Positions 1-64,000 of a DNA stretch of 64,000 nt are shown here, one piece after another; positions within the stretch are counted from its first letter, which is position 1; every line of letters begins with the position of its first letter. A program made the position numbers and the translations under genes. Source of the stretch: Escherichia phage PC3; sequence record ON184125. The stretch is one strand, 5' to 3'. The notes under the pieces are model-generated. The model was not told the origin of the DNA, made no database searches, and saw only the letters and a program-made list of their open reading frames with translations.

Positions 1-9
1 CCAGAGTTA

Positions 10-1875
10 ATGTCGGACGCCAAATTTATTCAAACTGAAGATGACTACAAAGACTTCATCCGTGAATATTTCTATATGAAGAATGGCAACCTGAATTACC
101 AACTACTATCTTCACCCCTGTTGTCATCTTACCTTGGCGTAGACCCCCTCAAATATGCCAACCAGCACAACTCTGAAGAATCCGTGAACACCCGTGTATT
201 GGTCTGGTTACACGACGTCAAACCAACACCTTGTATCACCTGCGGTGCTAGAACTTCTGTCGAGATTAAGAAGTCTATCCCATCCTACCGGAAATATTGT
301 TCGGAGGAATGCTATGCCCAATCAATGAAGTTGGGTGGTGAAGCCCGTAAAGTCTTGGACAAGACAATACTGGACAAATATGGCGTGGAAAACGTGTTCC
401 AGGATGAATCCATAAAAGGGAAGGCACGGTTGACCATGCTGCAGCGTTTCGGCGTAGAACACATTATGCAGTCTGAAGAGGGGCGGCAGCTATTCAGAGA
501 TTCCGTTATGGAAAAATATGGGGTTGAGCACCCGATGCAGTTGGAAGAGATCAAACGGCGCGCATGGGATACCCTCGGTGCTCGGTCTTGGTATGCTACT
601 TCAGAAGGTAAAGCTGCGCGGGAGAAGGCATTTGGTGGATACCAAGGCGGTCATCCGATGCGTGACAGGGGTGTTATAGAGAAGATAATCTCAAACAATC
701 TCAAGCGGTATGGTGTTGAATGGCCTGCTCAAGACCCTGTTATCAAAGCTAAAGTTGTAGACACCATGTTGGAAAAATATGGTGTGTCCCACCCATTACA
801 AATACCAGAAGTGAAAGCCAGAGTCAAACAAAGTCACCAAACAAAGTACGGTAGATTCTATTTCAATAGACATGAGGTTATGTTATTGGCTTCGGAACGT
901 TCTAAAGAGACATGTGTTAGAAAATATGGTGTACCATATGCGTTGCAGAACAAATCCATGTGGGAACACATTACGTCATCCCTTAATTCGAAATCAAAAC
1001 CAGAAATAGAAATATCTGATTGGCTCACTTCAATGGGGGTTGCCCACAAATGCTCCGACTTCACCCTCCTAAACAATATGAATTGCCAGGACGGTGGAAC
1101 TCGACGCCAGATAGACATCTATTGCCCAGAACACAAACTGGCAATAGAATTTAATGGCCTGTATTGGCACAGTGAGATACACAAATATCGCCGTTATCAT
1201 CTCGAAAAGACAGAGGCATGTGAAGCACAAGGCGTTCAGCTGATACACATCTGGGAAGATGAGTGGCATAACAACCCAGAGATCGTGAAAGGGTTGCTGG
1301 CTGCCAAACTCGGGATCAAGAAGCCATCCGGGTACGCCCGTCAGTGTTATGTAGAGGAAGGTAAGAAGTCGGATATTCTAGAACTCCTGGCCTCTCAACA
1401 CATACAGGGCACCATTCATTCGGCCACGCATTACCTTCTCCTCAGAGATAAGAGAGACAACCGGGTTCGGGCTGTCATGACCTTTATCAAACGTGTGGTG
1501 AAGGGGGAACAGTGTATGGAACTTACGAGGTTTGCCTCCGACGGCATTCACGGGGCGTTCTCTAAACTGCTGGCGTACTACAAGGAACATCTCTGGGATG
1601 GCGTGAAGACTTTCTCCTTTGGCGATAGGTGTGTTGTTAGTCGGTTGTCCAACATTTACCTTTCTCACGGGTTCGTCGAGGAAGAAATACAAGACCCGGA
1701 TTACAAATATCACAAACCAGGGACTCTCATGCGGGAGCACAAGTTTGGATTCAGAAAGGCAGACTTTGCTCAGATGGGCTATGACGTAGAAGGTAAGACA
1801 GAAGATCAGTTAGCAACCGAAGCCGGGCTGGTCAGGATTTGGAATTGTGGACTGATCAAATATGTCTTGAACTAA
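10..1875 (+). CDS. Putative homing-type endonuclease: N-terminal tandem repeats plus C-terminal PD-(D/E)xK (DUF559/Vsr-like) nuclease domain
   Basis: 621-aa ORF; about 7 tandem ~33-aa repeats with KYGV-x-x-P-x-Q motif; C-terminal IDIYCPEHKLAIEFNGLYWHS...IHIWEDEW resembles restriction-endonuclease-like fold; no in-frame stop between window start and ATG at 10, so the 5' end may lie upstream. Confidence 0.5.
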   Translation: MSDAKFIQTEDDYKDFIREYFYMKNGNLNYQLLSSPLLSSYLGVDPLKYANQHNSEESVNTRVLVWLHDVKPTPCITCGARTSVEIKKSIPSYRKYCSEECYAQSMKLGGEARKVLDKTILDKYGVENVFQDESIKGKARLTMLQRFGVEHIMQSEEGRQLFRDSVMEKYGVEHPMQLEEIKRRAWDTLGARSWYATSEGKAAREKAFGGYQGGHPMRDRGVIEKIISNNLKRYGVEWPAQDPVIKAKVVDTMLEKYGVSHPLQIPEVKARVKQSHQTKYGRFYFNRHEVMLLASERSKETCVRKYGVPYALQNKSMWEHITSSLNSKSKPEIEISDWLTSMGVAHKCSDFTLLNNMNCQDGGTRRQIDIYCPEHKLAIEFNGLYWHSEIHKYRRYHLEKTEACEAQGVQLIHIWEDEWHNNPEIVKGLLAAKLGIKKPSGYARQCYVEEGKKSDILELLASQHIQGTIHSATHYLLLRDKRDNRVRAVMTFIKRVVKGEQCMELTRFASDGIHGAFSKLLAYYKEHLWDGVKTFSFGDRCVVSRLSNIYLSHGFVEEEIQDPDYKYHKPGTLMREHKFGFRKADFAQMGYDVEGKTEDQLATEAGLVRIWNCGLIKYVLN

Positions 1876-1883
1876 AAGAACAT

Positions 1884-1920
1884 TTCAATAACGGGGCGAG
1901 AGGTATTATTGCCCCGTCTA
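1884..1920. repeat. Copy 1 of a ~37-bp stem-loop element (ttcaataacggggcgagaggtattattgccccgtcta)
   Basis: GC stem acggggc/gccccgt with 13-nt loop; near-identical copy at 2145-2181; positions approximate. Confidence 0.5.
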
Positions 1921-1938
1921 TTAATCGAGGAAATCGCA

Positions 1939-2139
1939 ATGAGCCTGAAAGAAGATTCTGTAAACACCACAGTCGCCAACTCCACCTTCCGTGAGTGGCA
2001 CGACGTATTGTGTAAAGTCGCGAAAAGCCAGGGTGGTTCGGCCGCCGACGCCGACGCCTGGCGTGATGACTACGAAGCGGGCAAGACCCCGCGCCAGTCT
2101 TGGGAAGATGAATGGGGTTGGGAAGAACAAGAAGGATAA
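1939..2139 (+). CDS. Hypothetical small protein (66 aa)
   Basis: ORF 1909-2139 trimmed to internal ATG after GAGG; the upstream MPRLL codons are just the repeat element read in frame. Confidence 0.3.
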   Translation: MSLKEDSVNTTVANSTFREWHDVLCKVAKSQGGSAADADAWRDDYEAGKTPRQSWEDEWGWEEQEG

Positions 2140-2144
2140 CAGTT

Positions 2145-2181
2145 TTCAATAACGGGGTGAGAGGTATTATTGCCCCGTCTA
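2145..2181. repeat. Copy 2 of the ~37-bp stem-loop element
   Basis: ttcaataacggggtgagaggtattattgccccgtcta; one mismatch to copy 1. Confidence 0.5.
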
Positions 2182-2199
2182 CTATCCGAGGGTTGTACC

Positions 2200-2424
2200 A
2201 TGTACTTGAAAAAGATCGTGAAGAAGCCGAAAGCCGGTGTTGCCGAGGTGTGCCTCATCGAGGTTTACGTTGATTCTTGTAACAATGAGCAGTGTTACTT
2301 CATGGTCGACACGATGGTGTATGTGCCAGCCTCTCACCTGAACCGTGATTTCATCACAACCGAGAACATCGTCCGCTGGGAGATTGCAACGCAGTCCGAT
2401 ATCGACGAACACAACATTCTTTGA
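2200..2424 (+). CDS. Hypothetical small protein (74 aa)
   Basis: ORF 2170-2424 trimmed to ATG after GAGGG; follows second stem-loop copy. Confidence 0.3.
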   Translation: MYLKKIVKKPKAGVAEVCLIEVYVDSCNNEQCYFMVDTMVYVPASHLNRDFITTENIVRWEIATQSDIDEHNIL

Positions 2425-2441
2425 AAGGAAGGATCTATATC

Positions 2442-2885
2442 ATGTCAAAAGAGAAATACATTTTCATCAGTCCTGCCACGAAGGAGTTCTTCATCTCTGA
2501 CGTGAAAGACCGTGTTGAGAAGTTCCGCTACATGCGCAGCTATGGTCTGGCGTCTGGTGAGATCGATTACCAGTCCCTGGATAATGATCGCCAGGATCTG
2601 ATTGATGACGGCTGGCGTTTGGTCCCATCCCCTCAGTATATCCATATCAAGCTGTACTACATGAAGGACAGCGGGAAGTATTATTCTGAAGGTGAACTCG
2701 TCCTCAATCGTGGAGAGGCTGAAGCTGAACCTGCTAAGTCCTGGATGGAGACTATGGATAAAATCCGCTATCTGCTTGACTCAGGCAATTTGCCTGGTTT
2801 GGTTAAAGGTGCCCGGTACGAGGTCTTCGTGACCGGAGAAGGGCATCCAGGTGGGTATCCGGCGGCATTCCGCGTTAACAACTGA
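2442..2885 (+). CDS. Hypothetical protein (147 aa)
   Basis: ORF with AGGA + ctatatcATG initiation context; no recognisable motif. Confidence 0.5.
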   Translation: MSKEKYIFISPATKEFFISDVKDRVEKFRYMRSYGLASGEIDYQSLDNDRQDLIDDGWRLVPSPQYIHIKLYYMKDSGKYYSEGELVLNRGEAEAEPAKSWMETMDKIRYLLDSGNLPGLVKGARYEVFVTGEGHPGGYPAAFRVNN

Positions 2886-2893
2886 GGTTAAAC

Positions 2894-3130
2894 ATGATTA
2901 TCAAAAAGATCGGCGCAAGTCCTCTCACTGGTACTATATTCCAGGGCAGGTTGAACACCAAAACCAGCATGTGGGTTGGTGAGAAGACCGACGTGACAGA
3001 TGACTGCGTAGCAGCTGTAGCTGAACACTTGCGTCACATCAAGAAAGACTATTGCTTCCCAACGACGGATGGTAAGTTTCTGGTGCTGAGCGCCGAGGTT
3101 CACGACACCCTTCCTGATCGCTTCAAATAA
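2894..3130 (+). CDS. Hypothetical protein (78 aa)
   Basis: ORF preceded by GAGG. Confidence 0.45.
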   Translation: MIIKKIGASPLTGTIFQGRLNTKTSMWVGEKTDVTDDCVAAVAEHLRHIKKDYCFPTTDGKFLVLSAEVHDTLPDRFK

Positions 3131-3141
3131 ATTTTAAATTT

Positions 3142-3240
3142 ATTCAATAAACGGGGTTTAATTCTTCAATAAACCCCGTATACTTCATTCCATAAGCAGC
3201 ACAACACTGACTTGAAATGAAGGAACTATCACCACTCTCG
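3142..3240 (+). promoter_or_regulatory. Conserved intergenic element, copy A (stem-loop plus ~50-nt block tatacttcattccataagcag...acttgaa..ggaactat)
   Basis: Near-identical block recurs at about 36690-36741 and partly at about 49100-49152; TTCTTCAATA box upstream of TATACT; positions approximate. Confidence 0.4.
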
Positions 3241-3331
3241 TTACAAAGTAACATTGCAGCAATTTGTTCTAAACCTTTGAACAGGGTGTGTTAACCACAT
3301 ACCCTATTCCCTACAAATAGAGGACTTTATC

Positions 3332-3652
3332 ATGGCTAACAGCATCCCGATTTTAGAAGCGGTCGTAAAAGAGAACCCTCGTGCGCGCAAATCACGTCGC
3401 CGCCTGACCACCAAACTGGATATTCTGAAACAGAAGTTCGGCGACCACAGCGTGTTCACTCGCATTCGCAATGCAATAAAGGAAGGGCGAACTGAGCTGG
3501 AGCTATATCGACCGAACGGTTCGACACGCGCGTATCAGACCACTGACGGCTTACTGGAACTGATCCGCCTGAGCGGGATGACGATCGAACCTCGTTCGTC
3601 AGGTACTCCTCTGTGCTCCCTGTACGTAATCGGCAATCTTGGGGCGCTGTGA
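3332..3652 (+). CDS. Hypothetical basic protein (106 aa)
   Basis: ORF with AGAGGA SD-like sequence; Arg/Lys-rich N-terminus. Confidence 0.5.
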   Translation: MANSIPILEAVVKENPRARKSRRRLTTKLDILKQKFGDHSVFTRIRNAIKEGRTELELYRPNGSTRAYQTTDGLLELIRLSGMTIEPRSSGTPLCSLYVIGNLGAL

Positions 3653-3656
3653 TTCT

Positions 3657-4079
3657 ATGAAGAAGTATATCGTTCTCATTACGGGTTCCCGCTCAATCAC
3701 CGAGCGGGATAAGGTATTCGCCAAGCTGGACGAACTCTTGGATCCTCGTGAGGTCTATACACTGATTGAGGGTGAAGCCTCTGGTGTAGACAAGATTTGC
3801 CGTGATTGGGCTGAAATCAATTATGTTCATATCACTCCTATGCCAATACCTCCGAGCTATTATGAAAAGTATGGGAAAGGGATGGGCAACAAACGCAATC
3901 AGGACATGTTAGACAAGGCATTGGATCTCGTCAGACAGACCAAGCTGGAAGTGTATCCGATTGCGATGTGGGATGGTTCGTCCACTGGCACCCTGGACAT
4001 GATCAACCGTTGCAAGAAAGCTGGCCTCCCTGTGGATATCACTCTAATGGGTAAGCCGAAGACCAAGCGCCTTTTGTAA
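3657..4079 (+). CDS. SLOG-superfamily (DprA/LOG-like, DUF2493-like) Rossmann-fold protein
   Basis: Starts MKKYIVLITGSRSITERD; GSR-type glycine-rich motif and overall pattern as in phage YspA-like SLOG proteins; assignment from motif memory only. Confidence 0.45.
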   Translation: MKKYIVLITGSRSITERDKVFAKLDELLDPREVYTLIEGEASGVDKICRDWAEINYVHITPMPIPPSYYEKYGKGMGNKRNQDMLDKALDLVRQTKLEVYPIAMWDGSSTGTLDMINRCKKAGLPVDITLMGKPKTKRLL

Positions 4080-4119
4080 CATACCATAAATAATTGAATA
4101 CACACAGCGGAGATACATC

Positions 4120-4290
4120 ATGTTTGTCGTCATCAATCTGTTCTGTTATATCTTCACGGCGTACTTCTTGGGCGCGGTAGGGATCGAGACCTACAATGAC
4201 CTGAAGGATGGGGAATACGCCAACCGAATGGTTTATGTCAAGAAGTTTGTTCGTAAGTTCTGGTCCAACTTCGTTTACAAACTACCATGA
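4120..4290 (+). CDS. Hypothetical small membrane protein (56 aa)
   Basis: Unlisted short ORF MFVVINLFCYIFTAYFLGAVGI... after GGAG; hydrophobic N-terminus; stop overlaps next ATG. Confidence 0.3.
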   Translation: MFVVINLFCYIFTAYFLGAVGIETYNDLKDGEYANRMVYVKKFVRKFWSNFVYKLP

Positions 4291-4294
4291 TCCC

Positions 4295-4331
4295 TAAATA
4301 CCCCCATCATCCATGGGGGTATTTTCTTATG
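4295..4331 (+). promoter_or_regulatory. Hairpin cassette: TAAATA-containing 5' arm, SD-containing 3' arm (GGGGGTATTTTCTTATG), start codon
   Basis: Stem atacccccat/atgggggtat; 3' arm plus start almost identical to the endolysin cassette at 43204-43242. Confidence 0.45.
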
Positions 4332-5057
4332 AACGCACAGATCTATGACGCCCTATCACAGGGCAACGCCTTTACCAATCCTCTCCCGTCCCTCAGCAGC
4401 GCCTCACAGGGGTTAATCACCAGCGGTAAGGCGACTACAGAGTCACTGGCTAACACCGGAAATGCGCAGATTCAGGAAGCGCTGACGGCAGGTGGGTTGA
4501 CTACAGCCAAACTCAACGAATCTACAGCAATGTTCAACTCAGCCAACAACAGCATCACTACTTTGAACAACTATGGCGACCAGTCAGTGAAAGAGGCATA
4601 TTCCCGCATCGGTACATCTGTGTCGTATAAGTCCGCCCTGAAGTCTATAGGTCGAGAACCGAACAACTGTGATCTGATCAATAATGCATTTGGGGTTATT
4701 CAGAACCTCGGCAAACAGTGGATCAACACCATGCAAAGTGTTCTCACAACTATCACAAACAAGATGAATGAGCTGGCTGAGTTGGTAGCTCAGGGCGTCG
4801 GTGCTGGTCTTGATGCTATTCAGGCACTGGCTGCTGAAGTTACTCAGGCCATCGACACTGCTGTCGCATCAGTAGCCTCTATTGCTCAGGACATCACGAA
4901 CGGTATTGCAGCAGAGTTAGCCCATATCCAAGACATGGTTGGTAAGTGTCTTAACTTCTCTTTTGCCAACGTGATCTCAGAGTGGGCGAAAGATATCTGC
5001 GCCGGAGGTGTCATCAACAGCATTGGTTCCGATAATCTGAAGAACGCACTGAAGTAA
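4329..5057 (+). CDS. Hypothetical protein (242 aa), Ser/Thr/Ala/Asn-rich, likely late gene
   Basis: ORF 4287-5057 trimmed to ATG directly after hairpin cassette; no enzymatic motif. Confidence 0.45.
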   Translation: MNAQIYDALSQGNAFTNPLPSLSSASQGLITSGKATTESLANTGNAQIQEALTAGGLTTAKLNESTAMFNSANNSITTLNNYGDQSVKEAYSRIGTSVSYKSALKSIGREPNNCDLINNAFGVIQNLGKQWINTMQSVLTTITNKMNELAELVAQGVGAGLDAIQALAAEVTQAIDTAVASVASIAQDITNGIAAELAHIQDMVGKCLNFSFANVISEWAKDICAGGVINSIGSDNLKNALK

Positions 5058-5465
5058 TCAGTGCTCCCGCGCCGGAAGAACTCCCACTGGTTCGATGCCA
5101 TCCAACAGCAGGGAGTTCACACCCACATTACTCAGTCTGATCAAGATCGTTCCCCCTGGGTTAACTTCAAAGATACTCATCCCATTTCCAACCGCGTCGT
5201 TGTTAACGAACACGCCCTGAGTTGCGATTCGTACTGGTTTATCTGTGTCATTCATGATCTTGAACGTCACGATTATATCCGATGTTGTACCCAGTCGTCC
5301 AACCATGCGTTGCTTCAGCTTGGCGTAGAATGATGGATTAAAGGTGATAATGATGCTGTTGTTCTGAGAGTAATAAATACTTGCTGAAATGTATGGTATC
5401 TTCCCTTCATCGCCATGCCGCAGGAGAGGAATTGTGGTCTTCCAGTATGGCTTGAGGGTGCTCAT
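5058..5465 (-). CDS. Hypothetical protein (135 aa)
   Basis: C-terminal part of minus ORF 5058-5873 from internal ATG (MSTLKPYW...); the upstream part of that ORF is low-complexity and overlaps a better plus-strand frame. Confidence 0.4.
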   Translation of the reverse strand: MSTLKPYWKTTIPLLRHGDEGKIPYISASIYYSQNNSIIITFNPSFYAKLKQRMVGRLGTTSDIIVTFKIMNDTDKPVRIATQGVFVNNDAVGNGMSIFEVNPGGTILIRLSNVGVNSLLLDGIEPVGVLPAREH

Positions 5466-5523
5466 GTTCTCATCAAAGCAACCTAAAGGTACGAGTTTCT
5501 GGAAGGGCTGGAACTCTTGCACG

Positions 5524-6249
5524 ATGATGTCCAGCATACCCTTGTCACAAGTAGGAACGCTGGCCGACAACGTCACAGGTACAGTGCGCACTTCTGGGTT
5601 CCAGAATTCGGAAACAGAAATTATTGGCGTGACAAAGATGCGACAGCTCGTAAACAAGAGCATCGAGCATGCCAACAACAATCTACTGATCCCGCGCATC
5701 AGGGTCACAAAATATCTCCACAGCAAAGGTGCTATTATGTCCAACGTACAATTCAAGAACGAAAACCCTAATTTCGCGGCGTCCGATAAGTGGCGTCTGA
5801 CTATCGGAGACCTTATACTCCTAACCCGTAACATACACGACTTCAGTATACCAGGAGTGTACTCCGAAGGCATCGATGGTCCGTCTCCTGGTGACGTGTT
5901 GGTTTCTATACCTTCAGAGCGTTTAACCTATGACCCCGTCGTATTTACTTTCGTTATAGACGAGGACTGGAAATCATGGTTACAGATCCACCAATGGATT
6001 ACCAGCAACGTCGGCAAGGATTTGCCTGTCAGCAAGGACATTACCATTGAATTGCTGGATAACCTCAACCGACCGATTGGCCTCACTCTCGTGCTGGAGG
6101 AAGCCCGCCCGACTGCTTTGGACAACGTACTGGTGGACGTAGACGCGGCTGTACCTCAGCTGGTGACGACAGTGACCTTCAAGTTCCAACAGCTGGTTCC
6201 ACTATCTGGTGGGAAGGCGATTGATTCTAATCCGCAAAATGCGGTATAA
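5524..6249 (+). CDS. Hypothetical protein (241 aa)
   Basis: ORF 5389-6249 trimmed to MMSSIPLSQ... so it does not overlap the minus-strand gene; start uncertain. Confidence 0.4.
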   Translation: MMSSIPLSQVGTLADNVTGTVRTSGFQNSETEIIGVTKMRQLVNKSIEHANNNLLIPRIRVTKYLHSKGAIMSNVQFKNENPNFAASDKWRLTIGDLILLTRNIHDFSIPGVYSEGIDGPSPGDVLVSIPSERLTYDPVVFTFVIDEDWKSWLQIHQWITSNVGKDLPVSKDITIELLDNLNRPIGLTLVLEEARPTALDNVLVDVDAAVPQLVTTVTFKFQQLVPLSGGKAIDSNPQNAV

Positions 6250-6279
6250 TTCTATGACATTGACAAGCTGGGATATTTT

Positions 6280-6732
6280 ATGAAAGAACAACTACAGACA
6301 ATGGCTACCGAGGACATCATGAACGAACTGGAGCCGCTGATCACAGTGGACCCAGAAGACATGAACCTTGACCAGATCTCACTGAAAATCGGGCGCTCTT
6401 GGATGGCTGTGCAGCGGCATTATCTGCGCGAGGGACGTTATCTTGAATTTCTCAACGGGCGCTTCCGCCAAATCGATCTCTATCTGCGCCGCTACTATGC
6501 AGGGGAGTTACCCCCTAACATCTACGCAGATCGCCCCCTGAAGGTTCGCCCCCTGAAGTCTGACCTAGATACATGGGTCAAAGCAGACGATGACTATGTG
6601 GAGTTGTCTGTTCTGTTACAAGAACAAAAAGCAAAAGTCAAGTTCATAGAGACTTGTTTGGATCGCCTAAACAAACTGGGATACGAAGTGAAAAATGCTA
6701 TTGAGTGGAGAAAATATATTGATGGTGTATAA
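6280..6732 (+). CDS. UvsY-like recombination mediator (tentative)
   Basis: 150 aa; YYAG motif and C-terminal C..LD..G..K.I pattern resemble T4 UvsY; lies two genes upstream of a UvsW-like helicase. Confidence 0.4.
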   Translation: MKEQLQTMATEDIMNELEPLITVDPEDMNLDQISLKIGRSWMAVQRHYLREGRYLEFLNGRFRQIDLYLRRYYAGELPPNIYADRPLKVRPLKSDLDTWVKADDDYVELSVLLQEQKAKVKFIETCLDRLNKLGYEVKNAIEWRKYIDGV

Positions 6733-6747
6733 CGAGGATCACACATA

Positions 6748-7494
6748 ATGGCATCTCTCCAGGATCTACGCAAGCTGAATGACTTCGAAAACCGTCATTA
6801 CACATTTCAGCAATACGAACTTCCTCATAAGGAACTGGAGTGTGTTACGACGGAGAATGGTCGTCATTACGTTTCACCGTCTGGTGTAAAACTGACATCC
6901 GTCACGACTATGCTGGGACGCACTGGAGATCATGAATGGCTTGAGTCTTGGAGGAAGAAGCTGGGCGCAGAGGCCGCTGATCTTGAGACCATGCGCTGTG
7001 CTGACCGAGGGGAGAAGCTGCACCTTGCGTGTGAACTGTATCTAAAGAACCGCCCAATGAAAGAAGTGTTGGAAGCGGCTGGCGAATACATGTTCATGTT
7101 CAAGCAGCTGTTCCCTTACCTGAACAAGATGACAAAGATCTATGCTCAGGAGATCCCATTATATAGCGAGGTGCTTGGTCTTGCAGGTCGTGTAGACCTT
7201 ATCGGGGTTTATGAGGGTAAACCTGCTGTCATCGACTTCAAGACATCGAACACCATGAAGACGCGGGGCATGATCGAGGATTACAGTATCCAGCTGTGCT
7301 TATATTCGGTCATGTTCCAGCAGATGTTCGGCGTCAAGATCACCCGCCTCATCAACGTTATTGCCAACGAGTCTTCCCCTCTACCAACCGTCATTGAGTT
7401 CAACCGTGATGACATTCTGACAAAGATGTTTGAGCGTGTTCGTCTGTATCATCGCATGGATAAAGAACAAAACGGAGTCTGGTCGGATCACTAA
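6748..7494 (+). CDS. PD-(D/E)xK family nuclease (RecB/Cas4-like exonuclease fold)
   Basis: Motif RVDLIGVYEGKPAVIDFKTSN typical of PD-(D/E)xK nucleases. Confidence 0.55.
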   Translation: MASLQDLRKLNDFENRHYTFQQYELPHKELECVTTENGRHYVSPSGVKLTSVTTMLGRTGDHEWLESWRKKLGAEAADLETMRCADRGEKLHLACELYLKNRPMKEVLEAAGEYMFMFKQLFPYLNKMTKIYAQEIPLYSEVLGLAGRVDLIGVYEGKPAVIDFKTSNTMKTRGMIEDYSIQLCLYSVMFQQMFGVKITRLINVIANESSPLPTVIEFNRDDILTKMFERVRLYHRMDKEQNGVWSDH

Positions 7495-7522
7495 ATACCC
7501 CATAATCCTTGGGAGATTTTGT

Positions 7523-9031
7523 ATGGCAGACATTCAGATTGTTAAGGTTAACGAAGTCCGCATGCGTTGCATCGCAGATCTTTCTATCAGGGAAGAACTT
7601 AATGACTACTTCAAATTCGAAGACCCGAACTTCGTTCCCAACCCCTTCTCTAAATGGGACGGGGTTGTCCGCCTATTTACCAAGTCATCTGGTCTAATCG
7701 ATATCGGTCTGCTGTTTGAGGTATTTAAGTTCTGTAAGAACAACGGATACACCATTGAACTGGATCCGGCACTGAAGTACATTCAGGACATCCCAGATGA
7801 AGAAATCCGTGAATTCATCGACAGTCTGCATCCAAAGATCCGTACCGAAAATCACGAATATATCGATGCCGAGACTCGTGACTACCAGTACGACACCATC
7901 GCCAAGGCTATGCGTCAAACCAGATGCGTCTGTGAACTGGCTACGAGTGCCGGTAAGTCCTTTATTCTGTATGTCATGGCGCGGTACTACAGGCGGCGCA
8001 GAGAAGCTCTCGAAAGTCCTCTGAAGACGCTTATCGTGGTGCCGTCAATCCACCTAGTCACTCAGCTGTACGACAACTTCGAAGAGTATGCGCATGGCAG
8101 TGATTGGAAGCCCGTTGTTAACACCCAGCTGATTTTTGAGGGCGCGACAAAGGAGATCAGCAAACCAATCGTCATCAGCACATGGCAAGGCATTCAAGAC
8201 CAGCCGAAGGAATGGTTCCACCAGTTCGGTGATATCGTGGTGGATGAAGTGCACACCTCCAAGTCTGAGAAACTGTCTTACATCCTAAACAACTGCATCT
8301 ATGCCGACCAGCGCCTGGGGGTTACAGGTACGCTGGCGAATACCAAAGTTGCCGGGCTTCAGGTGGTGGCTCACTTCGGGGCGTACCATAAGATCATCAC
8401 GGCTCGCGATCTCATCAATCTCGGGTACGCCACTGACATCAAAGTGAAGATGATTCAGCTGAAGCACACTCCGGCGGATGCTGTTGGTCTGGACGGGGAT
8501 TATTCCAAGGAAATAGAATACCTCATTACACACCAGTCCCGCAACGAACTGATCGCCAAGATGGCACTGAATCTGAAAGGAAACGTGGCCATCATGTTCG
8601 AGCGTATTGATGGTCACATGATGGTCGTGTATGATATGCTGAGCGCAGTCAAGCCCAACGTGTTTGTCATCAACGGGGAAGTGAAGATCGAAGACCGCCG
8701 CCGCATACAGAAAGCGATGGAGGATGGAGAGGACATCACCCTGTTGGCATCATACGGGACAATGCAGCAGGGAGTGTCGATCAAGAAGCTACACCACCTT
8801 GTACTGGCACACCCGAGCAAGTCATATATCCGCGTCATACAGACATTGGGTCGTCTGATGCGTCAGCACTCCTCTAAGGACGTCGCGTGGATATGGGACT
8901 TAGTGGATGATGCATCGTACAACGCCAGCACGAACCACACTCTTAGGCACTCTCACGAGCGTTACAAGTTTTACCTGGCAGAGCGCCACCCCGTGGAGTT
9001 CATGAAGGTGGCGCTGGGTAATCACGATTAA
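7523..9031 (+). CDS. uvsW: SF2 DNA helicase, UvsW-like
   Basis: Walker A TSAGKSF, DEVH box, further SF2 motifs; ORF 7430-9031 trimmed to ATG after GGGAG. Confidence 0.6.
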   Translation: MADIQIVKVNEVRMRCIADLSIREELNDYFKFEDPNFVPNPFSKWDGVVRLFTKSSGLIDIGLLFEVFKFCKNNGYTIELDPALKYIQDIPDEEIREFIDSLHPKIRTENHEYIDAETRDYQYDTIAKAMRQTRCVCELATSAGKSFILYVMARYYRRRREALESPLKTLIVVPSIHLVTQLYDNFEEYAHGSDWKPVVNTQLIFEGATKEISKPIVISTWQGIQDQPKEWFHQFGDIVVDEVHTSKSEKLSYILNNCIYADQRLGVTGTLANTKVAGLQVVAHFGAYHKIITARDLINLGYATDIKVKMIQLKHTPADAVGLDGDYSKEIEYLITHQSRNELIAKMALNLKGNVAIMFERIDGHMMVVYDMLSAVKPNVFVINGEVKIEDRRRIQKAMEDGEDITLLASYGTMQQGVSIKKLHHLVLAHPSKSYIRVIQTLGRLMRQHSSKDVAWIWDLVDDASYNASTNHTLRHSHERYKFYLAERHPVEFMKVALGNHD

Positions 9032-9399
9032 TCTTGATTCACATAGGCGGGGGTGGCCTCGCCTTCATCAGCTACTACACCGAACAATTTGTCCAGAGAA
9101 GCCAGACATTGTGCGTTCAGGTGTTCACTGATCGTATCCTTCAGCATTTGTTCGCTGTTCAATTGGAATGGCAGAACCTTCGCTTCGATGCCGTTTTCAA
9201 ACGTCACAACGCCAACATACAGACCAACTTTCAGACCTGTCATCAAGCCAAGGGGGACAAATCGCGGCTCCGATGGTAAGTGCTTGTCTGACGCCAGCTG
9301 TGTCAGATAAACTGGGGTGCCTGTGATAAATTGACCTGTGGTGAGGTTGGCGTCTGGCTTACTACACCCGACTGCGTATAATCCTACGAACTGTTTCAT
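9028..9399 (-). CDS. Hypothetical protein (123 aa)
   Basis: Minus-strand ORF with GAGAG SD-like sequence; convergent with helicase gene. Confidence 0.45.
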   Translation of the reverse strand: MKQFVGLYAVGCSKPDANLTTGQFITGTPVYLTQLASDKHLPSEPRFVPLGLMTGLKVGLYVGVVTFENGIEAKVLPFQLNSEQMLKDTISEHLNAQCLASLDKLFGVVADEGEATPAYVNQD

Positions 9400-9529
9400 A
9401 TATTACTCTCGTGTGTTGGTTAACATGACATACATATTATTTCGCGTGCATGTTTAGACCAAATAAATTATTTTTGCTGTTGAATAAAAACTGCTTTCTT
9501 GTTGAACAATGGCGTGGTATTATACGAGT

Positions 9530-9630
9530 TGTGAGCGAAGCGAACAACGAGTATTTGTTTTATGAGCGAAGCGAATAGGATTAATAAAGATTATTATCTT
9601 TAATAAAGGTTATTATCTTTAATAAAGTCC
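9530..9630. repeat. Intergenic direct repeats (gagcgaagcgaa twice; ttaataaag / ttattatc tandem units)
   Basis: Short direct and tandem repeats in the AT-rich 360-bp gap upstream of gene 45; 20-bp atgagcgaagcgaataggat also occurs inverted near 52140-52159. Confidence 0.4.
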
Positions 9631-9759
9631 ATAAATGCCGAAGGCATTTATTAATAACGCGTAGCGCAATTTGCCACTTGTTCTATAAGCAAAACACAGC
9701 GATACTAGATTGCGTCAAACATGACTTGAACCCCCACTATATTTTGAGGATACATACAA

Positions 9760-10428
9760 ATGCAAGAGATCACTCTCTCCGAACGTACACTTCAGTTGCT
9801 GGCCAACTTTGAGACCATCAACCCATCTATCGTTCTGACACCGGGCAAGATGCTGCGCAGTATTAATGATTCTTCTACTGTGATCGCCGTGGCGCAGATC
9901 GAAGAAGACTTCCCGTTTGAGTTCCCGATTCTGGACCTGACCAAACTTCTGGCCATCCAGCGCCTACCTTCCTTCAAAGGTGCCAAAGCCGAATTCCATC
10001 AGGACTACATCCTGTTGAAAGGCGAAAGCTCTCAGCTGCAATTCTGGCGTTCTGCTAAAGAACTCACGGTTGTCCCGGCTGATACTATTGAACTGCCGTC
10101 TGTCGACTTTGAAGCGATCATCACTCCAGAGAAGATGAAAGAACTGACCCGCGCCTGTTCTACCCTCGGACACAAGACTGTGCGCCTGGTTGCTCAGGGT
10201 GGCAAAACTCGCCTGGTTGCAACCACCACTACCCTGGACAACTCCAACAACTACACTGTTGAGCTGGGCGAAACCGCGCTGCCGGACTTCGTAATGCCAC
10301 TGGATGTTGCCAACCTGAAAATGATCGAAGGCAACTACACTCTGCGTGCATGTGCTGATCTACAAATGGTGAACTTCCAATCATCCGACGCGACGATCAA
10401 TTACTTCGTCGGCGCGCAGATTGAGTAA
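9760..10428 (+). CDS. 45: Sliding clamp (gp45-like)
   Basis: 222 aa; similar to T4 gp45 along its length (N-terminal LLANFETINPSIVL..., C-terminal KMIEGNYTL...); followed by clamp-loader genes. Confidence 0.85.
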   Translation: MQEITLSERTLQLLANFETINPSIVLTPGKMLRSINDSSTVIAVAQIEEDFPFEFPILDLTKLLAIQRLPSFKGAKAEFHQDYILLKGESSQLQFWRSAKELTVVPADTIELPSVDFEAIITPEKMKELTRACSTLGHKTVRLVAQGGKTRLVATTTTLDNSNNYTVELGETALPDFVMPLDVANLKMIEGNYTLRACADLQMVNFQSSDATINYFVGAQIE

Positions 10429-10509
10429 TCAATCTCCAGCCTGATGCTATAATGTGTGGGCGGGGGAGTTCCCCGCCTATTTGAAATGATTCTTCTACAC
10501 GAGGCTGAA

Positions 10510-11166
10510 ATGAGGAACCAACCGTTTGTATATCATTTGTTAGGGAAGGATGGTTCTTTCTATTTTGGTTCTAGAACGAAATTGGGTGCACATCCTTTAC
10601 AATTGTTCACTTCATATTTCACTTCTTCACAAACAGTCAAGGAAATCATATCTAAGAAAGGTTCTGATTTCTTTGATGTAGAATTCGTAGAACTGTTTGA
10701 CTCCCCAGAAGAAGCATATTGGAGAGAGCAGCAGTTGATTAGTGAGAACATTGATCACCCAAAATGTTTAAACAAATCATTTCAGCCACTGGGTTGTGGT
10801 ATCGCCAACGGTAGGTCAGCGGGACCCAAACATCACCGAGTTGGTGTCTCGAGTTGGTTGAAGGGTAAGTCTGGGAATCTTCATCCCATGCACGGAAGAA
10901 CTGGTAAAAGTCACCCCGCCGCAGGAATAAAACCTTGGGACACCGGGGCTGCGCTGCTACACAACACCAGACCGATGTGGTTAAAGGCTGGGGTAGTGTA
11001 TGATCACTGGGTTTCTACTGGTGATGGGTGCCATAGAATTGCCCGTTTGTTCTCTATCAAAGAGAACACCGTAACGAGTATGTTAAACAAATTCAAAGAG
11101 GGCTGGAACCCGTATGATGACGACGCTTGGGTTCTGTTCTGTAAACTATATCATGGAAATACATAA
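10510..11166 (+). CDS. GIY-YIG homing endonuclease (Seg-like) with NUMOD-like C-terminal motifs
   Basis: FVYHLLGKDGSFYFGSRT ... EAYWREQQLISENI match GIY / YIG / conserved Arg, Glu, Asn; locally AT-rich; inserted between genes 45 and 44. Confidence 0.6.
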   Translation: MRNQPFVYHLLGKDGSFYFGSRTKLGAHPLQLFTSYFTSSQTVKEIISKKGSDFFDVEFVELFDSPEEAYWREQQLISENIDHPKCLNKSFQPLGCGIANGRSAGPKHHRVGVSSWLKGKSGNLHPMHGRTGKSHPAAGIKPWDTGAALLHNTRPMWLKAGVVYDHWVSTGDGCHRIARLFSIKENTVTSMLNKFKEGWNPYDDDAWVLFCKLYHGNT

Positions 11167-12155
11167 TGTCTAATATCACGATTGTAAAAGACCAGTACGC
11201 CTGGGAGAACCGTTTCCGCCCTGACAACCTGGACGAGATTATCATCCCTCAAGACGTCCGCGCTAAAATCCATGGCTACATCACCAGCGGTAACGGCAAC
11301 ATCCCGTCTATGCTGTTTTACTCCCCTCAGCCTGGTACTGGCAAGACCACTTCTGCTTTGGCCGTGTGTAATGAAATCGGTTGTAAGCAACCACTGATGA
11401 TCAACGCATCCCTGGACAACAGCATCGACGTTATCCGTGACCGCGTGATTCAGTATTCTACTGGTGTGAGCGTATTCGGTGGCCGCAAAGTCGTTATCCT
11501 CGACGAAGTAGAGCGTCTGTCTATGGCGGCACAGGAGTCGCTGAAGGGTATTGTGGAGAAGGTCTCCAAGAACTGTTCATTCATCTTGACCACCAACGCC
11601 AAGCAACGTGTGAACGAACCTCTGCGCTCTCGTTGCCGTGAAATCGACTTTATCTGGAATGAGGCTGAGGCTGATGAGGTAAAACTTCAGTTCATGCGCC
11701 GCTGTGCTGAAATCCTTCGCAGCGAAGGTGTTGAGTATGACCCTCCTGTGTTGGCTGCTATTGTCAAGCGCCATTTCCCTGATAACCGCCGCATCATGGG
11801 TGTTCTACAGGATAACGTCACCACTTACGGCAAGATCGACGAACGTGCACTGGCTGTGTTAAAATCGGCCGATATGGGCATGTTGGTGAATATGTTGAAG
11901 GATAATGACTGGGCTGGGATGAAGCAGTGGGTGACCGACAACCAGAACTATATCACTGAAGACTTCTATTCCCGCTTCTTCCAGTTCTGTGTACCACAGG
12001 ATAAAGAGAAGCAAATGTTGGTTCAGAATGAGTCTATCCCTGATCTGGTGTGCGTATGTGGTCAGTCTCAGATTGAACACCGTCAAGTCGGCGATGTCTG
12101 GCTGCATGCTGTGTTTTTCCTGACCAATGTCATGCTCAACATCAAGTGGAAGTGA
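11166..12155 (+). CDS. 44: Clamp loader large subunit (gp44-like, AAA+)
   Basis: Walker A SPQPGTGKTT, DEVE box, SRC motif; collinear with T4 gp44 to the C-terminal ...KWK. Confidence 0.9.
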   Translation: MSNITIVKDQYAWENRFRPDNLDEIIIPQDVRAKIHGYITSGNGNIPSMLFYSPQPGTGKTTSALAVCNEIGCKQPLMINASLDNSIDVIRDRVIQYSTGVSVFGGRKVVILDEVERLSMAAQESLKGIVEKVSKNCSFILTTNAKQRVNEPLRSRCREIDFIWNEAEADEVKLQFMRRCAEILRSEGVEYDPPVLAAIVKRHFPDNRRIMGVLQDNVTTYGKIDERALAVLKSADMGMLVNMLKDNDWAGMKQWVTDNQNYITEDFYSRFFQFCVPQDKEKQMLVQNESIPDLVCVCGQSQIEHRQVGDVWLHAVFFLTNVMLNIKWK

Positions 12156-12159
12156 TATT

Positions 12160-12582
12160 ATGGCCGCCCTTGGATTGTTCGATTACCTGGCTGCTCTGAA
12201 CAGCAGCAAAGAAAACCTTTTGCGGTCTGATGACCCAGAAGTGTTGAAAGGATTCGACCCGTTTATGACGCGGCGTGGTTTAGCTCAGAGCAAAGACACT
12301 CTAGTGGCTGCACAACAGATGAATAAGCTACATGCTGTCACTCCATGGATGCAATGGTCATATGCCTTTTACACCATTCCGGCTCGGAAACGCTACGACA
12401 AATGGTCTAAGAAAGGTCCGATTGATCCTGACGTGAAGTTACTCTCCCAGTACTTCTACATCAGCATGGAGAAGGCATCGGAGTACGTCCGTTTCTTGCC
12501 GAAGGAAGTCCTGGCCGAAATACGCGAGAAGATGAGACGCACTGAGCTGAACGCCAAAGCGAAACCGCGCAAGGCTAAGTAG
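12160..12582 (+). CDS. 62: Clamp loader small subunit (gp62-like)
   Basis: ORF 12127-12582 trimmed to ATG just after gene 44 stop; RKRYDKWSKK resembles T4 gp62 RGKRYGKWAK; position conserved. Confidence 0.65.
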   Translation: MAALGLFDYLAALNSSKENLLRSDDPEVLKGFDPFMTRRGLAQSKDTLVAAQQMNKLHAVTPWMQWSYAFYTIPARKRYDKWSKKGPIDPDVKLLSQYFYISMEKASEYVRFLPKEVLAEIREKMRRTELNAKAKPRKAK

Positions 12583-12680
12583 TTCAAACTATTGTAAAAG
12601 GGGAATGAGTCATGGCGCGTAATACGCTAGACATATTGAATATTTCAGCAGTCAACGATGAGGCCAGCATCGTTGATTGT

Positions 12681-13076
12681 ATGGTTGAAGTTCAATTGAA
12701 CCAAGATCGGCCAGGTATATTCCTGGGGATCAAGGAAACACTGAGTCGAATTGGGGTAAACACGCGCCAAGAGCCGAATACTCTGTATCAGACTTGCCAT
12801 ATTCTTCATAAGTGTGGCAAGTATTATATCGTCCACTTTAAGCATCTATTTATGCTGGACGGGCATTACAACGGATTTAACCGCGAAGATGTCCTGAGGA
12901 TGAACCGAATCATCAAGCTGCTGGAGCAGTGGAACATGGTGAAGGTCATTCATCCTGAGCAGGTCACCGAAGCAGCCGATATGTCTCGCATTAAAGTGGT
13001 TAAACACGATCAGGTTCCTGAATGGAAACTGGTTCCAAAATACATCATCCGGCCTACGAAGGCAAAAAGCGAATAA
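12681..13076 (+). CDS. regA: Translational repressor RegA
   Basis: YQTCHILHKCGKYYIVHFK ... EWKLVPKYIIRP closely matches T4 RegA; start chosen by alignment, the upstream ATG at 12612 is an alternative. Confidence 0.7.
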   Translation: MVEVQLNQDRPGIFLGIKETLSRIGVNTRQEPNTLYQTCHILHKCGKYYIVHFKHLFMLDGHYNGFNREDVLRMNRIIKLLEQWNMVKVIHPEQVTEAADMSRIKVVKHDQVPEWKLVPKYIIRPTKAKSE

Positions 13077-13092
13077 CTGGAGTCGCTAAATC

Positions 13093-13965
13093 ATGACAAC
13101 TACATTTTCCAAGAACGTGAATCTGAATCTGGCTTTCGGTAATGCAAAGGGCGACGTCACATCGCCCGACTTTGGTAAGATCCGCAATCAGGCGAAACTG
13201 GTGCTGGAAGAAACCCGTGAACTGCTGGAAGCGGCGTATTTCGACCACGAGGTGAAAATTGAGTTCACTGCATCTCCGCGAGTCCTGAAAGAACCCGTTG
13301 TTGTCGACATCAAAGACATTATGCGCCAGATCATGGATGCCCAGGGTGACATCACAACAGTCAACGACGGCGTGGCTCATATTGCTGGTTTCGACGGTGA
13401 CGAATGCCTACAGCGCGTGTATGCCTCTAACATGAGCAAGTTCATCCGTAATGAAGGTGAAGTTGTGCCAGCACTGGATTACTACTACAACAAAGGATTC
13501 CCACGCGAAAGTCTGCGCATCGAAGGGGAATTCCCTCAGGCGTGCATCAAAGTGGTAGACACCATCACCGTCGACGGCAAAGAGTACCCGGCTGGCAAGT
13601 TCCTGAAGAACATGGCAACCTTCAAAGAGCCGGACTTCTCTGATATGTTGACCGCCGAGCCTAAGCGCCAGATCACTGAAATCATTCTGACGGGTACGGC
13701 CATTCCAGGCCAGCTCGGTTCTAACGAACACGCTGGTGTTGCCTTCGCTCCGTTCGATTTTATTGACGAGATCATGGGATACACCAAGATGGGCTTCCAG
13801 GCGTTCTCTGGCGAAACAGTCGAGAGCTACATTCCCGTGTTTGTTTTCAATGAAGACAACTTCCCAACTCTACCGTTGATCTGGGGTGAATGGAAAGCCA
13901 ACGTCCGTATCTATGTGGCCAGCCCAGTGCAATCATCTATCACCCAACTGACCCGTATCGATTAA
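13093..13965 (+). CDS. Hypothetical protein (290 aa); weak MazG-like helical motif at N-terminus
   Basis: ORF with GGAG SD; LEETRELLEAAYF ... DIMRQIMDAQGD is a weak, unverified resemblance. Confidence 0.45.
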   Translation: MTTTFSKNVNLNLAFGNAKGDVTSPDFGKIRNQAKLVLEETRELLEAAYFDHEVKIEFTASPRVLKEPVVVDIKDIMRQIMDAQGDITTVNDGVAHIAGFDGDECLQRVYASNMSKFIRNEGEVVPALDYYYNKGFPRESLRIEGEFPQACIKVVDTITVDGKEYPAGKFLKNMATFKEPDFSDMLTAEPKRQITEIILTGTAIPGQLGSNEHAGVAFAPFDFIDEIMGYTKMGFQAFSGETVESYIPVFVFNEDNFPTLPLIWGEWKANVRIYVASPVQSSITQLTRID

Positions 13966-13987
13966 GATATACAGTTATTCACTAAAC

Positions 13988-14016
13988 AACAGAGGCTATA
14001 ATGGCCTCTGTTTTCG
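13988..14016 (+). terminator. Rho-independent terminator
   Basis: acagaggc-tataat-ggcctctg stem-loop followed by TTTTCG. Confidence 0.7.
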
Positions 14017-14033
14017 TATTCTAAGAGGATACC

Positions 14034-15254
14034 ATGAAAGATAAAGCCCTGGACGTCCCGTACTGCGGTGTCCGTGAAGAAAAGATAAAGTCGGCCAAAC
14101 CGGTTCTCAGTCCGACCCATACCAGCCTGTCTTACGAATGGATGCGCGATCGTTATCAGATCCACGTCAAGAAGGACGTCCAGCGCCTTCCTGCTCCTTG
14201 GACTGATAATCCCATATTACGGCAGGTCAAGTTCTGTAACGTCCGGAGAGAGCACGACAGGCAGTCTCTCAACCTGATCAACAACATCGTCAACAACGAT
14301 GCTCTGGGTATGGCCGACAAGATGTTCAACTGCGTGATGTTTCGCATGTTCAACCTCTGGGATCCAATCCAGGCTATCGGCGGCGCGATGACGATCAAAG
14401 AATTCGCCGAGATCAACCTCGATGCAACCCGCGAACGACTTCAGAAGTTCGAGGCCGACGGCGGTAAGGTATTCACCAATGCCTTCAACACGGGCGGCCT
14501 GAAGCAATGCCTGGCTTTCCCTGAGATGGTTGTCAACCACAAGGAGCAGCGCTTCGGTGGGATGATGGTGAATCTGATCTGTAAAGATGGTTCAACCCAG
14601 AACATGGATTATAAAGAAGCCAAGGCGATAGCCGAAGCAGAACCGGACTTCTACACCATCGAAGGTTGGGAACCGTACATGCCAATGCGTGTCATCCGCT
14701 CCCTGAAGGCATTCGTCAACAAGTATCCAAATTATTTCCATGACCTGCTGCGCCTTGGTACTCCTTTGGAAGTATACCAGCGCATGTACGACGACATCGA
14801 AGGGCTTGGTCCATTCCTGGCCTATCAGATCTGGGTAGACTTCACTTACATTCCTGAATATCCTTTCAGTGAGAACCACTTCACGGTTGCTGGACCAGGC
14901 TGTCGCGCAGGGATCGACCTGATGTTCCAGGACAAAGATGGCATGACGCATGAAGAATGCATCTTCTGGTTGCGGGACAATCAGGACGCGGTTTATGGCC
15001 CTCTTGGGTATAACAGGGAAGAATTTTGGTCTGCGGAAGAGCCTTGGGATCGCCATTTAAATATAATGGCAGGAGAAAATATGTTTTGTGAACTTCAGAA
15101 ATATACCCGTTGTGTAGAGGCCATACAGCAAGGTAAAAAGCCGCGCGGGAAGGTTGGATATGACGGCGGTGGGGAATACAAAAAGCGCTGTGATGAAGTC
15201 GTGCTCAAACGTGGTTCCGTCAATTTGCTGGACCGTTTGAAGAAACCTGAATAA
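14034..15254 (+). CDS. Hypothetical protein (406 aa)
   Basis: Well-formed ORF with AGAGGA SD; no motif I can assign. Confidence 0.5.
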   Translation: MKDKALDVPYCGVREEKIKSAKPVLSPTHTSLSYEWMRDRYQIHVKKDVQRLPAPWTDNPILRQVKFCNVRREHDRQSLNLINNIVNNDALGMADKMFNCVMFRMFNLWDPIQAIGGAMTIKEFAEINLDATRERLQKFEADGGKVFTNAFNTGGLKQCLAFPEMVVNHKEQRFGGMMVNLICKDGSTQNMDYKEAKAIAEAEPDFYTIEGWEPYMPMRVIRSLKAFVNKYPNYFHDLLRLGTPLEVYQRMYDDIEGLGPFLAYQIWVDFTYIPEYPFSENHFTVAGPGCRAGIDLMFQDKDGMTHEECIFWLRDNQDAVYGPLGYNREEFWSAEEPWDRHLNIMAGENMFCELQKYTRCVEAIQQGKKPRGKVGYDGGGEYKKRCDEVVLKRGSVNLLDRLKKPE

Positions 15255-15368
15255 AGATTCCCTTTACTTCGTTCTTCAATAACTCAATCCAGCGTATATT
15301 GACCTCACTTAAACGAAGCGCCCTGGCAAACGGGGCGCACATTTGAACTGAAACAGGAAGATTACATC

Positions 15369-17387
15369 ATGTCAGATTTTAAGCCCTTCGCAGTAGCTGT
15401 CAACAATAACGTGCTGGCCATGTCAGCAACTGGTCTGTTCATGACCAACATCGATAAAGATGCTCTGTGGGATCTGTATCTGTCTTCTTTCCCTGCTGGC
15501 ACTAACCCGCTTTATCGTGAGCGTACCGAGCACGACTGCACCTGCTGTAAACAATTCATCCGTAACATCGGCGGTGTGGTCACCATCGACTCCGACCTGA
15601 ACGTGATCTCTATCTGGGATAACATTCAGCTGGGTAACGAATACGACGTTGTCGCTGCGGCGCTGTCAGCATATGTTAAGCAGCACGCAATCGTCGACGT
15701 GTACTTCAACGACACCAAGAAAGTTGGTGTTGAGTCGAATCACGAAATGAAAGACGGTATTGTCCGCACCTACAACCACTTCCACACCGACCTGCTGGGT
15801 AGCTATGTTCTGCGGGCAGATACCATCGCTTCTAAGAAGGGTGAAATCCGCCAGGCGATTGAAGTGTTTGAGCGCGGCCTGCGTGAACTGTCTCTGGAAT
15901 CGGCTGAAATCGTTCTTGAATTGATTGACCAGAATTCTCTGTATCGCGGTGAAGAGCACAAAGCGGCAGTGCAGGCGTTCGTGGTGAACAAGACCCTGTA
16001 CGAACAAACTGCAGAAGAGAAACGCGCTCTGTGGGCTTGGCGCACTGGCTACCGTGCAAACGGTCATACCCCTCACGGCATTCGTAATACCGTGATTGGC
16101 TCTCTGCTGGTAGACCTCAATGAAGGTCGGGATCTGGAAACCGCCGTGAAGTCCTTTGAAGCCAAAGTCGCTCCGACGAACTACAAGCGCCCAACCGCGC
16201 TGGTCACGAAGTCGATGATTGAAAACGCGCAGAAAGAAGTCGAAGCACTGGGTCTGACTGATTCACTGGGTCGCCGTTATGCCGTGTATGACGATCTGAC
16301 CATCAACAACGTTCTGTTCGCCGACCTAGCAGCTCAGAAGAAGATGGACCCGTTTGCTCAGCTGGCGTCTGAAGTGAAGACTCCGACCAAGTCCCTGGAC
16401 AAGGTTGAAGAGATCACGATCGACGACTTCCTGACCAACGTGTTGCCAAAGGCGCATTCCCTGGAAGTGCTGGTCGAAAACTCTCACATTGGCAACCTGA
16501 TGTCCCTGATCGCTCCGGCCACCGCAGGCGCTCCTAACCTGTTCAAGTGGAACAACGGCTTCAGCTGGTCGTACAATGGCGAAGTGGCCGACTCCATCAA
16601 AGAGCGCGTGAAGACCGCAGGCGGCAATGTCGACAGCTTCCTCCGTGTGTCACTGGCTTGGCATAACAACGACGACCTGGATCTGAGCCTGAACGATCCT
16701 CTTCACAACCACGTGTATTATCACAACCGTCGTTCGACAACTGGCGCAACTCTAGACATCGACATGAACGGTATGGACGGCATTGATCCAAACCGCCGTC
16801 CGGTGGAGAACATCTTCTTCAGCGATGAACGCAAGCTGCGTGATGGTCTGTACGAGTTCTATGTCACTAACTTCAGCCAGCGTGAAACCTGTGATATGGG
16901 ATTCGAAATCGAAGTTGAATACAAAGGCCAGACCAAGCGTTTTTCGCATCCTGGCCTGAAGCACAAAGATCGCACTCTGGCTGTTGTGATTGATGTCCGC
17001 GCTGGACAAGTGGTAGACATCCGTTCTACCCTGAAAGACGACGCTCGCTCTCAGGAAATCTGGGGCATCAAGACCTCCGTCTTCCAGAAGGTACAGCTGG
17101 TTCTGAACTCACCAAACCATTGGGACGGCGAGCAGACTGGCAACAAGCACGTGTTCTTCATCCTGGAAGGTTGTGTTAACCCTGTCGGCACCCGTGGTTT
17201 CTATAACGAATATCTGAAGCCGGAACTTGATAAACACCGCAAGGTTTTTGAAATGTTAGGCAGTAAGATTAAAGTACAGCCAAGCACTGAGCAGCTGTCC
17301 GGTCTGGGCTTCTCTACCACCCAACGCAACCACGTGTTCGTGAAGGTGAGCGGTTCTTTCAACCGCACTGTGAAAGTTGTGTTCTAA
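15369..17387 (+). CDS. Hypothetical large protein (672 aa)
   Basis: Long ORF with AGGAAG + attacatcATG context; no motif I can assign. Confidence 0.55.
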   Translation: MSDFKPFAVAVNNNVLAMSATGLFMTNIDKDALWDLYLSSFPAGTNPLYRERTEHDCTCCKQFIRNIGGVVTIDSDLNVISIWDNIQLGNEYDVVAAALSAYVKQHAIVDVYFNDTKKVGVESNHEMKDGIVRTYNHFHTDLLGSYVLRADTIASKKGEIRQAIEVFERGLRELSLESAEIVLELIDQNSLYRGEEHKAAVQAFVVNKTLYEQTAEEKRALWAWRTGYRANGHTPHGIRNTVIGSLLVDLNEGRDLETAVKSFEAKVAPTNYKRPTALVTKSMIENAQKEVEALGLTDSLGRRYAVYDDLTINNVLFADLAAQKKMDPFAQLASEVKTPTKSLDKVEEITIDDFLTNVLPKAHSLEVLVENSHIGNLMSLIAPATAGAPNLFKWNNGFSWSYNGEVADSIKERVKTAGGNVDSFLRVSLAWHNNDDLDLSLNDPLHNHVYYHNRRSTTGATLDIDMNGMDGIDPNRRPVENIFFSDERKLRDGLYEFYVTNFSQRETCDMGFEIEVEYKGQTKRFSHPGLKHKDRTLAVVIDVRAGQVVDIRSTLKDDARSQEIWGIKTSVFQKVQLVLNSPNHWDGEQTGNKHVFFILEGCVNPVGTRGFYNEYLKPELDKHRKVFEMLGSKIKVQPSTEQLSGLGFSTTQRNHVFVKVSGSFNRTVKVVF

Positions 17388-17431
17388 ACCTGATTTGAAA
17401 TTGTAACCCATTCATCATTGAGGATAGTAAA

Positions 17432-17803
17432 ATGTTTGATAAAGCAACCCGTATGAAACTGCGCTTCGAGTCTAACAAAGGTCTGCTGTCTGTTGAGCAG
17501 GTCTGGGACCTGAGCCTGACTGCCCTGAACGAAATGGCGAAAGGTCTGAGCCGTCAGGTGAAAGCAGCAGAAACCGATGAAGAAGATTTCATTGGCACCA
17601 AAAGCAACGTTGACTCCGAACTGCAGCTGCGCTTCGACGTTGTCAAGCACATCATCGGCGTTAAGCTGAAAGAACGTGACGACAGCAGAGAAGCGGCAGA
17701 GCGTAAGGCGAACAACCAGGTTATCCTGGAGCTGATCCAACGTAAGAAACAGCAAGAGCTGGAAAGCAAATCTGTTGAAGAACTGGAAGCACTCCTGAAA
17801 TAA
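17432..17803 (+). CDS. Hypothetical protein (123 aa), charged, coiled-coil-like C-terminus
   Basis: ORF with GAGGA SD, followed by terminator. Confidence 0.5.
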   Translation: MFDKATRMKLRFESNKGLLSVEQVWDLSLTALNEMAKGLSRQVKAAETDEEDFIGTKSNVDSELQLRFDVVKHIIGVKLKERDDSREAAERKANNQVILELIQRKKQQELESKSVEELEALLK

Positions 17804-17825
17804 TCTGTCTGACCTCAGCCTGAGC

Positions 17826-17854
17826 AACCCCGCCATGTGCGGGGTTTCTTTTGG
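17826..17854 (+). terminator. Rho-independent terminator
   Basis: aaccccgc-catgt-gcggggtt stem-loop followed by TCTTTTGG. Confidence 0.7.
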
Positions 17855-17863
17855 ACAAAGAAT

Positions 17864-18238
17864 ATGAAACCTGTCATTTGTGATTACTGCGGCCTCCCAG
17901 CCGAATTCGTCGGTGGTGATGTTCTCTACCCTCATCGCCCTGACCTCCGCAATCTGAAGTTCTGGGTGTGCACTCCATGTGATGCCCGTGTCGGTTGCCA
18001 TACCCATGGCGACGGCAGACAACCTTTGGGAAGGATGGCGAATGCCGCTCTCCGTGCTGCTAAGCAGGAAGCCCATAGATCGTTTGACCCATTGTGGAAA
18101 AGCGGAGAGAGGAGCAGGAGCGACGCTTATAGTTGGCTGGCGCATAAGCTGGGGATAAAGAAGCGTGAGTGTCATATTGGCTTGTTCGATATCGACATGT
18201 GCCGTAAAGTAGTGGAGGTCTGTAAACAAATATCATAG
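17864..18238 (+). CDS. Zinc-ribbon protein (paired CxxC motifs)
   Basis: CDYCG ... CTPCD ... C.H cysteine pairs; ORF 17837-18238 trimmed to MKPVICDYCG. Confidence 0.45.
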   Translation: MKPVICDYCGLPAEFVGGDVLYPHRPDLRNLKFWVCTPCDARVGCHTHGDGRQPLGRMANAALRAAKQEAHRSFDPLWKSGERSRSDAYSWLAHKLGIKKRECHIGLFDIDMCRKVVEVCKQIS

Positions 18239-18246
18239 GATAACAC

Positions 18247-19119
18247 ATGACAAATCGTACTGGCATAAAACTCACTCCTGAAGTCCTGAAGTCACATATC
18301 GCTGAGGTGATTTACGAAGACCGCGAAGTCGGCGGTCACCGGGCTATCACTTGTCATTTCAAGATGGATAACGGCTTCGTCGTTCACGGCACCAAGCCCA
18401 GCACATCCATAGACCCGGCCAACTTTGATGAAGCCCTGGGCAAAGAGATTTCCTACAATAATACCTTCGACCAGCTGTGGCAGCTCGAGGCGTACCGGGC
18501 GCTTGTTGAACAAGATCTGTTGGCCAAAGCCACGGAAACGGCAGAGATCCGGATCGATAAATACGCTGTTGAACGTAGCGCCCTCTATCCGGCCTATCAC
18601 CTCGGCTTCAATGTGATGATTCAGGACGTGATGTTCAGAGCGGAAAATGGCGAGCGCTTCTTGGCGTCTTTCGTTTGTGGGCCGGATGACATGGAACTTG
18701 TTGTTGAATCTCACAACGCCAAATCTCGTAAGGCTGTTAGTGATTTCCTGCGCGCCAACTCCAAACTCGATCTCACTTATTCGCCATTGGTTCTGCGCAT
18801 CGCCAAGATTTGTCATGAAGCCAACCGCGCATACTGTAAGTCTGTTGGTGACGACTCTCAACTGCCTTGGGAACAATCTCCGGCCTGGCAACGTGAGAGC
18901 GCTTGCAAAGGTGTTATCTTCCATCTCACTGGTGATCGTAAGCCCAGCGAATCACATGAGAGATGGATGGCGGAGAAGGAGTCTGAGGGTTGGGTGTATG
19001 GCCCAGTCAAAGACCCTCAGACCAAACAACACCCTTGCATGGTTCCGTATGGAGAACTCCCGGTACAACAACGCTCCAAAGATTATATTTTCAAATCCAT
19101 TGTAGACTCCTTTAAATAA
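18247..19119 (+). CDS. RyR-domain-containing protein
   Basis: C-terminal GWVYGPVKDPQTKQHPCMVPYGELP matches the RyR-domain signature as I recall it. Confidence 0.5.
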   Translation: MTNRTGIKLTPEVLKSHIAEVIYEDREVGGHRAITCHFKMDNGFVVHGTKPSTSIDPANFDEALGKEISYNNTFDQLWQLEAYRALVEQDLLAKATETAEIRIDKYAVERSALYPAYHLGFNVMIQDVMFRAENGERFLASFVCGPDDMELVVESHNAKSRKAVSDFLRANSKLDLTYSPLVLRIAKICHEANRAYCKSVGDDSQLPWEQSPAWQRESACKGVIFHLTGDRKPSESHERWMAEKESEGWVYGPVKDPQTKQHPCMVPYGELPVQQRSKDYIFKSIVDSFK

Positions 19120-19153
19120 GCTCTGAATAATATTTCAACCTGTCAATAATATA

Positions 19154-19186
19154 ATGCCCGGTTATATTCAATCGGGCATTTTTATT
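19154..19186 (+). terminator. Rho-independent terminator
   Basis: atgcccg-gttatattcaat-cgggcat stem-loop followed by TTTTTATT. Confidence 0.7.
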
Positions 19187-19193
19187 ATATTAA

Positions 19194-19224
19194 TTGACAT
19201 CAATACCGCCTGTCGTAATATAAT
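19194..19224 (+). promoter_or_regulatory. Sigma70-like promoter (TTGACA, 17-19 bp spacer, TATAAT)
   Basis: ttgacatcaataccgcctgtcgtaatataat just after a terminator and upstream of ORF 19270. Confidence 0.45.
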
Positions 19225-19269
19225 AGTTCCATGTTGAAATAGTTGGGAAATATAACTCACGAGAGCCTG

Positions 19270-19446
19270 ATGACCGACAACAAATTAAAACGTGCCGGAC
19301 TTGATTGTCTTGACAAATCATTCCGCCCCAGTGATGTTCTGGTCGCCCAAATGGAAAACAACCGGGATTTCATTGAAACTATGCTGGAGAACGCCGACGC
19401 GAACTCCAAACACTCCAAAGCCCAAAAAGGTCAAAACGATGATTGA
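19270..19446 (+). CDS. Hypothetical small protein (58 aa)
   Basis: ORF 19243-19446 trimmed to ATG after GAGAG; overlaps start of vWA gene by 8 nt. Confidence 0.3.
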   Translation: MTDNKLKRAGLDCLDKSFRPSDVLVAQMENNRDFIETMLENADANSKHSKAQKGQNDD

Positions 19447-21640
19447 ATCATTAACATTTAAGAATGCGGTTGCGACCGTCGCGCCGTCTAACCATGTAAT
19501 CGTTGTGGATATCTCCGGTTCCATGTATCGTTCACTTCCAGAAGTCCGTAAGCATCTGAAGGAGAACATGCCTTCCCTGGTGAAACCCGAAGATACTGTG
19601 AGCATCCTTTACTTTTCATCTCGCGGTGATTTCGGAACGGTATTTGCCGGGCGTCAGATCGGTGCCGCATCTGACCTGAGCGAGCTGAACAAACTGATCG
19701 ATCGCTTCCTGCAACCGTCCGGATGTACTGGCTTTGTTGAGCCGTTGAAACTGGCAATGGACACTGCTCGTGGCCTGAAGAAGCCTGGCTATGTCAACAA
19801 CCTGGCGTTCATGACTGACGGGTATGACAACTGCTGGCGTACCAACGAAATTCTACTGGTTGCTGAGACCCTGCCATTTGCTTTCGATAACATTACATTT
19901 ATCGAATATGGCTGGTACTGTAACCGCGAACTGCTGGCGCAGATGGCCGAACGCTCTGGTGCTACTCACGTGTTTGCCGAAGGTCAGACCGAATACCAGA
20001 CCGAGCTGGAAAACGTGCTGAAGTCATCAGTGCCGAAGGTGGTTGTTGATGTGCCTCTGCTATACACCCACGCCATCTATGTTGAAAACGGCGTAGCAAC
20101 TGTTCTGGCGGTACAGCCGGATGAAGACCATCCTATCGGCCACGTGAGCATCCCTGAGAGCGTCGCCAAGCTGTGGGTTGTAAACCCTAACATGATCGAC
20201 CAGCTTGATGCGCTGGCGGATATCCAGGCGGCATACGTGCTGGCGTTCTACGGCGTACACATTATGGACGCGGACCTGGTGTGGGCTGCACTGAAGAAAA
20301 CGGGTGACGTTCGCTTCATCAAACAGTACAGCAACTGCTTCACCAAGCAGGACTACTCCAACATCAAAGTTGATCTGACCCAGGCCATCGTTGATGACCA
20401 GCTGCGCGGCGTTGACGGTATTGACTATGACCTGGTTCCGGCTGAAGATGCGACGACCGTCGTTGACGTGCTGACGTATCTGGCTGAAGCTGGCGTGTGT
20501 GTTGCTACCAAACATCCTATGTTCTCCTACAAGAGCATCGGGCGCGGTACTGTGCAGAAAACCGACGACACCGAAGACAAGCTGGCAGAACAGATCGCGA
20601 ATGCTCAGTCCAAAGAAGAGCGTAAAGCCCTGGCTCTCAAGCTGGCAGAGCACGAAGAGTGGAACCCGACGTTCGAACCTACCAACGACCTGGGTGTTGT
20701 GCCAATCAGCGATTTGGTCTATAACTCCGAGCGCCCGAACATCAGTGTGCGTACAATTCAACACGGTACTGTGGCTGTGCCTGAATTCGCACAGAAGAAG
20801 TTTGGCCTGCCTGAAGAACTGGATACTTTCCAGTGGCGCAACTACACCATCGTCAAAGACGGTATCATTAACGTGAAGACTCTGCCGTTCAAGGCTGATA
20901 TCGAAGTTGTACAGAAGCTGATCGAAATGGGTGTCCACGTGTTTGGTGGTCCGGAAGTGTTTGTCCTGAACCTGGAAAGCGTACCGCTGGTCAACCGCGC
21001 CATGGTCAAAAACATCAGTGCTGCTCAGTTCTTTGCGGATAATGTCCGTCTGGAAGCCCTGAAAGGCAAGCAGAAGGTGCTGAAGTTCTATCGAGACGCC
21101 CTGGTTGGTAAGGGTAACGCCAAAGGCCTGGCAGTACAGTACGGCGCTGAGGCGGCCGAGTTCCTGTCCTCCTACGGTATCCGCGATTACGGCTTCTCAC
21201 CGAAGACTGAGACCAAAGAGTCTACCGACTTCTACATGAGCCGTGAGCTGAACGTTAAGATCGCCGGGGCGTCTTCACTACCGAGCATCGCGGCAGTACA
21301 GAAGAAGATTGCCGAGAACAAGAAACTCAATGCTGGTGACTTGTTCATCGCTAATGCGCTGAAGGAGTACGAAGCATTCGTGAAGTCTCCTATGATCACT
21401 GCCGTGCCTGAATCCTTACAGAAATATCTGATCGAAAACTGGATCGACGCTGCTGCCAAGGCGGCCATCACCGAAGTCCGCGCCCTGAACAAGACACTGT
21501 CTAAAGTGGTTTATGGTATCGTTGCTGGTCATGGCTGGTTCACCGACCTCGACCTGGAAGAGTCCACCATGGAAGTTGAAGTGGATGGCGTGAAGTACAA
21601 GGTCACTGCCGAACTGACAGAGAAAGAAATCAAAATCTAA
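19439..21640 (+). CDS. von Willebrand factor A (vWA) domain protein (733 aa)
   Basis: N-terminal VVDISGSMYRS ... FMTDGYDN (MIDAS-like DxSxS and downstream acidic motif); ORF 19292-21640 trimmed to MIESLTF. Confidence 0.55.
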   Translation: MIESLTFKNAVATVAPSNHVIVVDISGSMYRSLPEVRKHLKENMPSLVKPEDTVSILYFSSRGDFGTVFAGRQIGAASDLSELNKLIDRFLQPSGCTGFVEPLKLAMDTARGLKKPGYVNNLAFMTDGYDNCWRTNEILLVAETLPFAFDNITFIEYGWYCNRELLAQMAERSGATHVFAEGQTEYQTELENVLKSSVPKVVVDVPLLYTHAIYVENGVATVLAVQPDEDHPIGHVSIPESVAKLWVVNPNMIDQLDALADIQAAYVLAFYGVHIMDADLVWAALKKTGDVRFIKQYSNCFTKQDYSNIKVDLTQAIVDDQLRGVDGIDYDLVPAEDATTVVDVLTYLAEAGVCVATKHPMFSYKSIGRGTVQKTDDTEDKLAEQIANAQSKEERKALALKLAEHEEWNPTFEPTNDLGVVPISDLVYNSERPNISVRTIQHGTVAVPEFAQKKFGLPEELDTFQWRNYTIVKDGIINVKTLPFKADIEVVQKLIEMGVHVFGGPEVFVLNLESVPLVNRAMVKNISAAQFFADNVRLEALKGKQKVLKFYRDALVGKGNAKGLAVQYGAEAAEFLSSYGIRDYGFSPKTETKESTDFYMSRELNVKIAGASSLPSIAAVQKKIAENKKLNAGDLFIANALKEYEAFVKSPMITAVPESLQKYLIENWIDAAAKAAITEVRALNKTLSKVVYGIVAGHGWFTDLDLEESTMEVEVDGVKYKVTAELTEKEIKI

Positions 21641-21645
21641 TCCAA

Positions 21646-21670
21646 CGGGCGGGGCAACCCGCCTTTCTTT
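21646..21670 (+). terminator. Putative rho-independent terminator
   Basis: ggcggg-gcaa-cccgcc stem followed by TTTCTTTGG. Confidence 0.5.
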
Positions 21671-21681
21671 GGAGTAATAAC

Positions 21682-22005
21682 ATGAGCAGTAAACCAACAT
21701 ATGTTGAAGTCATGCGTCATCTGGCTCAGTACGCCACTGACAATCTGAATATGGATCTGTGGCGTGACGATGACAAGCGCAAATTGCTGGACGACGTGGC
21801 ATCTCAGAACGAGGACGCCCTGGACAAGCTGGCTGGTCTCCGTACCAAGAAAGACCTCGGCGGTGACGAACTGGATGCCATCGAAATCGTAATGGAACTA
21901 GAAGAAGAGTTTCAGGTCGAAATCGACGACGGGTGGCTAGGTAGTAAAGGCGATGACCCGACCATGGGTGAACTCGCTGAACTCGTGGTTGCCCTGCGCA
22001 AATAA
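21682..22005 (+). CDS. Acyl-carrier-protein-like four-helix protein lacking the phosphopantetheinylation serine
   Basis: DLGGDELDAIEIVMELEEEFQVEIDD parallels ACP [20 protein letters not shown] but has DEL in place of DSL. Confidence 0.5.
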   Translation: MSSKPTYVEVMRHLAQYATDNLNMDLWRDDDKRKLLDDVASQNEDALDKLAGLRTKKDLGGDELDAIEIVMELEEEFQVEIDDGWLGSKGDDPTMGELAELVVALRK

Positions 22006-22010
22006 CAGAA

Positions 22011-22040
22011 GTCCCCAACAAACGTTGGGGATTTTTACTT
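22011..22040 (+). terminator. Rho-independent terminator
   Basis: gtccccaac-aaac-gttggggat stem-loop followed by TTTTTACTTTT. Confidence 0.75.
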
Positions 22041-22127
22041 TTAGGGGTTTACTTCCTCTAAGGAATGTCCTATTATTCAATAACTGGCGAACGATGGGTT
22101 CACCGGGTTGAAAGGTAAGATTATATC

Positions 22128-22367
22128 ATGAAGAACAAAATGGTCGAAACTTCAGTAGAGATTGATCGCAATTGGGGATTGCTCCGCGCTAAAGGGTTCC
22201 GTCGTGTGTATGCGACCAAAGAAGTCTACGCACAGCGCCGTGACGTTATCATCAGCAAGAAAGGCAAAGAGTGGGTTGCTGAAGAAGTTGATGTCGAGAC
22301 AGGCATCGTAGGAAAGGTAAAGGCCAAGGCCGTGATCCTCTTCGCTCTTCTGAAGCACATCAGTTAA
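22128..22367 (+). CDS. Hypothetical small protein (79 aa)
   Basis: ORF with ttatatcATG context. Confidence 0.4.
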   Translation: MKNKMVETSVEIDRNWGLLRAKGFRRVYATKEVYAQRRDVIISKKGKEWVAEEVDVETGIVGKVKAKAVILFALLKHIS

Positions 22368-22426
22368 TTCTATAACTTTGGGCGGGGTATGATTACCCCG
22401 TCTATTTGAAACCAAGAGACTATATC

Positions 22427-22801
22427 ATGAAAAAGTTAATCCTCGCTGTTGCCCTGCTGGGCGCTTCCTTTGCTGCTGTTTCCGCCCCTCCTGTCATCAC
22501 CGGAGTGTCTACCAACGGTGTTTATGCTTTCAAGGCGTATGGCCAAGACCTCGTTCTGTATAAGAACGGGAAGATGATTGAGCGCTGCGTATCAGACGAC
22601 GTGAATCGTGGGATCGACAATCAGGGTAGCCCATACGTCCTGGACATCTATTCCTGCTCCAACGGGACGAAGTCCTTTGGCGTCAAGACCTTTGGCAACG
22701 TCGCCGACGGTGGCTGGGGCTTCATGTTCGAAACCCGCAACCACCACCCGGTCAAGACCATGCAAGAAGAGTTCTTGATCTCTGTCGGGGGTACGTTATG
22801 A
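22427..22801 (+). CDS. Secreted/periplasmic small protein (N-terminal signal peptide)
   Basis: MKKLILAVALLGASFAAVSA signal-peptide-like N-terminus; ORF 22406-22801 trimmed to ctatatcATG. Confidence 0.5.
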   Translation: MKKLILAVALLGASFAAVSAPPVITGVSTNGVYAFKAYGQDLVLYKNGKMIERCVSDDVNRGIDNQGSPYVLDIYSCSNGTKSFGVKTFGNVADGGWGFMFETRNHHPVKTMQEEFLISVGGTL

Positions 22802-23085
22802 CACCATCAGAGAGAAGTTCTATCAAGGAGATGATCAGAGACAAGGCGTGTGTTGGTCATACTCAGTCAGAGAACATCTTGCGCCTGATGGTAATAAAGA
22901 ACGATATCGACAACAGCCGATTCCAAACAGCGTTGTATGGCATGCTGGAGTTTATATCGCGGTCATCTGATCTTGGCACGGTCCGATATCTTGACGATCT
23001 TACCAAGCTGCTGAACACGGGCGGGGAAACTTTCGACACCGCTCGTATCCTGATTGACGGTAGACCTGAAGAAGACGAGGTATAA
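22798..23085 (+). CDS. Hypothetical protein (95 aa)
   Basis: ATGA overlap with upstream gene. Confidence 0.4.
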   Translation: MTPSERSSIKEMIRDKACVGHTQSENILRLMVIKNDIDNSRFQTALYGMLEFISRSSDLGTVRYLDDLTKLLNTGGETFDTARILIDGRPEEDEV

Positions 23086-23086
23086 T

Positions 23087-23245
23087 TTGGATAAAGAATT
23101 GGTTTGGGAAATTGTGAAGGGTGTCCTAGTAATAATCGCGGTGGTTTTCATCTTGGGTGGGAACTTCTTCTATTGGTTATTCCGATCCGACCAGAAACGT
23201 CGCGAACGCAAGGAGAAAGAGAGAAAGGATCGATGGATGCGCTAA
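23087..23245 (+). CDS. Possible small single-pass membrane protein
   Basis: Hydrophobic VLVIIAVVFILGGNFFYWLF followed by RERKEKERK; start codon uncertain (TTG or GTG). Confidence 0.25.
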   Translation: MDKELVWEIVKGVLVIIAVVFILGGNFFYWLFRSDQKRRERKEKERKDRWMR

Positions 23246-23277
23246 CTAAGGGATAACCCTATATCCCGAGGTGTGTC

Positions 23278-23727
23278 ATGTTCCTTACATCCTTTATTGA
23301 CTGGTTGAACATCATTAACGGCCTGAGGATCCCTGTTGGGAACCTCGGGCTTTCGCGTTCTTCTATGCCACAAATCGATGCCGACAAACAAGAAGATTTT
23401 CACAAATATCTTGAAGACAACGGCGTGTCCATAGATGCTGTACAAGTGCCCATCAAAATGCTTCGTCTCACCCAGAACGAAATCAACAAGATGAAGGTCT
23501 GGAAGATCATGAAGAACATCAGAAATAAGAAACCTATGGGTCGAGTTTGGGTGTCTTCTGACAATTACGTTGTTGACGGTTCTCACCGATTTGTCGCTGC
23601 GTTGAACATGGACGGCAAACAGCGCATGAAGGTCTACAAAGTTGATTTGCCAGCGATGGAATTTGTTAAACTCGCTAAACAGTTTCAGGGTGTGCGATAC
23701 AGAACGGTCAGCGATACTCGTTTCTGA
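23278..23727 (+). CDS. ParB-like nuclease domain (ParBc/Srx-like) protein
   Basis: VVDGSHRFVAA matches the ParB-like DGxHRxxA signature; GAGG SD. Confidence 0.5.
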   Translation: MFLTSFIDWLNIINGLRIPVGNLGLSRSSMPQIDADKQEDFHKYLEDNGVSIDAVQVPIKMLRLTQNEINKMKVWKIMKNIRNKKPMGRVWVSSDNYVVDGSHRFVAALNMDGKQRMKVYKVDLPAMEFVKLAKQFQGVRYRTVSDTRF

Positions 23728-23806
23728 ATACGATAGTTTATTGAATCCCTTTACTCATCATGGTGAGCCGCCTATCATTTCATCCAATGAAATAAGGAGA
23801 ATCACC

Positions 23807-24493
23807 ATGAAACGTTTAATCCTCGGGGTTGTGCTGGCTGGTCTGGCATTACCCGCCGCTACCAAGCTGAATTCCACAGGTGATAAACTGTGGTCTGACC
23901 TTTCCTATTGTGCTGGGTTCTCCCAGGCGGTTGCCATCGACAAGTCTGGTTCCATAGAGAACTTCGCTGAACTCTGGAACACAGGCAACGTCTCCACTGC
24001 TGTCATCAATGCCGGAATTGAGTTCAACCGTTACAAACAGGGAGCCTATAACCTCAAAGGCTACCTCAATGACGACGAATTTAACCGTGGAGGCATGGAG
24101 GCTGGCGATTTGATCATGACTGGGCGTATGGGCACCCAAGGCCGAATGACCGTAAGACAGTGCCGTTCGCTCCCTTCTCCGGCATTACAGAAGGGTGTGC
24201 AGGTTGGTCGCCGCCACCTGAACCTTATCAACGATGGCAACCAGTGCATCAAAGTATTCGAATACAGCGCTACGCAGACCTCTGATCGCGTCCTGAAGAA
24301 GGAATGGCGCACCCGCGCTCTTGGTCTCAGAGCCTGGCTGGTTGAGAACGATTATTACTTTGAAGACAGGGTTCAGAACGGTCTGAAAGACCTGGCCACG
24401 AATCTGAGCGTGAACCTTGATGATCCCCGCATGTCGCGCGAACTCCAGCAGACTCGTGTTGACTGCGACAATATGATGAAGGAGAACGAGTGA
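23807..24493 (+). CDS. Secreted protein (signal peptide), unknown function
   Basis: MKRLILGVVLAGLALPAATK signal peptide; AAGGAGA SD; ORF 23642-24493 trimmed. Confidence 0.5.
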   Translation: MKRLILGVVLAGLALPAATKLNSTGDKLWSDLSYCAGFSQAVAIDKSGSIENFAELWNTGNVSTAVINAGIEFNRYKQGAYNLKGYLNDDEFNRGGMEAGDLIMTGRMGTQGRMTVRQCRSLPSPALQKGVQVGRRHLNLINDGNQCIKVFEYSATQTSDRVLKKEWRTRALGLRAWLVENDYYFEDRVQNGLKDLATNLSVNLDDPRMSRELQQTRVDCDNMMKENE

Positions 24494-24819
24494 TGAAATG
24501 TAAAATCCTGCTCTTGTTGGTACTGATAGCCGGGTGTGTAAATGCCGCGCCACCGTCTAAACTGAACACATGTGTGGCATGGATGGAGACGTATCAGCAG
24601 TTCCACCCAGATGACAAAGACACATCTATCCTCCTGTCCGACTTCGAGGGGGAGCTGAAGCGCCTTGATCTGTTCAGTGTTGATCAGATAGAGAATGCGC
24701 TGGATCTTCCCATGATGCTGACTGCGGCTGATAACAGTCCACAAACGAAGAAAGACCTGATGTATTGCCGGGGAATTGCCCAGGACTTTGTCGGATTTCA
24801 AAATAAAGTTTCGGGTTAA
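24493..24819 (+). CDS. Putative lipoprotein (lipobox LIAGC)
   Basis: MKCKILLLLVLIAGCVNA signal peptide with lipobox cysteine; start overlaps upstream stop. Confidence 0.5.
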   Translation: MKCKILLLLVLIAGCVNAAPPSKLNTCVAWMETYQQFHPDDKDTSILLSDFEGELKRLDLFSVDQIENALDLPMMLTAADNSPQTKKDLMYCRGIAQDFVGFQNKVSG

Positions 24820-24858
24820 AATTTAGCCCTACATTGTGAACTGAAGGAATACACTGTG

Positions 24859-25725
24859 ATGCTCCTGACCAAAACAATCGCTGCGGCGATTATCGAAAAG
24901 AATAAGGCTTTTGCCCCCAACGCAGCCAAAGTTATGTTGGTACACGAAGACGCTCGCGTGATCTTCGCCGAGAAGTTCGAGATGGGCGCGAAGTTCTGGT
25001 ATGCCGACAACTTACGTGAGAGCAAACTTCAGGGTATCATCCACAAACTGACTCTGGTCGCCAAGCGTAATGACCAGGGTGACTGGGTCGGCGTTTCTGA
25101 CTTCAGTACGAAGATCACCCCAAAGGCTCCGCTTTCTCGTCAAGAGCGCATTCTGGAAGCCCAGGAAAAGCTGCGTGCGGCTCGGAGTACCCCAAAGGCG
25201 AAACCAGATGCAAGCCCTGTCATCAAGCCAGCGGTTGTTCCTAAGTCCAAATACCTCCCGCCCGTGAGTCAAAAGGCTGTGGAGCAATTGGTCGAGAAGC
25301 GCAAGGGTGACGTTGTGATGAAGTCTGACTCTTCAGTGGAGTCGTTCAAGCCGGATCCAGCAGAAGTACAGGCGCTAGCAGAAAAGGTAAAGAATTCACA
25401 ATTCATTTCCCTGCGTGAACTTGAACCGCCTACTCGCCGTCGTGTCGCCAACGAGCTGTTTGTGTCGTTCAGGTCGGATGGCAAGATCGTCCTGTGCAAA
25501 GCCCTGCGCGATGCAATCCCTTGGACAACTCTGAACATGATGGTCACTCGCGACTTCAAGCGTTTTGGTATCATGCAAGGCAAGGACTACAACGTGAACC
25601 AGAGTGGGACTTATGTCAATCGCGCCATGTGCTCTAAGCTGTCATTCCCTGAAGATACCGGAACGATCCGTGTCGTTCTGAATTGGGATGACAATCTGAA
25701 CATGTATGTTGGCGATTTCCAATAA
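24859..25725 (+). CDS. Hypothetical protein (288 aa)
   Basis: ORF with AAGGA SD; Lys/Pro-rich central linker. Confidence 0.5.
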   Translation: MLLTKTIAAAIIEKNKAFAPNAAKVMLVHEDARVIFAEKFEMGAKFWYADNLRESKLQGIIHKLTLVAKRNDQGDWVGVSDFSTKITPKAPLSRQERILEAQEKLRAARSTPKAKPDASPVIKPAVVPKSKYLPPVSQKAVEQLVEKRKGDVVMKSDSSVESFKPDPAEVQALAEKVKNSQFISLRELEPPTRRRVANELFVSFRSDGKIVLCKALRDAIPWTTLNMMVTRDFKRFGIMQGKDYNVNQSGTYVNRAMCSKLSFPEDTGTIRVVLNWDDNLNMYVGDFQ

Positions 25726-25781
25726 TCAATAACCTCGGGCGGCTTATCATAAAGCTGCCCTTTCATTTGAGTGACTATATC

Positions 25782-26444
25782 ATGGAAAAACTTTATTCTA
25801 TTATCGTCGGTCCTGATCCTGACGGATTATTCTTCGCCCCGTTGTCTTATATTGCCCACGCCCGTATCGGTAGCCATTACGCATATTGCACACGTGGCCA
25901 CGACGGTTCCAATATCCTCCATTATAGCCGCCTGAACGATTTCCTGGCACTTCAACCAGAAGATGTTGTGCTGGCGCGTCGCGTGTTCATCGACTTCAAC
26001 GCGATGCACAACAACGAAATCGACGCTCGCTATCATGCCATGCGTTCTATGGAAGGGGGAGACTGCATTTATCGTATCGACCATTTTAGTGAGTTTACCG
26101 AATGTATTGATTGGTTTATCTCTGATAAAGTGATGGGTGAAAGAATCGTCACAACTTCGTGGGTACATGCGGAACAACTTCGTGTGTCTACCGATGCATA
26201 CAAAGAAGTCGAAAATCTGTGCAACAAGTTCCGCATCTCGGTGGCCTGTAATCAAGACCTGGGCGAAGAGATACAATGGACAGCTGAGTCTCCTCATTTC
26301 AGTGGCCTGGTGATGACGGCCGAAACCCGTTCCCGTGCTGTTGTCCAGTTAGTACTCTGGGCGTTCTACCAGCGCACCCCGTTCTCATACATGGGACAGA
26401 AAGAGATTGATGAACTCCTGAAGTCTCACGCGGTGGAGGTGTGA
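25782..26444 (+). CDS. Hypothetical protein (220 aa)
   Basis: ORF 25767-26444 trimmed to ctatatcATG. Confidence 0.45.
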   Translation: MEKLYSIIVGPDPDGLFFAPLSYIAHARIGSHYAYCTRGHDGSNILHYSRLNDFLALQPEDVVLARRVFIDFNAMHNNEIDARYHAMRSMEGGDCIYRIDHFSEFTECIDWFISDKVMGERIVTTSWVHAEQLRVSTDAYKEVENLCNKFRISVACNQDLGEEIQWTAESPHFSGLVMTAETRSRAVVQLVLWAFYQRTPFSYMGQKEIDELLKSHAVEV

Positions 26445-26445
26445 C

Positions 26446-26730
26446 ATGGCTGGCGTATGGTGTGATGTCTTGCTGGTTCGTTACAGCGTAAATGGGTGTG
26501 CCCAAGTGCGTTCCGCCTTCTATCCAGTACCGTTCTCCTCTGGTGGCCTGACGGTTCAGCGAGTTCTCGATATTGAGGCAGAACTGAACAAACGATCTTG
26601 GGGTGTGCGTGGTGTACAAGTCCTGGGGTACGATCTTCTGAACGAAATGTTGATCGATGAAGATCGTGTAGAAACGATTATTTCCCGGACAGACATGGAA
26701 TCATTCATCTCTAAAGGAAACACCCAATAA
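26446..26730 (+). CDS. Hypothetical protein (94 aa)
   Basis: ORF after GGAGG, abutting upstream stop. Confidence 0.4.
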   Translation: MAGVWCDVLLVRYSVNGCAQVRSAFYPVPFSSGGLTVQRVLDIEAELNKRSWGVRGVQVLGYDLLNEMLIDEDRVETIISRTDMESFISKGNTQ

Positions 26731-26820
26731 TTTCGCTTTATTCAATATGTTTTGTTAGGTAAGATGTAGTCCTCTTGTAGTGAACATGAAAGTAAACATT
26801 AACCCAACGGAGAAATCCAG

Positions 26821-27099
26821 ATGAATCGTACTGAATTTGTTGCCCACATTGCTTCGACCCAGAATATCACCAAAGGCGAAGCGGAGAAAGTAGTGGCATC
26901 CTTTATCGACGGTGTTAAAACTGCAGTTGCTGCAGGCGCATCTGTACAGCTGGTTGGCTTCGGTGCGTTCGAAGTGAAACACCAAGAAGCGCGTGAAGGT
27001 CGCAACCCTCTGAACGGCCAGACCATTCAGATCGCGGCGAAAAACGTTGTGAAATTCAAAGTGGGCGAAGGTCTGAAGAACGCTGCCAACGGCAAGTAA
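26821..27099 (+). CDS. HU/IHF-family DNA-binding protein
   Basis: 92 aa with HU hallmarks: MNRTEF..., GFGAFEV, REGRNPLNGQTIQI arm, KFKVG. Confidence 0.85.
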   Translation: MNRTEFVAHIASTQNITKGEAEKVVASFIDGVKTAVAAGASVQLVGFGAFEVKHQEAREGRNPLNGQTIQIAAKNVVKFKVGEGLKNAANGK

Positions 27100-27148
27100 T
27101 TCTATCTGACGCGCGGCCAGGCTCTGCAATCAGGGTATGGCAAAAGAG

Positions 27149-27182
27149 AAAGCCGGAGTACAATGCTCCGGCTTTTTCGTTC
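27149..27182 (+). terminator. Rho-independent terminator
   Basis: aaagccggag-tacaatg-ctccggcttt stem-loop followed by TTCGTTCTT. Confidence 0.8.
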
Positions 27183-27227
27183 TTGGGGATCGGGTAAACT
27201 ATAGGCGAATCCCATAGGAGGAAGAAA

Positions 27228-28946
27228 GTGACAGCATTCAACCAATATACCAAGGCGCTTGACGGCGTCGGACCAGTCAGCATAGACCGCATCAAGTCTC
27301 TTGCCACTGAGTTCTTCCCGTATGACACCGCCAACCCCGGCCAGATGGAATGCATCGTTGAAGCCATTGATGCCCTTGTGAATAAGAAATTCAAACACGT
27401 GATCATCGAGGCTCCGACTGGTGTAGGTAAATCCCTCATCGGCACTACCATCCATAACGTGCTTCGCCATTTGGTTCTTGAGCACAACCCGTATGGTCAG
27501 TTCCGCACGTCTATCACGACGCCGACCAAAGGTTTACAGGATCAGTATGCAGCAGAGAAAGCCGTGGCGATAGACATCCTGAAGGGCAAGAAGAACTATC
27601 GTTGCCACATCAGTCCCGACCTATACTACAACGCCATTCAGTGCCGTATGGCATGCCGTGATGGCCACTGTAGTAAGAATCGTTGCCCATATGTTCAGGC
27701 GCGTAGACAGTGGACCGACGTCTCCTCCCTGCGCTGCACCAACGCCGCCATGATGGTGGAGATGTGTACGACGATTTGTATGAAGCCGGAAAACCGTGCC
27801 GATATGCTGATCCTTGACGAGTGTCATAAGATGCCCTCTACGCTCCTAGAGCATACTATCATGGAATACAACATAAAGGCTGTGGAAGGGTTGCTTACGA
27901 TCCCCGAGGGAGTGCCTATCGTGGAGACCATCAAGGATATCATCATCCGCACAGAGAACTATGAATTGGGCAAGCTGTATTCCCTGTCTGGTGAGATGCA
28001 TGCGATATTTGATGAACTGCACGGCAAGGTTGAATCCCTGTTGGAAACTCTTGAGGAACTGGTAGAGGACGAGCGCCTGACTGAAGCCCAGGTGATGAAG
28101 CTGTCTGATATTATTGATACTCTTCACAACCTCAGCGACTACTGTGGTATCATGGGGCAGACCAACGCCAGCACTTTCATCGTGCAGGAGAAGGACAAGG
28201 GTATGATTCAGTTCAAGCCTGTCATCGCCTCTGATGTATCCCAGTTCGGCCTGTTCCGCAAGGGTGACTACCACGTTCACATGTCGGCTACCATTTGTGG
28301 GATTGACTCGTACGCCCGGTCACTGGGTATCCGCGAGGGTGAGTACCACAAGATACAGATCGGCAACCCTATCCCGATTGAGAACCGGAAAGTCAACTAC
28401 ATGCCCATCATGAAGATGACAGCGAACATGGGTGACTACGAGATGAAGAAGCTGGCTGAATACGTGGATGAAATTATCGCGTTCCACCCTGGGCAGTCTG
28501 GCATCATTCACACAGTCAGTTATGACCGCGCCCTGGCTCTACAAAAGTTCAGTAAGTACCGGAATATGATTCACGTTCCTCGTACTCGTAAGGCTCTGAT
28601 GGACATCATGGAACACGCGTTCAGGACGAAGACACCTTGTGTCATCGCCAGTCCGGCCATGGAAGAGGGGTATGACTTCAAAGGCGATTATAGTCGATTT
28701 CAGATCTTGATCAAGGTGCCATATGATTACCTTGGTGATCCTCTGGTGGCCCACGTCAACAGCGTGGACCCATCGGCGTACTTCAGGATGGCGGTACTGC
28801 GTATCGTTCAGATGTGTGGGCGTTCGGTCAGGGGTGTGAATGACTGGGCTGCGACGTACATCCTTGATTCTTCTTTTGAATCACTGATGATGCGCAACCC
28901 AGAGTTCTTCCCCGCTTGGTTCACTGATGCCGTGTTTGAGGTTTAG
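27228..28946 (+). CDS. DinG/Rad3-family (XPD-like) Fe-S helicase
   Basis: Walker A EAPTGVGKS, DECH box, four-cysteine cluster CRMACRDGHCSKNRC between them; GTG start after GGAGGA. Confidence 0.6.
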   Translation: MTAFNQYTKALDGVGPVSIDRIKSLATEFFPYDTANPGQMECIVEAIDALVNKKFKHVIIEAPTGVGKSLIGTTIHNVLRHLVLEHNPYGQFRTSITTPTKGLQDQYAAEKAVAIDILKGKKNYRCHISPDLYYNAIQCRMACRDGHCSKNRCPYVQARRQWTDVSSLRCTNAAMMVEMCTTICMKPENRADMLILDECHKMPSTLLEHTIMEYNIKAVEGLLTIPEGVPIVETIKDIIIRTENYELGKLYSLSGEMHAIFDELHGKVESLLETLEELVEDERLTEAQVMKLSDIIDTLHNLSDYCGIMGQTNASTFIVQEKDKGMIQFKPVIASDVSQFGLFRKGDYHVHMSATICGIDSYARSLGIREGEYHKIQIGNPIPIENRKVNYMPIMKMTANMGDYEMKKLAEYVDEIIAFHPGQSGIIHTVSYDRALALQKFSKYRNMIHVPRTRKALMDIMEHAFRTKTPCVIASPAMEEGYDFKGDYSRFQILIKVPYDYLGDPLVAHVNSVDPSAYFRMAVLRIVQMCGRSVRGVNDWAATYILDSSFESLMMRNPEFFPAWFTDAVFEV

Positions 28947-29710
28947 TAACCCGCAACGAAGGACAGATGGCACTTGACATTCGGTTCCAACGACGTCACA
29001 GAAACCGTCATATTGTCCGTATCTTGGCTGAAGTCAATGGTGGCGAGAGGTTTGGTCTGAATATGGTTGTAGACACTGTAGATCAGATCCTCGCCACGAT
29101 ACCCTACCTTCCCGTCGGTGTCTTGCCAATGACCCAGTGTCTCATCGTAGACATGCACTCTGAACTCGATCATATGGAAGAGTGCCTTGGGGATGTCCTT
29201 GAGTACGCTGGTGCCAACCACGGGAATTTCTATGCTGGAATTATTGGAGTTCCCTTCATAGACCGAAGCCCATGCAAAGGTAGGATCACCCCCAGCAACA
29301 GGGGTTCGCTTCCAGTATTGGAATTCTGGGTTGCCCGAAGCGTTCTTCTGAAGTAGAATGACCTCACCACCTTTGAAGTTCGAGGTATCGATGTCGCCTC
29401 GCTGAAGTTCATCTGCTGGAGATCCAATAAATTTCCAGCCTTCGCGATCCAGTAAAGACTTATAATAGTCGGTGAACACGTTGCTGTCTTCTGCATCGTT
29501 GATGGCATCTTTGAGACCTTGGCCTGTCACCATCTCGTTGAGCTTCAACCACATGTTCTTGACAGCAGAAGCTGCTGCGACTTGTCCAGCAGTCCCACCT
29601 GCAGCATAATCATAGATGATATCTTCTGACTTGATAGCATCATAGATAGAGAGGAGCAATTGCTCAATCTGCGGGGCGGTGAGACTGAAACGATATGCGC
29701 GGGGTGCCAT
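28943..29710 (-). CDS. Hypothetical protein (255 aa), likely late/structural
   Basis: Minus ORF 28943-29869 trimmed to internal ATG with GAGG SD; TATAAATA late-promoter-like box about 36 nt upstream. Confidence 0.45.
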   Translation of the reverse strand: MAPRAYRFSLTAPQIEQLLLSIYDAIKSEDIIYDYAAGGTAGQVAAASAVKNMWLKLNEMVTGQGLKDAINDAEDSNVFTDYYKSLLDREGWKFIGSPADELQRGDIDTSNFKGGEVILLQKNASGNPEFQYWKRTPVAGGDPTFAWASVYEGNSNNSSIEIPVVGTSVLKDIPKALFHMIEFRVHVYDETLGHWQDTDGKVGYRGEDLIYSVYNHIQTKPLATIDFSQDTDNMTVSVTSLEPNVKCHLSFVAGY

Positions 29711-29745
29711 AGTTTCATTCCTCTTTCTATAAAACCAGTTTGGGA

Positions 29746-29753
29746 TATTTATA
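29746..29753 (-). promoter_or_regulatory. T4-type late promoter-like box TATAAATA (minus strand)
   Basis: Exact TATAAATA on minus strand upstream of minus gene start at 29710; a gp55-like late sigma is encoded in the window. Confidence 0.4.
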
Positions 29754-29755
29754 TC

Positions 29756-30283
29756 ATGATAGAAATTTATTCTGACGGGGGTTCTAACCCGAAGACCAAC
29801 CAGGCCGCAGGATGGGCATTTGTCATCAGGCCAATAACGGGTATGCAATGGAAGGTGTTCTTCGGTCATCTACCTCCCCCGTCCACTAACAATATCGCCG
29901 AGTTGTTGGGTGTGACCAACGCATTGAAGCTACTGTGGGCATTCTCAGGAAAGGGTGAGCGCAGAATACCAAAGGCAACAATTTGGTCTGACAGCCAATA
30001 TGCTATCAAGAGCGTCACCGAATGGCGAGCGAAGTGGGAGTATCAGGGTTTCCCAGAAAAGAACGTTGAACTCATCAAAGATCTGTTCAGAATCTATGAT
30101 CTCGTTTGTTCAATTTGTGATGTTGAACTAAAATGGGTTAAGGGTCATGCGGGGCACGAAGGCAACGAACTTGCCGATGACTGGGCCACAGCAGCCAAAA
30201 ACGACAGCAACTTCCTGATTGAGAATGACAAGATCTCGGTGAAGAAGGTTGTTGGATCTTTTGATGAATTTATCGGTATCTGA
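29756..30283 (+). CDS. rnh: Ribonuclease H (RNase HI-like)
   Basis: MIEIYSDGGS ... NNIAELLGV ... WSDSQYAI ... KGHAGHEGNELADDWA catalytic signature; ORF 29660-30283 trimmed. Confidence 0.8.
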   Translation: MIEIYSDGGSNPKTNQAAGWAFVIRPITGMQWKVFFGHLPPPSTNNIAELLGVTNALKLLWAFSGKGERRIPKATIWSDSQYAIKSVTEWRAKWEYQGFPEKNVELIKDLFRIYDLVCSICDVELKWVKGHAGHEGNELADDWATAAKNDSNFLIENDKISVKKVVGSFDEFIGI

Positions 30284-30294
30284 GGGATTTCATA

Positions 30295-31086
30295 ATGGGA
30301 ATGAACTTCGTGGACAGAGGGGAGAATGTCGTCAAATATTTCACAGACGAAGATAACGAGCGTGTCATCAGTATCCTTCGTGATTGGATCCCTGCTCGTA
30401 AGAAGGCTCTGGCTGAAGGCACCAGGCTTCCAAAGATCCCCAACTATGTTGCTCTACAGGTCCAGCGCATCATCACCAAGATGAGCACCCGCTACAACTA
30501 TCGCGACTATCCCTTCCGTGAAGACATGGTCTCTGAAGCAATAGTCAACATCTTGCGCTACCTCCACACATTTGACGTCGAACACATTGGAAAGAAAGGG
30601 AAGATCAACTTCTTCTCTTGGGTGACCATGTGTGCTGATCGATCATTCGCTCGTAAACTGAATATCGAAGAAGAGCACACGTACATTAAATTGCGCTCAT
30701 TTGAAGAGGCGGGTGGGTTCGCAGGCCTGGCAGACGATCCCGACTTCCAACAAGAGGTCTTTGTTGATGCTACAGGAATTGGCATGGACTTCCGTGAACG
30801 TATCGGCAACTTTGAGAACAAAAAGGACGCTCAAAGGCAGAAGGAACGAGAGAAGGTGGAGGCAGCTCGTCTCGCAGAATCGAATAAAAAGATTGCGAAA
30901 GGCATACTTCAATACATGGCGCAGGCTAAGAATACGGTAACAGCGCAGGCCGAAGACAATTCAGATCAGGACTTCGGCAAAACCCAATTCAATCTGGAAG
31001 ATGATATCTGTGCGATGGAACCAGATTGGGAAGCCCTCAAACAAAGATTAGAAGAACGGGAGAAAAAGAACAATGGCGATTGCTAA
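30295..31086 (+). CDS. 55: Late-transcription sigma factor (gp55-like) with C-terminal charged extension
   Basis: N-terminal 150 aa collinear with T4 gp55 (DW.., ..FD.., NFFSWVTMCADRSFARK vs NPHAYITQACFNAFVQR). Confidence 0.7.
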   Translation: MGMNFVDRGENVVKYFTDEDNERVISILRDWIPARKKALAEGTRLPKIPNYVALQVQRIITKMSTRYNYRDYPFREDMVSEAIVNILRYLHTFDVEHIGKKGKINFFSWVTMCADRSFARKLNIEEEHTYIKLRSFEEAGGFAGLADDPDFQQEVFVDATGIGMDFRERIGNFENKKDAQRQKEREKVEAARLAESNKKIAKGILQYMAQAKNTVTAQAEDNSDQDFGKTQFNLEDDICAMEPDWEALKQRLEEREKKNNGDC

Positions 31087-32188
31087 AATTGGCGATCTGC
31101 ATATCGGGAGCCGTAATGGTTCTCGATACGTTCGCGACTTCATCAAGAACTATCTCATCAATTATTTCATTCCTGAACTTGCCGACTCTGATATCAAAGA
31201 GGTCTGGCAGTTCGGTGATATGTTTGATGTCCGCAAATTCATGTACGGTCGTGACAAAGACTGGCTGAAGGATGAACTCACCCCTGCATTGAAAGCGGCT
31301 GGTATCAAGTGGAATGGCATCGTGGGTAACCATGACATCACCCTGGAAGAGTCCAACCGCATCAACTGGCCATCCTACCTGAACGAACTCGACCCGGATG
31401 TGTACTGCTATTACAGCGAACCGACCGAAGTGATGATCGAGGGTGTCAAGACTCTGCTGCTGCCTTGGATCAACAAGGAGAACTATGATGCGTCTATTAA
31501 AGCGATACAAGATACAGACGCCGAGTACTGTTTTGCGCATCTGGAGCTGGCGGGGTTCAAAATGTACCAGTCTTCTACTTGTGATCACGGTCAGATCGAC
31601 GTTGCTCTGCTTTCCAAGTTTACCAGGGTCGACACGGGCCATTTCCATACCCGTTCGATGGAAGGTAACATTCAATATATTGGGACTCCATATCACCTGA
31701 ACTGGGAAGACTACAAAGACGGCACTAACCGTGGCTTCTATGTGGACGACATGCGTGGTGGTGAGATCTTTATCCCGAACGCCGAGCACCAGACGCTGTT
31801 CCGCTATGTGGAATATGATTACACCAAGTTGTCCTCTGATGAAGAAGGTAATTGGATCGACCCGGAATGGCTGAACACAGGCTTGGGTATTGAAGGGCAA
31901 ATTGTTAAGGTTATTGTACAGAACCGTGACAATGCTAAGCATTATGAAAAGTTCTGTGATGCGATGAAGCGATGCAAGTGTATTGACTACAACTTCATCG
32001 ACCGGACGATTACTGTTGCTGCCGAGAAGGTTGAGGTCACCGAAGAGATGGTGGCGACCGATGCGGTGGAAGTCCTGAAGAAGGATATCCGCGCCGGGAA
32101 CAACATTCAGCGCCCCGACAACGTCTGTAAACTGGCAGAGCACTTCTATAATGCTGCCCAACAACGCCTGAACAAACTGGATGCATAA
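31073..32188 (+). CDS. 47: Recombination endonuclease subunit (gp47-like, Mre11/SbcD family)
   Basis: Phosphoesterase motifs GDLHIG, GDMFD, GNHD, GHFH; collinear with T4 gp47. Confidence 0.85.
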   Translation: MAIAKIGDLHIGSRNGSRYVRDFIKNYLINYFIPELADSDIKEVWQFGDMFDVRKFMYGRDKDWLKDELTPALKAAGIKWNGIVGNHDITLEESNRINWPSYLNELDPDVYCYYSEPTEVMIEGVKTLLLPWINKENYDASIKAIQDTDAEYCFAHLELAGFKMYQSSTCDHGQIDVALLSKFTRVDTGHFHTRSMEGNIQYIGTPYHLNWEDYKDGTNRGFYVDDMRGGEIFIPNAEHQTLFRYVEYDYTKLSSDEEGNWIDPEWLNTGLGIEGQIVKVIVQNRDNAKHYEKFCDAMKRCKCIDYNFIDRTITVAAEKVEVTEEMVATDAVEVLKKDIRAGNNIQRPDNVCKLAEHFYNAAQQRLNKLDA

Positions 32189-34526
32189 CATGACTCAGAG
32201 CACAGATATCTTGACCAAATTTGGTAATCTTTTGAAGGAAGCCGACGCCCCGGTCGAGGTTGAAGTCCCATTTGAAGTGCGTAACGTTGTTACACACAAA
32301 CTGACCTTCCGCAAAGGCCGCGCCAAGAACTTCCGCTCCATCGGCAATCAGTTCATGGAGATTGATTATCAGCGCAACCCGGCCACCCTTGTCACGTCTG
32401 ATGACAACGGCGCGGGTAAATCCACGATGCTGGTATGGCTGCTGTTTTTCGTACTGTACAACGACACATACAGCAAGAAGGAGAAGAAGGCAGGCCTGGT
32501 TAACTCACAGAGCCGCAAGGAATGTGTGGGTGAGGTGGAGTTTGCCTGCCGTGGTAGCGAATGGAAGGTTCGCCGGGGTATCAAGCCCGACTTTGTTGAA
32601 GTCTACCAGATGGTGGACGGCAAGTGGTTGCAGATCGATAACGAAGCAGCCAAAGCCGACATGAACAAGTACATCGTGAACCTCATCGGTGTAGACCAGA
32701 AGATGTTTGAGAACTCTCTGGTGTTAGGTAAAGAGAAGTTCATTCCGTTCACGGAGATGTACACAGCCGACCGCCGCGCCATGGTGGAGACTATCTGGGA
32801 CTTGGGCTTCTTCAGCCTGATGAACGAAGATGTCAAGGCCGCCATCAAAAGGACAAATGCAACTCTGGACTCTATATCTAACGAATGCGCACTGAAGGTT
32901 GTTGACCACACCAACAAGAAGACGCAGCTTCAGCAGATCGAGCAATCCAACGCCCTGATCCAACAGCAGTCGGCCGATATCCTTGTACAGCAACAGGAAG
33001 CCCTGAATTCCCTGGATGCTGACATTGCCGCGCAGAATGAGGAGCGCACCCGCCTCACGGCTGTGGAGTTTGAAGCCACCCAGGAAATGAAGACGGTGGA
33101 AAGCCGCCTGCATGATGAATCCATGGTAGAGATCGAGGCTGTCAAGAAAGACTTTGATGCCAAGATCCAGGCGGTGAAGGATGCCGCGCAGGACAAGGCT
33201 GACGATTATGAGCGCATCGAAGTGTCTACTGCGGAGCATGATCTTCAGGTCTTGCGTGACCGCGCCTTTACAGTGGCCGAACGCAAGAACACCCTGCTCA
33301 CCGAGCGCAACACAAACCTGGACACCCTGAACGCTGCTATTCAGCGCCGCCAGCAGGGTGAGAACTTCCGTATCAAGTTCCAGACTGAAATGGAGGGGCA
33401 TCAGTCGGCCATCAAGCGCTTCCACGACATGGGGACTTGCCCAACATGTACCCAACTGGTGTCCGACGATACCAAGGCGCGCATTGAAAGCGAGTACAAT
33501 CCTCGGATTCAGGATCTACAGGCGAAGCTGGACCAGCTGGATAAAGTCACCGCCGAAGTCACTGTGTTGATCGATGACCACAAAGCCCAGGACGACAAGC
33601 TGGTTGCTGACATTGCTGTGTTGGATGCTGAACTGGATGCAATGCGCAAGCAGGCCGACGAAATCGTTGACAACATCAAGCAGCTGCGCCGTGATATTCA
33701 AGGTTTTCATGATGCTGCCACGATTGAGTGTAATTCGCTGAACCGTGAATGCCAACAGAAGATCCTTGACATCCGTAAGGCACTGAACGTTCGTTTTGAA
33801 GACATCACTGCTTCGCTGCAACAGACGCGAGAGAACGCCGTCAGCGGGATTAAAGCCGTCGATGATAAGATCGCCGAGCTGAAAGCCCGTCGTGCTCCTC
33901 TCGTGGCGTCTATTGCCGATCTAGAGCGTAAACTGGCTGTACAGTCAACACCTACCACCGACCTAGAGAACTCTATCGCTGCGTTGGAGGGTGAACTGGA
34001 GGATCTATACCAGCGCCGCGAGGATGCCGACCAGGAACTCCAGGACTTACAACACCTGCTGTTCTTCTTGAAAGATGACCAGACCAAGGCGCGTATCATC
34101 GCCCTGTATCTGCCATTCCTCAATAGCAAGATCAACGAGTATCTTGAAGCCCTCAACATGTTCTTGGACATCGTTGTTGACGATACCTTTGAGATCACCA
34201 TGAGCGCAGCAGGCCGCAAAGGACAGAGTATCTTCTCCCTGTCTACTGGTCAGCGCAGTCGTCTGAACCTGGCTGTGACATTAGCTCTGCGCGATGTGGC
34301 TAACCTCAAGGCGTCTGTACAATGTAACCTGTTCGTGTTGGACGAGATCCTTGAGAACATGAGCGAGCGCGGGGTGCAGGAATCTGTTGAGATGTTGAAG
34401 CATAAGTTCGGTGGGAACAACCTGTTTGTCATCAGTCAGCGTGAGCAGGAGTTCCAGGAATACTTCCAACACAACATTCGCTACGGTCTGCGAAACGGCC
34501 TGACTGAAGTTATCAAGAAGGATTGA
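32181..34526 (+). CDS. 46: Recombination endonuclease subunit (gp46-like, Rad50/SbcC family)
   Basis: N-terminal Walker A NDNGAGKST, long coiled-coil centre with CPTC zinc hook-like motif, C-terminal Walker B FVLDE. Confidence 0.85.
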   Translation: MHNMTQSTDILTKFGNLLKEADAPVEVEVPFEVRNVVTHKLTFRKGRAKNFRSIGNQFMEIDYQRNPATLVTSDDNGAGKSTMLVWLLFFVLYNDTYSKKEKKAGLVNSQSRKECVGEVEFACRGSEWKVRRGIKPDFVEVYQMVDGKWLQIDNEAAKADMNKYIVNLIGVDQKMFENSLVLGKEKFIPFTEMYTADRRAMVETIWDLGFFSLMNEDVKAAIKRTNATLDSISNECALKVVDHTNKKTQLQQIEQSNALIQQQSADILVQQQEALNSLDADIAAQNEERTRLTAVEFEATQEMKTVESRLHDESMVEIEAVKKDFDAKIQAVKDAAQDKADDYERIEVSTAEHDLQVLRDRAFTVAERKNTLLTERNTNLDTLNAAIQRRQQGENFRIKFQTEMEGHQSAIKRFHDMGTCPTCTQLVSDDTKARIESEYNPRIQDLQAKLDQLDKVTAEVTVLIDDHKAQDDKLVADIAVLDAELDAMRKQADEIVDNIKQLRRDIQGFHDAATIECNSLNRECQQKILDIRKALNVRFEDITASLQQTRENAVSGIKAVDDKIAELKARRAPLVASIADLERKLAVQSTPTTDLENSIAALEGELEDLYQRREDADQELQDLQHLLFFLKDDQTKARIIALYLPFLNSKINEYLEALNMFLDIVVDDTFEITMSAAGRKGQSIFSLSTGQRSRLNLAVTLALRDVANLKASVQCNLFVLDEILENMSERGVQESVEMLKHKFGGNNLFVISQREQEFQEYFQHNIRYGLRNGLTEVIKKD

Positions 34527-34528
34527 TC

Positions 34529-34693
34529 ATGAACTACGAACAAATTAAACTCGCAATCCTGGTCTTTGCATGCATCATTGACATCGTTTCGTTTTCTCGT
34601 GAAGTCGAAAGGAAAAACTACCTGAAAGCACTGGGGTATCTCGGGTTCTCTGTCTGGTTCTGTTATCTACTTGCAGGTCAGATCCTGAAATGA
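34529..34693 (+). CDS. Possible small membrane protein (54 aa)
   Basis: Unlisted short ORF MNYEQIKLAILVFACIIDIVSF...; overlaps flanking genes; coordinates approximate. Confidence 0.2.
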   Translation: MNYEQIKLAILVFACIIDIVSFSREVERKNYLKALGYLGFSVWFCYLLAGQILK

Positions 34694-35019
34694 AAGTCGT
34701 CCACTTCAAGAAGGAGCCATATGACGTCTACATTGGTCGGCCTGGTAAATGGGGGAACCCGTTTGAGGTCAAAGACCATGGACGAAGCGTCTGTATCGAA
34801 CTGTTTGAGGACGACCTGTATGTGCGCCTGATTGAAGGGGATATCACTGAGGATGAACTCCTTGATCTTGACGGGAAGGTATTGGGGTGCTGGTGTAAGC
34901 CGCGCCCCTGCCACGGAGATGTTTACGTCAAAGTCGTCGGGCGTATTAAACTATTCCGCAAGCTGGGTAAATCCTTTACTGAACATCTGAGACAAACGTA
35001 TGTCAGAAAACAAAGATGA
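34690..35019 (+). CDS. DUF4326-like protein
   Basis: YIGRPGKWGNPF ... GCWCKPRPCHGDV pattern as recalled for DUF4326. Confidence 0.45.
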   Translation: MKVVHFKKEPYDVYIGRPGKWGNPFEVKDHGRSVCIELFEDDLYVRLIEGDITEDELLDLDGKVLGCWCKPRPCHGDVYVKVVGRIKLFRKLGKSFTEHLRQTYVRKQR

Positions 35020-35284
35020 AATTCAGGAATCCTGTGACATTGCTGTGGAGATATGGAATCGCAGGAATCCTCATTACCAAGTGACCGTCACTCCGAATCG
35101 TTATCTTGAGCAGGGTGGTCTGATTGTGGTTGATGCTGTACTCGCTTTCAACAAGTACCAAGATATGCAGATCCTGGACGGCAACTTTACCGTCGCGACC
35201 AAGACGGCATGGGATGACCCTCTACAGTTTGTCTATGGCTGGCTGGAGTGTATCGAGGAATCCTACCACCTCATCTACGAATGA
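35000..35284 (+). CDS. Hypothetical protein (94 aa)
   Basis: ORF overlapping upstream gene by 20 nt; followed by terminator. Confidence 0.4.
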   Translation: MSENKDEIQESCDIAVEIWNRRNPHYQVTVTPNRYLEQGGLIVVDAVLAFNKYQDMQILDGNFTVATKTAWDDPLQFVYGWLECIEESYHLIYE

Positions 35285-35289
35285 GGCTG

Positions 35290-35324
35290 AAGGGCACTAA
35301 ATATCACGTGCCCTTTATCTTTTA
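35290..35324 (+). terminator. Rho-independent terminator
   Basis: aagggcac-taaatatca-cgtgccctt stem-loop followed by TATCTTTT. Confidence 0.65.
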
Positions 35325-35381
35325 ACCCCTGTCAGGAGGCTCAAGCGAGCTGCAAGTCGACAAAACATAAGGAACGCCATC

Positions 35382-35996
35382 ATGACGATGACAACGTTGA
35401 AGGCCATGGCCTTGTCCGTGACCTTTACCATTGCCAGCGGGAATGTGCACGCTTCCCAAAGTACCACCCAATGTGATTATAATTTCTCCGAGCAACAACT
35501 TAATACGATGGCAACCGCCTATCACGTAGGCAAGACACAAGATCTTGGCTACACTCTGGCCGCCATATCTTGGCGTGAGAGCCGCGCTGGCGAAGATGTA
35601 GTGTCAATGCGATACGGCCTCAAGGCGGCCAACATGGGAGCCTTTCAGAACAAGGTGAAGACAGTTGGTGATCGCGAAGGTTGTAAGAATCGCAAGTGCT
35701 ATGCCAATGTCGCTATAAAGTTGCTGACCGACCAAGAATATGCCGCGCAAGCCGCCCTCGATGAGATGCAGTTCTGGCTGACCTATCACAATCAGAATAT
35801 CCGCAAATCCCTCTCCTCTTACAATGCTGGCTTCGCCCGTAATCCTGCATCGAACGCTTATGCTGCCGACGTCGTGAAGAAAGCTAAATATCTTCAGAAA
35901 TGTGTGTCCTTCGAAGGCCGGACCATCTCCGAGGTAGATCCTCAGGTGATCGCCATGAACAAGCACACAATAGAGAAACTGAAGAGGACAAGATAA
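35382..35996 (+). CDS. Secreted protein (signal peptide), unknown function
   Basis: MTMTTLKAMALSVTFTIASGNVHASQ signal-peptide-like N-terminus; AAGGA SD. Confidence 0.5.
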   Translation: MTMTTLKAMALSVTFTIASGNVHASQSTTQCDYNFSEQQLNTMATAYHVGKTQDLGYTLAAISWRESRAGEDVVSMRYGLKAANMGAFQNKVKTVGDREGCKNRKCYANVAIKLLTDQEYAAQAALDEMQFWLTYHNQNIRKSLSSYNAGFARNPASNAYAADVVKKAKYLQKCVSFEGRTISEVDPQVIAMNKHTIEKLKRTR

Positions 35997-36634
35997 TGAA
36001 CATCACTCCATCTCAGGCCGGATATGAACATATCTTGGTCTTCATTGCTCTACAGGGTGCGAAGGAAGGCATCATCGTATCCGAGTACTCAGGTACGGTT
36101 CGCCTTGCTGATTATGTCGCACCGGAGGCATTTATCAAGAAGTGTATTGACGCATGGTGCCTCTATGCCCTCAGCACATACCCTGCTCCTCCTGAGGGTG
36201 AGCTGTTGTTTACTGTGCCGACTCCGGCTGTTGGCGATACAGACGCGATCTTTGCCGATATGCTGACCAAGGGGTATCTGGTGTATGACATCACCCACGA
36301 TGTCTACTCCTTTACATCACTGAACACCGTGTTTGGATTCACCATCACATCTGAAGCCAACATCCCTGACTGGGGTATCTTGGCATGGGGCGTTGACGGT
36401 CTGGGTGCAACCTACGCATCGTCTGACGTCGGTGCGGTTCTGATTGATGAGGGTGTCACCATGGAGCAGTACCTTGCCCAGTTCCCTCAGCACAATATCA
36501 CAGGCAGCGACATCATTTTGGTCCAGCCTGGCGCTATCGCTCTCCCCCGTTTGGTAAATGGCTGGAAACCGCAGCTGAAGGATATCATCGCAGGTATTCG
36601 ATCCCACATTCCGGTTGTGAATCCGACGCCGTAA
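35996..36634 (+). CDS. Hypothetical protein (212 aa)
   Basis: ORF 35900-36634 trimmed to ATG overlapping upstream stop. Confidence 0.45.
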   Translation: MNITPSQAGYEHILVFIALQGAKEGIIVSEYSGTVRLADYVAPEAFIKKCIDAWCLYALSTYPAPPEGELLFTVPTPAVGDTDAIFADMLTKGYLVYDITHDVYSFTSLNTVFGFTITSEANIPDWGILAWGVDGLGATYASSDVGAVLIDEGVTMEQYLAQFPQHNITGSDIILVQPGAIALPRLVNGWKPQLKDIIAGIRSHIPVVNPTP

Positions 36635-36639
36635 AAATA

Positions 36640-36741
36640 ATTCAATAAAAGGGGCAAACGCCCCTTTACTTCTTCAATATCCTTCCCTATACTTCATTCC
36701 ATAAGCAGTACGACACCAACTTGAATAGCAGGAACTATATC
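36640..36741 (+). promoter_or_regulatory. Conserved intergenic element, copy B (stem-loop plus ~50-nt block ending at start codon)
   Basis: ttcaataaaaggggcaaacgcccctt then TTCTTCAATA ... tatacttcattccataagcagtacgacaccaacttgaatagcaggaactatatcATG; copy A at 3142-3240. Confidence 0.4.
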
Positions 36742-37077
36742 ATGACACAACTCAAGAACTTCACTGCCGATGACATGTTTGCCTTCCAGGGTGCTGAGCA
36801 CTTTGCTGACGGCTCTGTACCTCGCATCTACTACTTCTCCGACGAAGAAATGGAAGATTTCTTCTCCCTGATGGAAAAGGACTACGAACCAGACGACTTC
36901 GTTTATATCATCCATCACGCTGAAGGACTGACATTGGGTTGGACGGCCAACAACGAACCAGAAGAAGTAAACTTTCCTGAAGGTATCATGTCAGAGCGCG
37001 TCGAATATCTACTGGAAGCTCTGGACCCCCACACCCTCCCGCTCTGGGCGATGTCTGTAGCCCAAGTTCAAAAATAA
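36742..37077 (+). CDS. Hypothetical acidic protein (111 aa)
   Basis: ORF 36721-37077 trimmed to ctatatcATG; strongly Asp/Glu-rich. Confidence 0.5.
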   Translation: MTQLKNFTADDMFAFQGAEHFADGSVPRIYYFSDEEMEDFFSLMEKDYEPDDFVYIIHHAEGLTLGWTANNEPEEVNFPEGIMSERVEYLLEALDPHTLPLWAMSVAQVQK

Positions 37078-37152
37078 GATAAGGGGGCTGACGCTCCCTT
37101 TTGGTTTCGCTAATTAGAAGAAACCGCCATTAATTCAGTCAGGAGATATAAA

Positions 37153-39582
37153 ATGTCAAAGCTAAGTTTCCTCCAGTTCATGCAGGAAAGAGATCAGTTG
37201 GACGAAGCGTTCAACTCCGCTCCGTATGAGCTGACCATGGGTAAGAAGAACGCAGGCGATGTGTTCTTCACCTTCATCGACGAAGATGAAAAGGAATACC
37301 GTATTCAGTTCTATACCCCTCAGGGGCTGGGCAAGAGCGTTCGTCAGGTTTTCATCGGCCAGAAGCGCGGCTCCGTCTATCCTGACGCCATCGCTCGCTT
37401 CAAGAACCCAATGCGCGTTATCGCTTCCATGATCGAAGCGACCAAACAATTCATGGCGACTCCTCTGGGTAAGACCATCGATGGCTTTGCTGTCAACTTC
37501 TCTAAGAAAGCGCTGGATCGCGGTATGACCCTGATTCCTAAGATCATCCGCCAGTCCGGCCTGAAACAGAAGCTGAATGTCATGGACCTGACCTACGCGC
37601 CTGTCCCCGACCGTGGTTATGTGTGGTTGGTCCGCAAGGGTAAAGATCCGGCTCAGGTATTCGACGGTCCGAAGATGCAGGGCATCACCTGGGATGATCC
37701 AGACAAGGTCGGTGACGTTCCTGAGCAGCCAGTTGTACCAGCAGGTTCGGACAGAAATAACCCAGCCAACATTGTCGGTTCTGGAACTGCTGTTATTGAT
37801 GCCAAACGACTTGGTGCTCGGGAAGTAAACGTGGAACGATTCAAAAACGGTGTTCGCATGCGTTCTCAAAACGGTGACGTCGACATCAGTATTTCCGACC
37901 CAGACTTTTCAAATGCAGCAAGTGCGACTGATGCTGCCACAGCCTCTGTTGTGGTCAAGAACGGGCGTTACGAAGGTGCCATCAATTCAAAGCGCAAGAT
38001 TGCTCGCATCTCGAACGAGCAGGGTACTGAATGGGATATCATCGGTGTCAACGGGGAAACCCTTGTCTCTATCAAGTTGAACAAAGTGTCTAAATCCGCA
38101 TCGGATTCGACCGAGAGTACAACCAGTGTTGATCAATTACGTGACAGCGGTTTCATCGCTCGTGTTCTGGGTATCATTGATACCCACGTTGGGCTGGACA
38201 CTTCTATTCTTCCTGGTGAGAACATCCGTCGTGTGGGCGCTGGTCGTTACACGACGGCAGGCGGGTTGGTTATCGTTGTCAACTTCACAAACGTCCTCGC
38301 TGGTTTCGTTCAATACTCAGTTTTCAGCGAAATTGCTGAAGAGAAGAGCGTGGCCAAAGGTAGCGCCCGTGACGTCGCCAATGCGGTAATTGCGTCCATC
38401 TTTGAGGTTGCCAAGACCCAGTACACTGGCGAATGGGAAATCGGAGCAGTGCAAACAAGCGCTCCATACCCTATCAAGGCCATCCGTCATTCTCAGGGCT
38501 GGGGATATGTAGAAACCGCAAACTGGACTCTGAAAGTGTCCGACGCTGTCCTGAATCGTGTGAAGCCAGGGAACACTGCTCTGCTGGAACTCATCAAAGA
38601 GCCTCCGCGTGGCAAGCACCCGCTGGAAATCATCCCAGAGAAGGGCGACAAGACCCTGATGCTGAAAGATCGTATTACCGGGGCCATCTATGGTTCTATC
38701 GACCTGAATGCCCAAGGCGCTGATCTGGTCAACTCTGGAACCCTGAATATACCAAGCAACGCCATGGTGTTTGGTGAGACTGTCAACGGTATGTCCATCA
38801 CTTGGTCTGGCGTCAATTTCCCGAAAACTGGGAAGTATGATGGTGCTGTATTGACCACGAATGTGACCTATTACTACGACAAAGGCAAAGTGGCGATCAC
38901 GCCTATTGTATCCAATAAAGGTCGTACCCTGAACAATCCGAAGACATATGAACTTACTTTGAAGAAAGATATTGTTCAGGCCGTGATCGATGAAATTTCT
39001 TCTAAAATGGAAATGATATCTCGGAATATACAAACTCTGAAAAGCACGTCGTATAATCCGAAACAAGTATTTTTGGACGACATTTCTGTTGACAACAACG
39101 GTTCAGTCCTTTGGCGCGGGTACGACATGGCGGATCGCCGCACTAATGAATTTATGTTGGGTATCCTGTCCAAAGAAACCGAGAGACTGGAGAAAGAGTC
39201 GGGTACTGCGAAGAAGACTGGTGCCGACCTTGCGGCATACGCCGACTCCATCCGCGACAACGCACCAAAAGGCCGCGACCTGGATTGGCAGATCTATGCA
39301 AGCCGTGATGGTCAGACTCTGAACGTGGACTGGGATATCACCTTCCGCCGCAACACAACTGAAGGGGCATATCGCGAGTTCAAATCTCAGATTGACCGCG
39401 CCAACCAGTACCTGCAGACTCTGTACCGGGATGCGAAGTCCAAGGGTTACAACCCGACTGAACCAAACCTGATGACTCTGGATAGCGCCCAGCAGTCTGA
39501 CCAGTGGGCACGAGACTACGGGGAAGGCGCATACAGCGAGTACGAGCAGTCCCTGGGTGGCAACATGCAGATTAAGATCTGA
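37153..39582 (+). CDS. Hypothetical large protein (809 aa)
   Basis: Long ORF with AGGAG SD; no motif I can assign. Confidence 0.55.
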   Translation: MSKLSFLQFMQERDQLDEAFNSAPYELTMGKKNAGDVFFTFIDEDEKEYRIQFYTPQGLGKSVRQVFIGQKRGSVYPDAIARFKNPMRVIASMIEATKQFMATPLGKTIDGFAVNFSKKALDRGMTLIPKIIRQSGLKQKLNVMDLTYAPVPDRGYVWLVRKGKDPAQVFDGPKMQGITWDDPDKVGDVPEQPVVPAGSDRNNPANIVGSGTAVIDAKRLGAREVNVERFKNGVRMRSQNGDVDISISDPDFSNAASATDAATASVVVKNGRYEGAINSKRKIARISNEQGTEWDIIGVNGETLVSIKLNKVSKSASDSTESTTSVDQLRDSGFIARVLGIIDTHVGLDTSILPGENIRRVGAGRYTTAGGLVIVVNFTNVLAGFVQYSVFSEIAEEKSVAKGSARDVANAVIASIFEVAKTQYTGEWEIGAVQTSAPYPIKAIRHSQGWGYVETANWTLKVSDAVLNRVKPGNTALLELIKEPPRGKHPLEIIPEKGDKTLMLKDRITGAIYGSIDLNAQGADLVNSGTLNIPSNAMVFGETVNGMSITWSGVNFPKTGKYDGAVLTTNVTYYYDKGKVAITPIVSNKGRTLNNPKTYELTLKKDIVQAVIDEISSKMEMISRNIQTLKSTSYNPKQVFLDDISVDNNGSVLWRGYDMADRRTNEFMLGILSKETERLEKESGTAKKTGADLAAYADSIRDNAPKGRDLDWQIYASRDGQTLNVDWDITFRRNTTEGAYREFKSQIDRANQYLQTLYRDAKSKGYNPTEPNLMTLDSAQQSDQWARDYGEGAYSEYEQSLGGNMQIKI

Positions 39583-39606
39583 TCATCGAAAGCCCCTTCG
39601 GGGGCT

Positions 39607-39614
39607 TATAAATA
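39607..39614 (+). promoter_or_regulatory. T4-type late promoter-like box TATAAATA
   Basis: Exact TATAAATA about 24 nt upstream of ATG 39638, just after a stem-loop. Confidence 0.45.
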
Positions 39615-39637
39615 ACTGAAATCCCGAGGAGATTAAG

Positions 39638-39943
39638 ATGAAACCGTTTATCGAATATTTTAAAGAACAAGCCGCTAAACCTCAGACCCATGCTGGTGTC
39701 CAGGGTAAGACCGTATCCATCACCAAGCAAGCTGACGGCACTCAGTGGTGCTCCGGTGCTACCGTGACCCAGATCACCCCTGACAATCAGGCGGATGTCT
39801 ACAACCTGGAGTTAACCAACGGCAACACTATCAAGGTGAAACTGACCCCAGACCAGACTCACGGTATCTCCCAAGGTCAGGAAGTCGTTGCTGTCCATGA
39901 CGGTTTCGAATTCTTCTTTGGCAAGTCTGCCGACAAAGACTAA
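39638..39943 (+). CDS. Hypothetical protein (101 aa), likely late gene
   Basis: ORF with GAGGAG SD downstream of TATAAATA box. Confidence 0.5.
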   Translation: MKPFIEYFKEQAAKPQTHAGVQGKTVSITKQADGTQWCSGATVTQITPDNQADVYNLELTNGNTIKVKLTPDQTHGISQGQEVVAVHDGFEFFFGKSADKD

Positions 39944-39982
39944 GTGAAACCATCAAGATGACTCTGGTCAAACAGTGATTAC

Positions 39983-40015
39983 AATCCCCCTAAATACAGG
40001 GGGATTTCTTTTTCT
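39983..40015 (+). terminator. Rho-independent terminator
   Basis: aatccccc-taaataca-gggggatt stem-loop followed by TCTTTTTCT. Confidence 0.8.
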
Positions 40016-40028
40016 GAGGAAACAAATC

Positions 40029-40382
40029 ATGGTTAACGCGAGTATTTTCATCAACCGTGGACTGCTTGCTATAGCCCACTCTCATGCCTTGCACTTCGTT
40101 ACAACGTCCTATGCCAAGCACAAGGCACTCGGGGAGTTCTACGGGGAACTGGAGGGCTTGCTGGACACGTTTACCGAAGCATACATCGGTGCTGGTGGTC
40201 AGTATGTTCCATCATTCGAGAATATCAAATTGTACAACCCAGACCCTATCTCCTATATTAACAGTGTGGTGATAGACGTCGATGGCATCTACAAGCAGTG
40301 TGACTCCCACCTTCAGAGCACTCTTGACGATATCAAGACACTGTGTTATCAGACGATCTACAAACTGAAGCAGCTGTCGTAA
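40029..40382 (+). CDS. Hypothetical protein (117 aa)
   Basis: ORF 39975-40382 trimmed to ATG after GAGGA. Confidence 0.45.
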   Translation: MVNASIFINRGLLAIAHSHALHFVTTSYAKHKALGEFYGELEGLLDTFTEAYIGAGGQYVPSFENIKLYNPDPISYINSVVIDVDGIYKQCDSHLQSTLDDIKTLCYQTIYKLKQLS

Positions 40383-40626
40383 GTCAATACGAAATAAAGG
40401 CATATAATTTTGCTCATTATTCACCGAAAGGAAAGGACAATGAGCAAAATCTTTATCCCGTCACATGCGCAGCTACATGAATCTCTTGGACAACTTCGCC
40501 CACTTCGAGCACAACACGGCTGGTAAACAAATATTTTGTATAGAGGGCTTGTCGACCACTGTGTATAGCTCAAAGTCGTGATGTAGACTATACTGTGACC
40601 GAAGTGTTCCAGAGGCAGAAGATCTA

Positions 40627-41685
40627 ATGAAATTTCTTGATGAACAATTCATAAATTACGTTGCTCCCAGACTCGATAAATTCAAGTGGGAGCGCGTTGG
40701 TGCTGTCGCAAACTTCCGTTGTCCCCTGTGTGGAGATTCTCTCAAAAGTGCTAATAAGCGACGCGGTTATTTTTTCTTCGATCGAGATAATGACTGCTTC
40801 CGGTTTAAATGTCACAATTGCCATAACATGAATGGCTGGTCATTTGAGTTCTGGCTGAAGAAGTTCGACGAACGCCTCTCAACAGAGTACAACATGGAGA
40901 AGTTCCGTCTGCTGGGTGATACGTCGGGCAGACCACTTCCTTCCCTGAAGCCGTTGCCAAAGCTGACACAGACCGCCCGTATTGGCTCAGTGGCGGCGAA
41001 ACGCGACGAGAGCCTCCTCGGCAATATGCTACGGCTTGATCTGCTACCGCCTGACCATAAGGCTCGACAGTACGTACAGTGGCGTGGACTGCCGGAGAGC
41101 GCTTTGTCCCTCCTGTATTACACACAGCACTTCCGCCAGGATCTACTCCAGTTCGAAACGAACCCTGAGAAGCAGCTGAAAATTCCCGATGACGAGCGCC
41201 TGGTAATCCCATTCTGGACTCAGGATGGTCGCATGAAGATCGTTCAGGGGCGTGCATTCGACAAGAATGCGACACTGCGCTACGCAACAGTCAAGCCCAA
41301 GGATGAAGACACTAAGGTGTATGGTGAAGACCGGGTGAACATTCACAAGACCAAGCTGGTTGTGGAAGGTCCGATTGACAGCCTGTTCCTACCCAACTGT
41401 CTTGCATCGGCCGACGCTGATCTACTGAGCGTGAAGGGTGACATTTATATCCCTGATAATCAGTACCGGAACCCGCAGGTGTGTGACAGTATTCAGAAGA
41501 TGATAGATAAAGGTGTCAAAGTTGTACTGTTCCCACCAGACGTTCCTTGGAAGGATATCAACGACATGGTCATGCCATCAAAGGGCAACATGTCCATACA
41601 AGACCTCCTGAAACTGATCGCCAAGAACGTTTACCAAGGTATGGCTGCATCATTACAATTCGCTGAACTGAGGAAAGTGCGATGA
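40627..41685 (+). CDS. 61: DNA primase (gp61-like: zinc ribbon plus TOPRIM)
   Basis: RCPLCGDS ... CHNCH zinc ribbon; TOPRIM LVVEGPIDSLFL; collinear with T4 gp61. Confidence 0.8.
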   Translation: MKFLDEQFINYVAPRLDKFKWERVGAVANFRCPLCGDSLKSANKRRGYFFFDRDNDCFRFKCHNCHNMNGWSFEFWLKKFDERLSTEYNMEKFRLLGDTSGRPLPSLKPLPKLTQTARIGSVAAKRDESLLGNMLRLDLLPPDHKARQYVQWRGLPESALSLLYYTQHFRQDLLQFETNPEKQLKIPDDERLVIPFWTQDGRMKIVQGRAFDKNATLRYATVKPKDEDTKVYGEDRVNIHKTKLVVEGPIDSLFLPNCLASADADLLSVKGDIYIPDNQYRNPQVCDSIQKMIDKGVKVVLFPPDVPWKDINDMVMPSKGNMSIQDLLKLIAKNVYQGMAASLQFAELRKVR

Positions 41686-41888
41686 CGTTAGAAGAACTGA
41701 ACAAACTGGACGACGGAGAGATCGTGCGGGGGTACTTGAAATCTCGTGAGGGGTATGTCTTATCTGGGGAAGAATCTCCGAGTTTCATCCACGGCTGGAA
41801 GAATGGTCAGGCGGACTTCCATGGGGTTCCCATCAGTGATGAGCAAGCCGAATTGGCTCACGAGTTTGTAAGATTTCGCCCGAACTAA
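41682..41888 (+). CDS. Hypothetical protein (68 aa)
   Basis: ATGA overlap with primase gene. Confidence 0.4.
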   Translation: MTLEELNKLDDGEIVRGYLKSREGYVLSGEESPSFIHGWKNGQADFHGVPISDEQAELAHEFVRFRPN

Positions 41889-41915
41889 AACTTTTTACTT
41901 CACATTACTTCCCTC

Positions 41916-41942
41916 CAGGCCTCATTCGACGAGGCCTTTTAA
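41916..41942 (+). terminator. Rho-independent terminator
   Basis: ggcctc-attcgac-gaggcc stem-loop followed by TTTT. Confidence 0.75.
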
Positions 41943-42085
41943 AATACTTCAAAAATAATTTTTTAAAAATTATTGAAAAAGACTTTACTCTTCAATAATG
42001 ATGCACTATTATAGTTCACATAGGGCGGCAACACACCGCCGAATGAAAAGTGAAACGCACCAACTACATTATGAGGAATTACATC

Positions 42086-42574
42086 ATGGCTACTACCAAA
42101 ACTCTGATCACCAACGGCACCATCTCTTTCGAACTGAACACCGAAGTTGCTAAAGTTGAAATGTTCCGCATCGCTCAGGCAGCTGGCTTCACTGGTGGTA
42201 AAACTTCCTTCATGAACCTGCTGAACGGTAAAGTGAAATCGACAAACGGCTTCACCCTGGTAGAGCAGGTTGTGGTTGATAAAGCTGTGGTTGCTAAGAC
42301 TGCCGACAAAGTTGGTATGCTGAAAAACCTGGGTCACGACATCCACATTGTCGAAGCAAACACCGAAACTTACGGCACCATCGTAGTCGGTAAAGGTCGC
42401 ATCCAGCTGAACCCGCTGAACAACGGTTCCTTCTCTGTGATGGTCTTCCCTAAGAAAGGCTACGCAAACGAAGACATCGTGAAAGCGGCTGGTGGTGAAG
42501 CAAAAGCTCAGTACGTCAAAATGGGTAAACTGAGCGCCGACGCAGTTGAAGCTCTGGTGAGCAAACTGGCCTAA
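42086..42574 (+). CDS. Hypothetical protein (162 aa), codon usage typical of a highly expressed gene
   Basis: ORF 42050-42574 trimmed to GAGGaattacatcATG; flanked by promoter-like box and terminator. Confidence 0.5.
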   Translation: MATTKTLITNGTISFELNTEVAKVEMFRIAQAAGFTGGKTSFMNLLNGKVKSTNGFTLVEQVVVDKAVVAKTADKVGMLKNLGHDIHIVEANTETYGTIVVGKGRIQLNPLNNGSFSVMVFPKKGYANEDIVKAAGGEAKAQYVKMGKLSADAVEALVSKLA

Positions 42575-42635
42575 GCCAGACGCATAACAGGGGAGGCAAC
42601 TCCCCTCCCATTCAGATTTTTGGTAGGAGATTACC

Positions 42636-42824
42636 ATGTCCCTCGCAGTCATCCAAGCCTCAGCAGGCACTCTCTGGGTTGCCGACCGCATTCCGAACAA
42701 AGTCTTCCCTCAGTTCCAAGAGGAACTCGAGCAGGTGATGTTGGCAGTCTTGGAAAAATACGGGTACGACGCCGAAGTTCGTACGTCCTTCAAAGAAGTT
42801 ATGCCAGTGGTGGTAGCAAGATGA
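42636..42824 (+). CDS. Hypothetical small protein (62 aa)
   Basis: ORF with AGGAG SD. Confidence 0.4.
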   Translation: MSLAVIQASAGTLWVADRIPNKVFPQFQEELEQVMLAVLEKYGYDAEVRTSFKEVMPVVVAR

Positions 42825-43162
42825 ACCAGATCGATATCAAGGTTGAATGGTTCGCGAACAAACGATCTTATTATGCGTTCATATACGCCATAGAATGTTG
42901 TCAGAAACTTCAGAATCTCGCGAATAAGGGATACACATTCATTGACCAATATTCTAATGTTCGGAAGAACTGGGAGATTGAGATCGACGGCTCAGAGTCA
43001 TGTGTACTCCTCGACAGAACATGTTTCGCTGGTGGGGAATGGGTTGAAACTCCAGAAGGGAATAAGATCTGGTGTACCAAGAAAGCCGTTGACAGCTTCT
43101 TGAGACACATCAGATGCATACCACCTTCTAATTTGAAGACTGCTTTGTCCCACGTTTCATAG
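42821..43162 (+). CDS. Hypothetical protein (113 aa), AT-rich codon usage
   Basis: ORF 42620-43162 trimmed to ATG in ATGA overlap with upstream stop. Confidence 0.4.
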   Translation: MNQIDIKVEWFANKRSYYAFIYAIECCQKLQNLANKGYTFIDQYSNVRKNWEIEIDGSESCVLLDRTCFAGGEWVETPEGNKIWCTKKAVDSFLRHIRCIPPSNLKTALSHVS

Positions 43163-43203
43163 TATAATTCTGTTCCTCGAGTAGTTCACTTTCACTTTCA
43201 CTT

Positions 43204-43242
43204 TAAATACCTCTGCATTCATTGTGGAGGTATTTTCTTATG
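43204..43242 (+). promoter_or_regulatory. Hairpin cassette at endolysin start: TAAATA-containing 5' arm, SD-containing 3' arm (GGAGGTATTTTCTTATG)
   Basis: Stem aaatacctc/gaggtattt; same architecture as 4295-4331 and resembles T4 gene e early/late translational control. Confidence 0.45.
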
Positions 43243-44034
43243 GCCATTCTAAAACTTGGCAACCGTGGCACTGAAGTGAAGGCACTCCAGGATAGCCTCA
43301 ACAAAATCGGCTTCACCCTCGTCGCTGATGGTATCTTTGGCAAGGCAACAGAGAACGCCGTCAAGACTGTTCAGGCGGGTGCGGGGCTTGTCATTGATGG
43401 TATCGTGGGTCCAAAGACCTCCTATGCTATTCGCAACGCCGGAGACGCCCATCAGGATCATCTAACTGAGTCAGACCTGATTGATGCTGCTAACGATCTG
43501 GGTGTTGACCTTGCCTCTGTCAAGGCGGTGAATCAGGTTGAGTCGCGCGGCACGGGCTTCACCAAGTCAGGTAAGATCAAGACATTATTTGAGCGCCACA
43601 TCATGTATAAGAAGCTGATGGCGAAGTTCGGACAGGCTCGGGCGAATGCCATGGGGCATATGTACCCGACGTTGGTCAACCCTTCTGCAGGCGGGTACAC
43701 GGGCGGCGACGCGGAGTTGGATCGACTTCATGCGGCCATCAACATCGATGAGGATTGTGCGTACGAGAGCGCCTCTTACGGTCTCTTCCAGATCATGGGA
43801 TTCAACTGCCAGGTCTGTGGATATGCCAACGCCAAGGAGATGTTCAACGACTTCCTGACAGGAGAACGTGCTCATTTGATGGCATTCGTGAAGTTCATCA
43901 AGGCCGACGCCAAGCTCTGGCAGGCTCTGAAGGACAAGAACTGGTCTGAATTTGCGCGGCGCTATAATGGTCCAGCGTATGCCAAGAACCAGTACGACAA
44001 GAAGCTCGCAGCAGCATACAAGAGTTTCAGTTAA
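43240..44034 (+). CDS. Endolysin: N-terminal peptidoglycan-binding domain plus muramidase-like catalytic domain
   Basis: LKLGNRGTEVKALQDSLNKIGF ... DGIFGKATENAVK PG-binding repeat; C-terminal domain resembles phage N-acetylmuramidase family. Confidence 0.7.
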   Translation: MAILKLGNRGTEVKALQDSLNKIGFTLVADGIFGKATENAVKTVQAGAGLVIDGIVGPKTSYAIRNAGDAHQDHLTESDLIDAANDLGVDLASVKAVNQVESRGTGFTKSGKIKTLFERHIMYKKLMAKFGQARANAMGHMYPTLVNPSAGGYTGGDAELDRLHAAINIDEDCAYESASYGLFQIMGFNCQVCGYANAKEMFNDFLTGERAHLMAFVKFIKADAKLWQALKDKNWSEFARRYNGPAYAKNQYDKKLAAAYKSFS

Positions 44035-44038
44035 CTCA

Positions 44039-44064
44039 AAGGCCGGAAACGGCCTTTTCTTTAT
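44039..44064 (+). terminator. Rho-independent terminator
   Basis: aaggccg-gaaa-cggcctt stem-loop followed by TTCTTTAT. Confidence 0.8.
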
Positions 44065-44136
44065 CCAATCCTCAGGTATGCTGGGGTTGTCACCTTAATT
44101 AGAGGTGATGACACCCTGAGATATAGGAAGGTTCCC

Positions 44137-44979
44137 ATGCAATCTGCCACCAAAGTTGTAAGTAAGAAGCCAGCGGGCAAGACCAAGTCAGCACGTAAGA
44201 AAGAGACAATCCAGAAAGAAGATGACTGGATGAAGTTCTCTAAAGGTGACTTCAGAATCGCTCCGTTCAATGGCCTCTCAGAAAATCAGAACCTCGCGTA
44301 TCAATCTGCTCTTGAAGAAAACCTCACCATCGCAATCGGTCCGGCAGGCACAGGTAAATCGTATTGTGGTGCCTCAGCCGCCGCCAAGCTCCTGATCGAT
44401 AAAGTGGTCAGTAAGATCGTCATCACGCGCTCTCCGCTGCCAACAGGCCAGACTGCAGGCTTCCGCCCTGGCGACACATACGAAAAACTGATGCCATATC
44501 TGATGCCCCTGATTCAGACACTGAAGAAGGTGCTGAAGACTGACACAGGCAGCGACGGTTTCTTCAACTATCTGTGGGAGAAGCGGATCATTGAGATCCA
44601 GGATCTGGAGACCATCAAGGGGATGACCTTCGACGACACCTTCCTGATCATTGAAGAAGCGCAGGAATGTGATATGGAGCAGCTGAAGAACCTACTGACC
44701 CGCGCATCCGACTCGACTTACATCTTTGTCAACGGTGACATCAAACAGTCCAACAAGCGCCTGCGCGACAGCGCCCTTGAAAAGTACGTCAGTTCCTTCC
44801 GCGACTTCAACGCCAAGCTGGAGGCCGGAACCCTGAAGATCGATGGTGTTGGCGTCGGTGATGAGTACCCTGAATGGGTTCAGCCGTTCAGTATCATCGA
44901 GTTCGACAAGTCTGACCGCAACGGGCGCGGTGACTTCACCCGCCTGATGCTGGAAGTCAACGATCTGTACGACATTTAA
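44137..44979 (+). CDS. phoH: PhoH-family ATPase
   Basis: Walker A GPAGTGKSY and PhoH-like downstream motifs. Confidence 0.8.
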   Translation: MQSATKVVSKKPAGKTKSARKKETIQKEDDWMKFSKGDFRIAPFNGLSENQNLAYQSALEENLTIAIGPAGTGKSYCGASAAAKLLIDKVVSKIVITRSPLPTGQTAGFRPGDTYEKLMPYLMPLIQTLKKVLKTDTGSDGFFNYLWEKRIIEIQDLETIKGMTFDDTFLIIEEAQECDMEQLKNLLTRASDSTYIFVNGDIKQSNKRLRDSALEKYVSSFRDFNAKLEAGTLKIDGVGVGDEYPEWVQPFSIIEFDKSDRNGRGDFTRLMLEVNDLYDI

Positions 44980-45062
44980 GTAACTCGCCAACCCTCCCCG
45001 CCGCCTTCAATCTACGAGGGCGGCGTATAATAAAACCTGCGTAAACAAACCCGAGGAACACC

Positions 45063-47345
45063 ATGATTAACGTTATAAAACGTGACGGATCTTCTGTCCC
45101 ATTTGATATTGAGAAACTACACGCAGTCGTAGACCGCGCCTGTGATGGCCTGTCTGGTGTGTCAATGTCAGAGGTGATCGCTGCATCGAAGATTCAGTTC
45201 ACCGACAACATGAGAACAGATCGCATTCAGGATATCCTCATCCAGGCTGCGGCTTCACTGATCTCTGTAGACAAACCCAATTACCAGTATGTGGCTGCTC
45301 GTCTGAAGTCGTATGATCTGCGCAAGGCTGTCTACGGTCAGTACAAGCCGCCTCACCTGCTGGACATCTTCGTCAAGAACATCAAACAGCGCGTGTATGA
45401 TCGTGAGTTCCTTGATCTCTACACGACCGAAGAGTTCAACGAGCTGAACGATGTCATCAATCACAAACGCGATAAGAACTTCACGTGGGCGGCCATGGGT
45501 CAGCTGACTGAGAAGTACCTGTTGCGCGACCGTTCCAAGAAAGACAGCAAGATCTTCTACGAAACCCCTCAGGTCATGTACATGGGCATCGCCATGGCGT
45601 TGTTCTCTAACTGGGACAAAGCCAGCCGCCTGGAGATGGTGAAAAAGTTCTATGAATATGCCAGCACAGGCAAGTTCAGTCTTCCCACCCCGATTATGGC
45701 AGGTGTTCGTACTCCTACCCGTCAGTTCAGTTCCTGTGTGTTAATCAAGACTAATGACACCCTGAACTCTATCAACGCAACAGCCAAGACCATCGTTGAC
45801 TATGTGTCCAAACGTGCGGGTATCGGCTTCGATGTCGGGGTAATCCGTGGGATTGGTAGTCCTATTCGCGGCGGAGAGATGGTTCACACAGGCCTGATCC
45901 CGTTCATCAAGTATCTCACTGGGGCACTCAAATCGTGCTCTCAGGGCGGCATTCGTGGTGGTGCAGCAACAGCGTACATCCCTCTGTGGCATTACCAGTT
46001 CGATGACGTCGTTGTTCTGAAGAACAACCGTGGTACTGAAGAAAACCGCGAACGCCGTATCGACTATGGCATTCAGATCAACCGCGTGATGTTTGAGCGC
46101 CTTGTTGCCAAGCAGCCTCTGTATCTGTTCGACCCGAAAGACAACCGCGAAATGTATGAAGCATACTTCGCTGACGTTGACAAGTTCCGTACTCTGTATG
46201 AGAACATGATCAAGGCCGCCGATGCCGGTTTGGTTCGTGCTAAAAAGTTGCAGGCAGAAGAGGTGTTCCAGATGCTGTTAGACCAGCGTTCAGACACAGG
46301 CCGCATCTACATCGCGTTTGTCGATCACATGAATGAATACAGTCCATTCAACCTAGACACGATTTATTCTTCAAATCTTTGTTTAGAAATCGCCCTGCCG
46401 ACCCGTGAGTTTGAGCAGTACAACGATGAAAACGGGCGCGTGGCTCTGTGCACCCTGGCTTCCTTCAACCTGACGGCGTTCGAAGATCCTACGGAAATGG
46501 AAGACGTGGCGTTCGTGTTGGTATCTGCGCTGGACATGCTGTTGGAATATCAGGACTATCCAGCGATTCAGGCTCGTAAAGCTGTTGAAGACTATCGTCC
46601 TCTGGGTGTTGGTATCGTGAACGTGGCTCACTTCTTGGCCAAGAACTTCACGGGCTATGGCTCACCAGCTGGTCTTGAAATGCTGGATGCGTGGATGGCA
46701 CACCTACACTTCTATCTGGTCAAGGCTTCCAACCGCCTGGCTATGAAGTTCGGGGCGTGTAAACGCGGAACCATCCACAATAATGGGCAGGTCACCGCCG
46801 ACCTTCAGCCGCTTCCACTTGATATCCTACCAAATGGCAAGAAGCCAGAAGGGATGGCATACGGGCTGGATTGGGATGGGTTGAAGGATAATCTGAAGAC
46901 CTATGGTATCCGCAACGCCACCCTGCTGGCCGTAGCCCCTACCGAAAGCTCCTCACAGGTCCTCAACGCAACGAACGGTATTGAGCCACCGAAGGGCTTG
47001 GTGAGCATCAAGGGTAGCAAGGACGGCACTTATAAGCAGGTCGTCCCGGACGTTGAGACCCTTGGACCGATGTATGACCTCAAGTGGGACCTGGACTGTA
47101 TTGAGTACCTGAAGACCGCTGCTGTCATCCAGCGCTGGGTTGACCAGTCCATCAGTACCAACACGTGGTATGACCCAGAGAAGTACCCTGACAGCAAGAT
47201 CCCTCGCGCCAAGATGATGCAGGATATCCTGTCGTTCTATATGTGGGGTGGCAAGACTCTGTATTACAACACAAACAAGGACGCCAAGGAAGACGAAGAG
47301 CTGAAACAGGCTGAGGAAACTCAGTGCGACAGCTGTGTTGTATAA
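45063..47345 (+). CDS. nrdA: Ribonucleotide reductase class Ia large subunit (NrdA)
   Basis: N-terminal ATP-cone (VIKRDGSSVPFDIEKL), catalytic NxCxE region (SSNLCLEIALP), C-terminal CDSCVV tail. Confidence 0.9.
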   Translation: MINVIKRDGSSVPFDIEKLHAVVDRACDGLSGVSMSEVIAASKIQFTDNMRTDRIQDILIQAAASLISVDKPNYQYVAARLKSYDLRKAVYGQYKPPHLLDIFVKNIKQRVYDREFLDLYTTEEFNELNDVINHKRDKNFTWAAMGQLTEKYLLRDRSKKDSKIFYETPQVMYMGIAMALFSNWDKASRLEMVKKFYEYASTGKFSLPTPIMAGVRTPTRQFSSCVLIKTNDTLNSINATAKTIVDYVSKRAGIGFDVGVIRGIGSPIRGGEMVHTGLIPFIKYLTGALKSCSQGGIRGGAATAYIPLWHYQFDDVVVLKNNRGTEENRERRIDYGIQINRVMFERLVAKQPLYLFDPKDNREMYEAYFADVDKFRTLYENMIKAADAGLVRAKKLQAEEVFQMLLDQRSDTGRIYIAFVDHMNEYSPFNLDTIYSSNLCLEIALPTREFEQYNDENGRVALCTLASFNLTAFEDPTEMEDVAFVLVSALDMLLEYQDYPAIQARKAVEDYRPLGVGIVNVAHFLAKNFTGYGSPAGLEMLDAWMAHLHFYLVKASNRLAMKFGACKRGTIHNNGQVTADLQPLPLDILPNGKKPEGMAYGLDWDGLKDNLKTYGIRNATLLAVAPTESSSQVLNATNGIEPPKGLVSIKGSKDGTYKQVVPDVETLGPMYDLKWDLDCIEYLKTAAVIQRWVDQSISTNTWYDPEKYPDSKIPRAKMMQDILSFYMWGGKTLYYNTNKDAKEDEELKQAEETQCDSCVV

Positions 47346-47414
47346 ATTGGTCTAAACCTACTACCGTTATATCATCAGGGGTGAGAGATCACCCCTATTC
47401 ATCAGGAGTTCTAT

Positions 47415-47708
47415 ATGTTCCAAACGTTATTGTTAGTCCCTGGCCAACCAGGTATCTTGCTCGAACACAACAGCAAAATGGAAGCGGAGAATGTTCTCCG
47501 CAACGTGAAGGTGGCCACTGCTTGGCACAACGGCGGCGAAGTCACGGCTATCCCGTTGAATTACACGGATCCAATGGATACTGTGAACCGTACTCACATC
47601 CTTCTAGACCTTAGCAAATTACCTGCAGACAAACGCCAGGATTTTGTTGTTAACATCAAGAATTACATCACCACTGAACAGATCAAACTCCACGAAGGCA
47701 AGGCATAA
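47415..47708 (+). CDS. Hypothetical protein (97 aa)
   Basis: ORF with AGGAG SD between nrdA and nrdB. Confidence 0.4.
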   Translation: MFQTLLLVPGQPGILLEHNSKMEAENVLRNVKVATAWHNGGEVTAIPLNYTDPMDTVNRTHILLDLSKLPADKRQDFVVNIKNYITTEQIKLHEGKA

Positions 47709-47709
47709 C

Positions 47710-48813
47710 ATGAGCGAACAGAAACAATTCTCCGTATTCGACCCAAGCTCGGACAACACTGGTCTACCGTTCTTCGGTGACCCAGTGAGCATCCAGCGTT
47801 ACGATGTCGTGGCCTGGCCATTCGTACAGAAGTGGTATGAGAAAGGTCTCAGCCAGTTCTGGCGCCCTGAAGAGGTGGACATCACCAAGGACAAGGCAGA
47901 CTTCGCTACTCTGAACGAAGCAGAGAAACATGTCTACTTCAGCAACCTGAAGCGCCAGACCATGCTGGACTCTATCCAGGGTGCGGCACCGTTCGAGGCG
48001 TTTGGTCCATGGGCGTCTACCCCTGAAATGCAGTTTGCTGTCCTTGAATGGACGCGCCAGGAAGCCATTCACTCTTTATCATACACCCACATTTTGCGCA
48101 ACACTGTGAACGATCCAGGTATCGTGTTTGACCACGTACTGGATGTTGTGGAGATCGTGGACTGTGCTCACCAGATCAGTGTGTACTACGATGACATGGT
48201 ACAGTACAGTGGCATGCGTATGGCCGGACGCATCTTCACCCGAGAAGATCTGATGAATGCCAAACGCGCATTCTGGCGTGCTCTGTTTGCTGCCAACACA
48301 CTGGAAGGTATCCGCTTCTACGTGTCCTTTGCATGCTCTTGGGCATTCACACAGTTCCAGAAGAAAATGGAAGGCAATGCCAAAATCATTCGACAGATCG
48401 CCCGTGATGAGCAGGATCACCTGATCCTGACCCAGACGCTGCTAAACCGCCTGCCTGGTATGGACCCCGACTTTGCAATCATCCGTGAGGAACTGCGTGG
48501 TGAGATGACCCAGATGTTCCTGGACGTGGTCCATCAGGAGAAGGAGTGGGCGAACTACCTATTCAAAGACGGTTCCATCCTGGGGCTGAACGCCAAGATC
48601 CTTCATCAGATGGTAGACTGGCTGGCAACCCACCGGATGGGCGCTATCGGGCACCCATATCCCGGTGAACCTCGCAAGGAGAACCCAGTCCCATGGATTA
48701 ATGACTGGCTAGATAATAAGGCAATGCAGTACGCGTTGCAGGAAGCGGAAGCTCCTGATTATCTGATGGGTGTACTGACTGGTTCGGTATCCGATGGCCT
48801 CAAATTCGCTTAA
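47710..48813 (+). CDS. nrdB: Ribonucleotide reductase small subunit (NrdB)
   Basis: Di-iron ligand pattern (E..H twice) and RNR small-subunit layout; ORF 47644-48813 trimmed to MSEQKQF. Confidence 0.85.
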   Translation: MSEQKQFSVFDPSSDNTGLPFFGDPVSIQRYDVVAWPFVQKWYEKGLSQFWRPEEVDITKDKADFATLNEAEKHVYFSNLKRQTMLDSIQGAAPFEAFGPWASTPEMQFAVLEWTRQEAIHSLSYTHILRNTVNDPGIVFDHVLDVVEIVDCAHQISVYYDDMVQYSGMRMAGRIFTREDLMNAKRAFWRALFAANTLEGIRFYVSFACSWAFTQFQKKMEGNAKIIRQIARDEQDHLILTQTLLNRLPGMDPDFAIIREELRGEMTQMFLDVVHQEKEWANYLFKDGSILGLNAKILHQMVDWLATHRMGAIGHPYPGEPRKENPVPWINDWLDNKAMQYALQEAEAPDYLMGVLTGSVSDGLKFA

Positions 48814-48822
48814 AGGTGAGAA

Positions 48823-49047
48823 ATGATTACGATCTATTCCAAACAAGGTTGCGCTCAGTGTGTAACAGCCGAAAATCTGTGCAAAATGAAAGGGCTGGAG
48901 CACAAGATCCTCAAGCTGGACAAAGATTACCGGCTGGAAGAACTTCAGCAGTTGACGGGTAAGCCGCGCGTGTCGATGCCTGTAATCGTCCTCGCTGACC
49001 AGACCGTGACCGACGTTAATGGACTCGCCGCCAGCCTTAAACGCTGA
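48823..49047 (+). CDS. Glutaredoxin/NrdH-like redoxin
   Basis: 74 aa; N-terminal IYSKQGCAQC CxxC active site; immediately downstream of nrdB. Confidence 0.7.
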   Translation: MITIYSKQGCAQCVTAENLCKMKGLEHKILKLDKDYRLEELQQLTGKPRVSMPVIVLADQTVTDVNGLAASLKR

Positions 49048-49053
49048 CAAGCC

Positions 49054-49084
49054 AAAGCCCCTCAATGAGGGGCTTTACTTTTGA
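49054..49084 (+). terminator. Rho-independent terminator
   Basis: aaagcccctc-aatg-aggggcttt stem-loop followed by ACTTTTG. Confidence 0.7.
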
Positions 49085-49152
49085 AACACCCTCCACTATA
49101 CTTCCCAGTAATTCATTGGCATTCGCCACAAATTGAAAGCGGGAACTATATC

Positions 49153-49614
49153 ATGACAAACAAAGTACTCACCAACCCACTGCACAACTTCGGTTACATT
49201 CAACTCCCTCTGGTGATCGACACCCTGTACGCCGACGACAAAGAAGAGATCTGCTGGTCACCCACCGCACTGATTGAACGCGAAATCTTCAAGTCTGTTG
49301 TTGATGTCATGTTCCGTATCGGTCGCAATGGACCTCTGGTCTACCTCGGCAAGGTGACTGAGTTGAAGACAAGCCACAACGAACGCTTCCTTCGTATCGA
49401 TACAACGGGGTGCTCTCATCAGGACTTCAACACATTGCGCAATTATGTTCTGGTCAACCGCCCGGTCAGTCAACACCGCCCGTATCTGACTTCAATGCAC
49501 ATCGACAATTTCATCACCGACGTGCACCTCCGCGCCGAAACCCTCCATGAAGAGGAAACAGGCCGAGCTATCGACACAGTCTTAAATATGGTTGTGATCA
49601 CCCTGGCGGAGTAG
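49153..49614 (+). CDS. Hypothetical protein (153 aa)
   Basis: ORF 49081-49614 trimmed to ggaactatatcATG (partial copy of conserved element). Confidence 0.45.
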   Translation: MTNKVLTNPLHNFGYIQLPLVIDTLYADDKEEICWSPTALIEREIFKSVVDVMFRIGRNGPLVYLGKVTELKTSHNERFLRIDTTGCSHQDFNTLRNYVLVNRPVSQHRPYLTSMHIDNFITDVHLRAETLHEEETGRAIDTVLNMVVITLAE

Positions 49615-49619
49615 TCCTC

Positions 49620-49970
49620 ATGCAAGATTACAAAGAGTTGAGAATGCAGCTGACAGTCCCCATACCAGACAAAGGTTTATACCAAAACCTGCATCATCTG
49701 ATGTCTGAAGGGCATATGCTGCCTTTGCGGTCTGAGGATGGATCTCAAATCGGTTATGCCACCAGTTGCGTGGTCTACGACAAACCAGGAGACGAAGAGC
49801 GCGGACAGGTCAGTGTGGGTTCCAGATTTGTGTTGAACAAGAAGCTGGAGGGATCAGTGGTTGACGTCAGGCCGATGATTATCCTCTACCAATTCAACGG
49901 TAAAGAGATGTTCAGGTTATTGAGCCACTTCATGTTAGTCGTGGCTCCGGCATTCAGGACGAAATTCTAA
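49620..49970 (+). CDS. Hypothetical protein (116 aa)
   Basis: ORF with GGAG SD; 3' end overlaps convergent minus-strand gene. Confidence 0.4.
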   Translation: MQDYKELRMQLTVPIPDKGLYQNLHHLMSEGHMLPLRSEDGSQIGYATSCVVYDKPGDEERGQVSVGSRFVLNKKLEGSVVDVRPMIILYQFNGKEMFRLLSHFMLVVAPAFRTKF

Positions 49971-50347
49971 TTCGTCCTTTTCAACCACACGGTGTCTGTT
50001 ATTGGATCTGGATTGTTGACCACATAGAATGTGATGGTCACGCCCAGAGAATGGTAATCCTCTGACAGACTCACCGTGACTTCTTCTACCTCTGCTCTGG
50101 GTTCATACAGGGCGATGGCGTCCTCTACTTTGTTCTTCACATCTACCTGGATAGTCGGTGTCGTGTTTTCACCCAGCAGCCCATAAAGCCCCGCGCCGAT
50201 CCCAGGATAAGTGGGCCAGTCCCCGACTGAAGACATGACGATATTCCGCACGGATTGTAAGACAGCATACACACCTGATTTCATAGTGACGTCTTTGGTC
50301 ACCGGATGCATGCCGAACTTCAGATCGACATCTTTATACTCTTTCAT
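49967..50347 (-). CDS. Baseplate wedge protein (gp25/GPW-like)
   Basis: 126 aa; VLQSVRNIVMSSVGDWPTYPGIGAG ... YEPRAEV resembles the gp25/GPW family; GAGAGGA SD. Confidence 0.6.
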   Translation of the reverse strand: MKEYKDVDLKFGMHPVTKDVTMKSGVYAVLQSVRNIVMSSVGDWPTYPGIGAGLYGLLGENTTPTIQVDVKNKVEDAIALYEPRAEVEEVTVSLSEDYHSLGVTITFYVVNNPDPITDTVWLKRTN

Positions 50348-50420
50348 TTCGCGATCCTCTCAGGATGCCTATAAGGAGCAGAGAGACGTGCTGTCCCTCT
50401 GCCACTAAACTTATACCAAC

Positions 50421-52031
50421 TTACTCTTTGGTGCCGAAATTACCACCATTGTCTTTTAATTCTGCCTTGATGTCAATCTCACCCGGACCCGTAGGGGATG
50501 CAGGGGTTGCACCTGACAGAGAAGAAGCGCGACCAGCACCTTCGGCATATATGATGTTACCATTGATCGTCTGAGCGACAGTCAGTTTGTCAGCGATTAT
50601 CTCAGTCGTTAGAATCTTAGGAACCTTCAATGTCCCACCGACCTCCAGAGTCTCGCAGATAATGCGCAGAATATTCTGCGCTTGCATTTCCGCCAAGTCA
50701 CTGAATTTCATCAGCGCTGTGCCCGCAACCACGTTGGAGTAATTGTTGGAATGCAAATGATAGACCTCACCTGTCTTGCGCTGAACTTCAGTTCCTTTGA
50801 CCGTCAGGTTGTGGTCCCCGCCGACATAATAACGCTTGTTGAACATCGTCAGGTCATAGTGGTCTTTGACGGACTTGTTGACCACATCACCATCCGGCAA
50901 CATTTGCTTGTAAGACCCAGACTTATGCATCCAGTGAAGACGTTCACCACCAGGGGTGTCATCCACTTCCATAATATGCCCAGCTCGGGACACCATGACG
51001 TTATTGTACGGGTATTTGGAGCCACCCGCAGCCGGAACCATGGTTTCTCCAGTGTTGTCAATATCCTGTACTCGCCCAGTAGGAGCCGGAGTCGGTTGTT
51101 CCTTTGGAGTACGATCTGGGATAGGTTCTGACCATTTACCATTCTGCTGCGCAGGCACGGCTGTGGCTGTGTTAGCAGGACCAGGCCAACGATATCCCAA
51201 GACCGAAGAACGTCTGAAACGACTGACCTTCACTGAATCGGATTGGTTGCCACCAATACACCAGACATAGTTTGCATCGAACTTCTGCACAAACGCTACG
51301 TGTCCAAATGTAGGGTTGTTACCACGCCGGAAGACTACGATAGCGCCATATTGTGGTGCTGACAGTGGAGTGCCCCATGTAAGGTAAGATCGGGCAAGAG
51401 CGGAGCGTGTAGACGTATATCCAGCCTGTATCATAACCCAACCCACGAACGCCGCACACCACGACACTTCATCTTCAGAAGCACCAAGGGAGGTTGTCTT
51501 GTGATATTCTATAATGCGCGGGTTGTTGTTGAACTTTCCAGCATACTCCTTGATACCTAATTCGCCACGAGCGATTGTCATCCACTTCTCTGGATCATAC
51601 CCGCCAACAGGTGGTTGTGGATCTGGTTGTGGTTCGTCTTCTTGTTTCACAGGAACGTCAGTGACGGCGTTGTACGCCTGACGTTCCACAGATTGAACGA
51701 CCTGCCCGAGAGCCAGTGGGTTTGTGTCGGCACCATCAGTAGGGCTTGAACCAGTCCAAGTCCAGGTGATGCGTAAATTCTGGTATGCTTCGTCAAGGGC
51801 GAACCCCATAACCTCAGTGCCAGGAATGATACCCGTCGGAGACCAACCTAAACCAGCAGAAGAGGCGTTTGAAGCAGGCATCAGTACCTTCGCCCATGGG
51901 AGTTTGTCCGTAGGCAGGAGGACGGGATCGTCGGTGTGTACGCCATAGATGCGGACGGCGACGCGCCCGTTTTGGTCTGGATCGTTGACATCTTCAACGG
52001 TGCCGTAAAACCATCTCATATTGTCTAACAT
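50421..52031 (-). CDS. Baseplate hub/central spike protein (gp5-like) with CHAP peptidoglycan-hydrolase domain
   Basis: N-terminal WFYGTVEDVNDPDQNGRVAVRIYGVH OB-fold like gp5; central CHAP-like Cys (WCAAFVGW) and His (GHVAFV); Gly-rich C-terminus. Confidence 0.6.
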   Translation of the reverse strand: MLDNMRWFYGTVEDVNDPDQNGRVAVRIYGVHTDDPVLLPTDKLPWAKVLMPASNASSAGLGWSPTGIIPGTEVMGFALDEAYQNLRITWTWTGSSPTDGADTNPLALGQVVQSVERQAYNAVTDVPVKQEDEPQPDPQPPVGGYDPEKWMTIARGELGIKEYAGKFNNNPRIIEYHKTTSLGASEDEVSWCAAFVGWVMIQAGYTSTRSALARSYLTWGTPLSAPQYGAIVVFRRGNNPTFGHVAFVQKFDANYVWCIGGNQSDSVKVSRFRRSSVLGYRWPGPANTATAVPAQQNGKWSEPIPDRTPKEQPTPAPTGRVQDIDNTGETMVPAAGGSKYPYNNVMVSRAGHIMEVDDTPGGERLHWMHKSGSYKQMLPDGDVVNKSVKDHYDLTMFNKRYYVGGDHNLTVKGTEVQRKTGEVYHLHSNNYSNVVAGTALMKFSDLAEMQAQNILRIICETLEVGGTLKVPKILTTEIIADKLTVAQTINGNIIYAEGAGRASSLSGATPASPTGPGEIDIKAELKDNGGNFGTKE

Positions 52032-52365
52032 ATTGAATTCCGGTTGTCAAACAAGGATTTGAAGGTATTTATGCGCAGCTGATTTTGCCTTATATACTAT
52101 AGGAAGCTCTGCTTCCGTTCATTTTATTTGTTTTATTCGATCCTATTCGCTTCGCTCATCAAACCGCCCTATGCGGGCAGCACCATTCCAATGCCATGGA
52201 GGCATAAGGGCGAGGCAATAACTGTACACCCCAGAACACTCCTTGAAAAATGGTATTTTACTGACAATCTGATTCAAAACAGACAAACACCAACAAATAA
52301 CTCGGGAATAAGCCCATTATAGCAATTTCAGGTAAAGAAAGTTCGTGTTAACCGATTTTACAGTT

Positions 52366-52396
52366 AAGCCAATAAAAATCCCGCCGAAGCGGGATT
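52366..52396 (-). terminator. Rho-independent terminator (minus strand)
   Basis: aatcccgc-ttcg-gcgggatt stem followed on minus strand by TTTTTATT; downstream of minus gene ending at 52544. Confidence 0.6.
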
Positions 52397-52543
52397 ACTG
52401 TTTCTTAGACAACCTGACCTTGAGGGCTTCGGTTAACAAGTCAAGATGCCATGGCATCGACTCGTTGATTTCAAATATGCTATAGCCGTGTAACTTCAAT
52501 TCATCACACATCACGAAGTAGGATAATAAATCAGTTTCAAACA

Positions 52544-53350
52544 TTAAATGAAAATTTCATTAATACTATTGAATTCGATTTTGTGCTCCTTACCACATTT
52601 CGGACACTTGATCGAACTCTTGTAGTGGATGCGCGGTATTTTATGGAAGAAGTTCTTCGTAATGCTGTCAATAACATCTGATTCGATGTTATCCTTCACC
52701 CACTCAACAAACGCTTCTTTCACACGGCGGCGCTCAGTAGCCTCTTCCGGAGTGATCCCGATTTCTTCAGGATTCTCAACCTTCCACACCTGACCGTCGT
52801 CATCGTATAGACAGTCGATAAAGGTGGCCAGCATCATCTCAACGCTTGCAGCATCAGACAGTGCCGTAGCGTCCGAGAAGGAAGGTTGGCGCATCTTGAG
52901 GTGATATCCACCTGGCAGGTCAAACGTCTCCTGGAAGCCGTCCTGAGCAATGCATTTGACGTTGTTCAACGGGATAGGTAGAGTCAGTTCCTGCTCACAG
53001 GGAACCATCTGGTGCTTTTCTTGACCATCTCCCAGATCGATCATTTCTTCAATCTGATTATTGCACTTATAACGAATCTTCATCAATTCACCGATGGAGA
53101 TCATGCGCATGCGGATGAACACTTCCTCAACAACGCCGATTGGCAGTTTACTGAAAGGTGCGCCTGCATTTACACACTCGCTAAAGAGACTCTCCATCAT
53201 GGCCGCGCGTTCTTCAATCGGCGTTTGCGGATCTGACACCTGAAGTAATAAAGTTTGTTGCCCCGCAGTAAAGGCGCGATATTTGATCACAGTAGGCCAA
53301 AAGTCGCTTTTATATGTCTTTTCTGTTCTGGGCAATGATGGTAAATTCAT
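52544..53350 (-). CDS. Hypothetical protein with C-terminal zinc ribbon (CPKCG)
   Basis: Minus ORF 52544-53464 trimmed to internal ATG with GGAGA SD. Confidence 0.45.
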   Translation of the reverse strand: MNLPSLPRTEKTYKSDFWPTVIKYRAFTAGQQTLLLQVSDPQTPIEERAAMMESLFSECVNAGAPFSKLPIGVVEEVFIRMRMISIGELMKIRYKCNNQIEEMIDLGDGQEKHQMVPCEQELTLPIPLNNVKCIAQDGFQETFDLPGGYHLKMRQPSFSDATALSDAASVEMMLATFIDCLYDDDGQVWKVENPEEIGITPEEATERRRVKEAFVEWVKDNIESDVIDSITKNFFHKIPRIHYKSSIKCPKCGKEHKIEFNSINEIFI

Positions 53351-53399
53351 AATGTATCTCCACGGTATATTGTAAGAGTAATTATAACGAGGAATGAAA

Positions 53400-53924
53400 A
53401 TGCGCGGATTTTGTTTTAGTGAAATAGGCAAAGAACTGTCTATACAATATCCCGATCCCAACACAGACTTCTTTATCTTCCTGACCGATTATGCCAAGAA
53501 AGAGAATATCCTCCATGTGGCAATGAAACACGAAGATTATAAGTTCTGTCGGCTGGGTGTCAAAGACCTGCTGCGTTATGGTCTACAAGTGGTCATCGTA
53601 GACCCATACTACAGCCCTATCGACGATGAAGAAGTTCTACCCGTATATGTTCACCGCAACATCAATACATTGGACAAGCATTATCCAGATTGTATTGTCA
53701 TCGGCGAACTCATCTCGTATTACCATCGTGTGCGAAAGCTGGAACAGATTAAAAGTTATTTTCAAGAGGGTGTTGGTCAATATAAGATGAATGCCCTTAG
53801 TAGTGGATGGATGGTGCTGTCTTCAGCAGGCAGTGCTGACTATATTAAGATGCGTGTCTACCAATACGTTGTGGAGCGCGATTATGAACTGGAGAAAAGT
53901 AATGCAAAACGAAAAACCCGTTGA
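53400..53924 (+). CDS. Hypothetical protein (174 aa)
   Basis: Divergent from minus gene at 53350; second ATG chosen for SD spacing. Confidence 0.4.
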   Translation: MRGFCFSEIGKELSIQYPDPNTDFFIFLTDYAKKENILHVAMKHEDYKFCRLGVKDLLRYGLQVVIVDPYYSPIDDEEVLPVYVHRNINTLDKHYPDCIVIGELISYYHRVRKLEQIKSYFQEGVGQYKMNALSSGWMVLSSAGSADYIKMRVYQYVVERDYELEKSNAKRKTR

Positions 53925-54393
53925 ACGTGCTCCGATTGAGGAAGTACAACAACACGTCCTGGACCTTATGAAACACACAGTTTCTGATGCCGAAGGTAAA
54001 GTGCCGGATGAGTTCATCGGTGCGTTCGATCAGGTGGCTTTCGATACCGAGGGAGTTCCTTTGATCCAGACGATCGCTGGTATGGTTTTGTTTGAACCAA
54101 AAGCAGTAGAAAATGGCGTAATCGTCTACTCAGCCAACATCGGTGTGGACGGTGAGTCCCTGTCTCTCGAAGTTAGCAACATTGCTAAGTACCTGATCAA
54201 GTGTGGTTATGATCTGCAGGTTGTGACAGCCCACTACATCGATCCTCAGGGGCAGATCTCCTACGGTGATGAAGCTCGCAAAGTGAAACGCCACATCGAC
54301 ACTACCGTGATCCTGCAGAGTATCCAACAGATGCAGAAGAACCTGGACCACCCTGGTCTGATCCTGCCTGATAGCAAAAACATCACCCGTTAA
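53902..54393 (+). CDS. Hypothetical protein (163 aa)
   Basis: ORF 53791-54393 trimmed to ATG after GGAG. Confidence 0.4.
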   Translation: MQNEKPVERAPIEEVQQHVLDLMKHTVSDAEGKVPDEFIGAFDQVAFDTEGVPLIQTIAGMVLFEPKAVENGVIVYSANIGVDGESLSLEVSNIAKYLIKCGYDLQVVTAHYIDPQGQISYGDEARKVKRHIDTTVILQSIQQMQKNLDHPGLILPDSKNITR

Positions 54394-54400
54394 CCCGGCG

Positions 54401-54447
54401 TAAATAGCCCATACACCAATGAAACTTCGTTATGGGCTATTTACATG
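54401..54447 (+). promoter_or_regulatory. 13-bp inverted-repeat hairpin abutting the RuvC-like start codon; 5' arm contains TAAATA
   Basis: taaatagcccata ... tatgggctattta ending 1-2 nt before ATG 54445. Confidence 0.4.
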
Positions 54448-55035
54448 AAATATTGCGGAATCGACTACTCCTATGGCTGTCCATCCCTGTGCTTCTGGGA
54501 TGATAAAGACCCTCTTGATTTTGATCATCTGCGCTTCTACGCATATTATACTGTGGAGAAGTACTGCACTCAGATTCGTCAGAACATCCTTATCATGAAG
54601 CAACCGAAGTGGGATACCCCAGAAGAACGCTTCTATAACATCTGTAAATGGGCTGAGGCTGTCCTGTTGACTGAGAAGCCGGATGTGATCACTCTTGAAG
54701 GGTATGCTATGGGCAACTCTAAGAACTCCAATAACATATGCCAGACCGCAGAGAATACCTCACTGTTGAAGCAAGCCCTGCGCCGTAACAATTTCGACTT
54801 CCAGATCGTGACGCCATCCCATGTGAAGAAGATGTTCACCGACAAGGGCAACGCCGATAAACACGTCATGATCGCTCACTTCGAGTCACTGTTCAATGTT
54901 AGCATGCGCGGTATAATGGATATGTTGGAAGTTAAGGATCCCAAGCCAATCGATGACCTCGTGGATTCGTTTGCGATAATGGCTTGTGGCTCTTACTTCA
55001 TTGAGAATAATCCAGACTTCAACAGAGGTATATGA
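54445..55035 (+). CDS. RuvC-like Holliday junction resolvase
   Basis: N-terminal MKYCGIDYSYG and later acidic residues in a RuvC-like arrangement; assignment from motif memory. Confidence 0.5.
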   Translation: MKYCGIDYSYGCPSLCFWDDKDPLDFDHLRFYAYYTVEKYCTQIRQNILIMKQPKWDTPEERFYNICKWAEAVLLTEKPDVITLEGYAMGNSKNSNNICQTAENTSLLKQALRRNNFDFQIVTPSHVKKMFTDKGNADKHVMIAHFESLFNVSMRGIMDMLEVKDPKPIDDLVDSFAIMACGSYFIENNPDFNRGI

Positions 55036-55346
55036 TGGTCGATTACTGGTTGTTGGCGAACTTCCTGACGTTCGCTTTGTTGTTAGTGGTTGTCTTGGTC
55101 TGGGTGAAGTCGTTCTTCACTCTGGTTCATGCGTATGTGTACCAGATCAACTTCTACACACTGTCCCCACATCGTGACACGAACGTTCGTGCCGATCAAC
55201 AGGCCGAGGCTATCCTCTCATATCAGTTCATCCACATGCGCGATAAAATGATCAAGCGTGTAGTGTTTTCTACAGTGATGTTGCTGGTTATCATTATGGT
55301 ACGTTTCGTACTGACAACTGTGGGGGTGTTCCATGCCGCTGTATGA
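55032..55346 (+). CDS. Membrane protein with two hydrophobic segments (possible holin or immunity-type protein)
   Basis: Hydrophobic stretches WLLANFLTFALLLVVVLVWV and VVFSTVMLLVIIMVRFVLTTV. Confidence 0.4.
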   Translation: MMVDYWLLANFLTFALLLVVVLVWVKSFFTLVHAYVYQINFYTLSPHRDTNVRADQQAEAILSYQFIHMRDKMIKRVVFSTVMLLVIIMVRFVLTTVGVFHAAV

Positions 55347-55578
55347 TTATCAATGCAAGGGCTGTGGTAACGCGATGACACTGCGTAAATCTATTGCAGA
55401 TCGCCATGAGCCTGAATCCAACCCCTGCACTGAGTGCGGAGGGGAGATTAAAATGATCGTGGGTGCTCCCAAGATTGTCTCTGGGGTGAAGGGACCACAA
55501 TCAGCTCCAGACGGCTTCAAGGACGTCTTGCGTACGATAAAGAAGGGTTCGGGTAAGGGGAACACAATCGATGTCTGA
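55333..55578 (+). CDS. FmdB-family zinc-ribbon protein
   Basis: MPLYDYQCKGCGN ... CTECGG paired CxxC beginning with the characteristic Y-x-Y-x-C. Confidence 0.5.
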   Translation: MPLYDYQCKGCGNAMTLRKSIADRHEPESNPCTECGGEIKMIVGAPKIVSGVKGPQSAPDGFKDVLRTIKKGSGKGNTIDV

Positions 55579-55816
55579 CGAAAAACAGCCAGCGCTTGTG
55601 ATGACACCAGAATTATTTTCTGAAATCGTCCTACTACGCGCCGCCCAAACCAAGGATAGTATCCTTGAGACTCTGGCAGCTGTCTGTGAAGAGAACGACA
55701 TAGACGAGACCAAAGTCAAAAAGATGATTACAGCACCATTGTTGTCACGACTGACAGCTGAGTGCTCCGATGCGCGCCTGATCAAAGACGCGCTAAAGTC
55801 CAAGAAATTAGTGTAG
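55571..55816 (+). CDS. Hypothetical protein (81 aa)
   Basis: ORF overlapping upstream gene by 8 nt. Confidence 0.4.
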   Translation: MSDEKQPALVMTPELFSEIVLLRAAQTKDSILETLAAVCEENDIDETKVKKMITAPLLSRLTAECSDARLIKDALKSKKLV

Positions 55817-55823
55817 GTCTATT

Positions 55824-56063
55824 ATGAGCAAAGAATCAATTTACAGCGCAATGAAAGCTGCCGAGTTTCTTCCTGGCGCAATGCGCTGGCGTGTGGGTAG
55901 TATGAACGAGAATGCCGACCAGACGGATCGTATTCGTTACGTTACCCCTGATGGTCGCTCATATGTCGTTGAGTATCACACGCACGACGAAGGCAAGAAG
56001 ACGTTTTCGGACGTGTTCGACATTATTGAAATTGACCCAGCAAATCAAGTGCTTAAAGGTTAA
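55824..56063 (+). CDS. Hypothetical protein (79 aa)
   Basis: ORF; weak SD. Confidence 0.4.
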   Translation: MSKESIYSAMKAAEFLPGAMRWRVGSMNENADQTDRIRYVTPDGRSYVVEYHTHDEGKKTFSDVFDIIEIDPANQVLKG

Positions 56064-56162
56064 TTCAATGTAAGATCGGGGTATAATTACCCCGCTTTGT
56101 AGAAAACTGAAAATACATGTAACAGAATAGCCCTGAGGGGCGGAAACATAGGAAATTAAGAA

Positions 56163-57179
56163 ATGGGTAATTTATTCGATCGTCTGAAAGCATCCCGTGG
56201 CCAGCAAACTGAAGCTATGCAGGCGCGTCTTGCACAGCAAGGCCAGAAGTCCGGTTTCCAGAAGGATCCTCGCATCTGGAAATGGACTTGGAACAAAGAT
56301 GGTATCTCCGAGAACATCATCCGCTTCCTGCCAGTCCCGCTGGTAGACCTCAAAGCACAGGAAGAAGGAACGATCGATAAAGATCAGATCCTCACCCCTT
56401 GTGCCATGATCATGAAGCATCAGTTCCAGGGACCTGGTGGTTGGTACATTGAGAACTCACCTCAGACGTTCGGCAACGACGATCCGGTGCGCGACCATGA
56501 CCGCCCGCTGTGGGCGCAGCAGAAAGAAACGAACGACGAAAAGCTGAAGGACATCCTGAAGAAACGTCTACCCGACACCAAATACTACGCTAACATTCTG
56601 GTGATCAAAGATGTCAACGTACCGGAAAACAACGGCAAGGTCTTCCTGCTGGAATTTGGTAACGCCATCAAGAAAATCCTGGATCAGGCGCAGAATCCTA
56701 AGTTCCCAACCGACCCTAAATTCGATCCGTTCGATCTGTGGGAAGGTGCCAACCTGAACCTGAAGCTCTTTGGCGAGCAGAAGAAGTTTGGGAACTGGGA
56801 AGGTCTGGTGGCAAACTTCAGTAAGGTGGTGTGGGAGAACCCTGCCCCGCTGAGTGATGACGAAGCATATATGGAAGACGTCTGGTCTCGCGAGCACAGC
56901 CTGTTTGAATTCTTCAATCCGGCTAACTTCAAAGACTACGACTCCCTGGAAAAGCGCCTGCGCAAAGTTCTGGCAATCCCTGATGACCAGCCTCTGGTTG
57001 AAGGTGGTGCAGCCACGATGGCTCATGCTCCTAGCACCCAGACTACACATCAGCCAACTGCTCAAGACAGCCTGAAACAGCAACAGGCCGCGCCGTCGCA
57101 GGCTCAGGCTCAGTCTCAACCAGATGCCAGAAACACGGCTTCCATTGACGACTTCGAGCGGTATCTCAAGTCTAACTGA
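56163..57179 (+). CDS. 32: Single-stranded DNA-binding protein (gp32-like)
   Basis: N-terminal region matches T4 gp32 (...IIRFLPVP vs VIRFLPSK); acidic/Gln-rich C-terminal tail; AGGA SD. Confidence 0.8.
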   Translation: MGNLFDRLKASRGQQTEAMQARLAQQGQKSGFQKDPRIWKWTWNKDGISENIIRFLPVPLVDLKAQEEGTIDKDQILTPCAMIMKHQFQGPGGWYIENSPQTFGNDDPVRDHDRPLWAQQKETNDEKLKDILKKRLPDTKYYANILVIKDVNVPENNGKVFLLEFGNAIKKILDQAQNPKFPTDPKFDPFDLWEGANLNLKLFGEQKKFGNWEGLVANFSKVVWENPAPLSDDEAYMEDVWSREHSLFEFFNPANFKDYDSLEKRLRKVLAIPDDQPLVEGGAATMAHAPSTQTTHQPTAQDSLKQQQAAPSQAQAQSQPDARNTASIDDFERYLKSN

Positions 57180-57184
57180 TCAAC

Positions 57185-57214
57185 AAGCCATCTTCGGATG
57201 GCTTTTTATTTTCC
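57185..57214 (+). terminator. Rho-independent terminator
   Basis: aagccatc-ttcg-gatggctt stem-loop followed by TTTATTTTCC. Confidence 0.8.
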
Positions 57215-58150
57215 CATCACGTCTTGCAATATTCCCAACAGGCTTGTCTTCTCCGCCGCCGTCAGGTTATCGTTACCCATGATGTCACGAGAGATACCTA
57301 CCGAGATGCGCTCGAAGTCCTGTATGCTTATCCCAGCCAGGTTGTTTACAAGTTGGTCAAGCTGTTTGTAAGCCAGGAGAGCCTCCCCTGTGAAGTTCCC
57401 TTCTTTCACCTTGCGATAAAGCTGTCCAGCTTTTGAGGCCGCAGTTTCCCAGTCACCACTGGTAAGAGCGTCAGCAATGCCGAGAGGAAGAAAATCGCTG
57501 GAAAGGCTGCGTGTTTCATATTCTGTCTCCGAAAGCACTTTGTTGTAAGAGAAAGAAATGTTGTACTGGTTGAACTGGTCTGTGGCGCCTTTATCCAGCT
57601 CAATAGAACTGAAATTTATTGGGTGAGCCTCGACGATGTAGACGCGGTGGACCACTTGATCTTCGGTGTCAAGCTGTTCAATGCATATGTCAGTCACGAA
57701 GTCTTCGTAATATCCCATTTTGGTGGTGTGTGGATCAAAGATCAGACTCTTCCACTTGTCCATCACAGACTTCTCATAATAGTCATTGGCTAATAAGAAT
57801 GACAAGTCGAGGTCGACGTTGGACTTGTTGTTCGGCATCTTGATGTGATTACCGTTGTTTGTCATTGGAGTAGTGTCGATACCAACCCCTGGCAATGAGG
57901 CAACCATACACATCATCTGAAGGGAACGGGACGTCTGGTTTGTCCCTCCAAAGAAAGCGTTTACAATACGGGCTGACTGCTTAAACAAGTCACCGAAAGA
58001 TGAATTGGTTCTGTACGCCTTTCCGTCATTAGCCAGAGTGGCATTGGAGTCAAAGATCCCTGGTGGTAGAGGGATGGTCACTCTGAAGCGGTTCTTGCGC
58101 GACAAGCCCCGCTGTAATATCTGTGTGATAAAATTGCGATAGTCTTCCAC
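57206..58150 (-). CDS. Hypothetical protein (314 aa), likely late/structural
   Basis: Minus ORF with GTG start after GGAG; TATAAATA box on minus strand about 40 nt upstream. Confidence 0.45.
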   Translation of the reverse strand: MEDYRNFITQILQRGLSRKNRFRVTIPLPPGIFDSNATLANDGKAYRTNSSFGDLFKQSARIVNAFFGGTNQTSRSLQMMCMVASLPGVGIDTTPMTNNGNHIKMPNNKSNVDLDLSFLLANDYYEKSVMDKWKSLIFDPHTTKMGYYEDFVTDICIEQLDTEDQVVHRVYIVEAHPINFSSIELDKGATDQFNQYNISFSYNKVLSETEYETRSLSSDFLPLGIADALTSGDWETAASKAGQLYRKVKEGNFTGEALLAYKQLDQLVNNLAGISIQDFERISVGISRDIMGNDNLTAAEKTSLLGILQDVMGK

Positions 58151-58189
58151 GGTGAGGACTCCACTTAAATAAAATAAAATAACTGTTAT

Positions 58190-58197
58190 TATTTATA
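58190..58197 (-). promoter_or_regulatory. T4-type late promoter-like box TATAAATA (minus strand)
   Basis: Exact TATAAATA on minus strand in the 58-bp divergent gap upstream of minus gene start at 58150. Confidence 0.4.
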
Positions 58198-58208
58198 GGA
58201 GTTGACAA

Positions 58209-58913
58209 ATGGCAAAGAATGCAGCTGGCGAAGAAGATCCGTTGCTGTTTCCGGCCGAGATGGACGCCCCCGAGCTGGTCAAGCGTTACATCCGCAAGTA
58301 CCGTCAACACTTCGGTCCAGAGGCGAAGCGTAACATCCGCCGTTCGCATGTGTGGTTCATGGAGCGTGTGTCTAAGGACGCCAACCTGAGTCCCAACCAT
58401 ATGAAACAGGCGTTTGCTGATCACAAACGTCCGGTACAAGGTGTGCGGTATATAGTCGGGCGTATGTTCTATTTCAAATATGATGCTCTGACGAAGAATG
58501 AACTACCCTACTGGGATATGTACCCTCTGGTGTTCTTCTTCAACTTTGTCAAGGGTGATGGTATCACCTTTGGAGAGAAGGGTGTGACATACCTCTGGGG
58601 GCTCAACATGCACTACCTGCCACCGAAGCTCAGGCTGTTGGTGTTTGAGGATCTGATCAAGTTGCGTAACGAACGGGCATACCGCTCAAAGACGCGTCTG
58701 AAGCTCACCTGGGAAGCCCTGAAGCGCTTCGCCAACCATCCGCTGTACAATCACTGTGTGAAGCTGTACCGCGCCGATCAGTTCCGTTCACAGCTTTACG
58801 AGATTGAGCCACAGTACTGGGAGATCGTTCTCTTCATGCGCACTGCCCGCTTCCAGAAACAGAGCCAGATGTCTGTGTGGAAAGATGCACGTCGTATGCA
58901 TAAGAAGAAATAG
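58209..58913 (+). CDS. Hypothetical protein (234 aa)
   Basis: ORF with AGGAG SD; possibly virion-associated, not assignable from sequence. Confidence 0.5.
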   Translation: MAKNAAGEEDPLLFPAEMDAPELVKRYIRKYRQHFGPEAKRNIRRSHVWFMERVSKDANLSPNHMKQAFADHKRPVQGVRYIVGRMFYFKYDALTKNELPYWDMYPLVFFFNFVKGDGITFGEKGVTYLWGLNMHYLPPKLRLLVFEDLIKLRNERAYRSKTRLKLTWEALKRFANHPLYNHCVKLYRADQFRSQLYEIEPQYWEIVLFMRTARFQKQSQMSVWKDARRMHKKK

Positions 58914-58975
58914 TTCTATAACCCGTTCCGAGGGATAATTCGTGAACAGGTAATCCTAAATGATGAGGCTATAAC

Positions 58976-59725
58976 ATGTCACAAATTTATCGTATGTTCG
59001 GGTTAGAGTTTACCCCAGCTCGCCTTGATATGAAACTCCCAAATTTTGAAAAGAGTGGATTCGAAGTCGGTTGTGTTCTGGGTTTCGATCGAAACGGCAG
59101 ATCCGTTCGTGAACAAAATATTTTCGATGTTCTGGGTGTGAAACCGGACAGTGAAACAGCAATCCGCTTCGAAGAGGACATCCGTTTTGGTCATTCCGAC
59201 CTGTACGATTATGTCCGTGATGTGATCGCTGGTTATGAACACGCTAAAGCACACATGAAGATGGCCACCGATGCATGCCTGAAACTGGCGCATTGTCTAT
59301 ACTTCTTTGGTCGCAAGCGTCAGAATCTCGATATGGTATTCCCATCAGAACTGCTTGAACGCTTCTCTGAAACCGAATTTCTGCTGAAGCAAGCCGACGG
59401 AGTTGCTGTCAAATCTAGTGAAGTATTCAAATACCCGATAAATCTGGTTTCTGGACATCTGCTGGTAGGGCGTGATCAGGTCGACCTGGCGATTCATCCG
59501 GATATGGAGTATGATCAGAACTCCTGTCGTGCCATCCACAACTACGTAGGTGTCATTCTAGAAAACTTGTACTCAGCCATGGAAGAAGTGATGGCAGCAG
59601 AACAACAGGAAGAAGTGATTCGTCGTATCCGCGAAGATATCGAAGGGAAGGTGAAACAGGATGTTCTAGGGGAATATCCACCAGAGTATTTCCCTGAAGT
59701 TCCAAACTTCTACTTGTCCAAATAA
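58976..59725 (+). CDS. Hypothetical protein (249 aa)
   Basis: ORF with GAGG SD. Confidence 0.5.
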   Translation: MSQIYRMFGLEFTPARLDMKLPNFEKSGFEVGCVLGFDRNGRSVREQNIFDVLGVKPDSETAIRFEEDIRFGHSDLYDYVRDVIAGYEHAKAHMKMATDACLKLAHCLYFFGRKRQNLDMVFPSELLERFSETEFLLKQADGVAVKSSEVFKYPINLVSGHLLVGRDQVDLAIHPDMEYDQNSCRAIHNYVGVILENLYSAMEEVMAAEQQEEVIRRIREDIEGKVKQDVLGEYPPEYFPEVPNFYLSK

Positions 59726-59745
59726 CTCCACTGTGAGAGGTGTGT

Positions 59746-60021
59746 ATGAAACGTTATCTGAAGCTGACGACTGTCCTTGAGTCGATCATAGAGTATTTCA
59801 TCATGCAACACCTCCGCGCCGACAACATGCATTTAGACGGTTGCCTGACGTATGACCACAAGATCATTGTCCATTCTGTTGAAGTGGTGGATGATGATCT
59901 GATGATTGCAAATGTAGAACACTGTCTGTTTGATGAGTCGGTTGATGCGTACTGCCAACCACGGTTCGCAAAAGTCGAGCTAACAAATTGTTGGCCGCCG
60001 GAAATGGTTTTTCTATATTGA
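59746..60021 (+). CDS. Hypothetical protein (91 aa)
   Basis: ORF 59740-60021 trimmed to ATG after GAGG. Confidence 0.4.
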   Translation: MKRYLKLTTVLESIIEYFIMQHLRADNMHLDGCLTYDHKIIVHSVEVVDDDLMIANVEHCLFDESVDAYCQPRFAKVELTNCWPPEMVFLY

Positions 60022-60210
60022 CGTAGAAAGTTAATATTCACGCAAGTTCGCGCTCCGCTTGGTCGCGCACCTTATAACACTAAGGTGTTAACTTTCTTTT
60101 CAATAAAAAGTAGTTTACATCTATGAAAATGCAGTATATTATGTTCTCACTACACAGTCAGAACAACAATATGCCGCGGATACGGTCTTAATAACGAAAG
60201 GGTTTTTATT

Positions 60211-61047
60211 ATGTCATATATTCTTCATGTGGAATCTGGAACCAAAATTGAAATTGAAGGCAAAGACGTTGCTGCTATTCAGGCTGAAATCAAAGAAGCA
60301 GGTCTGATCATCGGAAACGTTACCCTGCGCCGTATGGTTGAAGGTGTTCTTCAGGCTGCCAACGGCTTCGAACTGATTGAAGGTCTGAGCGCCGAAGAGA
60401 AGGAAGAAACCCAGCAGGCTCTGGCGCAAGCCCAAGAGCAAGCCCAAGCTGAAGTATCCCTGAAAGTCGCTGAAACCGTCGATGCTGAAGCACCGATCTC
60501 TGCCGATGCATGTGAAGTCCCAGTGTCCGACGCCCCGGTAGACGCGGTTGAAGATGCCGTCAACGCGGCGCTGGAAGAAGGCAATCAGCCGTCCGACGCG
60601 AAAATCGGTTCCTTGGCGTCTTCGATGCTGAAAGAAGCATCGAAGGGTAAGACCCTGACCCCGCAGGCAGCGCTGGTAGAGCGTAAACGCCGTCACACCA
60701 AACGTGAGGAAATGGTTGACTTGGCTCGCGCTTCTAATCACGGTCCGGTCTTGGCGGCGATTGAAGCTGGTGTTGTCCCCGGCGTGTTCCTGAGCTACGT
60801 GAACCCAGACATGCGTTGGTTCCAGTTCCCGGTCACCGAACTGGCTAACCCTGAAAACCTTCACGCTCGCACCAATACGTATGTCGACGTTGCGCCTATC
60901 GTTTCCGGTGGCTGGGGCTTCAGTCTGTACGTGAACGGCAAGTCCTTCACCAAACGTCAGAAGATCAAAGAGTCTGATGCTGAGTCTCTGGTTAAGGCGA
61001 TCAATGAATGGCTTCCACAGGCTCTGGCTGAAGCGAAAGCTGTGTAA
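60211..61047 (+). CDS. Hypothetical acidic protein (278 aa)
   Basis: Plus-strand ORF with host-like codon usage; the overlapping minus ORF 60214-60864 is low-complexity. Confidence 0.5.
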   Translation: MSYILHVESGTKIEIEGKDVAAIQAEIKEAGLIIGNVTLRRMVEGVLQAANGFELIEGLSAEEKEETQQALAQAQEQAQAEVSLKVAETVDAEAPISADACEVPVSDAPVDAVEDAVNAALEEGNQPSDAKIGSLASSMLKEASKGKTLTPQAALVERKRRHTKREEMVDLARASNHGPVLAAIEAGVVPGVFLSYVNPDMRWFQFPVTELANPENLHARTNTYVDVAPIVSGGWGFSLYVNGKSFTKRQKIKESDAESLVKAINEWLPQALAEAKAV

Positions 61048-61122
61048 ATTTAAGTTCAGAAACTGTTCAATAGATGAAGGGGTTGCTATAATAGCAGCTC
61101 CTTTTGTTTATCGGAGCAGTTT

Positions 61123-61782
61123 ATGTCCTACTCCCTGAAGGGGCTGATGAAGCGCCCCGTCCACACATTCTTTAAACCACCCGTCGTAAAGGGGATCTAC
61201 CCAGCACGAGGGCAAATCTACTACGTCAAAGGCTCCAATGGTAGCGGTAAATCCACTGTGCCGTCTCAGCTGGCGGAGAGGGATCCTCAGGCGTATGTCG
61301 TGACCCATAACGGCAAGGTAATGCTGACTGTCTGTCCTTCGTTCAACGTGGTCTGTATCGGTAAATATGACAAGTCGAAGTCCAAGGGGGTTGATTCCCT
61401 GAAGGACACTGAGCAGATGTTGTTCGCGTTGTCTATTGCTGACCAACCAGAATACTTGAAATATGATGTGATTTTCGAAGGTATCATTCCATCCACATTA
61501 TTGAGTTCTTGGATCCCCCGCCTGACACGCCCACCACGTGAATTGGTTGTGCTCTTTATGGACACTCCCCTTGAAACGTGTATCTCCCGCGTTAAATCAC
61601 GTAACGGCGGTGTGGACTTCAATGAAAGTCTGGTGGTCGAGAAGTGGGAGAGAGTTCATGACCATCGTCAACGACATAAAGACTTGTTCCCTACGGTAGC
61701 TGCGGGTATGATGAAGTCTCACGGCCTAACGGTAGACCAGGCTGTGATGGCATTCCTCTGTCGTGATTTTGGGAGTATCTGA
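61123..61782 (+). CDS. P-loop kinase (candidate DNA/nucleotide kinase of a pyrimidine-modification pathway)
   Basis: Walker A GSNGSGKST near N-terminus; 219 aa; immediately upstream of, and overlapping, the TS-family gene. Confidence 0.5.
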   Translation: MSYSLKGLMKRPVHTFFKPPVVKGIYPARGQIYYVKGSNGSGKSTVPSQLAERDPQAYVVTHNGKVMLTVCPSFNVVCIGKYDKSKSKGVDSLKDTEQMLFALSIADQPEYLKYDVIFEGIIPSTLLSSWIPRLTRPPRELVVLFMDTPLETCISRVKSRNGGVDFNESLVVEKWERVHDHRQRHKDLFPTVAAGMMKSHGLTVDQAVMAFLCRDFGSI

Positions 61783-62828
61783 TGGAAATCAAAGCAATTA
61801 ACAACAATGACATGCTGAAGCAGGCTGTCTTGGCTATCCGTGAATTCGGGATCGAATCTGATCCTGGTAATGCTGAAATAAATACTGATAGCACCCGCTT
61901 CCTTGATGGCGTGACCATAACCGTCGCCGACATCCGTGACCGCTGGCTATCCGTTGAAGGTCGTAACTCATCGGCTATCGCTGCCATCGGCGAGACCTTC
62001 TGGGTTCTGTCCGGGCGCGATGACGTTCGCTTCCTGTCCCGCGTATTACCTCGCGCTGCTAACTTTTCGGATGATGGGGTAACATGGCGAGCTGCTTATG
62101 GTCCGCGTCTGTACGCCCATGGCCAGCTGGATAGCGTTATCAACCGCCTGCGCAAGAACCCAAACACTCGCCAGGCGTACCTCACCATCTATGACCCGGC
62201 TCTAGATTCGGATGCTGGTCTGGCGAAGTTCAGCGAGAGCGGCGAAGCAAAGACTAAGGACATGGTGTGTAACCTGGCTCTGTTGTTCGCCATCGTTGAA
62301 GGTCGTCTGAACCTGACGGTCATCAACCGCTCACAGGATGTTCTGTGGGGGATGAGTTCAATCAACTTCATTGAGTTCTCTATTCTTCAGGAAGTGATTG
62401 CTCGGGTGCTGGACGTTGACGTCGGTCAGTACAAGCTATTCTCTAACAATCTTCATTACTACAACAATGAAGTCAGCCAGAAGCAGCTTGGCAAGATTAC
62501 CAAAGACACAAAAGTCACTGGTGGTTTCATCAACTCCATGATTCACTTCACGAACGTGACCAACCAGAACCATATCCGCAATCTGTTCACTGGTGTGCTT
62601 CATCACTGTGATATCGGCAGCCCGTGGGAAACTGTGGTCGCCCACCTGAAGGAATATGATGCTGATCGTGGCCTGATTGTACAGATGGCGTACTGTCTGC
62701 ACTGCAAACTGAACGAAAAGCTCATTAACCTGGACCTGATTCAGGATCATGGCTTGAACACCGCGCTCACCCATTCTCCGGTTGACCGCAAGATCGTTGA
62801 TCCTAAGTTCCTGGAAGGTGTAGTATGA
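61782..62828 (+). CDS. Thymidylate-synthase-family pyrimidine hydroxymethylase (dUMP or dCMP hydroxymethylase-like)
   Basis: TS-fold signatures: catalytic Cys in DMVCNLALLF and RSQDVLWG (cf. ThyA PCH.. and RS.DV); diverged from canonical ThyA. Confidence 0.65.
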   Translation: MEIKAINNNDMLKQAVLAIREFGIESDPGNAEINTDSTRFLDGVTITVADIRDRWLSVEGRNSSAIAAIGETFWVLSGRDDVRFLSRVLPRAANFSDDGVTWRAAYGPRLYAHGQLDSVINRLRKNPNTRQAYLTIYDPALDSDAGLAKFSESGEAKTKDMVCNLALLFAIVEGRLNLTVINRSQDVLWGMSSINFIEFSILQEVIARVLDVDVGQYKLFSNNLHYYNNEVSQKQLGKITKDTKVTGGFINSMIHFTNVTNQNHIRNLFTGVLHHCDIGSPWETVVAHLKEYDADRGLIVQMAYCLHCKLNEKLINLDLIQDHGLNTALTHSPVDRKIVDPKFLEGVV

Positions 62829-63394
62829 TGTACCCAAATCTTGAATTCTTTACGGGGCGCAAACGCTCCGGCAAGGACTTCTGTTTGGAGTCCCTGATCA
62901 GTTACCACCACTTACAGGGTGATATGGACATACAGCGCCTTTCTTTCTCTGATGAACTGCGCCGTGTAGCCAACTACATCTACCCATGGCTCCCAGCGGA
63001 GGTAGAGGATGCCGTGAAGGACGTTCCTTACGTGCACCCTGATAACCCCAAGGGCTTAACTCCACGGCAGATCTGGCTTCATCTAGGCAGCGATACGGGC
63101 TTGCGTTATGTACAGCCTGATCTGTTCCTGGCATTCTTCAAGCGCTTCCAGCTTCCTCTGGTAGAGCAGAACCCCCACGTCCATTATATCGTGAGCGATC
63201 TGCGTACCCCTCAGGAATATGAATGGGCGCTGAGTACGAAATGTCCTATCACCCGTATTTCAAAGGCCGACCGTGCTGGTATCATAGAGGACGATATAGA
63301 GGCTTTCATTGACCAAATGAAAGTGGACTACGAATTCCTCAATCCATTTGATGGTTGGGAACCGTTCGTTAAATTCTACGGAGAACGTAAATGA
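62825..63394 (+). CDS. Deoxynucleoside monophosphate kinase-like protein (T4 gp1-like)
   Basis: N-terminal FFTGRKRSGKD resembles T4 dNMP kinase LSGVKRSGKD. Confidence 0.6.
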   Translation: MMYPNLEFFTGRKRSGKDFCLESLISYHHLQGDMDIQRLSFSDELRRVANYIYPWLPAEVEDAVKDVPYVHPDNPKGLTPRQIWLHLGSDTGLRYVQPDLFLAFFKRFQLPLVEQNPHVHYIVSDLRTPQEYEWALSTKCPITRISKADRAGIIEDDIEAFIDQMKVDYEFLNPFDGWEPFVKFYGERK

Positions 63395-63945
63395 TCACAG
63401 CAGGGCATATCAAAAGCCTGCTCGAACTCCAAAAGGCCACCAACGTGGCCTACTTTGGGGAAGAGTGGAAGAATGTATGGAGTCAGAACGCAGTCATCAA
63501 CTCTATCTATCGTGAGTGGGCAGAGTTCCTTGATGAAACCACCCGTGACTGGAAGGTCTATGGCAACGACATCGGGTTTGACCATACGAACGCAGTTTAT
63601 GAACTGGTGGACGTGGTACACTTCATGTTGTGCTTCATCCTTGTGGACCGCACCAAAGGTGAGATCGAAGAAGAATTTGAAGTCCTTAGTAATCGCGAAT
63701 TCACCCCATCTGCTTTGGGTGTTGTAGGGCATCACAATGTTACGTACCGCCTTGGGCAATTCATGAACGATCCTTGCGTTGAGACTCTCATGTTCTTCCT
63801 GTCGTCTGCGTGTTCTTATATGGAGATCGACATTGAGACTTACATACTGGCACACAAACGCAAGAACGATCGCAATCGCCTGCGTGCTGCTGGTGGCGCG
63901 GATTACGATAAGTCTGCAGAAACCCCTCTGACCCTGGAGTTCTAA
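63391..63945 (+). CDS. MazG-like dNTP pyrophosphohydrolase (T4 gp56 dCTPase/dUTPase-like)
   Basis: YELVDVVHFMLCFILV matches gp56/MazG core FELVDIFHFVLNMFV; EWAEFLDET acidic helix. Confidence 0.6.
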   Translation: MITAGHIKSLLELQKATNVAYFGEEWKNVWSQNAVINSIYREWAEFLDETTRDWKVYGNDIGFDHTNAVYELVDVVHFMLCFILVDRTKGEIEEEFEVLSNREFTPSALGVVGHHNVTYRLGQFMNDPCVETLMFFLSSACSYMEIDIETYILAHKRKNDRNRLRAAGGADYDKSAETPLTLEF

Positions 63946-64000
63946 TGTTTACAGTCGTCGTTTCATATCATGCAGACAACGCGGCGAACGCATCCGCTAA

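Follow-up and report, generated by a model that had tools for sequence, protein, structure and literature searches.

The 733-aa protein encoded in the 64,000-nucleotide stretch of DNA analysed here (the window) belongs to a family of vWA proteins that, as far as its members' sequences go, keeps one constant architecture and has so far been seen in large tailed phages. In this architecture, a vWA domain with a complete MIDAS is followed by a beta-sandwich, a short helical domain and a C-terminal module that matches nothing known. We tentatively read the protein, with slightly less than even confidence, as a MIDAS-dependent adaptor whose synthesis precedes that of the late gene products and of which particles may carry a few copies. 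The family is already in the databases as "VWA domain-containing protein"; a literature search found no description of its function, and it is not mentioned in surveys of viral vWA proteins (PMC7824862; bioRxiv 10.1101/2021.03.02.433402). The present analysis adds the domain assignments, the extent of the family and its constancy, and the conflict in the virion evidence.

Locus and Gene Organization

Escherichia phage PH4 (Ackermannviridae, ON184126.1) is 100% identical to positions 19100-21700 of the window, and window coordinates equal the coordinates of that record minus 32000; the 58-aa and 733-aa ORFs correspond to PH4_000051 and PH4_000052 in ON184126.1. The phage is a ViI-like member of Ackermannviridae with T4-like replication genes and is not of the T4 type. 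All genes around the two-gene cassette lie on the plus strand, and the cassette is surrounded by replication and nucleotide-metabolism genes of the same strand (Table 1). Upstream, the sliding clamp, the clamp loader, RegA and a MazG-like pyrophosphohydrolase are followed by a 406-aa and a 672-aa protein, both of unknown function, a 123-aa protein, a DUF3268 zinc-finger protein and a gp49/RyR-domain protein, after which the vWA cassette begins; downstream, the acyl carrier protein (ACP) gene is followed by small ORFs, a helicase, RNase H, gp55 and gp47/46. The DUF3268 zinc-finger gene stands two genes 5' of the cassette, and the window shows no obvious FHA gene. Since hairpin terminators lie on both sides, the two genes form a terminator-bounded unit. 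Inverted copies of TAATATAAT/ATTATATTA flank the upstream terminator, and in Maynard and LIMEstone1 a terminator is annotated at the position equivalent to the downstream one.

Table 1. Features of the vWA cassette and its borders (window coordinates).
Feature	Position	Strand	Remarks
Intrinsic terminator, hairpin and T-run	19153-19180	+	-15.7 kcal/mol, z -4.5; closes the gp49/RyR gene
Sigma70-like promoter element	19194-19224	+	TTGACA 19194-19199, TATAAT 19219-19224
58-aa ORF (PH4_000051)	19270-19446	+	ATG to TGA; overlaps the vWA start codon, 8 nt
733-aa ORF	19439-21640	+	ORF call, ATG 19439 to stop 21640
vWA domain, aa 1-196	19439-20026	+	complete MIDAS
MIDAS residues D24, S26, S28; T97; T126-D127	19508-19522; 19727-19729; 19814-19819	+	
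Beta-sandwich (aa 197-250) and short helical domain (aa 251-320)	20027-20398	+	
C-terminal module, aa 321-733 and stop	20399-21640	+	apparently family-specific; no known relative
Intrinsic terminator	21647-21664	+	-18.5 kcal/mol, z -3.4; closes the cassette before the ACP gene
ACP gene	21682-22005		directly after the cassette terminator

The small overlapping ORF that the earlier note had described upstream of the large one was recovered, and the two share the 8 nt AACGATGATTGA. It matches phrog_11447, a PHROG family of 58 residues, with an E-value of 6e-45, and on sequence grounds it is a real gene. The identity of the 58-aa peptide is 47% in CBA120 and 42% in phiDP23.1; the annotation of phiDP23.1 joins the ORF to an upstream one, and in 0507-KN2-1 it is there but unannotated. 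In PH4, CBA120, phiDP23.1 and 0507-KN2-1 alike, the peptide ends in ...NDD* over the vWA ATG, and the conserved overlap suggests that translation of the two genes may be coupled. Neither Miller nor the marine phage contigs have the ORF 5' of their vWA homologs, and because the genes upstream of these outside homologs are unrelated, it is regarded as an Ackermannviridae-specific accessory.

Domain Architecture of the 733-aa Protein

The vWA domain that the earlier note had proposed at the N-terminus was confirmed, and its MIDAS is intact. The protein has the alpha/beta vWA fold, Pfam PF00092 matches residues 20-184 with 27.3 bits against a cut-off of 23.8, and the motif DISGSMYRS occupies residues 24-32 (nt 19508-19534). 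A word-index search returned 190 homologs, mostly full-length, with identity down to 32%. An alignment of 39 homologs shows no variation at D24, S26, S28, T97 or D127, and DxSxS is kept in 135 of the 138 full-length members, the 3 exceptions looking like N-terminally truncated gene calls. In the family profile, the MIDAS residues align with the metal ligands D46/S50/T110/T135/D136 of ArnB, for which a crystal structure is available (PMC12852372), and metal-dependent ligand binding by the MIDAS of the 733-aa protein is predicted. Pfam found VWA_2 in 34 and VWA in 20 of 39 family members, and a scan of 54 members (39 + 5 + 10) gave vWA models only. NCBIfam likewise gave only weak generic vWA matches to the 733-aa protein, which in PHROGs is phrog_2426, listed as function unknown. 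The protein is soluble and acidic (pI 5.1), with no TM segment or signal peptide.

The vWA domain is followed by a beta-sandwich and a helical domain, an arrangement discussed as the "Sec23/24 core motif" in the ArnB paper (PMC12852372). Residues 1-320 are assigned to an ArnB/Sec23-24 type module, because the matches share all three domains. Of the 550 residues that the earlier note had left without a relative, about 125 are this beta-sandwich and helical domain, and the description holds for the rest: domain search and structure prediction assigned the core part, and about 410 residues still match nothing known.

The likeness to known systems is limited in each case. ArnB and ArnE (vWA2) of Sulfolobus and 4fx5 of Catenulispora share about 16% identity with the phage protein. 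However, ArnB is without the C-terminal module of about 410 aa, and its context is archaeal motility regulation, while that of the phage protein is viral, with no ArnA-type FHA/zinc-finger partner or kinase context evident. Sec23 and Sec24 of COPII match in the trunk, the beta-sandwich and the helical core at about 10% identity, with nothing beyond this three-domain core; the phage protein is without the zinc finger and gelsolin domain of Sec23/24 (no Pfam match), and there is no membrane-coat context. Eukaryotic ITIH1 (inter-alpha-trypsin inhibitor heavy chain H1, 6fpy) is a secreted protein that carries a VIT domain and differs at its C-terminus, and its likeness is confined to the vWA core. 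A Ku-like identity was rejected, since Ku70 (8ag4_A) aligns over 203 residues that correspond to the vWA domain and no Ku match was found C-terminally; the beta-barrel DNA-ring core that follows the vWA domain in Ku70/Ku80 was not found either. Viral vWA proteins already described include MoxR-vWA pairs and TerF/TerY (PMC7824862; bioRxiv 10.1101/2021.03.02.433402); unlike these, the phage cassette has no MoxR partner, peptidase fusion or ter genes, and its architecture differs.

The C-terminal module combines alpha and beta elements, among them two long helices, and its conserved C-terminal beta-hairpin closes with ...KEIKI; the structure model of residues 196-733 is confident (pLDDT 90, pTM 0.80). 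PDB sequence searches with the single protein and with whole-family and C-terminal profiles gave no match outside the vWA domain. Foldseek against BFVD returned only orthologs, all uncharacterised, one of them from Bacillus phage SP-15; with the C-terminal model, the Sec23/24 match stops at the beta-sandwich and no Ku match was obtained. A HMMER search with residues 321-733 against 1.84 billion representative proteins found 1,020 clusters at E <= 0.001, 299 of them at E <= 1e-30. Among the best 150 of the 1,020, the module is nearly always C-terminal in a protein of 680-815 residues, after about 310-390 residues, and a profile search agrees with HMMER in finding it in one constant architecture. 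By these searches, the module of about 410 residues appears specific to the vWA family and is seen only in the 733-aa-type architecture; its predicted structure is a candidate new fold, less firmly so for the individual sub-domains.

Distribution, Neighbours and Selection

At 50% identity the family falls into about 1,000 clusters; tblastn with the C-terminal module found 503 phage records, covering all Ackermannviridae groups. The gene is also carried by T4-like phages of Klebsiella, Citrobacter and Enterobacter (KP27, Matisse, Miller), by Rhizobium and Agrobacterium phages, by Vibrio phages and by Bacillus phage SP-15; the few copies in bacterial genome assemblies stand in an uninformative context. 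In ViI-like phages, the vWA gene is within the 114-gene core genome (PMC10892097, Table 5). The earlier view that the protein lies outside the T4 core is correct in that it is not a T4 gene, and it needs the addition that the gene is core in ViI-like phages and occurs in some T4-like ones.

In the genomes compared, the ACP gene is always next after the vWA gene inside Ackermannviridae. Outside this family, the vWA gene stands amid small hypothetical genes, and a comparison of Miller with four loci from metagenomes and two bacterial genomes brought out no recurrent neighbour, so the protein probably acts by itself or together with a conserved partner encoded elsewhere. The upstream 672-aa protein does not qualify as this partner, since its distribution among phages is different. 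A link to thymidine hypermodification, considered because SP-15 and ViI-like phages both carry the vWA gene, was dropped, as T4-like Slopekvirus/Pseudotevenvirus phages carry it as well.

The dN/dS of the vWA gene is 0.07-0.10 in comparisons with Maynard, CBA120, phiDP23.1 and 0507-KN2-1 and 0.04-0.11 across the four tested regions of the gene, below that of the ACP gene and of the 123-aa neighbour. Such strong purifying selection over the whole length points to a constrained function and not to an arms-race gene.

Transcription Signals

The terminator and the sigma70-like TTGACA/TATAAT pair that the earlier note had placed before the cassette are present. Both hexamers are perfect, with a spacer of 19 nt that is off the optimum; an alternative -10, TAATAT (19216-19221), has a 4/6 match and a spacer of 16 nt. 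The pattern TTGACA-N15-19-TATAAT occurs 2 times in 64 kb, against 0.01 expected. In Maynard the -35 hexamer is TTGGCA, in CBA120 the intergenic region before the vWA cassette differs, and in phiDP23.1/LIMEstone1 and Klebsiella phage 0507-KN2-1 the promoter is absent at the equivalent position; it is thus not conserved across all Ackermannviridae. Previous work on ViI-like phages identified neither early promoters nor a late consensus, and in CBA120 eight sigma70-like promoters only (Kutter et al., PMC3184105). A literature search found no transcriptome for Ackermannviridae.

No T4-type late promoter TATAAATA was found upstream of the cassette, the nearest plus-strand copy being at 39607, and the 11-kb locus of the ortholog in Miller, which is T4-like, has none either. 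This absence fits pre-late expression. A late motif of the cyanophage type, ATATAATA, coincides in part with the -10 region; with only 3 occurrences in the window, a count reached in 2 of 100 shuffles, it carries no weight either way. Transcription of the 733-aa ORF probably precedes that of the late genes or is independent of it, and an "early" timing of the cassette is something that we infer and that is not visible in the sequence.

Possible Presence in Virions

Published virion proteomes conflict on whether the vWA protein is in the particle. Mass spectrometry of LIMEstone1 virions detected ORF108, a "vWa containing protein" of 81.06 kDa, with 6 unique peptides and 11.4% coverage, values like those of true baseplate proteins, gp27 and gp6 among them; four proteins that the authors of that study called unexpected had 1 peptide and <5% coverage (PMC3296691). 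The GenBank note on this ortholog, which is 92% identical, reads "confirmed structural protein". LIMEstone1 and phiDP23.1 are 99.9% identical in this gene region, and the vWA protein of phiDP23.1 is 91.7% identical to the PH4 protein. In CsCl-purified virions of Sajous1, on the other hand, the vWA protein gave 1 spectrum, like the clamp loader, dUTPase and ACP, and the major virion proteins gave hundreds of spectra (PMC10892097). By the earlier note's own account, a C-terminal region from a known virion or assembly protein would count against its reading; the LIMEstone1 detection goes part of the way in that direction, and the Sajous1 result does not. A few copies of the vWA protein may travel with the particle.

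The main rival to the adaptor reading, possible but rather doubtful, is that the protein is a true virion component, which would be either packaged at low copy in the head and ejected with the DNA or a minor tail or baseplate accessory, and which would do its work in the particle or by way of it. In the latter position, its vWA domain would bind a structural partner or a host surface ligand. Besides the LIMEstone1 peptides and the GenBank note, this explanation is favoured by a ParB-N-like gene near the vWA gene, the product of which was also found in virions, so that the "early-looking" region does encode particle-associated proteins, and by the precedent of a vWA domain in a baseplate/fibre protein of phage 0305phi8-36. 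T4 Alt, a packaged and ejected protein, offers a functional analogy only. By that analogy, the 733-aa protein, large and non-structural, would have its gene outside the structural module and yet possibly be present in particles at low copy, although the two proteins have no sequence or fold similarity. Against a virion component stand the single Sajous1 spectrum and the location of the gene in a replication cluster without a late-type promoter of the T4 kind. Moreover, structure comparison found no solved virion protein resembling the 733-aa protein, and its strong conservation across phages of very different hosts is unlike that of receptor-binding proteins.

Proposed Function

In the adaptor reading, which we prefer, the 58-aa peptide would be translated together with the 733-aa protein from the two-gene cassette, and the 733-aa protein would serve as a metal-dependent protein-protein adaptor. 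The mechanism draws on what is generally known of MIDAS-type vWA domains: an acidic side chain of a conserved partner would complete the coordination of Mg2+/Mn2+ at the MIDAS, while the beta-sandwich, the helical domain and the C-terminal module would add surfaces for binding or oligomerisation. Such an adaptor would assemble or hold together a conserved complex of the infection programme, and the vWA protein would thus be a constrained "housekeeping" component and not a fast-evolving counter-defence weapon. Ligand binding, timing, partner and place of action are the parts of this reading that we infer; the ORFs, the domains, the conservation of the MIDAS, the architecture, the distribution and the selection are observed. 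The 6-peptide detection in LIMEstone1 is easier to reconcile with a role in the particle than with one confined to the cell and so weighs against the adaptor reading, as do the 19-nt spacer, the promoter that is not family-wide and the undefined promoter classes of ViI-like phages.

The earlier note had favoured a host-takeover or anti-defence role, in which an early non-virion effector would capture a host protein via its MIDAS. The sigma70-like promoter after a terminator is in line with such an effector, as is the setting in Miller, where the vWA gene belongs to a run of small hypothetical genes that all point one way, with the baseplate genes on the other strand; the complete MIDAS, too, suggests that a protein ligand may be captured. 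However, PADLOC returned no family at E <= 0.1, the gene has no linkage to known counter-defence genes, and its strong and uniform purifying selection and core-gene status are atypical of arms-race genes. The protein was, moreover, detected in virions of LIMEstone1. With one architecture shared by phages that infect Enterobacteria, Rhizobium, Vibrio and Bacillus, the protein is unlikely to target a host defence confined to one lineage. The role as a whole is improbable.

A bolder explanation, to which we give a slightly smaller chance still, is that the family represents a previously unrecognised particle-borne class, in which a MIDAS adaptor of the ArnB/Sec23-24 type joined to a new effector fold of about 410 aa would be packaged at low copy, delivered with the DNA and seize a highly conserved bacterial protein at the very start of infection. 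Ackermannviridae would have this class in common with several T4-like lineages and with many large myoviruses that are uncultured. A vWA subunit of the co-chaperone or chelatase type, working with a MoxR-class AAA+ ATPase, modelled on CobT/ChlD, NorD, ViaA or the MoxR-vWA tail-assembly pair of Acidianus two-tailed virus, is very hard to credit, given that no MoxR/AAA_3/AAA_5 gene adjoins the vWA gene here or at five distant homologs, that none of the large unannotated ORFs in the window encodes an AAA+ protein, and that the vWA domain is N-terminal (residues 1-196 of 733) and not C-terminal as in CobT/ChlD.

The vWA family is among the larger uncharacterised families of big tailed phages, and the Ackermannviridae, phages with uses in biocontrol and phage therapy, have its gene in their core. 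Its N-terminal third of the ArnB/Sec23-24 type, its C-terminal 410 residues, confidently predicted and without a counterpart among solved structures, and the conflicting virion proteomes provide starting points for a search for its partner.

Mosaic Organization of the vWA Locus

Comparison of positions 18200-21700 with Salmonella phage Maynard showed 96-99% identity over 18200-19700, a stretch which takes in the gp49/RyR gene, the intergenic region, the small ORF of the cassette and the vWA gene up to about codon 90. The interior of the vWA gene is only 74-92% identical, while the identity returns to 96-99% at 21480-21680. This mosaic pattern suggests that recombination break-points lie inside the vWA gene. 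Although phage PH4 is labelled Aglimvirinae, it shares ~93% identity with a Kuttervirus across 12 kb at this locus.

The intergenic region upstream of the cassette (listed with the neighbouring features in the table) contains two copies of the direct repeat CCTGTC(A)ATAATATAAT, as well as three copies of TAATATAAT (two on the + strand and one on the - strand), which flank the terminator hairpin; this 9-mer is absent from the rest of the 64-kb window. The terminator-then-promoter order resembles the promoter/stem-loop cassettes by which T4-type phages are believed to shuffle modules.

In Escherichia phage vB_EcoM_KWBSE43-6, the vWA homolog is divided between two annotated ORFs, and a few metagenomic family members, 390-530 aa long, have no vWA part. 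These split and short members may be interrupted genes, fragments or genuine forms that consist of the C-terminal part alone.

Features around the vWA cassette and elsewhere in the window, with one from a metagenomic phage contig
Feature	Position	Strand	Basis or remark
672-aa protein, phrog_1735	15369-17387	+	PHROG match
DUF3268 zinc-finger protein	17837-18238	+	domain search; two genes upstream of cassette
290-aa gp49/RyR protein	18247-19119	+	domain search
Repeat-bearing intergenic region	19139-19225	repeats on + and -	9-mer count across 64 kb
Acyl carrier protein gene (PP-binding; phrog_4154)	21682-22005	+	domain and PHROG matches
149-aa ORF with ParB/sulfiredoxin-type DGSHR motif	23278-23727		
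Perfect TTGACA-N16-TATAAT	53536-53563	-	hexamer pattern search of window
Second DUF3268 gene	2432-2989 of L003		218-kb metagenomic phage contig

Neighbouring Genes and a Second Putative Consensus Promoter

The 672-aa protein had no match in Pfam, NCBIfam or PADLOC, and its full-length homologs occur in 557 phage records of very diverse kinds, including phiCbK, Bastille-like Bacillus phages, Pseudomonas phage Zuri, and Vibrio and Microcystis phages, under conflicting annotations ("DNA-directed RNA polymerase", "SAP domain", "galactose-binding"). In the 290-aa protein, residues 9-84 form an N4 gp49/Sf6 gp66 family domain, which is fused to a ryanodine-receptor RyR domain at residues 235-279. In the metagenomic contig, the DUF3268 gene lies ~7 kb away from the vWA homolog. 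Since ArnA binds its partner, the Sulfolobus vWA protein ArnB, through a zinc finger (PMC12852372), the presence of DUF3268 genes near both vWA genes could be a lead, or a coincidence.

Downstream, the vWA gene of Ackermannviridae is always followed by the acyl carrier protein gene, with a terminator in between; neither an acyl-ACP synthase gene nor any further fatty-acid gene was noticed near the latter. The 149-aa ORF has orthologs that appear particle-associated, with 11 spectra for Sajous1 gp192 ("ParB N-terminal domain"; PMC10892097) and the annotation "confirmed structural protein" for LIMEstone1 ORF101, so this replication-region gene block encodes proteins found in virions.

Besides the putative promoter upstream of the cassette, the window holds a sole perfect TTGACA/TATAAT pair, which falls within PH4_000098, a + strand gene, in its 5' part, and is oriented toward a - strand operon for gp5-like (OB + CHAP) and gp25-like baseplate proteins. 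If this pair is functional, finding a consensus sigma70 promoter in this phage does not indicate a non-structural early gene.

Follow-up and report, generated by a model that had tools for sequence, protein, structure and literature searches.

The locus described here raises the question of what a phage protein with the fold of an acyl carrier protein (ACP) can be doing when the serine that receives the phosphopantetheine group has been replaced. The gene concerned lies in a window of 64,000 nucleotides (the whole stretch of DNA that was analysed, from Escherichia phage PC3, record ON184125), of which the region 19000..24000 matched Escherichia phage PH4 (ON184126.1; Ackermannviridae, Aglimvirinae) at 100% identity, with record position 32001 falling on window position 1. 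The open reading frame (ORF) was 100% identical to URX66031.1, a coding sequence annotated as 'acyl carrier protein' in phage PH4. The gene itself is already known and named, and what, to judge from the literature searched, is newly described here is the absence of the carrier-defining residue from its product. A literature search returned no characterised Ser-less phage ACP and no relevant Ackermannviridae transcriptome.

Profile comparisons placed the 107-aa product in the carrier superfamily. It scored 26.0 bits against the Pfam family PP-binding (PF00550), above the gathering score of 20.8; PP-binding_2 (25.2, with a cut-off of 32) and all 11 NCBIfam AcpP equivalog and subfamily models (13–35 bits, the best being 34.6, against cut-offs of 66–106) gave scores below their cut-offs. 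A match over the full length was obtained with phrog_4154, named 'acyl carrier protein' (2.4e-57; residues 1–107 to profile positions 1–108 of 108), which is filed under the PHROG category 'moron, auxiliary metabolic gene and host takeover'. ACPs were the sole matches of the protein in a phmmer search against all PDB chains. The calculated isoelectric point was 4.26 with a net charge of about -14, compared with a pI of 4.05 for E. coli AcpP.

The product carries DLGGDELDAIEIVMELEEEF, and in the phmmer alignments to the ACPs of B. subtilis and P. falciparum (aligned stretch DLGgDELDaiEiVMELEeEF) Glu63 fell on the Ser of the D-S-L motif. BLASTP placed the same residue on the modified Ser of E. 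coli AcpP, with 17 identities in 27 positions (63%) covering helix II and the next loop, and in a MAFFT alignment with ACPs it stood in the attachment-Ser column. A search of the protein for an alternative conserved Ser found none, Ser2, Ser3, Ser41 and Ser88 each being variable within the family. The original prediction had described an ACP-like protein with an acidic helix II, in which DEL replaces DSL and which cannot carry acyl groups; Pfam, phmmer, BLASTP and the predicted fold all agree with the first point, the three alignments with the second, and the missing Ser speaks for the third. Because the residue for phosphopantetheinylation is lacking, the protein is predicted not to be a conventional acyl carrier; to judge from its sequence it cannot bear a phosphopantetheine arm, excluding acyl carriage of the usual kind. 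Its fold and Pfam score place it in the carrier superfamily, and with its defining Ser absent it is predicted not to work as an ACP.

The replacement was found to be fixed. Among 32 close homologs, reaching down to 55% identity, position 63 was occupied by Glu in 30 and by Asp in the other two, and 29 columns were invariant, including D62, L64, D65, E68, E74, E76, W85 and D91-D92-P93-T94. D62, E68 and E74 were invariant against canonical ACPs too, and D65 nearly so; the equivalents of AcpP D35, D38, E41 and E47 did not vary in the family. Every member examined, down to about 33% identity and comprising about 300 phage records together with metagenomic relatives, had Glu or Asp at position 63 and never Ser. 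A profile search of 1.84 billion representatives added few further full-length members (P0042–P0049, 33–50% identity), all of which read D-E-L or D-D-L. The corresponding stretch was AMDELD in an unannotated ORF of Erwinia phage Bue1, situated directly 3' of a gene for a vWA-domain protein, and NFDELD in an 86-aa form from Serratia phage KNP4. Ser-bearing close relatives, which would be a sign of recent mutation, were sought in the clade and none was found; the nearest Ser-bearing proteins were ordinary ACPs, with E-values of around 1e-9 to 1e-8 against the family profile.

Across the relatives the codon at position 63 was GAA, GAG or GAC, and the amino-acid class has therefore been kept despite nucleotide change. 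Pairwise dN/dS values for the gene ranged from 0.22 to 0.38, the latter between the window and phage Maynard, and indicate purifying selection. On this comparison of sequences the protein is a carrier fold under selection, predicted to be permanently cofactor-less. Plain loss of function would tolerate many residues at the site; that carboxylates alone occur there is what most calls for explanation in the family, and it suggests a defined binding role rather than mere decay.

Many other carrier-like domains with D-E/D-L in place of D-S-L appeared in the same profile search, some of them two or three to a protein. Short phage-borne examples were P0053, P0055 and P0057, and one locus with such a protein (L003) was a phage-like contig with Thy1 and HNH genes. 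The frequency of these domains cannot be read from the profile list, as the profile favours Glu in that column. Their occurrence points to acidic 'pseudo-carrier' domains as a theme that keeps recurring and has so far escaped study.

Structure prediction gave an ACP-like fold. The AF2 model was a helical bundle (mean pLDDT 73.9) with helices at residues 7–21, 63–77, 85–88 and 95–106, so that helix II begins at residue 63, and with extra helices at residues 24–27, 30–40 and 44–51. The best 50 Foldseek matches in the PDB were all ACP or PCP structures, with target-normalised TM-scores of up to 0.81, and an independent BFVD model of the ViI orthologue superposed on the AF2 model with a TM-score of 0.90. 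The attachment position is residue 63 here, as against 36 or 37 in AcpP, because some 27 residues are inserted after helix I. The inserted segment (codons 25–48) was hypervariable, with a mean column entropy of 1.70 bits against 0.59–0.71 in the rest of the protein; in one homolog (P0012) the flanks were 96–98% identical to those of the window protein and codons 25–48 were 29% identical. The KNP4 form lacks the insertion and already has the Glu, and the change from Ser to Glu therefore appears to be older than the inserted segment.

The genomic setting was analysed for transcription and translation signals, the coordinates of which are collected in Table 1.

Table 1. Features of the operon containing the ACP-like gene and of its borders (window coordinates)
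Feature	Position	Strand	Remarks
Intrinsic-terminator-like hairpin and T-run, closing the preceding transcription unit	19153..19180	+	11-pair stem, then TTTATTATAT
Sigma-70-like promoter candidate of the operon (TTGACA, 16 nt, TAATAT)	19194..19221	+	Consensus match only
58-aa ORF, first cistron, translationally coupled through an 8-nt overlap of its 3' end with the vWA start	19270..19446	+	
733-aa vWA-domain protein with complete MIDAS motif; candidate partner of the ACP-like protein	19439..21640	+	
Intercistronic GC-rich hairpin with GCAA loop, between the vWA and ACP-like genes	21647..21664	+	
ACP-like gene, 107 aa, third and last cistron	21682..22005	+	ATG-initiated ORF
Hypervariable inserted segment, codons 25–48; extra helices relative to a 77-aa ACP	21754..21825	+	Column entropy, model
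Codon 63, GAA (Glu), aligned with the Ser that bears phosphopantetheine in true ACPs	21868..21870	+	phmmer and BLASTP alignments
Intrinsic terminator ending the operon, 8-pair stem TCCCCAAC/GTTGGGGA and TTTTT	22012..22038	+	Hairpin itself 22012..22031
Conserved promoter-like block GGGGTTTACTTC ... TATTATTCAATAAC, starting the next transcription unit	22044..22085	+	

The ACP-like gene had been predicted to form an isolated transcription unit flanked by terminators. The downstream hairpin behaves like a terminator, folding at -18.5 kcal/mol (z = -5.8), with none of 200 shuffled sequences folding as well, and both its stem and T-run were conserved in all relatives. Its palindrome was also listed on the - strand. 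The Shine-Dalgarno sequence of the gene was conserved too. The remainder of the claim did not hold, as the hairpin upstream of the gene is intercistronic and the gene, which has no promoter of its own, belongs to an operon. The hairpin (-18.5 kcal/mol with its basal extension included, z = -3.2) lies in the 41 nt between the stop codon of the vWA gene and the ATG of the ACP-like gene; it ends 17 nt 5' of this ATG, and the intervening stretch holds the Shine-Dalgarno sequence (GGAG, 7 nt 5' of the ATG) and nothing else. A hairpin was kept at this position in all relatives with differing stem sequences, and the T-tail following it was absent in L005, L007, L009 and L010. On folding of the window sequence, the base of the stem could pair with part of the Shine-Dalgarno sequence. 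The hairpin is an intercistronic element, which would serve in attenuation, mRNA stabilisation or RNA processing, and it does not delimit a transcription unit.

The operon starts further upstream. The promoter candidate matched the consensus at 10 of 12 positions, was the best + strand site in 19000..23500 and was conserved in Maynard and L008 (as a TTGGCA variant), as was the hairpin that precedes it (-15.7 kcal/mol, z = -4.5). Between 19222 and 22047 no sigma-70-like site was found on the + strand, hence the lack of a promoter belonging to the ACP-like gene alone, and no T4-type late promoter motif (TATAAATA) was detected at that gene. The layout of promoter and terminator, the 8-nt overlap of the first two genes and the nature of the upstream hairpin, which is no unit boundary, together mean that the ACP-like gene is the third and last cistron of a three-gene operon, following the 58-aa ORF and the gene for the 733-aa vWA protein. 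An ORF of 55–70 aa occupied the first-cistron position in L005, L006, L008 and L010; a search for a family match to the 58-aa ORF returned none. The block that follows the operon (TTTACT, 17 nt, TATTAT) was conserved in L001 and L006–L009 and was unique in the window. An Rfam scan of the operon gave one sub-threshold chance match and nothing else, and no tRNAs were found in the window.

Genes neighbouring the ACP-like gene encode, in addition to the vWA protein, small ORFs, an RyR/gp49_66-domain protein, a zinc-finger protein and a 5-hmdU DNA kinase, and no fatty-acid, polyketide or other acyl-transfer enzyme was found among them. The gene sits among early/middle genes for replication and host take-over.

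The most informative clue from this context is the vWA gene directly 5' of the ACP-like gene. The vWA fold of the 733-aa protein was confirmed and its family identified as phrog_2426. The residues of its MIDAS motif (D24-x-S26-x-S28, T97 and D127) were invariant in 65 homologs, and its N-terminus resembles protein–protein interaction scaffolds, namely ArnB of the ArnA-ArnB complex and ITIH. The ACP-like gene followed directly 3' of the vWA gene in Maynard, L005–L010 and Bue1, and the adjacency persisted despite differing neighbours, such as an NAD-salvage insertion in L005 and additional ORFs in L006 and L010; in KNP4 three small ORFs lay between the two genes. Both proteins have been detected by mass spectrometry in preparations of phage Sajous1, with one retrieval each (PMC10892097), which indicates that both are expressed and that neither is abundant in the virion.

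The pairing is narrower than the vWA family itself. Matches to the vWA protein were found in 503 phage records and to the ACP-like protein in 299. A vWA protein with no detectable ACP-like neighbour occurred in Slopekvirus and other Straboviridae (Miro, EC-F1, POP12), in Bacillus phage PBS1 and in Rhizobium phages, and when the pairing was sought outside the Ackermannviridae it was absent in Miro, EC-F1, POP12, PBS1 and RHph_TM30. Ten multi-domain matches were scanned for fusions that join a vWA domain to an ACP-like domain lacking the Ser; they contained tandem carrier-like domains only. As all the pairing loci belong to one largely collinear virus family, the adjacency may partly stem from common descent. 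In the same loci identities were 33–50% for the ACP-like protein and 71–78% for the vWA protein, showing that the former evolves much faster.

MIDAS sites take a Glu or Asp of the partner protein as the sixth ligand of their metal, as in integrin I-domains, in CMG2 with anthrax PA and in midasin with UBL domains. No point of the ACP fold protrudes further or is more accessible to enzymes than the N-terminus of helix II, from which true ACPs offer their Ser-phosphopantetheine arm. Our tentative proposal is that the vWA protein uses the ACP-like protein as a binding subunit or adaptor, in which Glu63 supplies the key carboxylate. The 'dead' ACP would have been retained by selection as a protein-binding module in which Asp62 and Asp65 flank an invariant carboxylate (Glu63, or Asp in some members) exposed at the N-terminus of helix II. 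The carboxylate would dock on a positively charged or metal-bearing site of a partner, the likeliest candidate being the MIDAS Mg2+ of the co-transcribed vWA protein, since MIDAS metals are characteristically completed by a Glu or Asp of the ligand. The biological purpose would probably be host take-over in early or middle infection. We put this proposal forward with caution because the vWA family is wider than the pairing, the pairing loci fall in one virus family and the ACP-like protein is the faster evolving of the two.

A more specific version, in which Glu63 plugs into the MIDAS Mg2+ and the resulting complex, possibly with the 58-aa protein, forms an unrecognised host-takeover machine of the Ackermannviridae, seems to us rather unlikely as it stands. 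Through the AcpP-like surface that has been kept, such a complex could, for instance, draw in or sequester host enzymes that are clients of ACP. If correct, it would provide the first ACP-fold MIDAS ligand, as we know of none, and the first function for the widespread phage vWA family phrog_2426.

The main rival of the adaptor proposal, and one that is compatible with it, is that the protein acts independently of the vWA protein as a decoy of host ACP. It would compete with the apo- or holo-ACP of the host for one or more client proteins (such as PlsB, AcpS, Lpx acyltransferases, SpoT, MukB or IscS), shutting down or rewiring host lipid and envelope synthesis or signalling, and in one variant Glu63 could mimic the phosphodiester of holo-ACP. 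Helix II with the loop after it is 63% identical to that of E. coli AcpP and the equivalents of D35, D38, E41 and E47 are invariant, both in line with this idea, as are the position of the gene among early/middle replication and host-takeover genes and a PHROG category that includes host takeover. There is also precedent for activity of an unloaded carrier, as apo-ACP strongly inhibits glycerol-3-phosphate acyltransferase and halts growth, and for discrimination between its forms, SpoT binding holo-ACP and not apo-ACP (PMC3896788). The fast evolution and hypervariable cassette fit a host-facing protein and are easier to reconcile with a changing target in the host than with a phage partner that is conserved.

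Several observations nevertheless weigh against a decoy. The best PDB matches were the ACPs of B. subtilis and Plasmodium and not enterobacterial ones (5.5e-6 against 1.9e-4), giving no sign of specific mimicry of host ACP. Around helices I and III the surface is changed by the insertion of 27 residues and by W85 and DDPT91-94, which are peculiar to the family. A simple mimic of apo-ACP would tolerate Ala, Asn or Thr at position 63, where Glu and Asp alone occur; mimicry of host ACP, which the original prediction had suggested, is compatible with the data but leaves the always-acidic replacement unexplained. Finally, a competitor would need very high expression or affinity because host ACP is extremely abundant, accounting for 0.25% of soluble protein (PMC3896788). 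We regard the decoy as possible but on balance unlikely.

A second suggestion of the original prediction, that the protein is an acidic mimic of DNA or protein with an anti-restriction or anti-defence function like Ocr, ArdA or Gp5.9, found no specific support and is very unlikely. The net charge of about -14, the pI of 4.26 and the early/middle location of the gene would suit such a role, and the hypervariable segment could reflect an arms race, but acidity of this degree is ordinary for an ACP (pI 4.05 in E. coli AcpP), conservation falls on the residues of the ACP recognition helix rather than on a DNA-like charge ladder, and the best 50 structural neighbours in the PDB were all carrier proteins. 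The sole match to a defence model in a PADLOC scan was weak (E = 0.023, 11.6 bits).

Covalent carriage through Glu63 itself deserves little credence. The protein would in this case bear a small molecule on Glu63 by an isopeptide or ester bond, as LysW and ArgW do, possibly in connection with thymidine hypermodification. A carboxylate that is always kept at the site where carriers are normally loaded, the amino-group carrier proteins LysW and ArgW as precedents for carboxylate-linked carriage and a 5-hmdU DNA kinase encoded about 6 kb upstream all point in this direction. Against it, no ATP-grasp or other ligase was found among ten neighbouring proteins scanned, several members have Asp in place of Glu and thereby a side chain of different reach, the hypermodification enzymes described for ViI-like phages use free amino acids on DNA, and the kinase gene is not adjacent, terminators lying between. 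It is equally hard to credit that the gene is a decaying relic of a formerly functional phage ACP with no present function, as the loss of a catalytically essential residue, a moderately raised dN/dS (0.38, window against Maynard) and a highly variable central segment might suggest, given a reading frame that has stayed open in about 300 phage genomes and in distant metagenomic relatives, 29 invariant columns across 32 sequences with dN/dS well under 1, a position 63 restricted to Glu and Asp with synonymous codon changes, a conserved Shine-Dalgarno sequence and terminator, and a peptide detected by mass spectrometry (PMC10892097).

These results bear on how the gene is annotated. It is present in about 300 sequenced Ackermannviridae genomes, many of those listed labelling it 'acyl carrier protein', and the phages affected include ViI, CBA120-like phages, LIMEstone and Klebsiella Taipeivirus phages, which are used or proposed for biocontrol and therapy. 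As phosphopantetheinylation is predicted to be impossible, this label would be functionally wrong, and the gene does not belong in counts of auxiliary metabolic (lipid) genes. Its operon link to an equally conserved MIDAS protein, which is found across several families of large phages, suggests a defined binding role. Should the decoy prove correct instead, it would represent a new means by which a phage disturbs the lipid or envelope synthesis of its host, and a starting point for inhibitors (peptides or proteins) of ACP-dependent enzymes.

Among known systems, the type II fatty acid synthase ACP of E. coli (AcpP, PF00550) shares with the phage protein the four-helix carrier fold, the acidic recognition helix II and a very acidic pI. 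The phage family differs in having Glu or Asp for the Ser of D-S-L, about 27 extra residues that form additional N-terminal helices and a family-specific helix-III region (W85, DDPT), and its gene stands in an operon with a vWA protein and not with fab genes. Bona fide phage ACPs (phrog_5934; for example ORF083 of the Ralstonia jumbo phage phiRSL1 and the ACP of the Burkholderia jumbo phage BCSR5) are likewise small acidic carrier folds of large phages and are detectably related; they retain G-x-D-S-L-D, whereas the Ackermannviridae clade (phrog_4154 and the KNP4 and Bue1 forms) does not. The DNA-mimic anti-restriction proteins Ocr and ArdA are set apart from the phage protein by its ACP-type fold and conserved residues and by its acidity, which is ordinary for such a fold.

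With the ligands of MIDAS sites the likeness would be one of possible mechanism and not of family. In integrin I-domain ligands, anthrax PA and the UBL domains of Rsa4 and Ytm1, one exposed Glu or Asp completes the MIDAS metal. The phage protein may be compared with these ligands (those of integrin I-domains, anthrax PA with CMG2, and the Rsa4/Ytm1 UBL with midasin) in having an invariant exposed Glu or Asp and in being encoded next to a protein whose MIDAS motif is complete and invariant. For the decoy, the model is the apo-ACP of E. coli, a growth inhibitor (Keating, Carey and Cronan 1995, as cited in PMC3896788), which according to that secondary account still binds clients when unloaded and inhibits glycerol-3-phosphate acyltransferase. 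It is the host's own unmodified protein as described there, whereas the phage protein has diverged, is longer and has an acidic attachment-site residue without exception.

The mACP of Plasmodium falciparum is another ACP that has lost its attachment residue, and no sequence kinship with the phage protein was seen beyond the shared superfamily. Its replacement residue is hydrophobic (Phe), whereas that of the phage protein is strictly acidic. In the work of Falekun et al. (2021; PMC8547962), mACP is described as a divergent ACP without a phosphopantetheine group and as an essential, purely protein-binding and stabilising subunit of Isd11-Nfs1. On this account mACP is of eukaryotic organellar origin with Isd11-Nfs1 as its partner, for which the phage protein has no evident equivalent; common to both would be an ACP fold kept under selection without its prosthetic group. 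Of the systems compared, mACP is the closest functional precedent for a 'dead' ACP with a non-carrier role. Adaptor ACPs without a cofactor are thus documented in apicomplexan mitochondria, and a phage example would extend the principle to viruses.

Across several large-phage families (Ackermannviridae, and Slopekvirus with other Straboviridae), the vWA/MIDAS protein encoded upstream of the ACP-like gene is conserved over its whole length, as it is, more distantly, in Rhizobium phages and Bacillus phage PBS1. In some records it is annotated as 'tail protein' or 'minor tail protein', an assignment that gained no support from the single-peptide proteomics result. The arrangement of the vWA and ACP-like genes varied in Serratia phage KNP4 (L017:2047-2906, an unannotated record), where the vWA gene is followed by three small inserted ORFs and then by a Ser-less ACP-like gene of normal length (86 aa). 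This locus shows the pair to be separable and indicates that the N-terminal insertion of the Escherichia phage PH4 protein was acquired later. An ACP-like ORF of 99 aa, with the motif AMDELD, was identified in Erwinia phage vB_EamM-Bue1 (L014:5310-5609; NC_048702.1, complement 84598..84897). A GC hairpin precedes this ORF, which falls between gp097 (vWA) and gp096, where the annotation leaves a gap; RefSeq does not list it.

Coordinates of features in the window, and Ser-less carrier-like proteins of other origin
Feature	Location	Remarks
5-hmdU DNA kinase	14034-15254	PF18723, 2.5e-79
672-aa protein	15369..17387	Adjoins 5-hmdU DNA kinase gene
290-aa protein	18247-19119	N4 gp49 / Sf6 gp66 family domain and RyR (ryanodine-receptor repeat) domain
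733-aa vWA/MIDAS protein (phrog_2426)	19439-21640	Full-length conservation; loci L011-L016
Hypervariable cassette-like segment	21754-21825	Codons 25-48 of ACP-like gene
GGGGTTTACTTC...TATTATTCAATAAC block	22044-22085	Directly 3' of operon terminator
Non-Ackermannviridae Ser-less carrier-like proteins	P0053, P0055, P0057, P0062, P0074, P0088, P0128, P0131, P0140; L003:6001-6297

Carrier-like domains with D-E/D-L in place of D-S-L were also found beyond Ackermannviridae. Some of these proteins are short, including P0057, which is carried by a phage-like contig, and others carry Ser-less domains in tandem sets of two or three; no further informative Pfam domains were found in this non-Ackermannviridae set. 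Within the ACP-like gene, the cassette-like segment showed only 29% identity between near-identical proteins with flanks at 96-98%, variability that could have arisen by diversifying selection or by allele-to-allele recombination.

In the minimum-free-energy fold of 21641-21673, the pairing of UCCAA with UUGGA at the base of the intercistronic hairpin occupies some of the ACP-like gene's Shine-Dalgarno sequence. Such pairing could damp translation of this gene; there was no obvious conservation among relatives of the basal extension reaching the Shine-Dalgarno. The block beyond the terminator has stayed nearly base-for-base the same in relatives, even though their coding sequences are down to 33-50% identity at the protein level; it probably serves the phage as a promoter or regulatory site.

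The gp49/gp66-RyR protein is conserved beside the operon in L005, a metagenomic Ackermannviridae-like phage, whose 674-aa gene product, recorded as DUF8224, is the counterpart of the 672-aa protein by size and position. L005 also carries NAD-salvage genes (phosphoribosyltransferase and NAPRTase; L005:3027-5542), inserted just upstream of its 56-aa/vWA/ACP-like operon. The window encodes a 5-hmdU DNA kinase, and PH4 DNA is therefore probably hypermodified; in ViI-like phages, this kinase is the entry enzyme of thymidine hypermodification.

Follow-up and report, generated by a model that had tools for sequence, protein, structure and literature searches.

The exported genes studied here do not, on comparative sequence evidence, make up one system: the region consists of a conserved unit of three genes, E-F-G, and of the variable accessory genes B and D. 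Within the conserved unit, F and G very probably both encode periplasmic proteins, and we consider it likely that the pair is not a spanin. Our best overall explanation, which we hold with moderate confidence, is that F-G is a periplasmic pair of non-spanin type for which superinfection control is the best guess, with B and D as accessory genes.

Exported genes in the window

The window, which is the whole 64,000-nucleotide stretch of DNA analysed, is identical to positions 32001-96000 of record ON184126.1, Escherichia phage PH4 (Ackermannviridae). The features discussed are listed in Table 1, where ORFs B, D, F and G correspond to the GenBank coding sequences PH4_000055, 57, 59 and 60.

Table 1. 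Genes and candidate transcription signals in and around the exported-gene region (positions are those of the window)
Feature	Position	Strand	Description
Candidate promoter, sigma70-like	22048-22076	+	TTTACT-N17-TATTAT; upstream of gene A
Gene B (PH4_000055)	22427-22801	+	124 aa; Sec-exported, predicted periplasmic, two conserved Cys; accessory
Gene C	22798-23085	+	95 aa; without export signal; ATGA overlap with the end of B; abuts D
Gene D	23087-23245	+	52 aa, TTG start; predicted single-pass inner-membrane protein; accessory
Gene E	23278-23727	+	149 aa; ParB/Srx-like domain, without export signal; directly upstream of F-G
Candidate promoter, sigma70-like	23750-23778	+	TTTACT-N17-TATCAT; in the E-F intergenic gap
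Gene F (PH4_000059)	23807-24493	+	228 aa; predicted Sec signal peptide (residues 1-19), then a predicted 209-aa soluble periplasmic protein
Gene G (PH4_000060)	24493-24819	+	108 aa; lipobox, Cys15; start overlaps the F stop (TGATG)
Gene H	24859-25725		followed by the terminator-like hairpin
Intrinsic-terminator-like hairpin	25737-25760	+	9-bp stem with 6 GC pairs, then a T-rich tail
Endolysin	43240-44034		PG_binding_1 and N-acetylmuramidase; 18.4 kb from the cluster

The four ORFs have the export features that a first-pass annotation had given them, namely Sec signal peptides in B and F, a lipobox (LIAGC) in G and a single membrane-spanning segment in D. Export was assigned from the -3,-1 rule, the length of the h-region and comparison with homologues. 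Classical signal peptides with n-, h- and c-regions occur in four of the 190 annotated coding sequences, and three of these four lie inside the same 2.4 kb. F and G form one coupled unit, so what is left to account for is the position of B close to F-G; a rough estimate puts the probability of this arising by chance at about 0.2, which is not significant.

Searches of the Pfam, NCBIfam and PADLOC families gave no match for B, C, E, F or G, and in PHROGs the cluster proteins matched only their own orphan families. The literature on Ackermannviridae yielded no usable transcriptomic or functional work on these genes.

Variable genes B, C and D

The N-terminus of B, MKKLILAVALLGASFAAVSA, is followed by a predicted cleavage site (↓PP, where the arrow here and below marks the cleaved bond). 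In its orthologues (48-54% identity) the signal peptide ends in ...SFAAHA↓D or ...SFAAQA↓D, both of them classical sites for cleavage by signal peptidase I. B (phrog_5474, without functional label) is carried by 104 phage records and by 12 of the 23 related loci, being absent from the other 11. Gene C (phrog_4458, also without functional label) varies between phages, with identities from 30 to 98%, and some loci do not have it.

In D, 12 N-terminal residues precede a hydrophobic segment of 20 residues and a highly basic C-terminal tail (pI 10.1), an arrangement for which the positive-inside rule predicts an N-out/C-in topology. Orthologues use TTG, ATG or GTG as the start codon at an unchanged position, which supports the gene call. 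D belongs to phrog_14464 ('membrane protein') and is present in nine of the 23 related loci and absent from 14. We considered it as the missing holin and rejected it, as an accessory gene that is not universal in the lineage; its match to Pfam Phage_holin_2_4, at 14.3 bits against a cut-off of 30, is sub-threshold noise.

The first-pass annotation had treated the exported genes as a single functional cluster. Taken at face value, all four exported or membrane ORFs would then form one superinfection-exclusion or receptor-masking cassette, in keeping with the concentration of signal peptides within 2.4 kb and with the translational coupling of B-C-D and likewise of F-G. However, F-G is always present where B and D come and go; each group has promoter-like and terminator-like signals of its own; the ParB-like, cytoplasmic E lies between the groups; and the motif TATATCATG occurs at the start codons of A and B but not at those of F and G. 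We regard a single cassette as very improbable. Conservation is found instead in E-F-G, and the periplasmic B and the single-pass membrane protein D would be dispensable accessory genes, separate from F-G.

The conserved unit E-F-G

Gene E was found in all 23 related loci (69-100% identity), as well as in Bue1 and the metagenomic lineage L032. It belongs to phrog_2859 and also has a weak match to a ParB-like PHROG. E, F and G occur together in 23 of 23 loci, with E preceding F-G in every lineage examined. The stop codon of F overlaps the start codon of G by 1 or 4 nt (TGATG or ATGA) in every lineage, and the two genes are translationally coupled. The mature parts of both proteins are strongly conserved, and their signal peptides vary freely.

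The N-terminus of F consists of the n-region MKR followed by LILGVVLAGLAL and PAAT↓K, with an h-region of 12 residues. Among aligned homologues, position -1 is Ala in at least 90% (LPAxA↓K), and a Pro at -4 is conserved and followed by AxA; the Thr found at -1 in PH4 gives a weaker site than the Ala of its relatives. Distant homologues (25-35% identity; P0068, P0069, P0075, P0077-79 and Bue1 were compared) all have unrelated yet canonical signal peptides, with polar c-regions and cleavage sites at ...STSAWS↓E, ...FHASA↓A, ...STANA↓G, ...TAHA↓T, ...YANA↓E, ...NAQA↓R and ...PVHA↓R. Four Cys are invariant among the homologues of F. The AlphaFold2 model of the protein, which is of low confidence (pLDDT 55), suggests helices of no more than 25 residues together with a β hairpin.

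No relatives of F were found in Pfam, NCBIfam, PADLOC or the PDB. A profile of F run against 1.84 billion representative proteins hit 11 sequences, which are all of Ackermannviridae type or fragments with the exception of P0076 (E 6e-4, marginal), a repetitive sequence that we take to be a spurious match. The F-G family is carried by 281 phage records and is restricted to Ackermannviridae of Enterobacterales hosts.

The N-terminus of G, MKCKILLLLVLIAG-C15, reads L-I-A-G-C15-V-N and contains a valid lipobox (I-A-G-C). Because the residue at +2 is Val and not Asp, the Lol rule predicts that the PH4 lipoprotein goes to the outer membrane. The same L-I-A-G-C is found in G of phages Marshall and Maynard. 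When the family is clustered at 90% identity, the lipobox Cys is present in six of 37 clusters (49 of 205 member sequences) and missing from 31; the lipobox is seen in three of 19 IMG/VR loci, in which the start is set by a conserved RBS. Ser replaces the Cys in P0037, although it belongs to the same clade as the lipobox lineage, and Det7, PhaxI, Bue1, Serratia phage 3M and two metagenomic lineages (L027 and L032) lack the Cys and have AxA↓xP sites instead. Judged from these alignments, most G orthologues are soluble periplasmic proteins, and the lipobox is confined to the one allele lineage of PH4, Marshall and Maynard. Mature G has two invariant Cys and is modelled by AlphaFold2 as a compact helical bundle (pLDDT 74, pTM 0.68), for which fold searches gave no informative match.

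The spanin label

Public records often describe the pair as a spanin. UniRef names and some GenBank records call the F orthologue 'i-spanin', and RefSeq and PHROGs (phrog_3843) label G 'Rz-like spanin', so that many of the 281 phage records carrying G bear this name. The phrog_3843 label appears to be circular, since every homologue of G that we found is from Ackermannviridae. SpaninDB lists the Marshall orthologues of F and G as i- and o-spanin respectively (Kongari et al., 2018, PMC6139136); the Marshall annotation originated in a student genomics course and is purely bioinformatic.

If the label were correct, F-G would be a separated two-component spanin, with F as an uncleaved inner-membrane anchor and G as an outer-membrane lipoprotein, the two bridging the periplasm and fusing or disrupting the outer membrane at lysis. 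Several observations fit: the adjacency and coupling of the two genes; a hydrophobic segment at the N-terminus of F; in PH4, Marshall and Maynard, a good lipobox in G that is not followed by Asp at +2; periplasmic Cys in both proteins, a frequent trait of spanins; and the lack of any other pair of membrane protein and lipoprotein in the 155.9-kb genome. Nevertheless, the hydrophobic core of F is just 12 residues long and is followed by the conserved AxA, and its distant homologues all have cleavable signal peptides. The lipobox Cys of G is missing not only from most clusters but from most genera, and G in soluble form has no means of attachment to the outer membrane.

The definitions used in SpaninDB divide in the same way. 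An i-spanin has an uncleaved N-terminal TM domain, which by our rule-based and comparative analysis F does not appear to have. An o-spanin is an outer-membrane lipoprotein, as G of PH4 itself is predicted to be, but the lipoprotein signal should be conserved among orthologues if function depends on the lipid anchor, and that of G is not. The genes should be adjacent, overlapping or embedded, which is the case for F-G. Domains of the bridging type, that is, a coiled-coil i-spanin and a short unstructured o-spanin, which are typical rather than obligatory, are not seen in the pair: F has no coiled coil and G is modelled as a compact helical bundle. For Marshall, SpaninDB gives 0 coiled coils and 35% helix for the SIS and 56% helix for the SOS, and this F-G type has the largest combined periplasmic length in the database, of which it is a length outlier (PMC6139136). 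Our view that F lacks an elongated coiled coil comes mainly from the SpaninDB Pepcoil result, given the low pLDDT of the F model.

The SpaninDB paper also lists ten sister phages, all Vi01-like, as having no spanin: RC-2014, PhaxI, CBA120, ECML-4, SJ2, Maynard, Vi01, SFP10, SJ3 and AG3 (PMC6139136). One of these is Maynard, whose G is identical to that of Marshall and whose F is identical over the first 40 residues, the only stretch compared. Taking these points together, we think it quite improbable that F-G is a spanin.

A six-frame scan for lipobox ORFs and a TM scan of all coding sequences in the 155,895-bp genome revealed no other spanin and no u-spanin candidate. The only other credible lipoprotein, PH4_000177, was rejected because it has neither a membrane-protein neighbour nor a C-terminal TMD. 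There is no recognised holin in PH4 or in the family. With no other spanin candidate and no recognised holin, there is room for some role of F-G in lysis. The first-pass annotation had preferred a non-lysis function to a spanin; the predicted cleavable signal peptide of F and the restriction of the G lipobox to one lineage back this preference. Its reason, the distance from the endolysin, is a weak one, since T4-like phages scatter their lysis genes.

Candidate promoters and terminators

Matches to TTTACT-N17-TAYNAT occur three times in the window, against 0.04 expected, and all three are intergenic and on the + strand. The candidate upstream of gene A comes after a terminator-like hairpin 3' of the ACP gene, and is of the same class as the site before F. 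Both hexamers of the latter are conserved across Kuttervirus and Klebsiella-phage-type loci, with a -10 of TATCAT or TACTAT and a spacer that varies. Three occurrences of the late-promoter motif TATAAATA were found in the window, none of them near the cluster, and CTAAATA-type motifs were likewise absent from its vicinity. Because the promoter candidate upstream of F-G is sigma70-like and of host type, the pair is probably expressed early or in the middle of infection. A sigma70-like promoter is compatible with a lysis gene; the spanin genes of T4, too, are not known to be late genes.

No terminator-like site was found in the interval between G and H, and the hairpin 3' of H is probably the 3' end of an F-G-H transcription unit.

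Possible roles of F-G

We propose that both products would be exported by Sec and would then lose their signal peptides, giving two disulfide-bonded periplasmic proteins, F of about 23.6 kDa with four Cys and G of about 10 kDa with two Cys and a predicted helical-bundle fold, which probably form a complex. Only in the PH4/Marshall/Maynard lineage would the signal peptide of G have been remodelled into a lipobox, tethering G to the inner face of the outer membrane. Transcription would start from the host-type, sigma70-like promoter, probably at an early or middle stage. The pair may bind a periplasm-exposed component, either of the lysis-timing machinery or of another phage, incoming or competing. 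No soluble periplasmic proteins other than Spackle and RI are known from T4-like phages, and these two act by such binding. By sequence or fold, F and G have no relative whose function is known, and they show no similarity to Spackle, RI, Sim, Llp, Cor or other exclusion proteins, so the functional guess is by analogy only. We put forward a role in superinfection control at the envelope tentatively.

The pair could also be a periplasmic host-takeover factor, unrelated to other phages. Its target might, for example, be an envelope component specific to Enterobacterales, such as a peptidoglycan hydrolase, protease, envelope-stress sensor or polysaccharide export step, whose inhibition or sequestration would keep the infected envelope intact or suppress a defence. 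The narrow distribution of the family (281 records and 11 hits, as above) would suit such a function, as would the conserved mature parts and freely varying signal peptides, which are expected of proteins with a specific binding partner. The apparent expression from a sigma70-like promoter is in line with it too, and neighbouring loci in relatives encode further envelope proteins, namely a lipoprotein of the SPFH/Band_7 type, a 2-TM protein and one annotated as 'superinfection exclusion protein'. However, there is no homology or fold match to any target, and PADLOC gave no hits; the present data do not separate host takeover from superinfection control. We rate host takeover as somewhat unlikely.

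Finally, F-G may be a new, family-specific periplasmic two-protein module without known fold relatives, whose function would be one not previously described in this phage family. It would act either in a new form of superinfection control or, as the more radical option, in lysis timing or outer-membrane disruption by a route that is independent of spanins; this reading we consider unlikely. The lysis option arises because these are phages of about 155 kb without a recognisable holin and, if our analysis is right, without a spanin.

Phage therapy and biocontrol make wide use of Ackermannviridae, among them Vi01, CBA120, Det7, LIMEstone and the Agtrevirus phages. The spanin label is a propagated error if F and G are both soluble proteins of the periplasm; and if F-G is not a spanin, the family would have neither an identified holin nor an identified spanin, which makes its lysis pathway a testable question. 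The favoured explanation, if true, would make this conserved, translationally coupled, secreted pair a candidate for a new phage-phage or phage-host interaction at the envelope. The practical gain is modest, being a corrected annotation and a clear experimental target.

Comparison with known systems

F-G resembles the two-component spanins, such as lambda Rz/Rz1 and, of the separated type, T4 PseT.3/PseT.2, in its adjacent and coupled genes, hydrophobic F N-terminus and periplasmic cysteines, and in the lipobox without Asp at +2 of the PH4, Marshall and Maynard G proteins. It differs in that F has a short segment, predicted to be cleavable, in place of a type II anchor and lacks a coiled coil; G is predicted to be a folded helical bundle of 90 residues rather than a short, unstructured, Pro-rich peptide; the G lipobox is not conserved among orthologues; and the pair lies 18 kb from the endolysin.

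T5 Llp and the Cor proteins of T1 and phi80 are outer-membrane lipoproteins that act as exclusion factors. G of PH4 is similarly a predicted small outer-membrane lipoprotein from a virulent phage, but its lipid anchor is dispensable across the family, and no homology to Llp or Cor was found for the cluster proteins in PHROGs, Pfam, NCBIfam or PADLOC. Adsorption of Ackermannviridae takes place by way of tailspikes that attach to O-antigen or capsule, and these phages are not known to use a protein receptor open to plugging by a lipoprotein. P1 Sim, a periplasmic protein of about 25 kDa that is processed by signal-peptide removal and blocks DNA entry, is similar in size to F and uses the same export route. 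However, Sim has no PHROG or Pfam link to F, acts alone and comes from a temperate phage.

The antiholin RI of T4 senses superinfection in the periplasm and binds the holin T at its periplasmic domain. It differs from F-G in lacking homology to either protein and in that F-G is a coupled pair, from a family in which no T-type or other holin is recognised. RI is, like the proposed F-G products, a small exported helical protein of a T4-like phage that acts in the periplasm, and rIIA and rIIB are also carried by Ackermannviridae. T4 Spackle (gp61.3) acts in superinfection exclusion from the periplasm, as an inhibitor of the gp5 tail lysozyme. It has no sequence or fold homology to F or G. The likeness lies in its small size, its helical structure, its export by Sec to the periplasm and its origin in a T4-like virulent myovirus that encodes it among replication genes, and the core genome list of the Vi01-like phages includes a baseplate hub subunit with tail lysozyme.

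Gene content and conservation of the region

The window is 100% identical to positions 32001–96000 of the Escherichia phage PH4 record (ON184126.1; Ackermannviridae, Aglimvirinae), and the genes between those for ACP and HU are labelled A to J in the table below. The first-pass annotation treated B, D, F and G as one cluster of exported proteins. All four reading frames are real, and a concentration of such genes is indeed seen here: a signal peptide of the classical type occurs in 4 of the 190 annotated PH4 coding sequences, and 3 of these 4 lie in this region. However, when PH4 proteins were used as tblastn queries against 23 related loci (covering Kuttervirus, the Limestone/Agtrevirus type, the Klebsiella-phage type, Serratia phage 3M and one metagenomic lineage), E, F and G were the sole genes present throughout, while B was found in 12 loci and D in 9, and the sequence of C was highly variable. 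B, C and D are mutually coupled, as are F and G via a TGATG overlap, and between the two groups lie gene E, which encodes a cytoplasmic ParB-like protein, and 80 bp of intergenic DNA containing a promoter-like site. The region therefore consists of a set of accessory genes that varies between phages (B, C, D) and, beside it, the conserved module E-F-G.

Features of the region and of other loci discussed (window positions unless stated otherwise)
Feature	Position	Strand	Remark
ACP gene	21682-22005		Upstream border of labelled genes
A	22128-22367	+	Annotated
B	22427-22801	+	Coincides with annotated CDS
C	22798-23085	+	Sequence highly variable
D	23087-23245	+	Coincides with annotated CDS
E	23278-23727	+	ParB/Srx-like, 149 aa
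F	23807-24493	+	Coincides with annotated CDS
G	24493-24819	+	Coincides with annotated CDS
H	24859-25725	+	Terminator-like hairpin follows
I	25782-26444	+	Annotated
J	26446-26730	+	Last labelled gene before HU
HU gene	26821-27099		Downstream border of labelled genes
Endolysin	43240-44034		PG_binding_1 + muramidase
TTTACT-N17-TAYNAT	22048-22076; 23750-23778; 41984-42012	+	sigma70-like promoter class
TATATCATG	2436, 11147, 22122, 22421, 25776, 29750, 36736, 49147	+	9-mer
RegA-like repressor	12612-13076		Translational repressor
PH4_000039	9028-9399	-	123 aa, phrog_4255
PH4_000007	PH4 record 16022-16360 (L004:16022-16360)	+	Outside window; 112 aa, phrog_3961
PH4_000177	PH4 record 138726-139067 (L006:38726-39067)	-	Outside window; 113 aa, phrog_3748

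B, exported, and D, a membrane protein, are both accessory and of the kinds originally proposed. B has the n/h/c layout of a signal peptide, and its orthologues (48–54% identity) end SFAAHA/D or SFAAQA/D at the cleavage site. D has a 20-residue hydrophobic segment followed by a very basic C-tail; its orthologues start with TTG, ATG or GTG at an unchanged position. D was considered as the missing holin and rejected, because most relatives lack it.

Gene E, which carries the motifs LRLTQNE and DGSHRF, is conserved better than any of its neighbours (69–100% identity) and directly precedes F-G in every lineage, the most distant included. This fixed synteny pairs a cytoplasmic, nuclease-like protein with two periplasmic ones.

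Spanin labels of F and G

In the Salmonella phage Marshall, the orthologues of F and G are annotated as i-spanin and o-spanin respectively, and both are entries in SpaninDB, a curated spanin collection (Kongari et al., 2018). G is labelled 'Rz-like spanin' in RefSeq and PHROGs, and a recent Vi01-like core-genome table carries both labels again. The Marshall annotation originated in a student genomics course, purely without experiment. Within SpaninDB the pair is an extreme outlier: its 300 periplasmic residues make it the longest of 528 systems, and its i-spanin is 35% helical with no predicted coiled coil, its o-spanin being 56% helical. The SpaninDB authors list RC-2014, PhaxI, CBA120, ECML-4, SJ2, Maynard, Vi01, SFP10, SJ3 and AG3 as spanin-less. 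Maynard G is identical to that of Marshall, and F is identical over its first 40 residues, the only stretch compared; the one positive entry thus disagrees with how the collection was otherwise curated.

Topology of G and F

An o-spanin must be an outer-membrane lipoprotein. The LIAGC lipobox noted earlier in PH4 G is valid (MKCKILLLLVLIAG-C15-VN, with no Asp at +2). With clustering at 90% identity, 6 of the 37 clusters (49 of 205 member sequences) carry the lipobox Cys. At the DNA level it is seen in only 3 of 19 IMG/VR loci, where the start is fixed by a conserved GAAGGAG ribosome-binding site; in the sister sequence P0037 it is replaced by Ser. It is absent from the signal peptides of Det7 gp52, PhaxI gp100 and Bue1 gp093, all labelled 'Rz-like spanin', and likewise from G of Serratia phage 3M and two metagenomic lineages. 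These Cys-less signal peptides all end AxA/xP. Since the lipobox allele retains VNA/AP and is restricted to one allele lineage, we read it as probably derived. We note that F, G and H are 98–99% identical in protein sequence between PH4 and Marshall, as against only 68–84% for the flanking ACP, B, C and E, a mosaic which suggests that an F-G-H cassette with the lipobox allele may have been exchanged recently between genera by recombination.

An i-spanin must be a type II inner-membrane protein. F begins MKR-LILGVVLAGLAL-PAAT/K, in agreement with the signal peptide claimed for it; after a hydrophobic core of 12 residues come an invariant Pro and then A-x-A. Ala occupies the -1 position in at least 90% of aligned sequences, and Thr in PH4. 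The distant relatives brought up by an exhaustive profile search were few, and each has a different textbook cleavable signal peptide with a polar c-region. The -3,-1 rule and the length of the h-region are criteria for cleavable signal peptides, and by both F is predicted to be a secreted, soluble protein.

The Ackermannviridae 'spanin' thus fails two defining topological tests, and the main result is a correction of annotation. We consider it highly probable that the spanin label of F-G is wrong and has spread through homology transfer; despite the database entries, a spanin function is improbable. The earlier preference for a role other than lysis is supported, on grounds different from the distance to the endolysin. 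Without F-G, the Ackermannviridae have no recognised holin or spanin.

Three other PH4 genes were noted. PH4_000007 lies among the late tail and baseplate genes. Its N-terminus is short and is followed by a single TMD of 20 residues; the C-terminal domain, of about 80 residues, is rich in heptads and apparently forms a coiled coil. This topology is far closer to an i-spanin or class III holin than that of F; no lipobox ORF overlaps or follows the gene. PH4_000177 (MKLNKILLVCALAFSTTAC/S, Cys-rich) is, after G, the genome's second credible lipoprotein; it sits between the deoxyribonucleotidase and DNA polymerase genes, and has neither a membrane-protein neighbour nor a C-terminal TMD. PH4_000039, between the helicase and sliding-clamp genes, has a very short and weak lipobox-like N-terminus (MKQFVGLYAVGC/S).

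F and G as a probable secreted pair

Mature F is approximately 23.6 kDa with four invariant Cys, of which C35 and C220 are also retained in the short versions of 123–174 residues (3M-like and Bue1-like phages), which consist only of the N-terminal helical domain and C-terminal helix. Mature G is approximately 10 kDa and acidic (pI 4.4), with two invariant Cys. Members of the family occur only in Ackermannviridae that infect Enterobacterales; there are 281 phage records, and the profile search, which covered 1.84 billion representatives, gave 11 matches. The strict coupling and co-occurrence, together with mature parts that are strongly conserved while the signal peptides vary freely, suggest that F and G may assemble stoichiometrically in the periplasm into a complex that has a specific target. 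In Salmonella phage 38 (SP38_132/133; P0030, P0070), F is split into ORFs of 162 and 73 residues by a frameshift or an error in sequencing; should the split be genuine, plaque formation does not require F.

Expression signals

The start codon of F is preceded at a distance of 29 nt by a sigma70-like site, TTTACT-N17-TATCAT, the hexamers of which are kept across genera while the spacer varies. For the form TTTACT-N17-TAYNAT, 0.04 occurrences are expected in the window and three are observed, all in intergenic DNA upstream of plus-strand genes. A strong terminator-like hairpin lies 3′ of H, and a motif search of the window found no T4-type late motifs near F-G. This pattern would fit transcription by the host RNA polymerase at an early or middle stage, and is compatible with a lysis role too.

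The 9-mer TATATCATG occurs eight times against 0.34 expected. Its ATG is the annotated start codon in seven cases, including A, B and I, often with TTGAAA and a purine-rich stretch upstream, and it is kept at the starts of A and B in Marshall, Maynard, pertopsoe and IMG/VR relatives; neither F nor G has it. It could be a shared leader or, because the phage encodes a RegA-like repressor, a translational operator.

Possible function and comparison with known systems

In other Ackermannviridae lineages, more envelope genes follow G (L032:6028-7028; L030:2412-3191; L003:8005-9322), namely a small 2-TM protein and an SPFH/Band_7 lipoprotein (LLLTGC/G, LLLAGC/G); pertopsoe has one annotated 'superinfection exclusion protein'. 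PH4 has none of these genes. The locus appears to be a hotspot of accessory genes targeted to the envelope.

F-G is a conserved secreted pair worth testing. Its single most likely function, proposed tentatively and by analogy with T4-like phages, would be a role in superinfection at the level of the envelope; if G is tethered to the outer membrane, as predicted in PH4, the complex would sit at the point of entry of a tail tip. A host-directed periplasmic takeover factor is nearly as likely, though doubtful in itself. As to the superinfection role, rIIA/rIIB as well as a baseplate hub subunit with tail lysozyme appear in the Vi01-like core-genome table, and PH4 carries an annotated RIIB gene. 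Virulent T4-like phages are, to our knowledge, known to make two soluble proteins of the periplasm. Spackle inhibits the tail lysozyme of the superinfecting phage, and RI is an antiholin which senses superinfection.

Follow-up and report, generated by a model that had tools for sequence, protein, structure and literature searches.

We analysed a window of 64,000 nucleotides, i.e., the whole stretch of phage DNA presented here, which is 100% identical to positions 32001-96000 of the PH4 record (ON184126.1; Ackermannviridae, Aglimvirinae). The genome-wide counts were taken from that record. The region is common to approximately 250 related phages, including those of Agtrevirus, Kuttervirus, Limestonevirus and Taipeivirus. 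Within it, the endolysin gene is the final gene in a co-oriented run starting at the primase gene, and the terminator-like hairpin on its 3' side would end the endolysin transcription unit. Directly upstream of the endolysin gene, a TAAATA box, a hairpin and an SD are combined in one cassette, and similar cassettes precede ORF4329 and the gene of a RuvC-like resolvase. In the general layout of these cassettes, the 5' arm of the hairpin consists of the TAAATA box and the next 6-8 bases, and the 3' arm consists of the SD and its spacer. The coordinates of the features are listed in Table 1.

Table 1. Cassettes, associated genes and late-transcription genes in the window
Feature	Position	Strand	Basis
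TAAATA late-promoter box, endolysin	43204..43209	+	orthologous LIMEstone1 box annotated 'putative late promoter'
Endolysin hairpin, 5' arm (box minus its first T, plus CCTCTGCA)	43205..43217	+	folding
Endolysin hairpin, 3' arm (SD GGAGG 43226-43230 plus TATTT spacer)	43223..43235	+	folding
Endolysin CDS (PG_binding_1 + N-acetylmuramidase PF11860)	43240..44034	+	domain matches
Terminator-like hairpin 3' of endolysin	44038..44057	+	scan; orthologous LIMEstone1 position also annotated as terminator
Closest upstream same-strand early-type motif to endolysin, GTCAAT-N14-TATAAT	40383..40408	+	motif search
Second cassette (box 4295-4300, 5' arm 4296-4307, loop 4308-4312, 3' arm 4313-4324)	4294..4331	+	folding
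DUF7217 protein (ORF4329)	4329..5057	+	LIMEstone1 orthologue ORF129
Third cassette (box 54401-54406, 5' arm 54400-54413, 3' arm 54431-54444, ATG 54445)	54400..54447	+	folding
RuvC-like Holliday junction resolvase CDS	54445..55035	+	annotation, domain search
Imperfect cassette before helicase gene	7491..7525	+	interrupted stem, weak sequestration
gp55-like late sigma factor	30301..31086	+	annotation; phrog_234, E 3e-52
gp33-like late-transcription coactivator	55571..55816	+	PF16805, E 8.5e-18
gp45-like sliding clamp	9760..10428	+	phrog_223; Pfam match weak

Hairpins at the starts of three genes

The endolysin cassette is composed of TAAATA, CCTCTGCA (43210-43217), the loop TTCAT (43218-43222), TGTGGAGGTATTT (43223-43235), TCTT and the ATG at 43240-43242. 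RNAfold showed a stem of 13 bp between 43205-43217 and 43223-43235, with a free energy of -16.1 kcal/mol (z = -3.9). None of 200 shuffled sequences folded as well, and the stem is stable, as the original prediction of gene e-style control supposed. The SD is wholly paired in this structure. The prediction had also placed the endolysin start codon within the hairpin, which was slightly overstated because the AUG lies 4 nt beyond the stem and is unpaired in the MFE structure. The AUG is likewise unpaired in the other two cassettes, being 4 nt off the stem at ORF4329 and directly after the stem at the RuvC-like gene.

A near-identical cassette ahead of ORF4329 and a third TAAATA hairpin adjoining the RuvC-like start had been predicted as well, and folding confirmed both, so that all three hairpins are present with energies of -16 to -21 kcal/mol and z values of -3.9 to -6. 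The second cassette, CTAAATACCCCCAT..ATGGGGGTATTTTCTTATG, forms 12 bp (-17.2 kcal/mol, z -3.9) and carries the SD GGGGG at 4315-4319. The third forms 13-14 bp, with -17.2 kcal/mol for the 50-nt segment 54401-50 (z -6.0) and -21.1 kcal/mol with the closing G-C pair. The sequence GGRGGTATTTTCTTATG is present twice. Mass spectrometry has confirmed that the LIMEstone1 orthologue of ORF4329 is a structural protein of the virion. At the ORF4329 and RuvC cassettes, the preceding ORF ends 5-7 nt 5' of the stem, and a terminating ribosome might therefore partially open these two stems. The imperfect cassette before the helicase gene has the arms CTAAATACCCC..GGGAGATTTT.

Upstream of the endolysin box, approximately 30 nt (43175-43203, CCTCAAGT..TTCACTTTCACTT) are almost invariant in the enterobacterial genera examined. 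This block is not kept in Serratia phage 3M, and the sequence farther upstream diverges. CACTTT repeats are also found upstream of the box, three in PH4 and two in its relatives. T4-type late promoters are not known to have an upstream element that would account for the conserved block. As a candidate early promoter, TATAAT at 43163 was also considered and rejected; it has no -35 at a usable spacing and is found only in PH4 and its closest relative.

The TAAATA box and the late-transcription machinery

The motif CTAAATAcCcc has been published as a regulatory motif of viunalikeviruses (Ackermannviridae), and the passages on it in PMC7283392 and PMC3296691 treat it as a promoter motif alone, without mention there of SD pairing or translational gating. 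This motif provides the box of all three cassettes: the match is exact at 4294-4304 and has two mismatches each at 43203-43213 (TTAAATACCTC) and 54400-54410 (GTAAATAGCCC). In the LIMEstone1 record (HE600015), the same hexamer is annotated as 'putative late promoter' before the endolysin gene, the ORF4329 orthologue and ruvC. Both the family motif and this annotation bear out the view that the TAAATA in the endolysin 5' arm is late-promoter-like. Of the 66 TAAATA copies in the PH4 genome, 27 have an annotated start on their own strand 24-56 nt downstream, compared with 1.3 expected by position (approximately 20-fold). TAAATACCYC at up to one mismatch occurs 14 times against 3.9 expected. The window also contains genes of a gp55-like late sigma factor, a gp33-like coactivator and a gp45-like sliding clamp. 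In T4, the sliding clamp gp45 is the activator of late transcription. The late box of T4, 8 bp long, spans -13 to -6 (PMC2988020). By analogy, +1 is predicted near 43215, 4306 and 54412, which would keep 2-3 nt of each 5' arm.

Other TAAATA copies were found in different settings. A strong terminator-like hairpin at 39986-40012 (CCCCCTAAATACAGGGGG then ATTTCTTTTT) has a TAAATA in its loop that is probably no promoter, indicating that a TAAATA near a gene start is not always a promoter. Overlapping TAAATA pairs on opposite strands serve divergent genes at window positions 58166-58195 and at 110738-110765 of the PH4 record; these inverted repeats have an origin unlike that of the SD-sequestering hairpins.

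Opening cost and possible read-through

For each of the 191 annotated genes, we computed an opening cost, defined as the free energy required for positions -16 to +3 to become unpaired in RNA that includes 80 nt upstream; its median was 6.6 kcal/mol. In read-through RNA, the cost was 20.9 kcal/mol for ORF4329 (3rd of 191), 18.5 kcal/mol for the RuvC-like gene (5th) and 18.2 kcal/mol for the endolysin gene (6th), placing the three cassettes of the window in the 97th-99th percentile. Ranks 1, 2 and 12 were taken by additional TAAATA cassettes elsewhere in the genome. A start 6 nt past the box reduces the 5' arm to 2-3 nt, and RNAs starting 5-8 nt past the box showed opening costs of 6.0-7.6 kcal/mol, which is the genome norm (7.5 kcal/mol for the endolysin in its late form). 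Between the read-through form and the predicted late form of the 5' UTR, the opening cost thus falls from 18-21 to about 6-7.5 kcal/mol, in line with the original prediction. The sites 10486, 23807 and 61123 of the window, which are also strongly sequestered, were rejected as cassettes because their hairpins are common 5' UTR structures that follow a TATAAT box and not a TAAATA box.

The upstream neighbours of all three cassette genes are co-oriented with them. The published early-type motif TTCAAT-N14-TATAAT has 25 sites in the window at up to two mismatches, compared with 4.7 expected, mostly on the + strand. Such motifs lie upstream of the cassettes at 40383 (endolysin), 1884 and 2145 (ORF4329) and 53048 (RuvC). 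The motif closest to the endolysin gene (Table 1) is the likely source of read-through RNA across the primase gene to the endolysin, and the scan showed no + strand terminator-like site from this motif to 43204. More generally, the terminator scan gave no convincing + strand terminator between the early-type motifs and the three cassettes. The motifs and the scan are suggestive of read-through of early transcription into the cassettes.

Exact copies of the early-type motif occur, for example, at 45006-45031 and 54892-54917. An exact copy within the 3' part of the RuvC-like gene seems to drive downstream genes, including the gp33 homologue.

Comparison with T4 gene e and proposed mechanism

In the T4 genes e, soc, 49 and I-TevI, the SD and/or AUG is sequestered in early and middle transcripts, and late promoters immediately upstream produce RNAs without the 5' strand of the helix (PMC3014915). 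The inhibitory hairpin of gene e, which contains late promoters, goes back to McPheeters et al. 1986, as reviewed in PMC3014915. On the one hand, the T4 e leader and the PH4 endolysin leader are alike. The T4 leader folds as UAUAAAUACCUUC-UAUAAAUACUUA-GGAGGUAUUAUG; its 5' arm is the late box followed by ACCUUC, its 3' arm is GGAGGUAUU, and the two pair as in PH4. The stability is -14.9 kcal/mol in T4 (z -4.0) and -16.1 kcal/mol in PH4, both with z of about -4, and the gated product is an endolysin in both. The likeness to gene e, which had been proposed at the outset, was also recovered by the covariance model R1, trained on 19 Ackermannviridae cassettes alone and on no T4 sequences: R1 finds the T4 e leader over all 41 positions with 21.8 bits, at E 0.0013 in the 1.1-kb locus and E 0.3 over 252 kb.

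On the other hand, T4 belongs to the family Straboviridae, whereas the cassettes described here belong to Ackermannviridae, and T4 lysozyme is not homologous to the PG_binding_1 + PF11860 muramidase. T4 gene e has two late promoters, in the 5' arm and the loop, and a paired AUG, whereas a single box and a free AUG are found here. The T4 late box TATAAATA is followed by AT-rich sequence (PMC2988020), whereas (c/t)TAAATA is followed by C-rich bases here; the counterpart of TATAAATA at 43202-43209 is the 8-mer TTTAAATA. The mechanism of T4 gene e was demonstrated experimentally, and that of PH4 is predicted from sequence. Among the other gated genes of T4, gene 49 (endonuclease VII) parallels the RuvC-like resolvase and soc parallels the DUF7217 virion protein, a comparison that is drawn from the review PMC3014915 and concerns proteins that are not orthologous. 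Considering that non-homologous proteins with T4-like functions (endolysin, resolvase and virion protein) would be gated, we consider that this argues for selection on the logic, beyond the sequence.

Repeated intergenic modules that combine a promoter with a stem-loop, as here, have reportedly been described by Arbiol et al. in 2010 as the PeSL cassettes of T4-type phages. The promoters of the PeSLs are reportedly early sigma-70 promoters, and the role put forward for these cassettes is in recombination and modular shuffling, not in SD sequestration. No Rfam family reached the gathering threshold in the whole window, and 43100-43300 gave chance-level matches alone.

Based on these features, we propose that RNA would contain both arms of the hairpin when its transcription begins farther upstream, either at a co-oriented early or middle promoter or at another late promoter. 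In this RNA, the box and the C-rich bases following it would act as an anti-SD that pairs with the SD and spacer and blocks 30S binding. A polymerase dependent on gp55, gp33 and the clamp would read the TAAATA box within the 5' arm, and late transcription would begin approximately 6 nt past the box, so that the late RNA would retain 2-3 nt of the 5' arm. In such RNA, the SD would be exposed and the gene would be translated late. The upstream read-through, the late transcript starts and the actual translational repression are the steps that we infer. The window agreed with every prediction of the gene e model that was checked in silico, which supports gene e-style gating, and we consider it probable that these are T4 gene e-type cassettes with a late promoter embedded in an SD-hiding hairpin. 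Cassettes are also present ahead of late-cluster genes (tail spikes and a head closure protein), for which shielding from early read-through is less obviously needed. Accordingly, the role is better described as making a gene translatable only from its own promoter than as protection from early expression.

Transcription termination as an alternative

A serious rival is that the hairpins are mainly intrinsic terminators or insulators with an embedded promoter. In this case, upstream RNA would end at the U-rich tail before the AUG, and RNA started inside the hairpin, which cannot form it, would escape termination. This would give the same outcome at the transcriptional level and is compatible with gating, and we regard termination as an unlikely main function, although partial termination may accompany gating. 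In the endolysin and ORF4329 cassettes, GC-rich cores (CCUCUGCA/UGUGGAGG and CCCCCAU/AUGGGGG) enclose loops of 5 nt and run into UAUUUUCUU. In the endolysin cassette of 3M, UUUUUCAUU comes after a GC-rich stem of 8 bp, and UAUUUUUAU follows the Kuttervirus RuvC cassette. Considering the ends of the endolysin, ORF4329 and 3M cassettes, these might terminate transcription. Without the AU pairs at the base of the stem, the cores of the endolysin and ORF4329 hairpins have 7-8 bp and a loop of 5, and then TATTTTCT (6 T in 8). These two cassettes also share the AAAUA / GC-rich stem / UAUUUU layout of bidirectional intrinsic terminators. Additionally, 28-nt 'factor-independent terminators' of LIMEstone1 adjoin the endolysin and ORF129 hairpins. 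In HE600015, these features (L052:1224-1251 and L056:959-986) begin at most 5 nt 3' of the hairpins and enter the CDS, and they may be coordinate-shifted calls on the hairpins themselves.

However, the terminator scan called none of the three cassettes, and the RuvC cassette, as read from its sequence, does not fit a terminator in loop or tail. The U tails of several cassettes are poor (GAAAUG, CGAUAUG and UAUUUACAU), and the UAUUU of the 3' arm is imposed by pairing with the box. A terminator does not require an SD at a set distance from the AUG, whereas in all the cassettes examined the 3' arm is located just a few nucleotides 5' of the AUG. Unlike in bidirectional terminators, the SD is always in the 3' arm here, the U tails are variable or poor, and the A-tract arm holds a promoter. 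Furthermore, the hairpin of T4 e shares this layout, and transcription passes through it (PMC3014915).

Selection on the pairing

In the swap test, we compared the box region of 27 box-plus-start pairs from the whole genome with its own and with all other ribosome sites. The matched duplexes formed two separate groups, 8 of the 27 at -12.4 to -23.3 kcal/mol and 19 at -0.9 to -8.1 kcal/mol. Mismatched pairs had a mean of -5.2 kcal/mol, and all three cassettes of the window had matched energies within the lowest 1% of the mismatched pairs.

Compensatory changes were found in orthologues from Agtrevirus, Limestonevirus, Kuttervirus, Taipeivirus, Miltonvirus and Nezavisimistyvirus. In the RuvC leaders, for example, CCCAUAAC/GUUAUGGG is changed to CCCGUAAC/GUUACGGG, A-U is replaced by G-C in 3M and Ea2809 and by U-A in L036, and one whole G-C pair is present in PH4 and absent from LIMEstone1. 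In Serratia phage 3M, the endolysin leader has CCCUCUG/CAGAGGG in place of CCUCUGCA/UGUGGAGG of PH4, and in the ORF4329 leader CAU/AUG is changed to CAC/GUG. For a formal count, we used seven RuvC leaders, leaving out PH4 and L025 because the paired G-C indel puts PH4 out of register in the MAFFT alignment. In this set, 97.8% of cells were paired, three pairs were changed on both sides, and the covariation score was reached by 1 of 500 shuffles. In a set of 19 distinct cassettes, 92.5% were paired compared with 77.3% after shuffling, and 42 double-change cells were found against 12.8, a result reached by none of 500 shuffles; every slid register scored much lower. This larger set mixes orthologues and paralogues and therefore tests complementarity within each cassette, not descent, and its count is conservative because PH4 stays mis-registered.

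The 22 folded leaders (21 cassettes and T4 e) contain 15 G-U pairs. In all five enterobacterial endolysin leaders, the sense strand folded more stably than the antisense strand, which did not hold for the Serratia 3M leader, and the G-U pairs of the T4 e leader likewise favour the sense strand. Since G-U pairs stabilise the sense strand in the endolysin group and T4, this points to an element that acts as RNA, not DNA.

A further possibility is that the hairpins are a functionless by-product. TAAATAcCcc is the reverse complement of a good SD with an AU-rich spacer (GGGGTATTTA), and hairpins would thus arise automatically; indeed, the lower 9-10 bp of every stem pair the promoter motif with the SD and spacer, and the CCCC of the motif is present even at boxes without hairpins. 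We consider this quite improbable, because cassette-specific pairing continues 3-5 bp past the motif (CUGCA/UGUGG, CAU/AUG, CAUA/UAUG and CGC/GCG), the 19 boxes without a hairpin are separated in duplex energy from the 8 others, and both-side changes and a paired indel preserve the stem across genera.

The hairpins could also be elements of RNA processing or stability, either as protective 3' hairpins of the upstream message or as sites of an RNase III- or RegB-like cut at the GGAG of the SD. T4 RegB cleaves GGAG within SDs (PMC3014915), a putative RegB endoribonuclease is annotated in a related phage, and hairpins sit directly after upstream stop codons. This explanation is likewise quite improbable, given that GGAG is found in the endolysin cassette only, the others having GGGGG or GGGC, and that it does not account for the constant use of the promoter box as the 5' arm. 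Finally, a DNA-level inverted repeat, i.e., a site for a dimeric protein, a cruciform or back-to-back late promoters, is suggested by TAAATAGCCC on both strands of the RuvC repeat and by the real divergent TAAATA pairs mentioned above, but it is very improbable, since the minus-strand box is missing from the other two cassettes of the window (AAAATA) and from the Kuttervirus, Taipeivirus and 3M RuvC orthologues, the G-U pairs tolerated in the stems are A-C mismatches on the opposite strand, and there is no minus-strand gene to drive. Because this box is not conserved, the RuvC palindrome was ruled out as a minus-strand promoter.

Based on the swap test, the orthologue changes and the formal counts, we consider the SD-hiding hairpin to be under selection. 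The boxes, the stems and their stability, the covariation, the energetic switch, the late-machinery genes and the match to T4 e are established computationally. Outside Ackermannviridae, no TAAATA hairpin was found at the RuvC homologues of Vibrio phage K447 (42% identity) or Pseudomonas phage pf16 (35%), indicating that the cassette is not tied to the RuvC gene there.

Cassettes across the genome

The feature is not specific to the endolysin: the genome contains at least 9-10 cassettes, that of the endolysin included. The others include those of three tail-spike genes, the head-closure protein and a 55-aa membrane protein, as well as a TGAATA variant. It is possible, although rather doubtful, that these represent a rule across Ackermannviridae, in which at least 9-10 late genes would carry a modular promoter/anti-SD/SD unit and be silent on polycistronic read-through RNA, perhaps partly terminated. 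If this rule were true, the timing and dosage of each gene would be set solely by its own promoter.

Several of the individual sites showed further details. The cassette of tail spike 2 (PH4 record 5455-5500, CTAAATACCCCATA..TATGGGGTAT) was found by R1 and was not in its training set. The annotated ATG of this gene at 5483 lies inside the 3' arm, and an in-frame ATG at 5498, five codons on, has the usual GGGG-N9; accordingly, the start is probably annotated 15 nt early. The cassette of the 55-aa protein (PH4 record 134214-134251, - strand) has the top opening cost of the 191 genes, 23.3 kcal/mol, which falls to 3.5 kcal/mol in the late form. This protein has a single membrane helix at its N-terminus, followed by a coiled, charged tail, and matches phrog_3879, which has no assigned function; it could act in lysis timing. 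Between two annotated genes at record 145450-145485 (- strand), a hairpin resembling the cassettes has a variant box, TGAATACCCCATAC..GTGTGGGGTAT followed by ATG, and possibly precedes an unannotated small ORF. SD-sequestering hairpins with a sigma-70-type -10 (TATAAT/TATGAT) and not TAAATA were found at record 102290-102382 and at 146765 (- strand), with the -10 hexamer at the top of the 5' arm or in the loop. Based on the TATAAT unit at record 102379, the promoter-in-hairpin layout may extend beyond late promoters.

In the searched literature, we found no description of hairpins at Ackermannviridae late promoters and no transcript 5'-end, 3'-end, transcriptome or translation data for this family. 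The control mechanism itself is already known from T4, and Ackermannviridae are a further example of it; the presence, conservation and multiplicity of the cassettes in Ackermannviridae appear to be undescribed in that literature.

These phages are widely used in the biocontrol of Salmonella, E. coli, Dickeya and Klebsiella. In their genomes, the cassette can be used as a guide to late genes and to wrongly placed start codons, and its approximately 40 nt provide a portable part for phage engineering that would allow translation solely from the part's own promoter. For genes with a cassette, transcript abundance would not be predictive of protein timing. In summary, our study would extend the classic post-transcriptional switch of T4 to a second family of large virulent phages.
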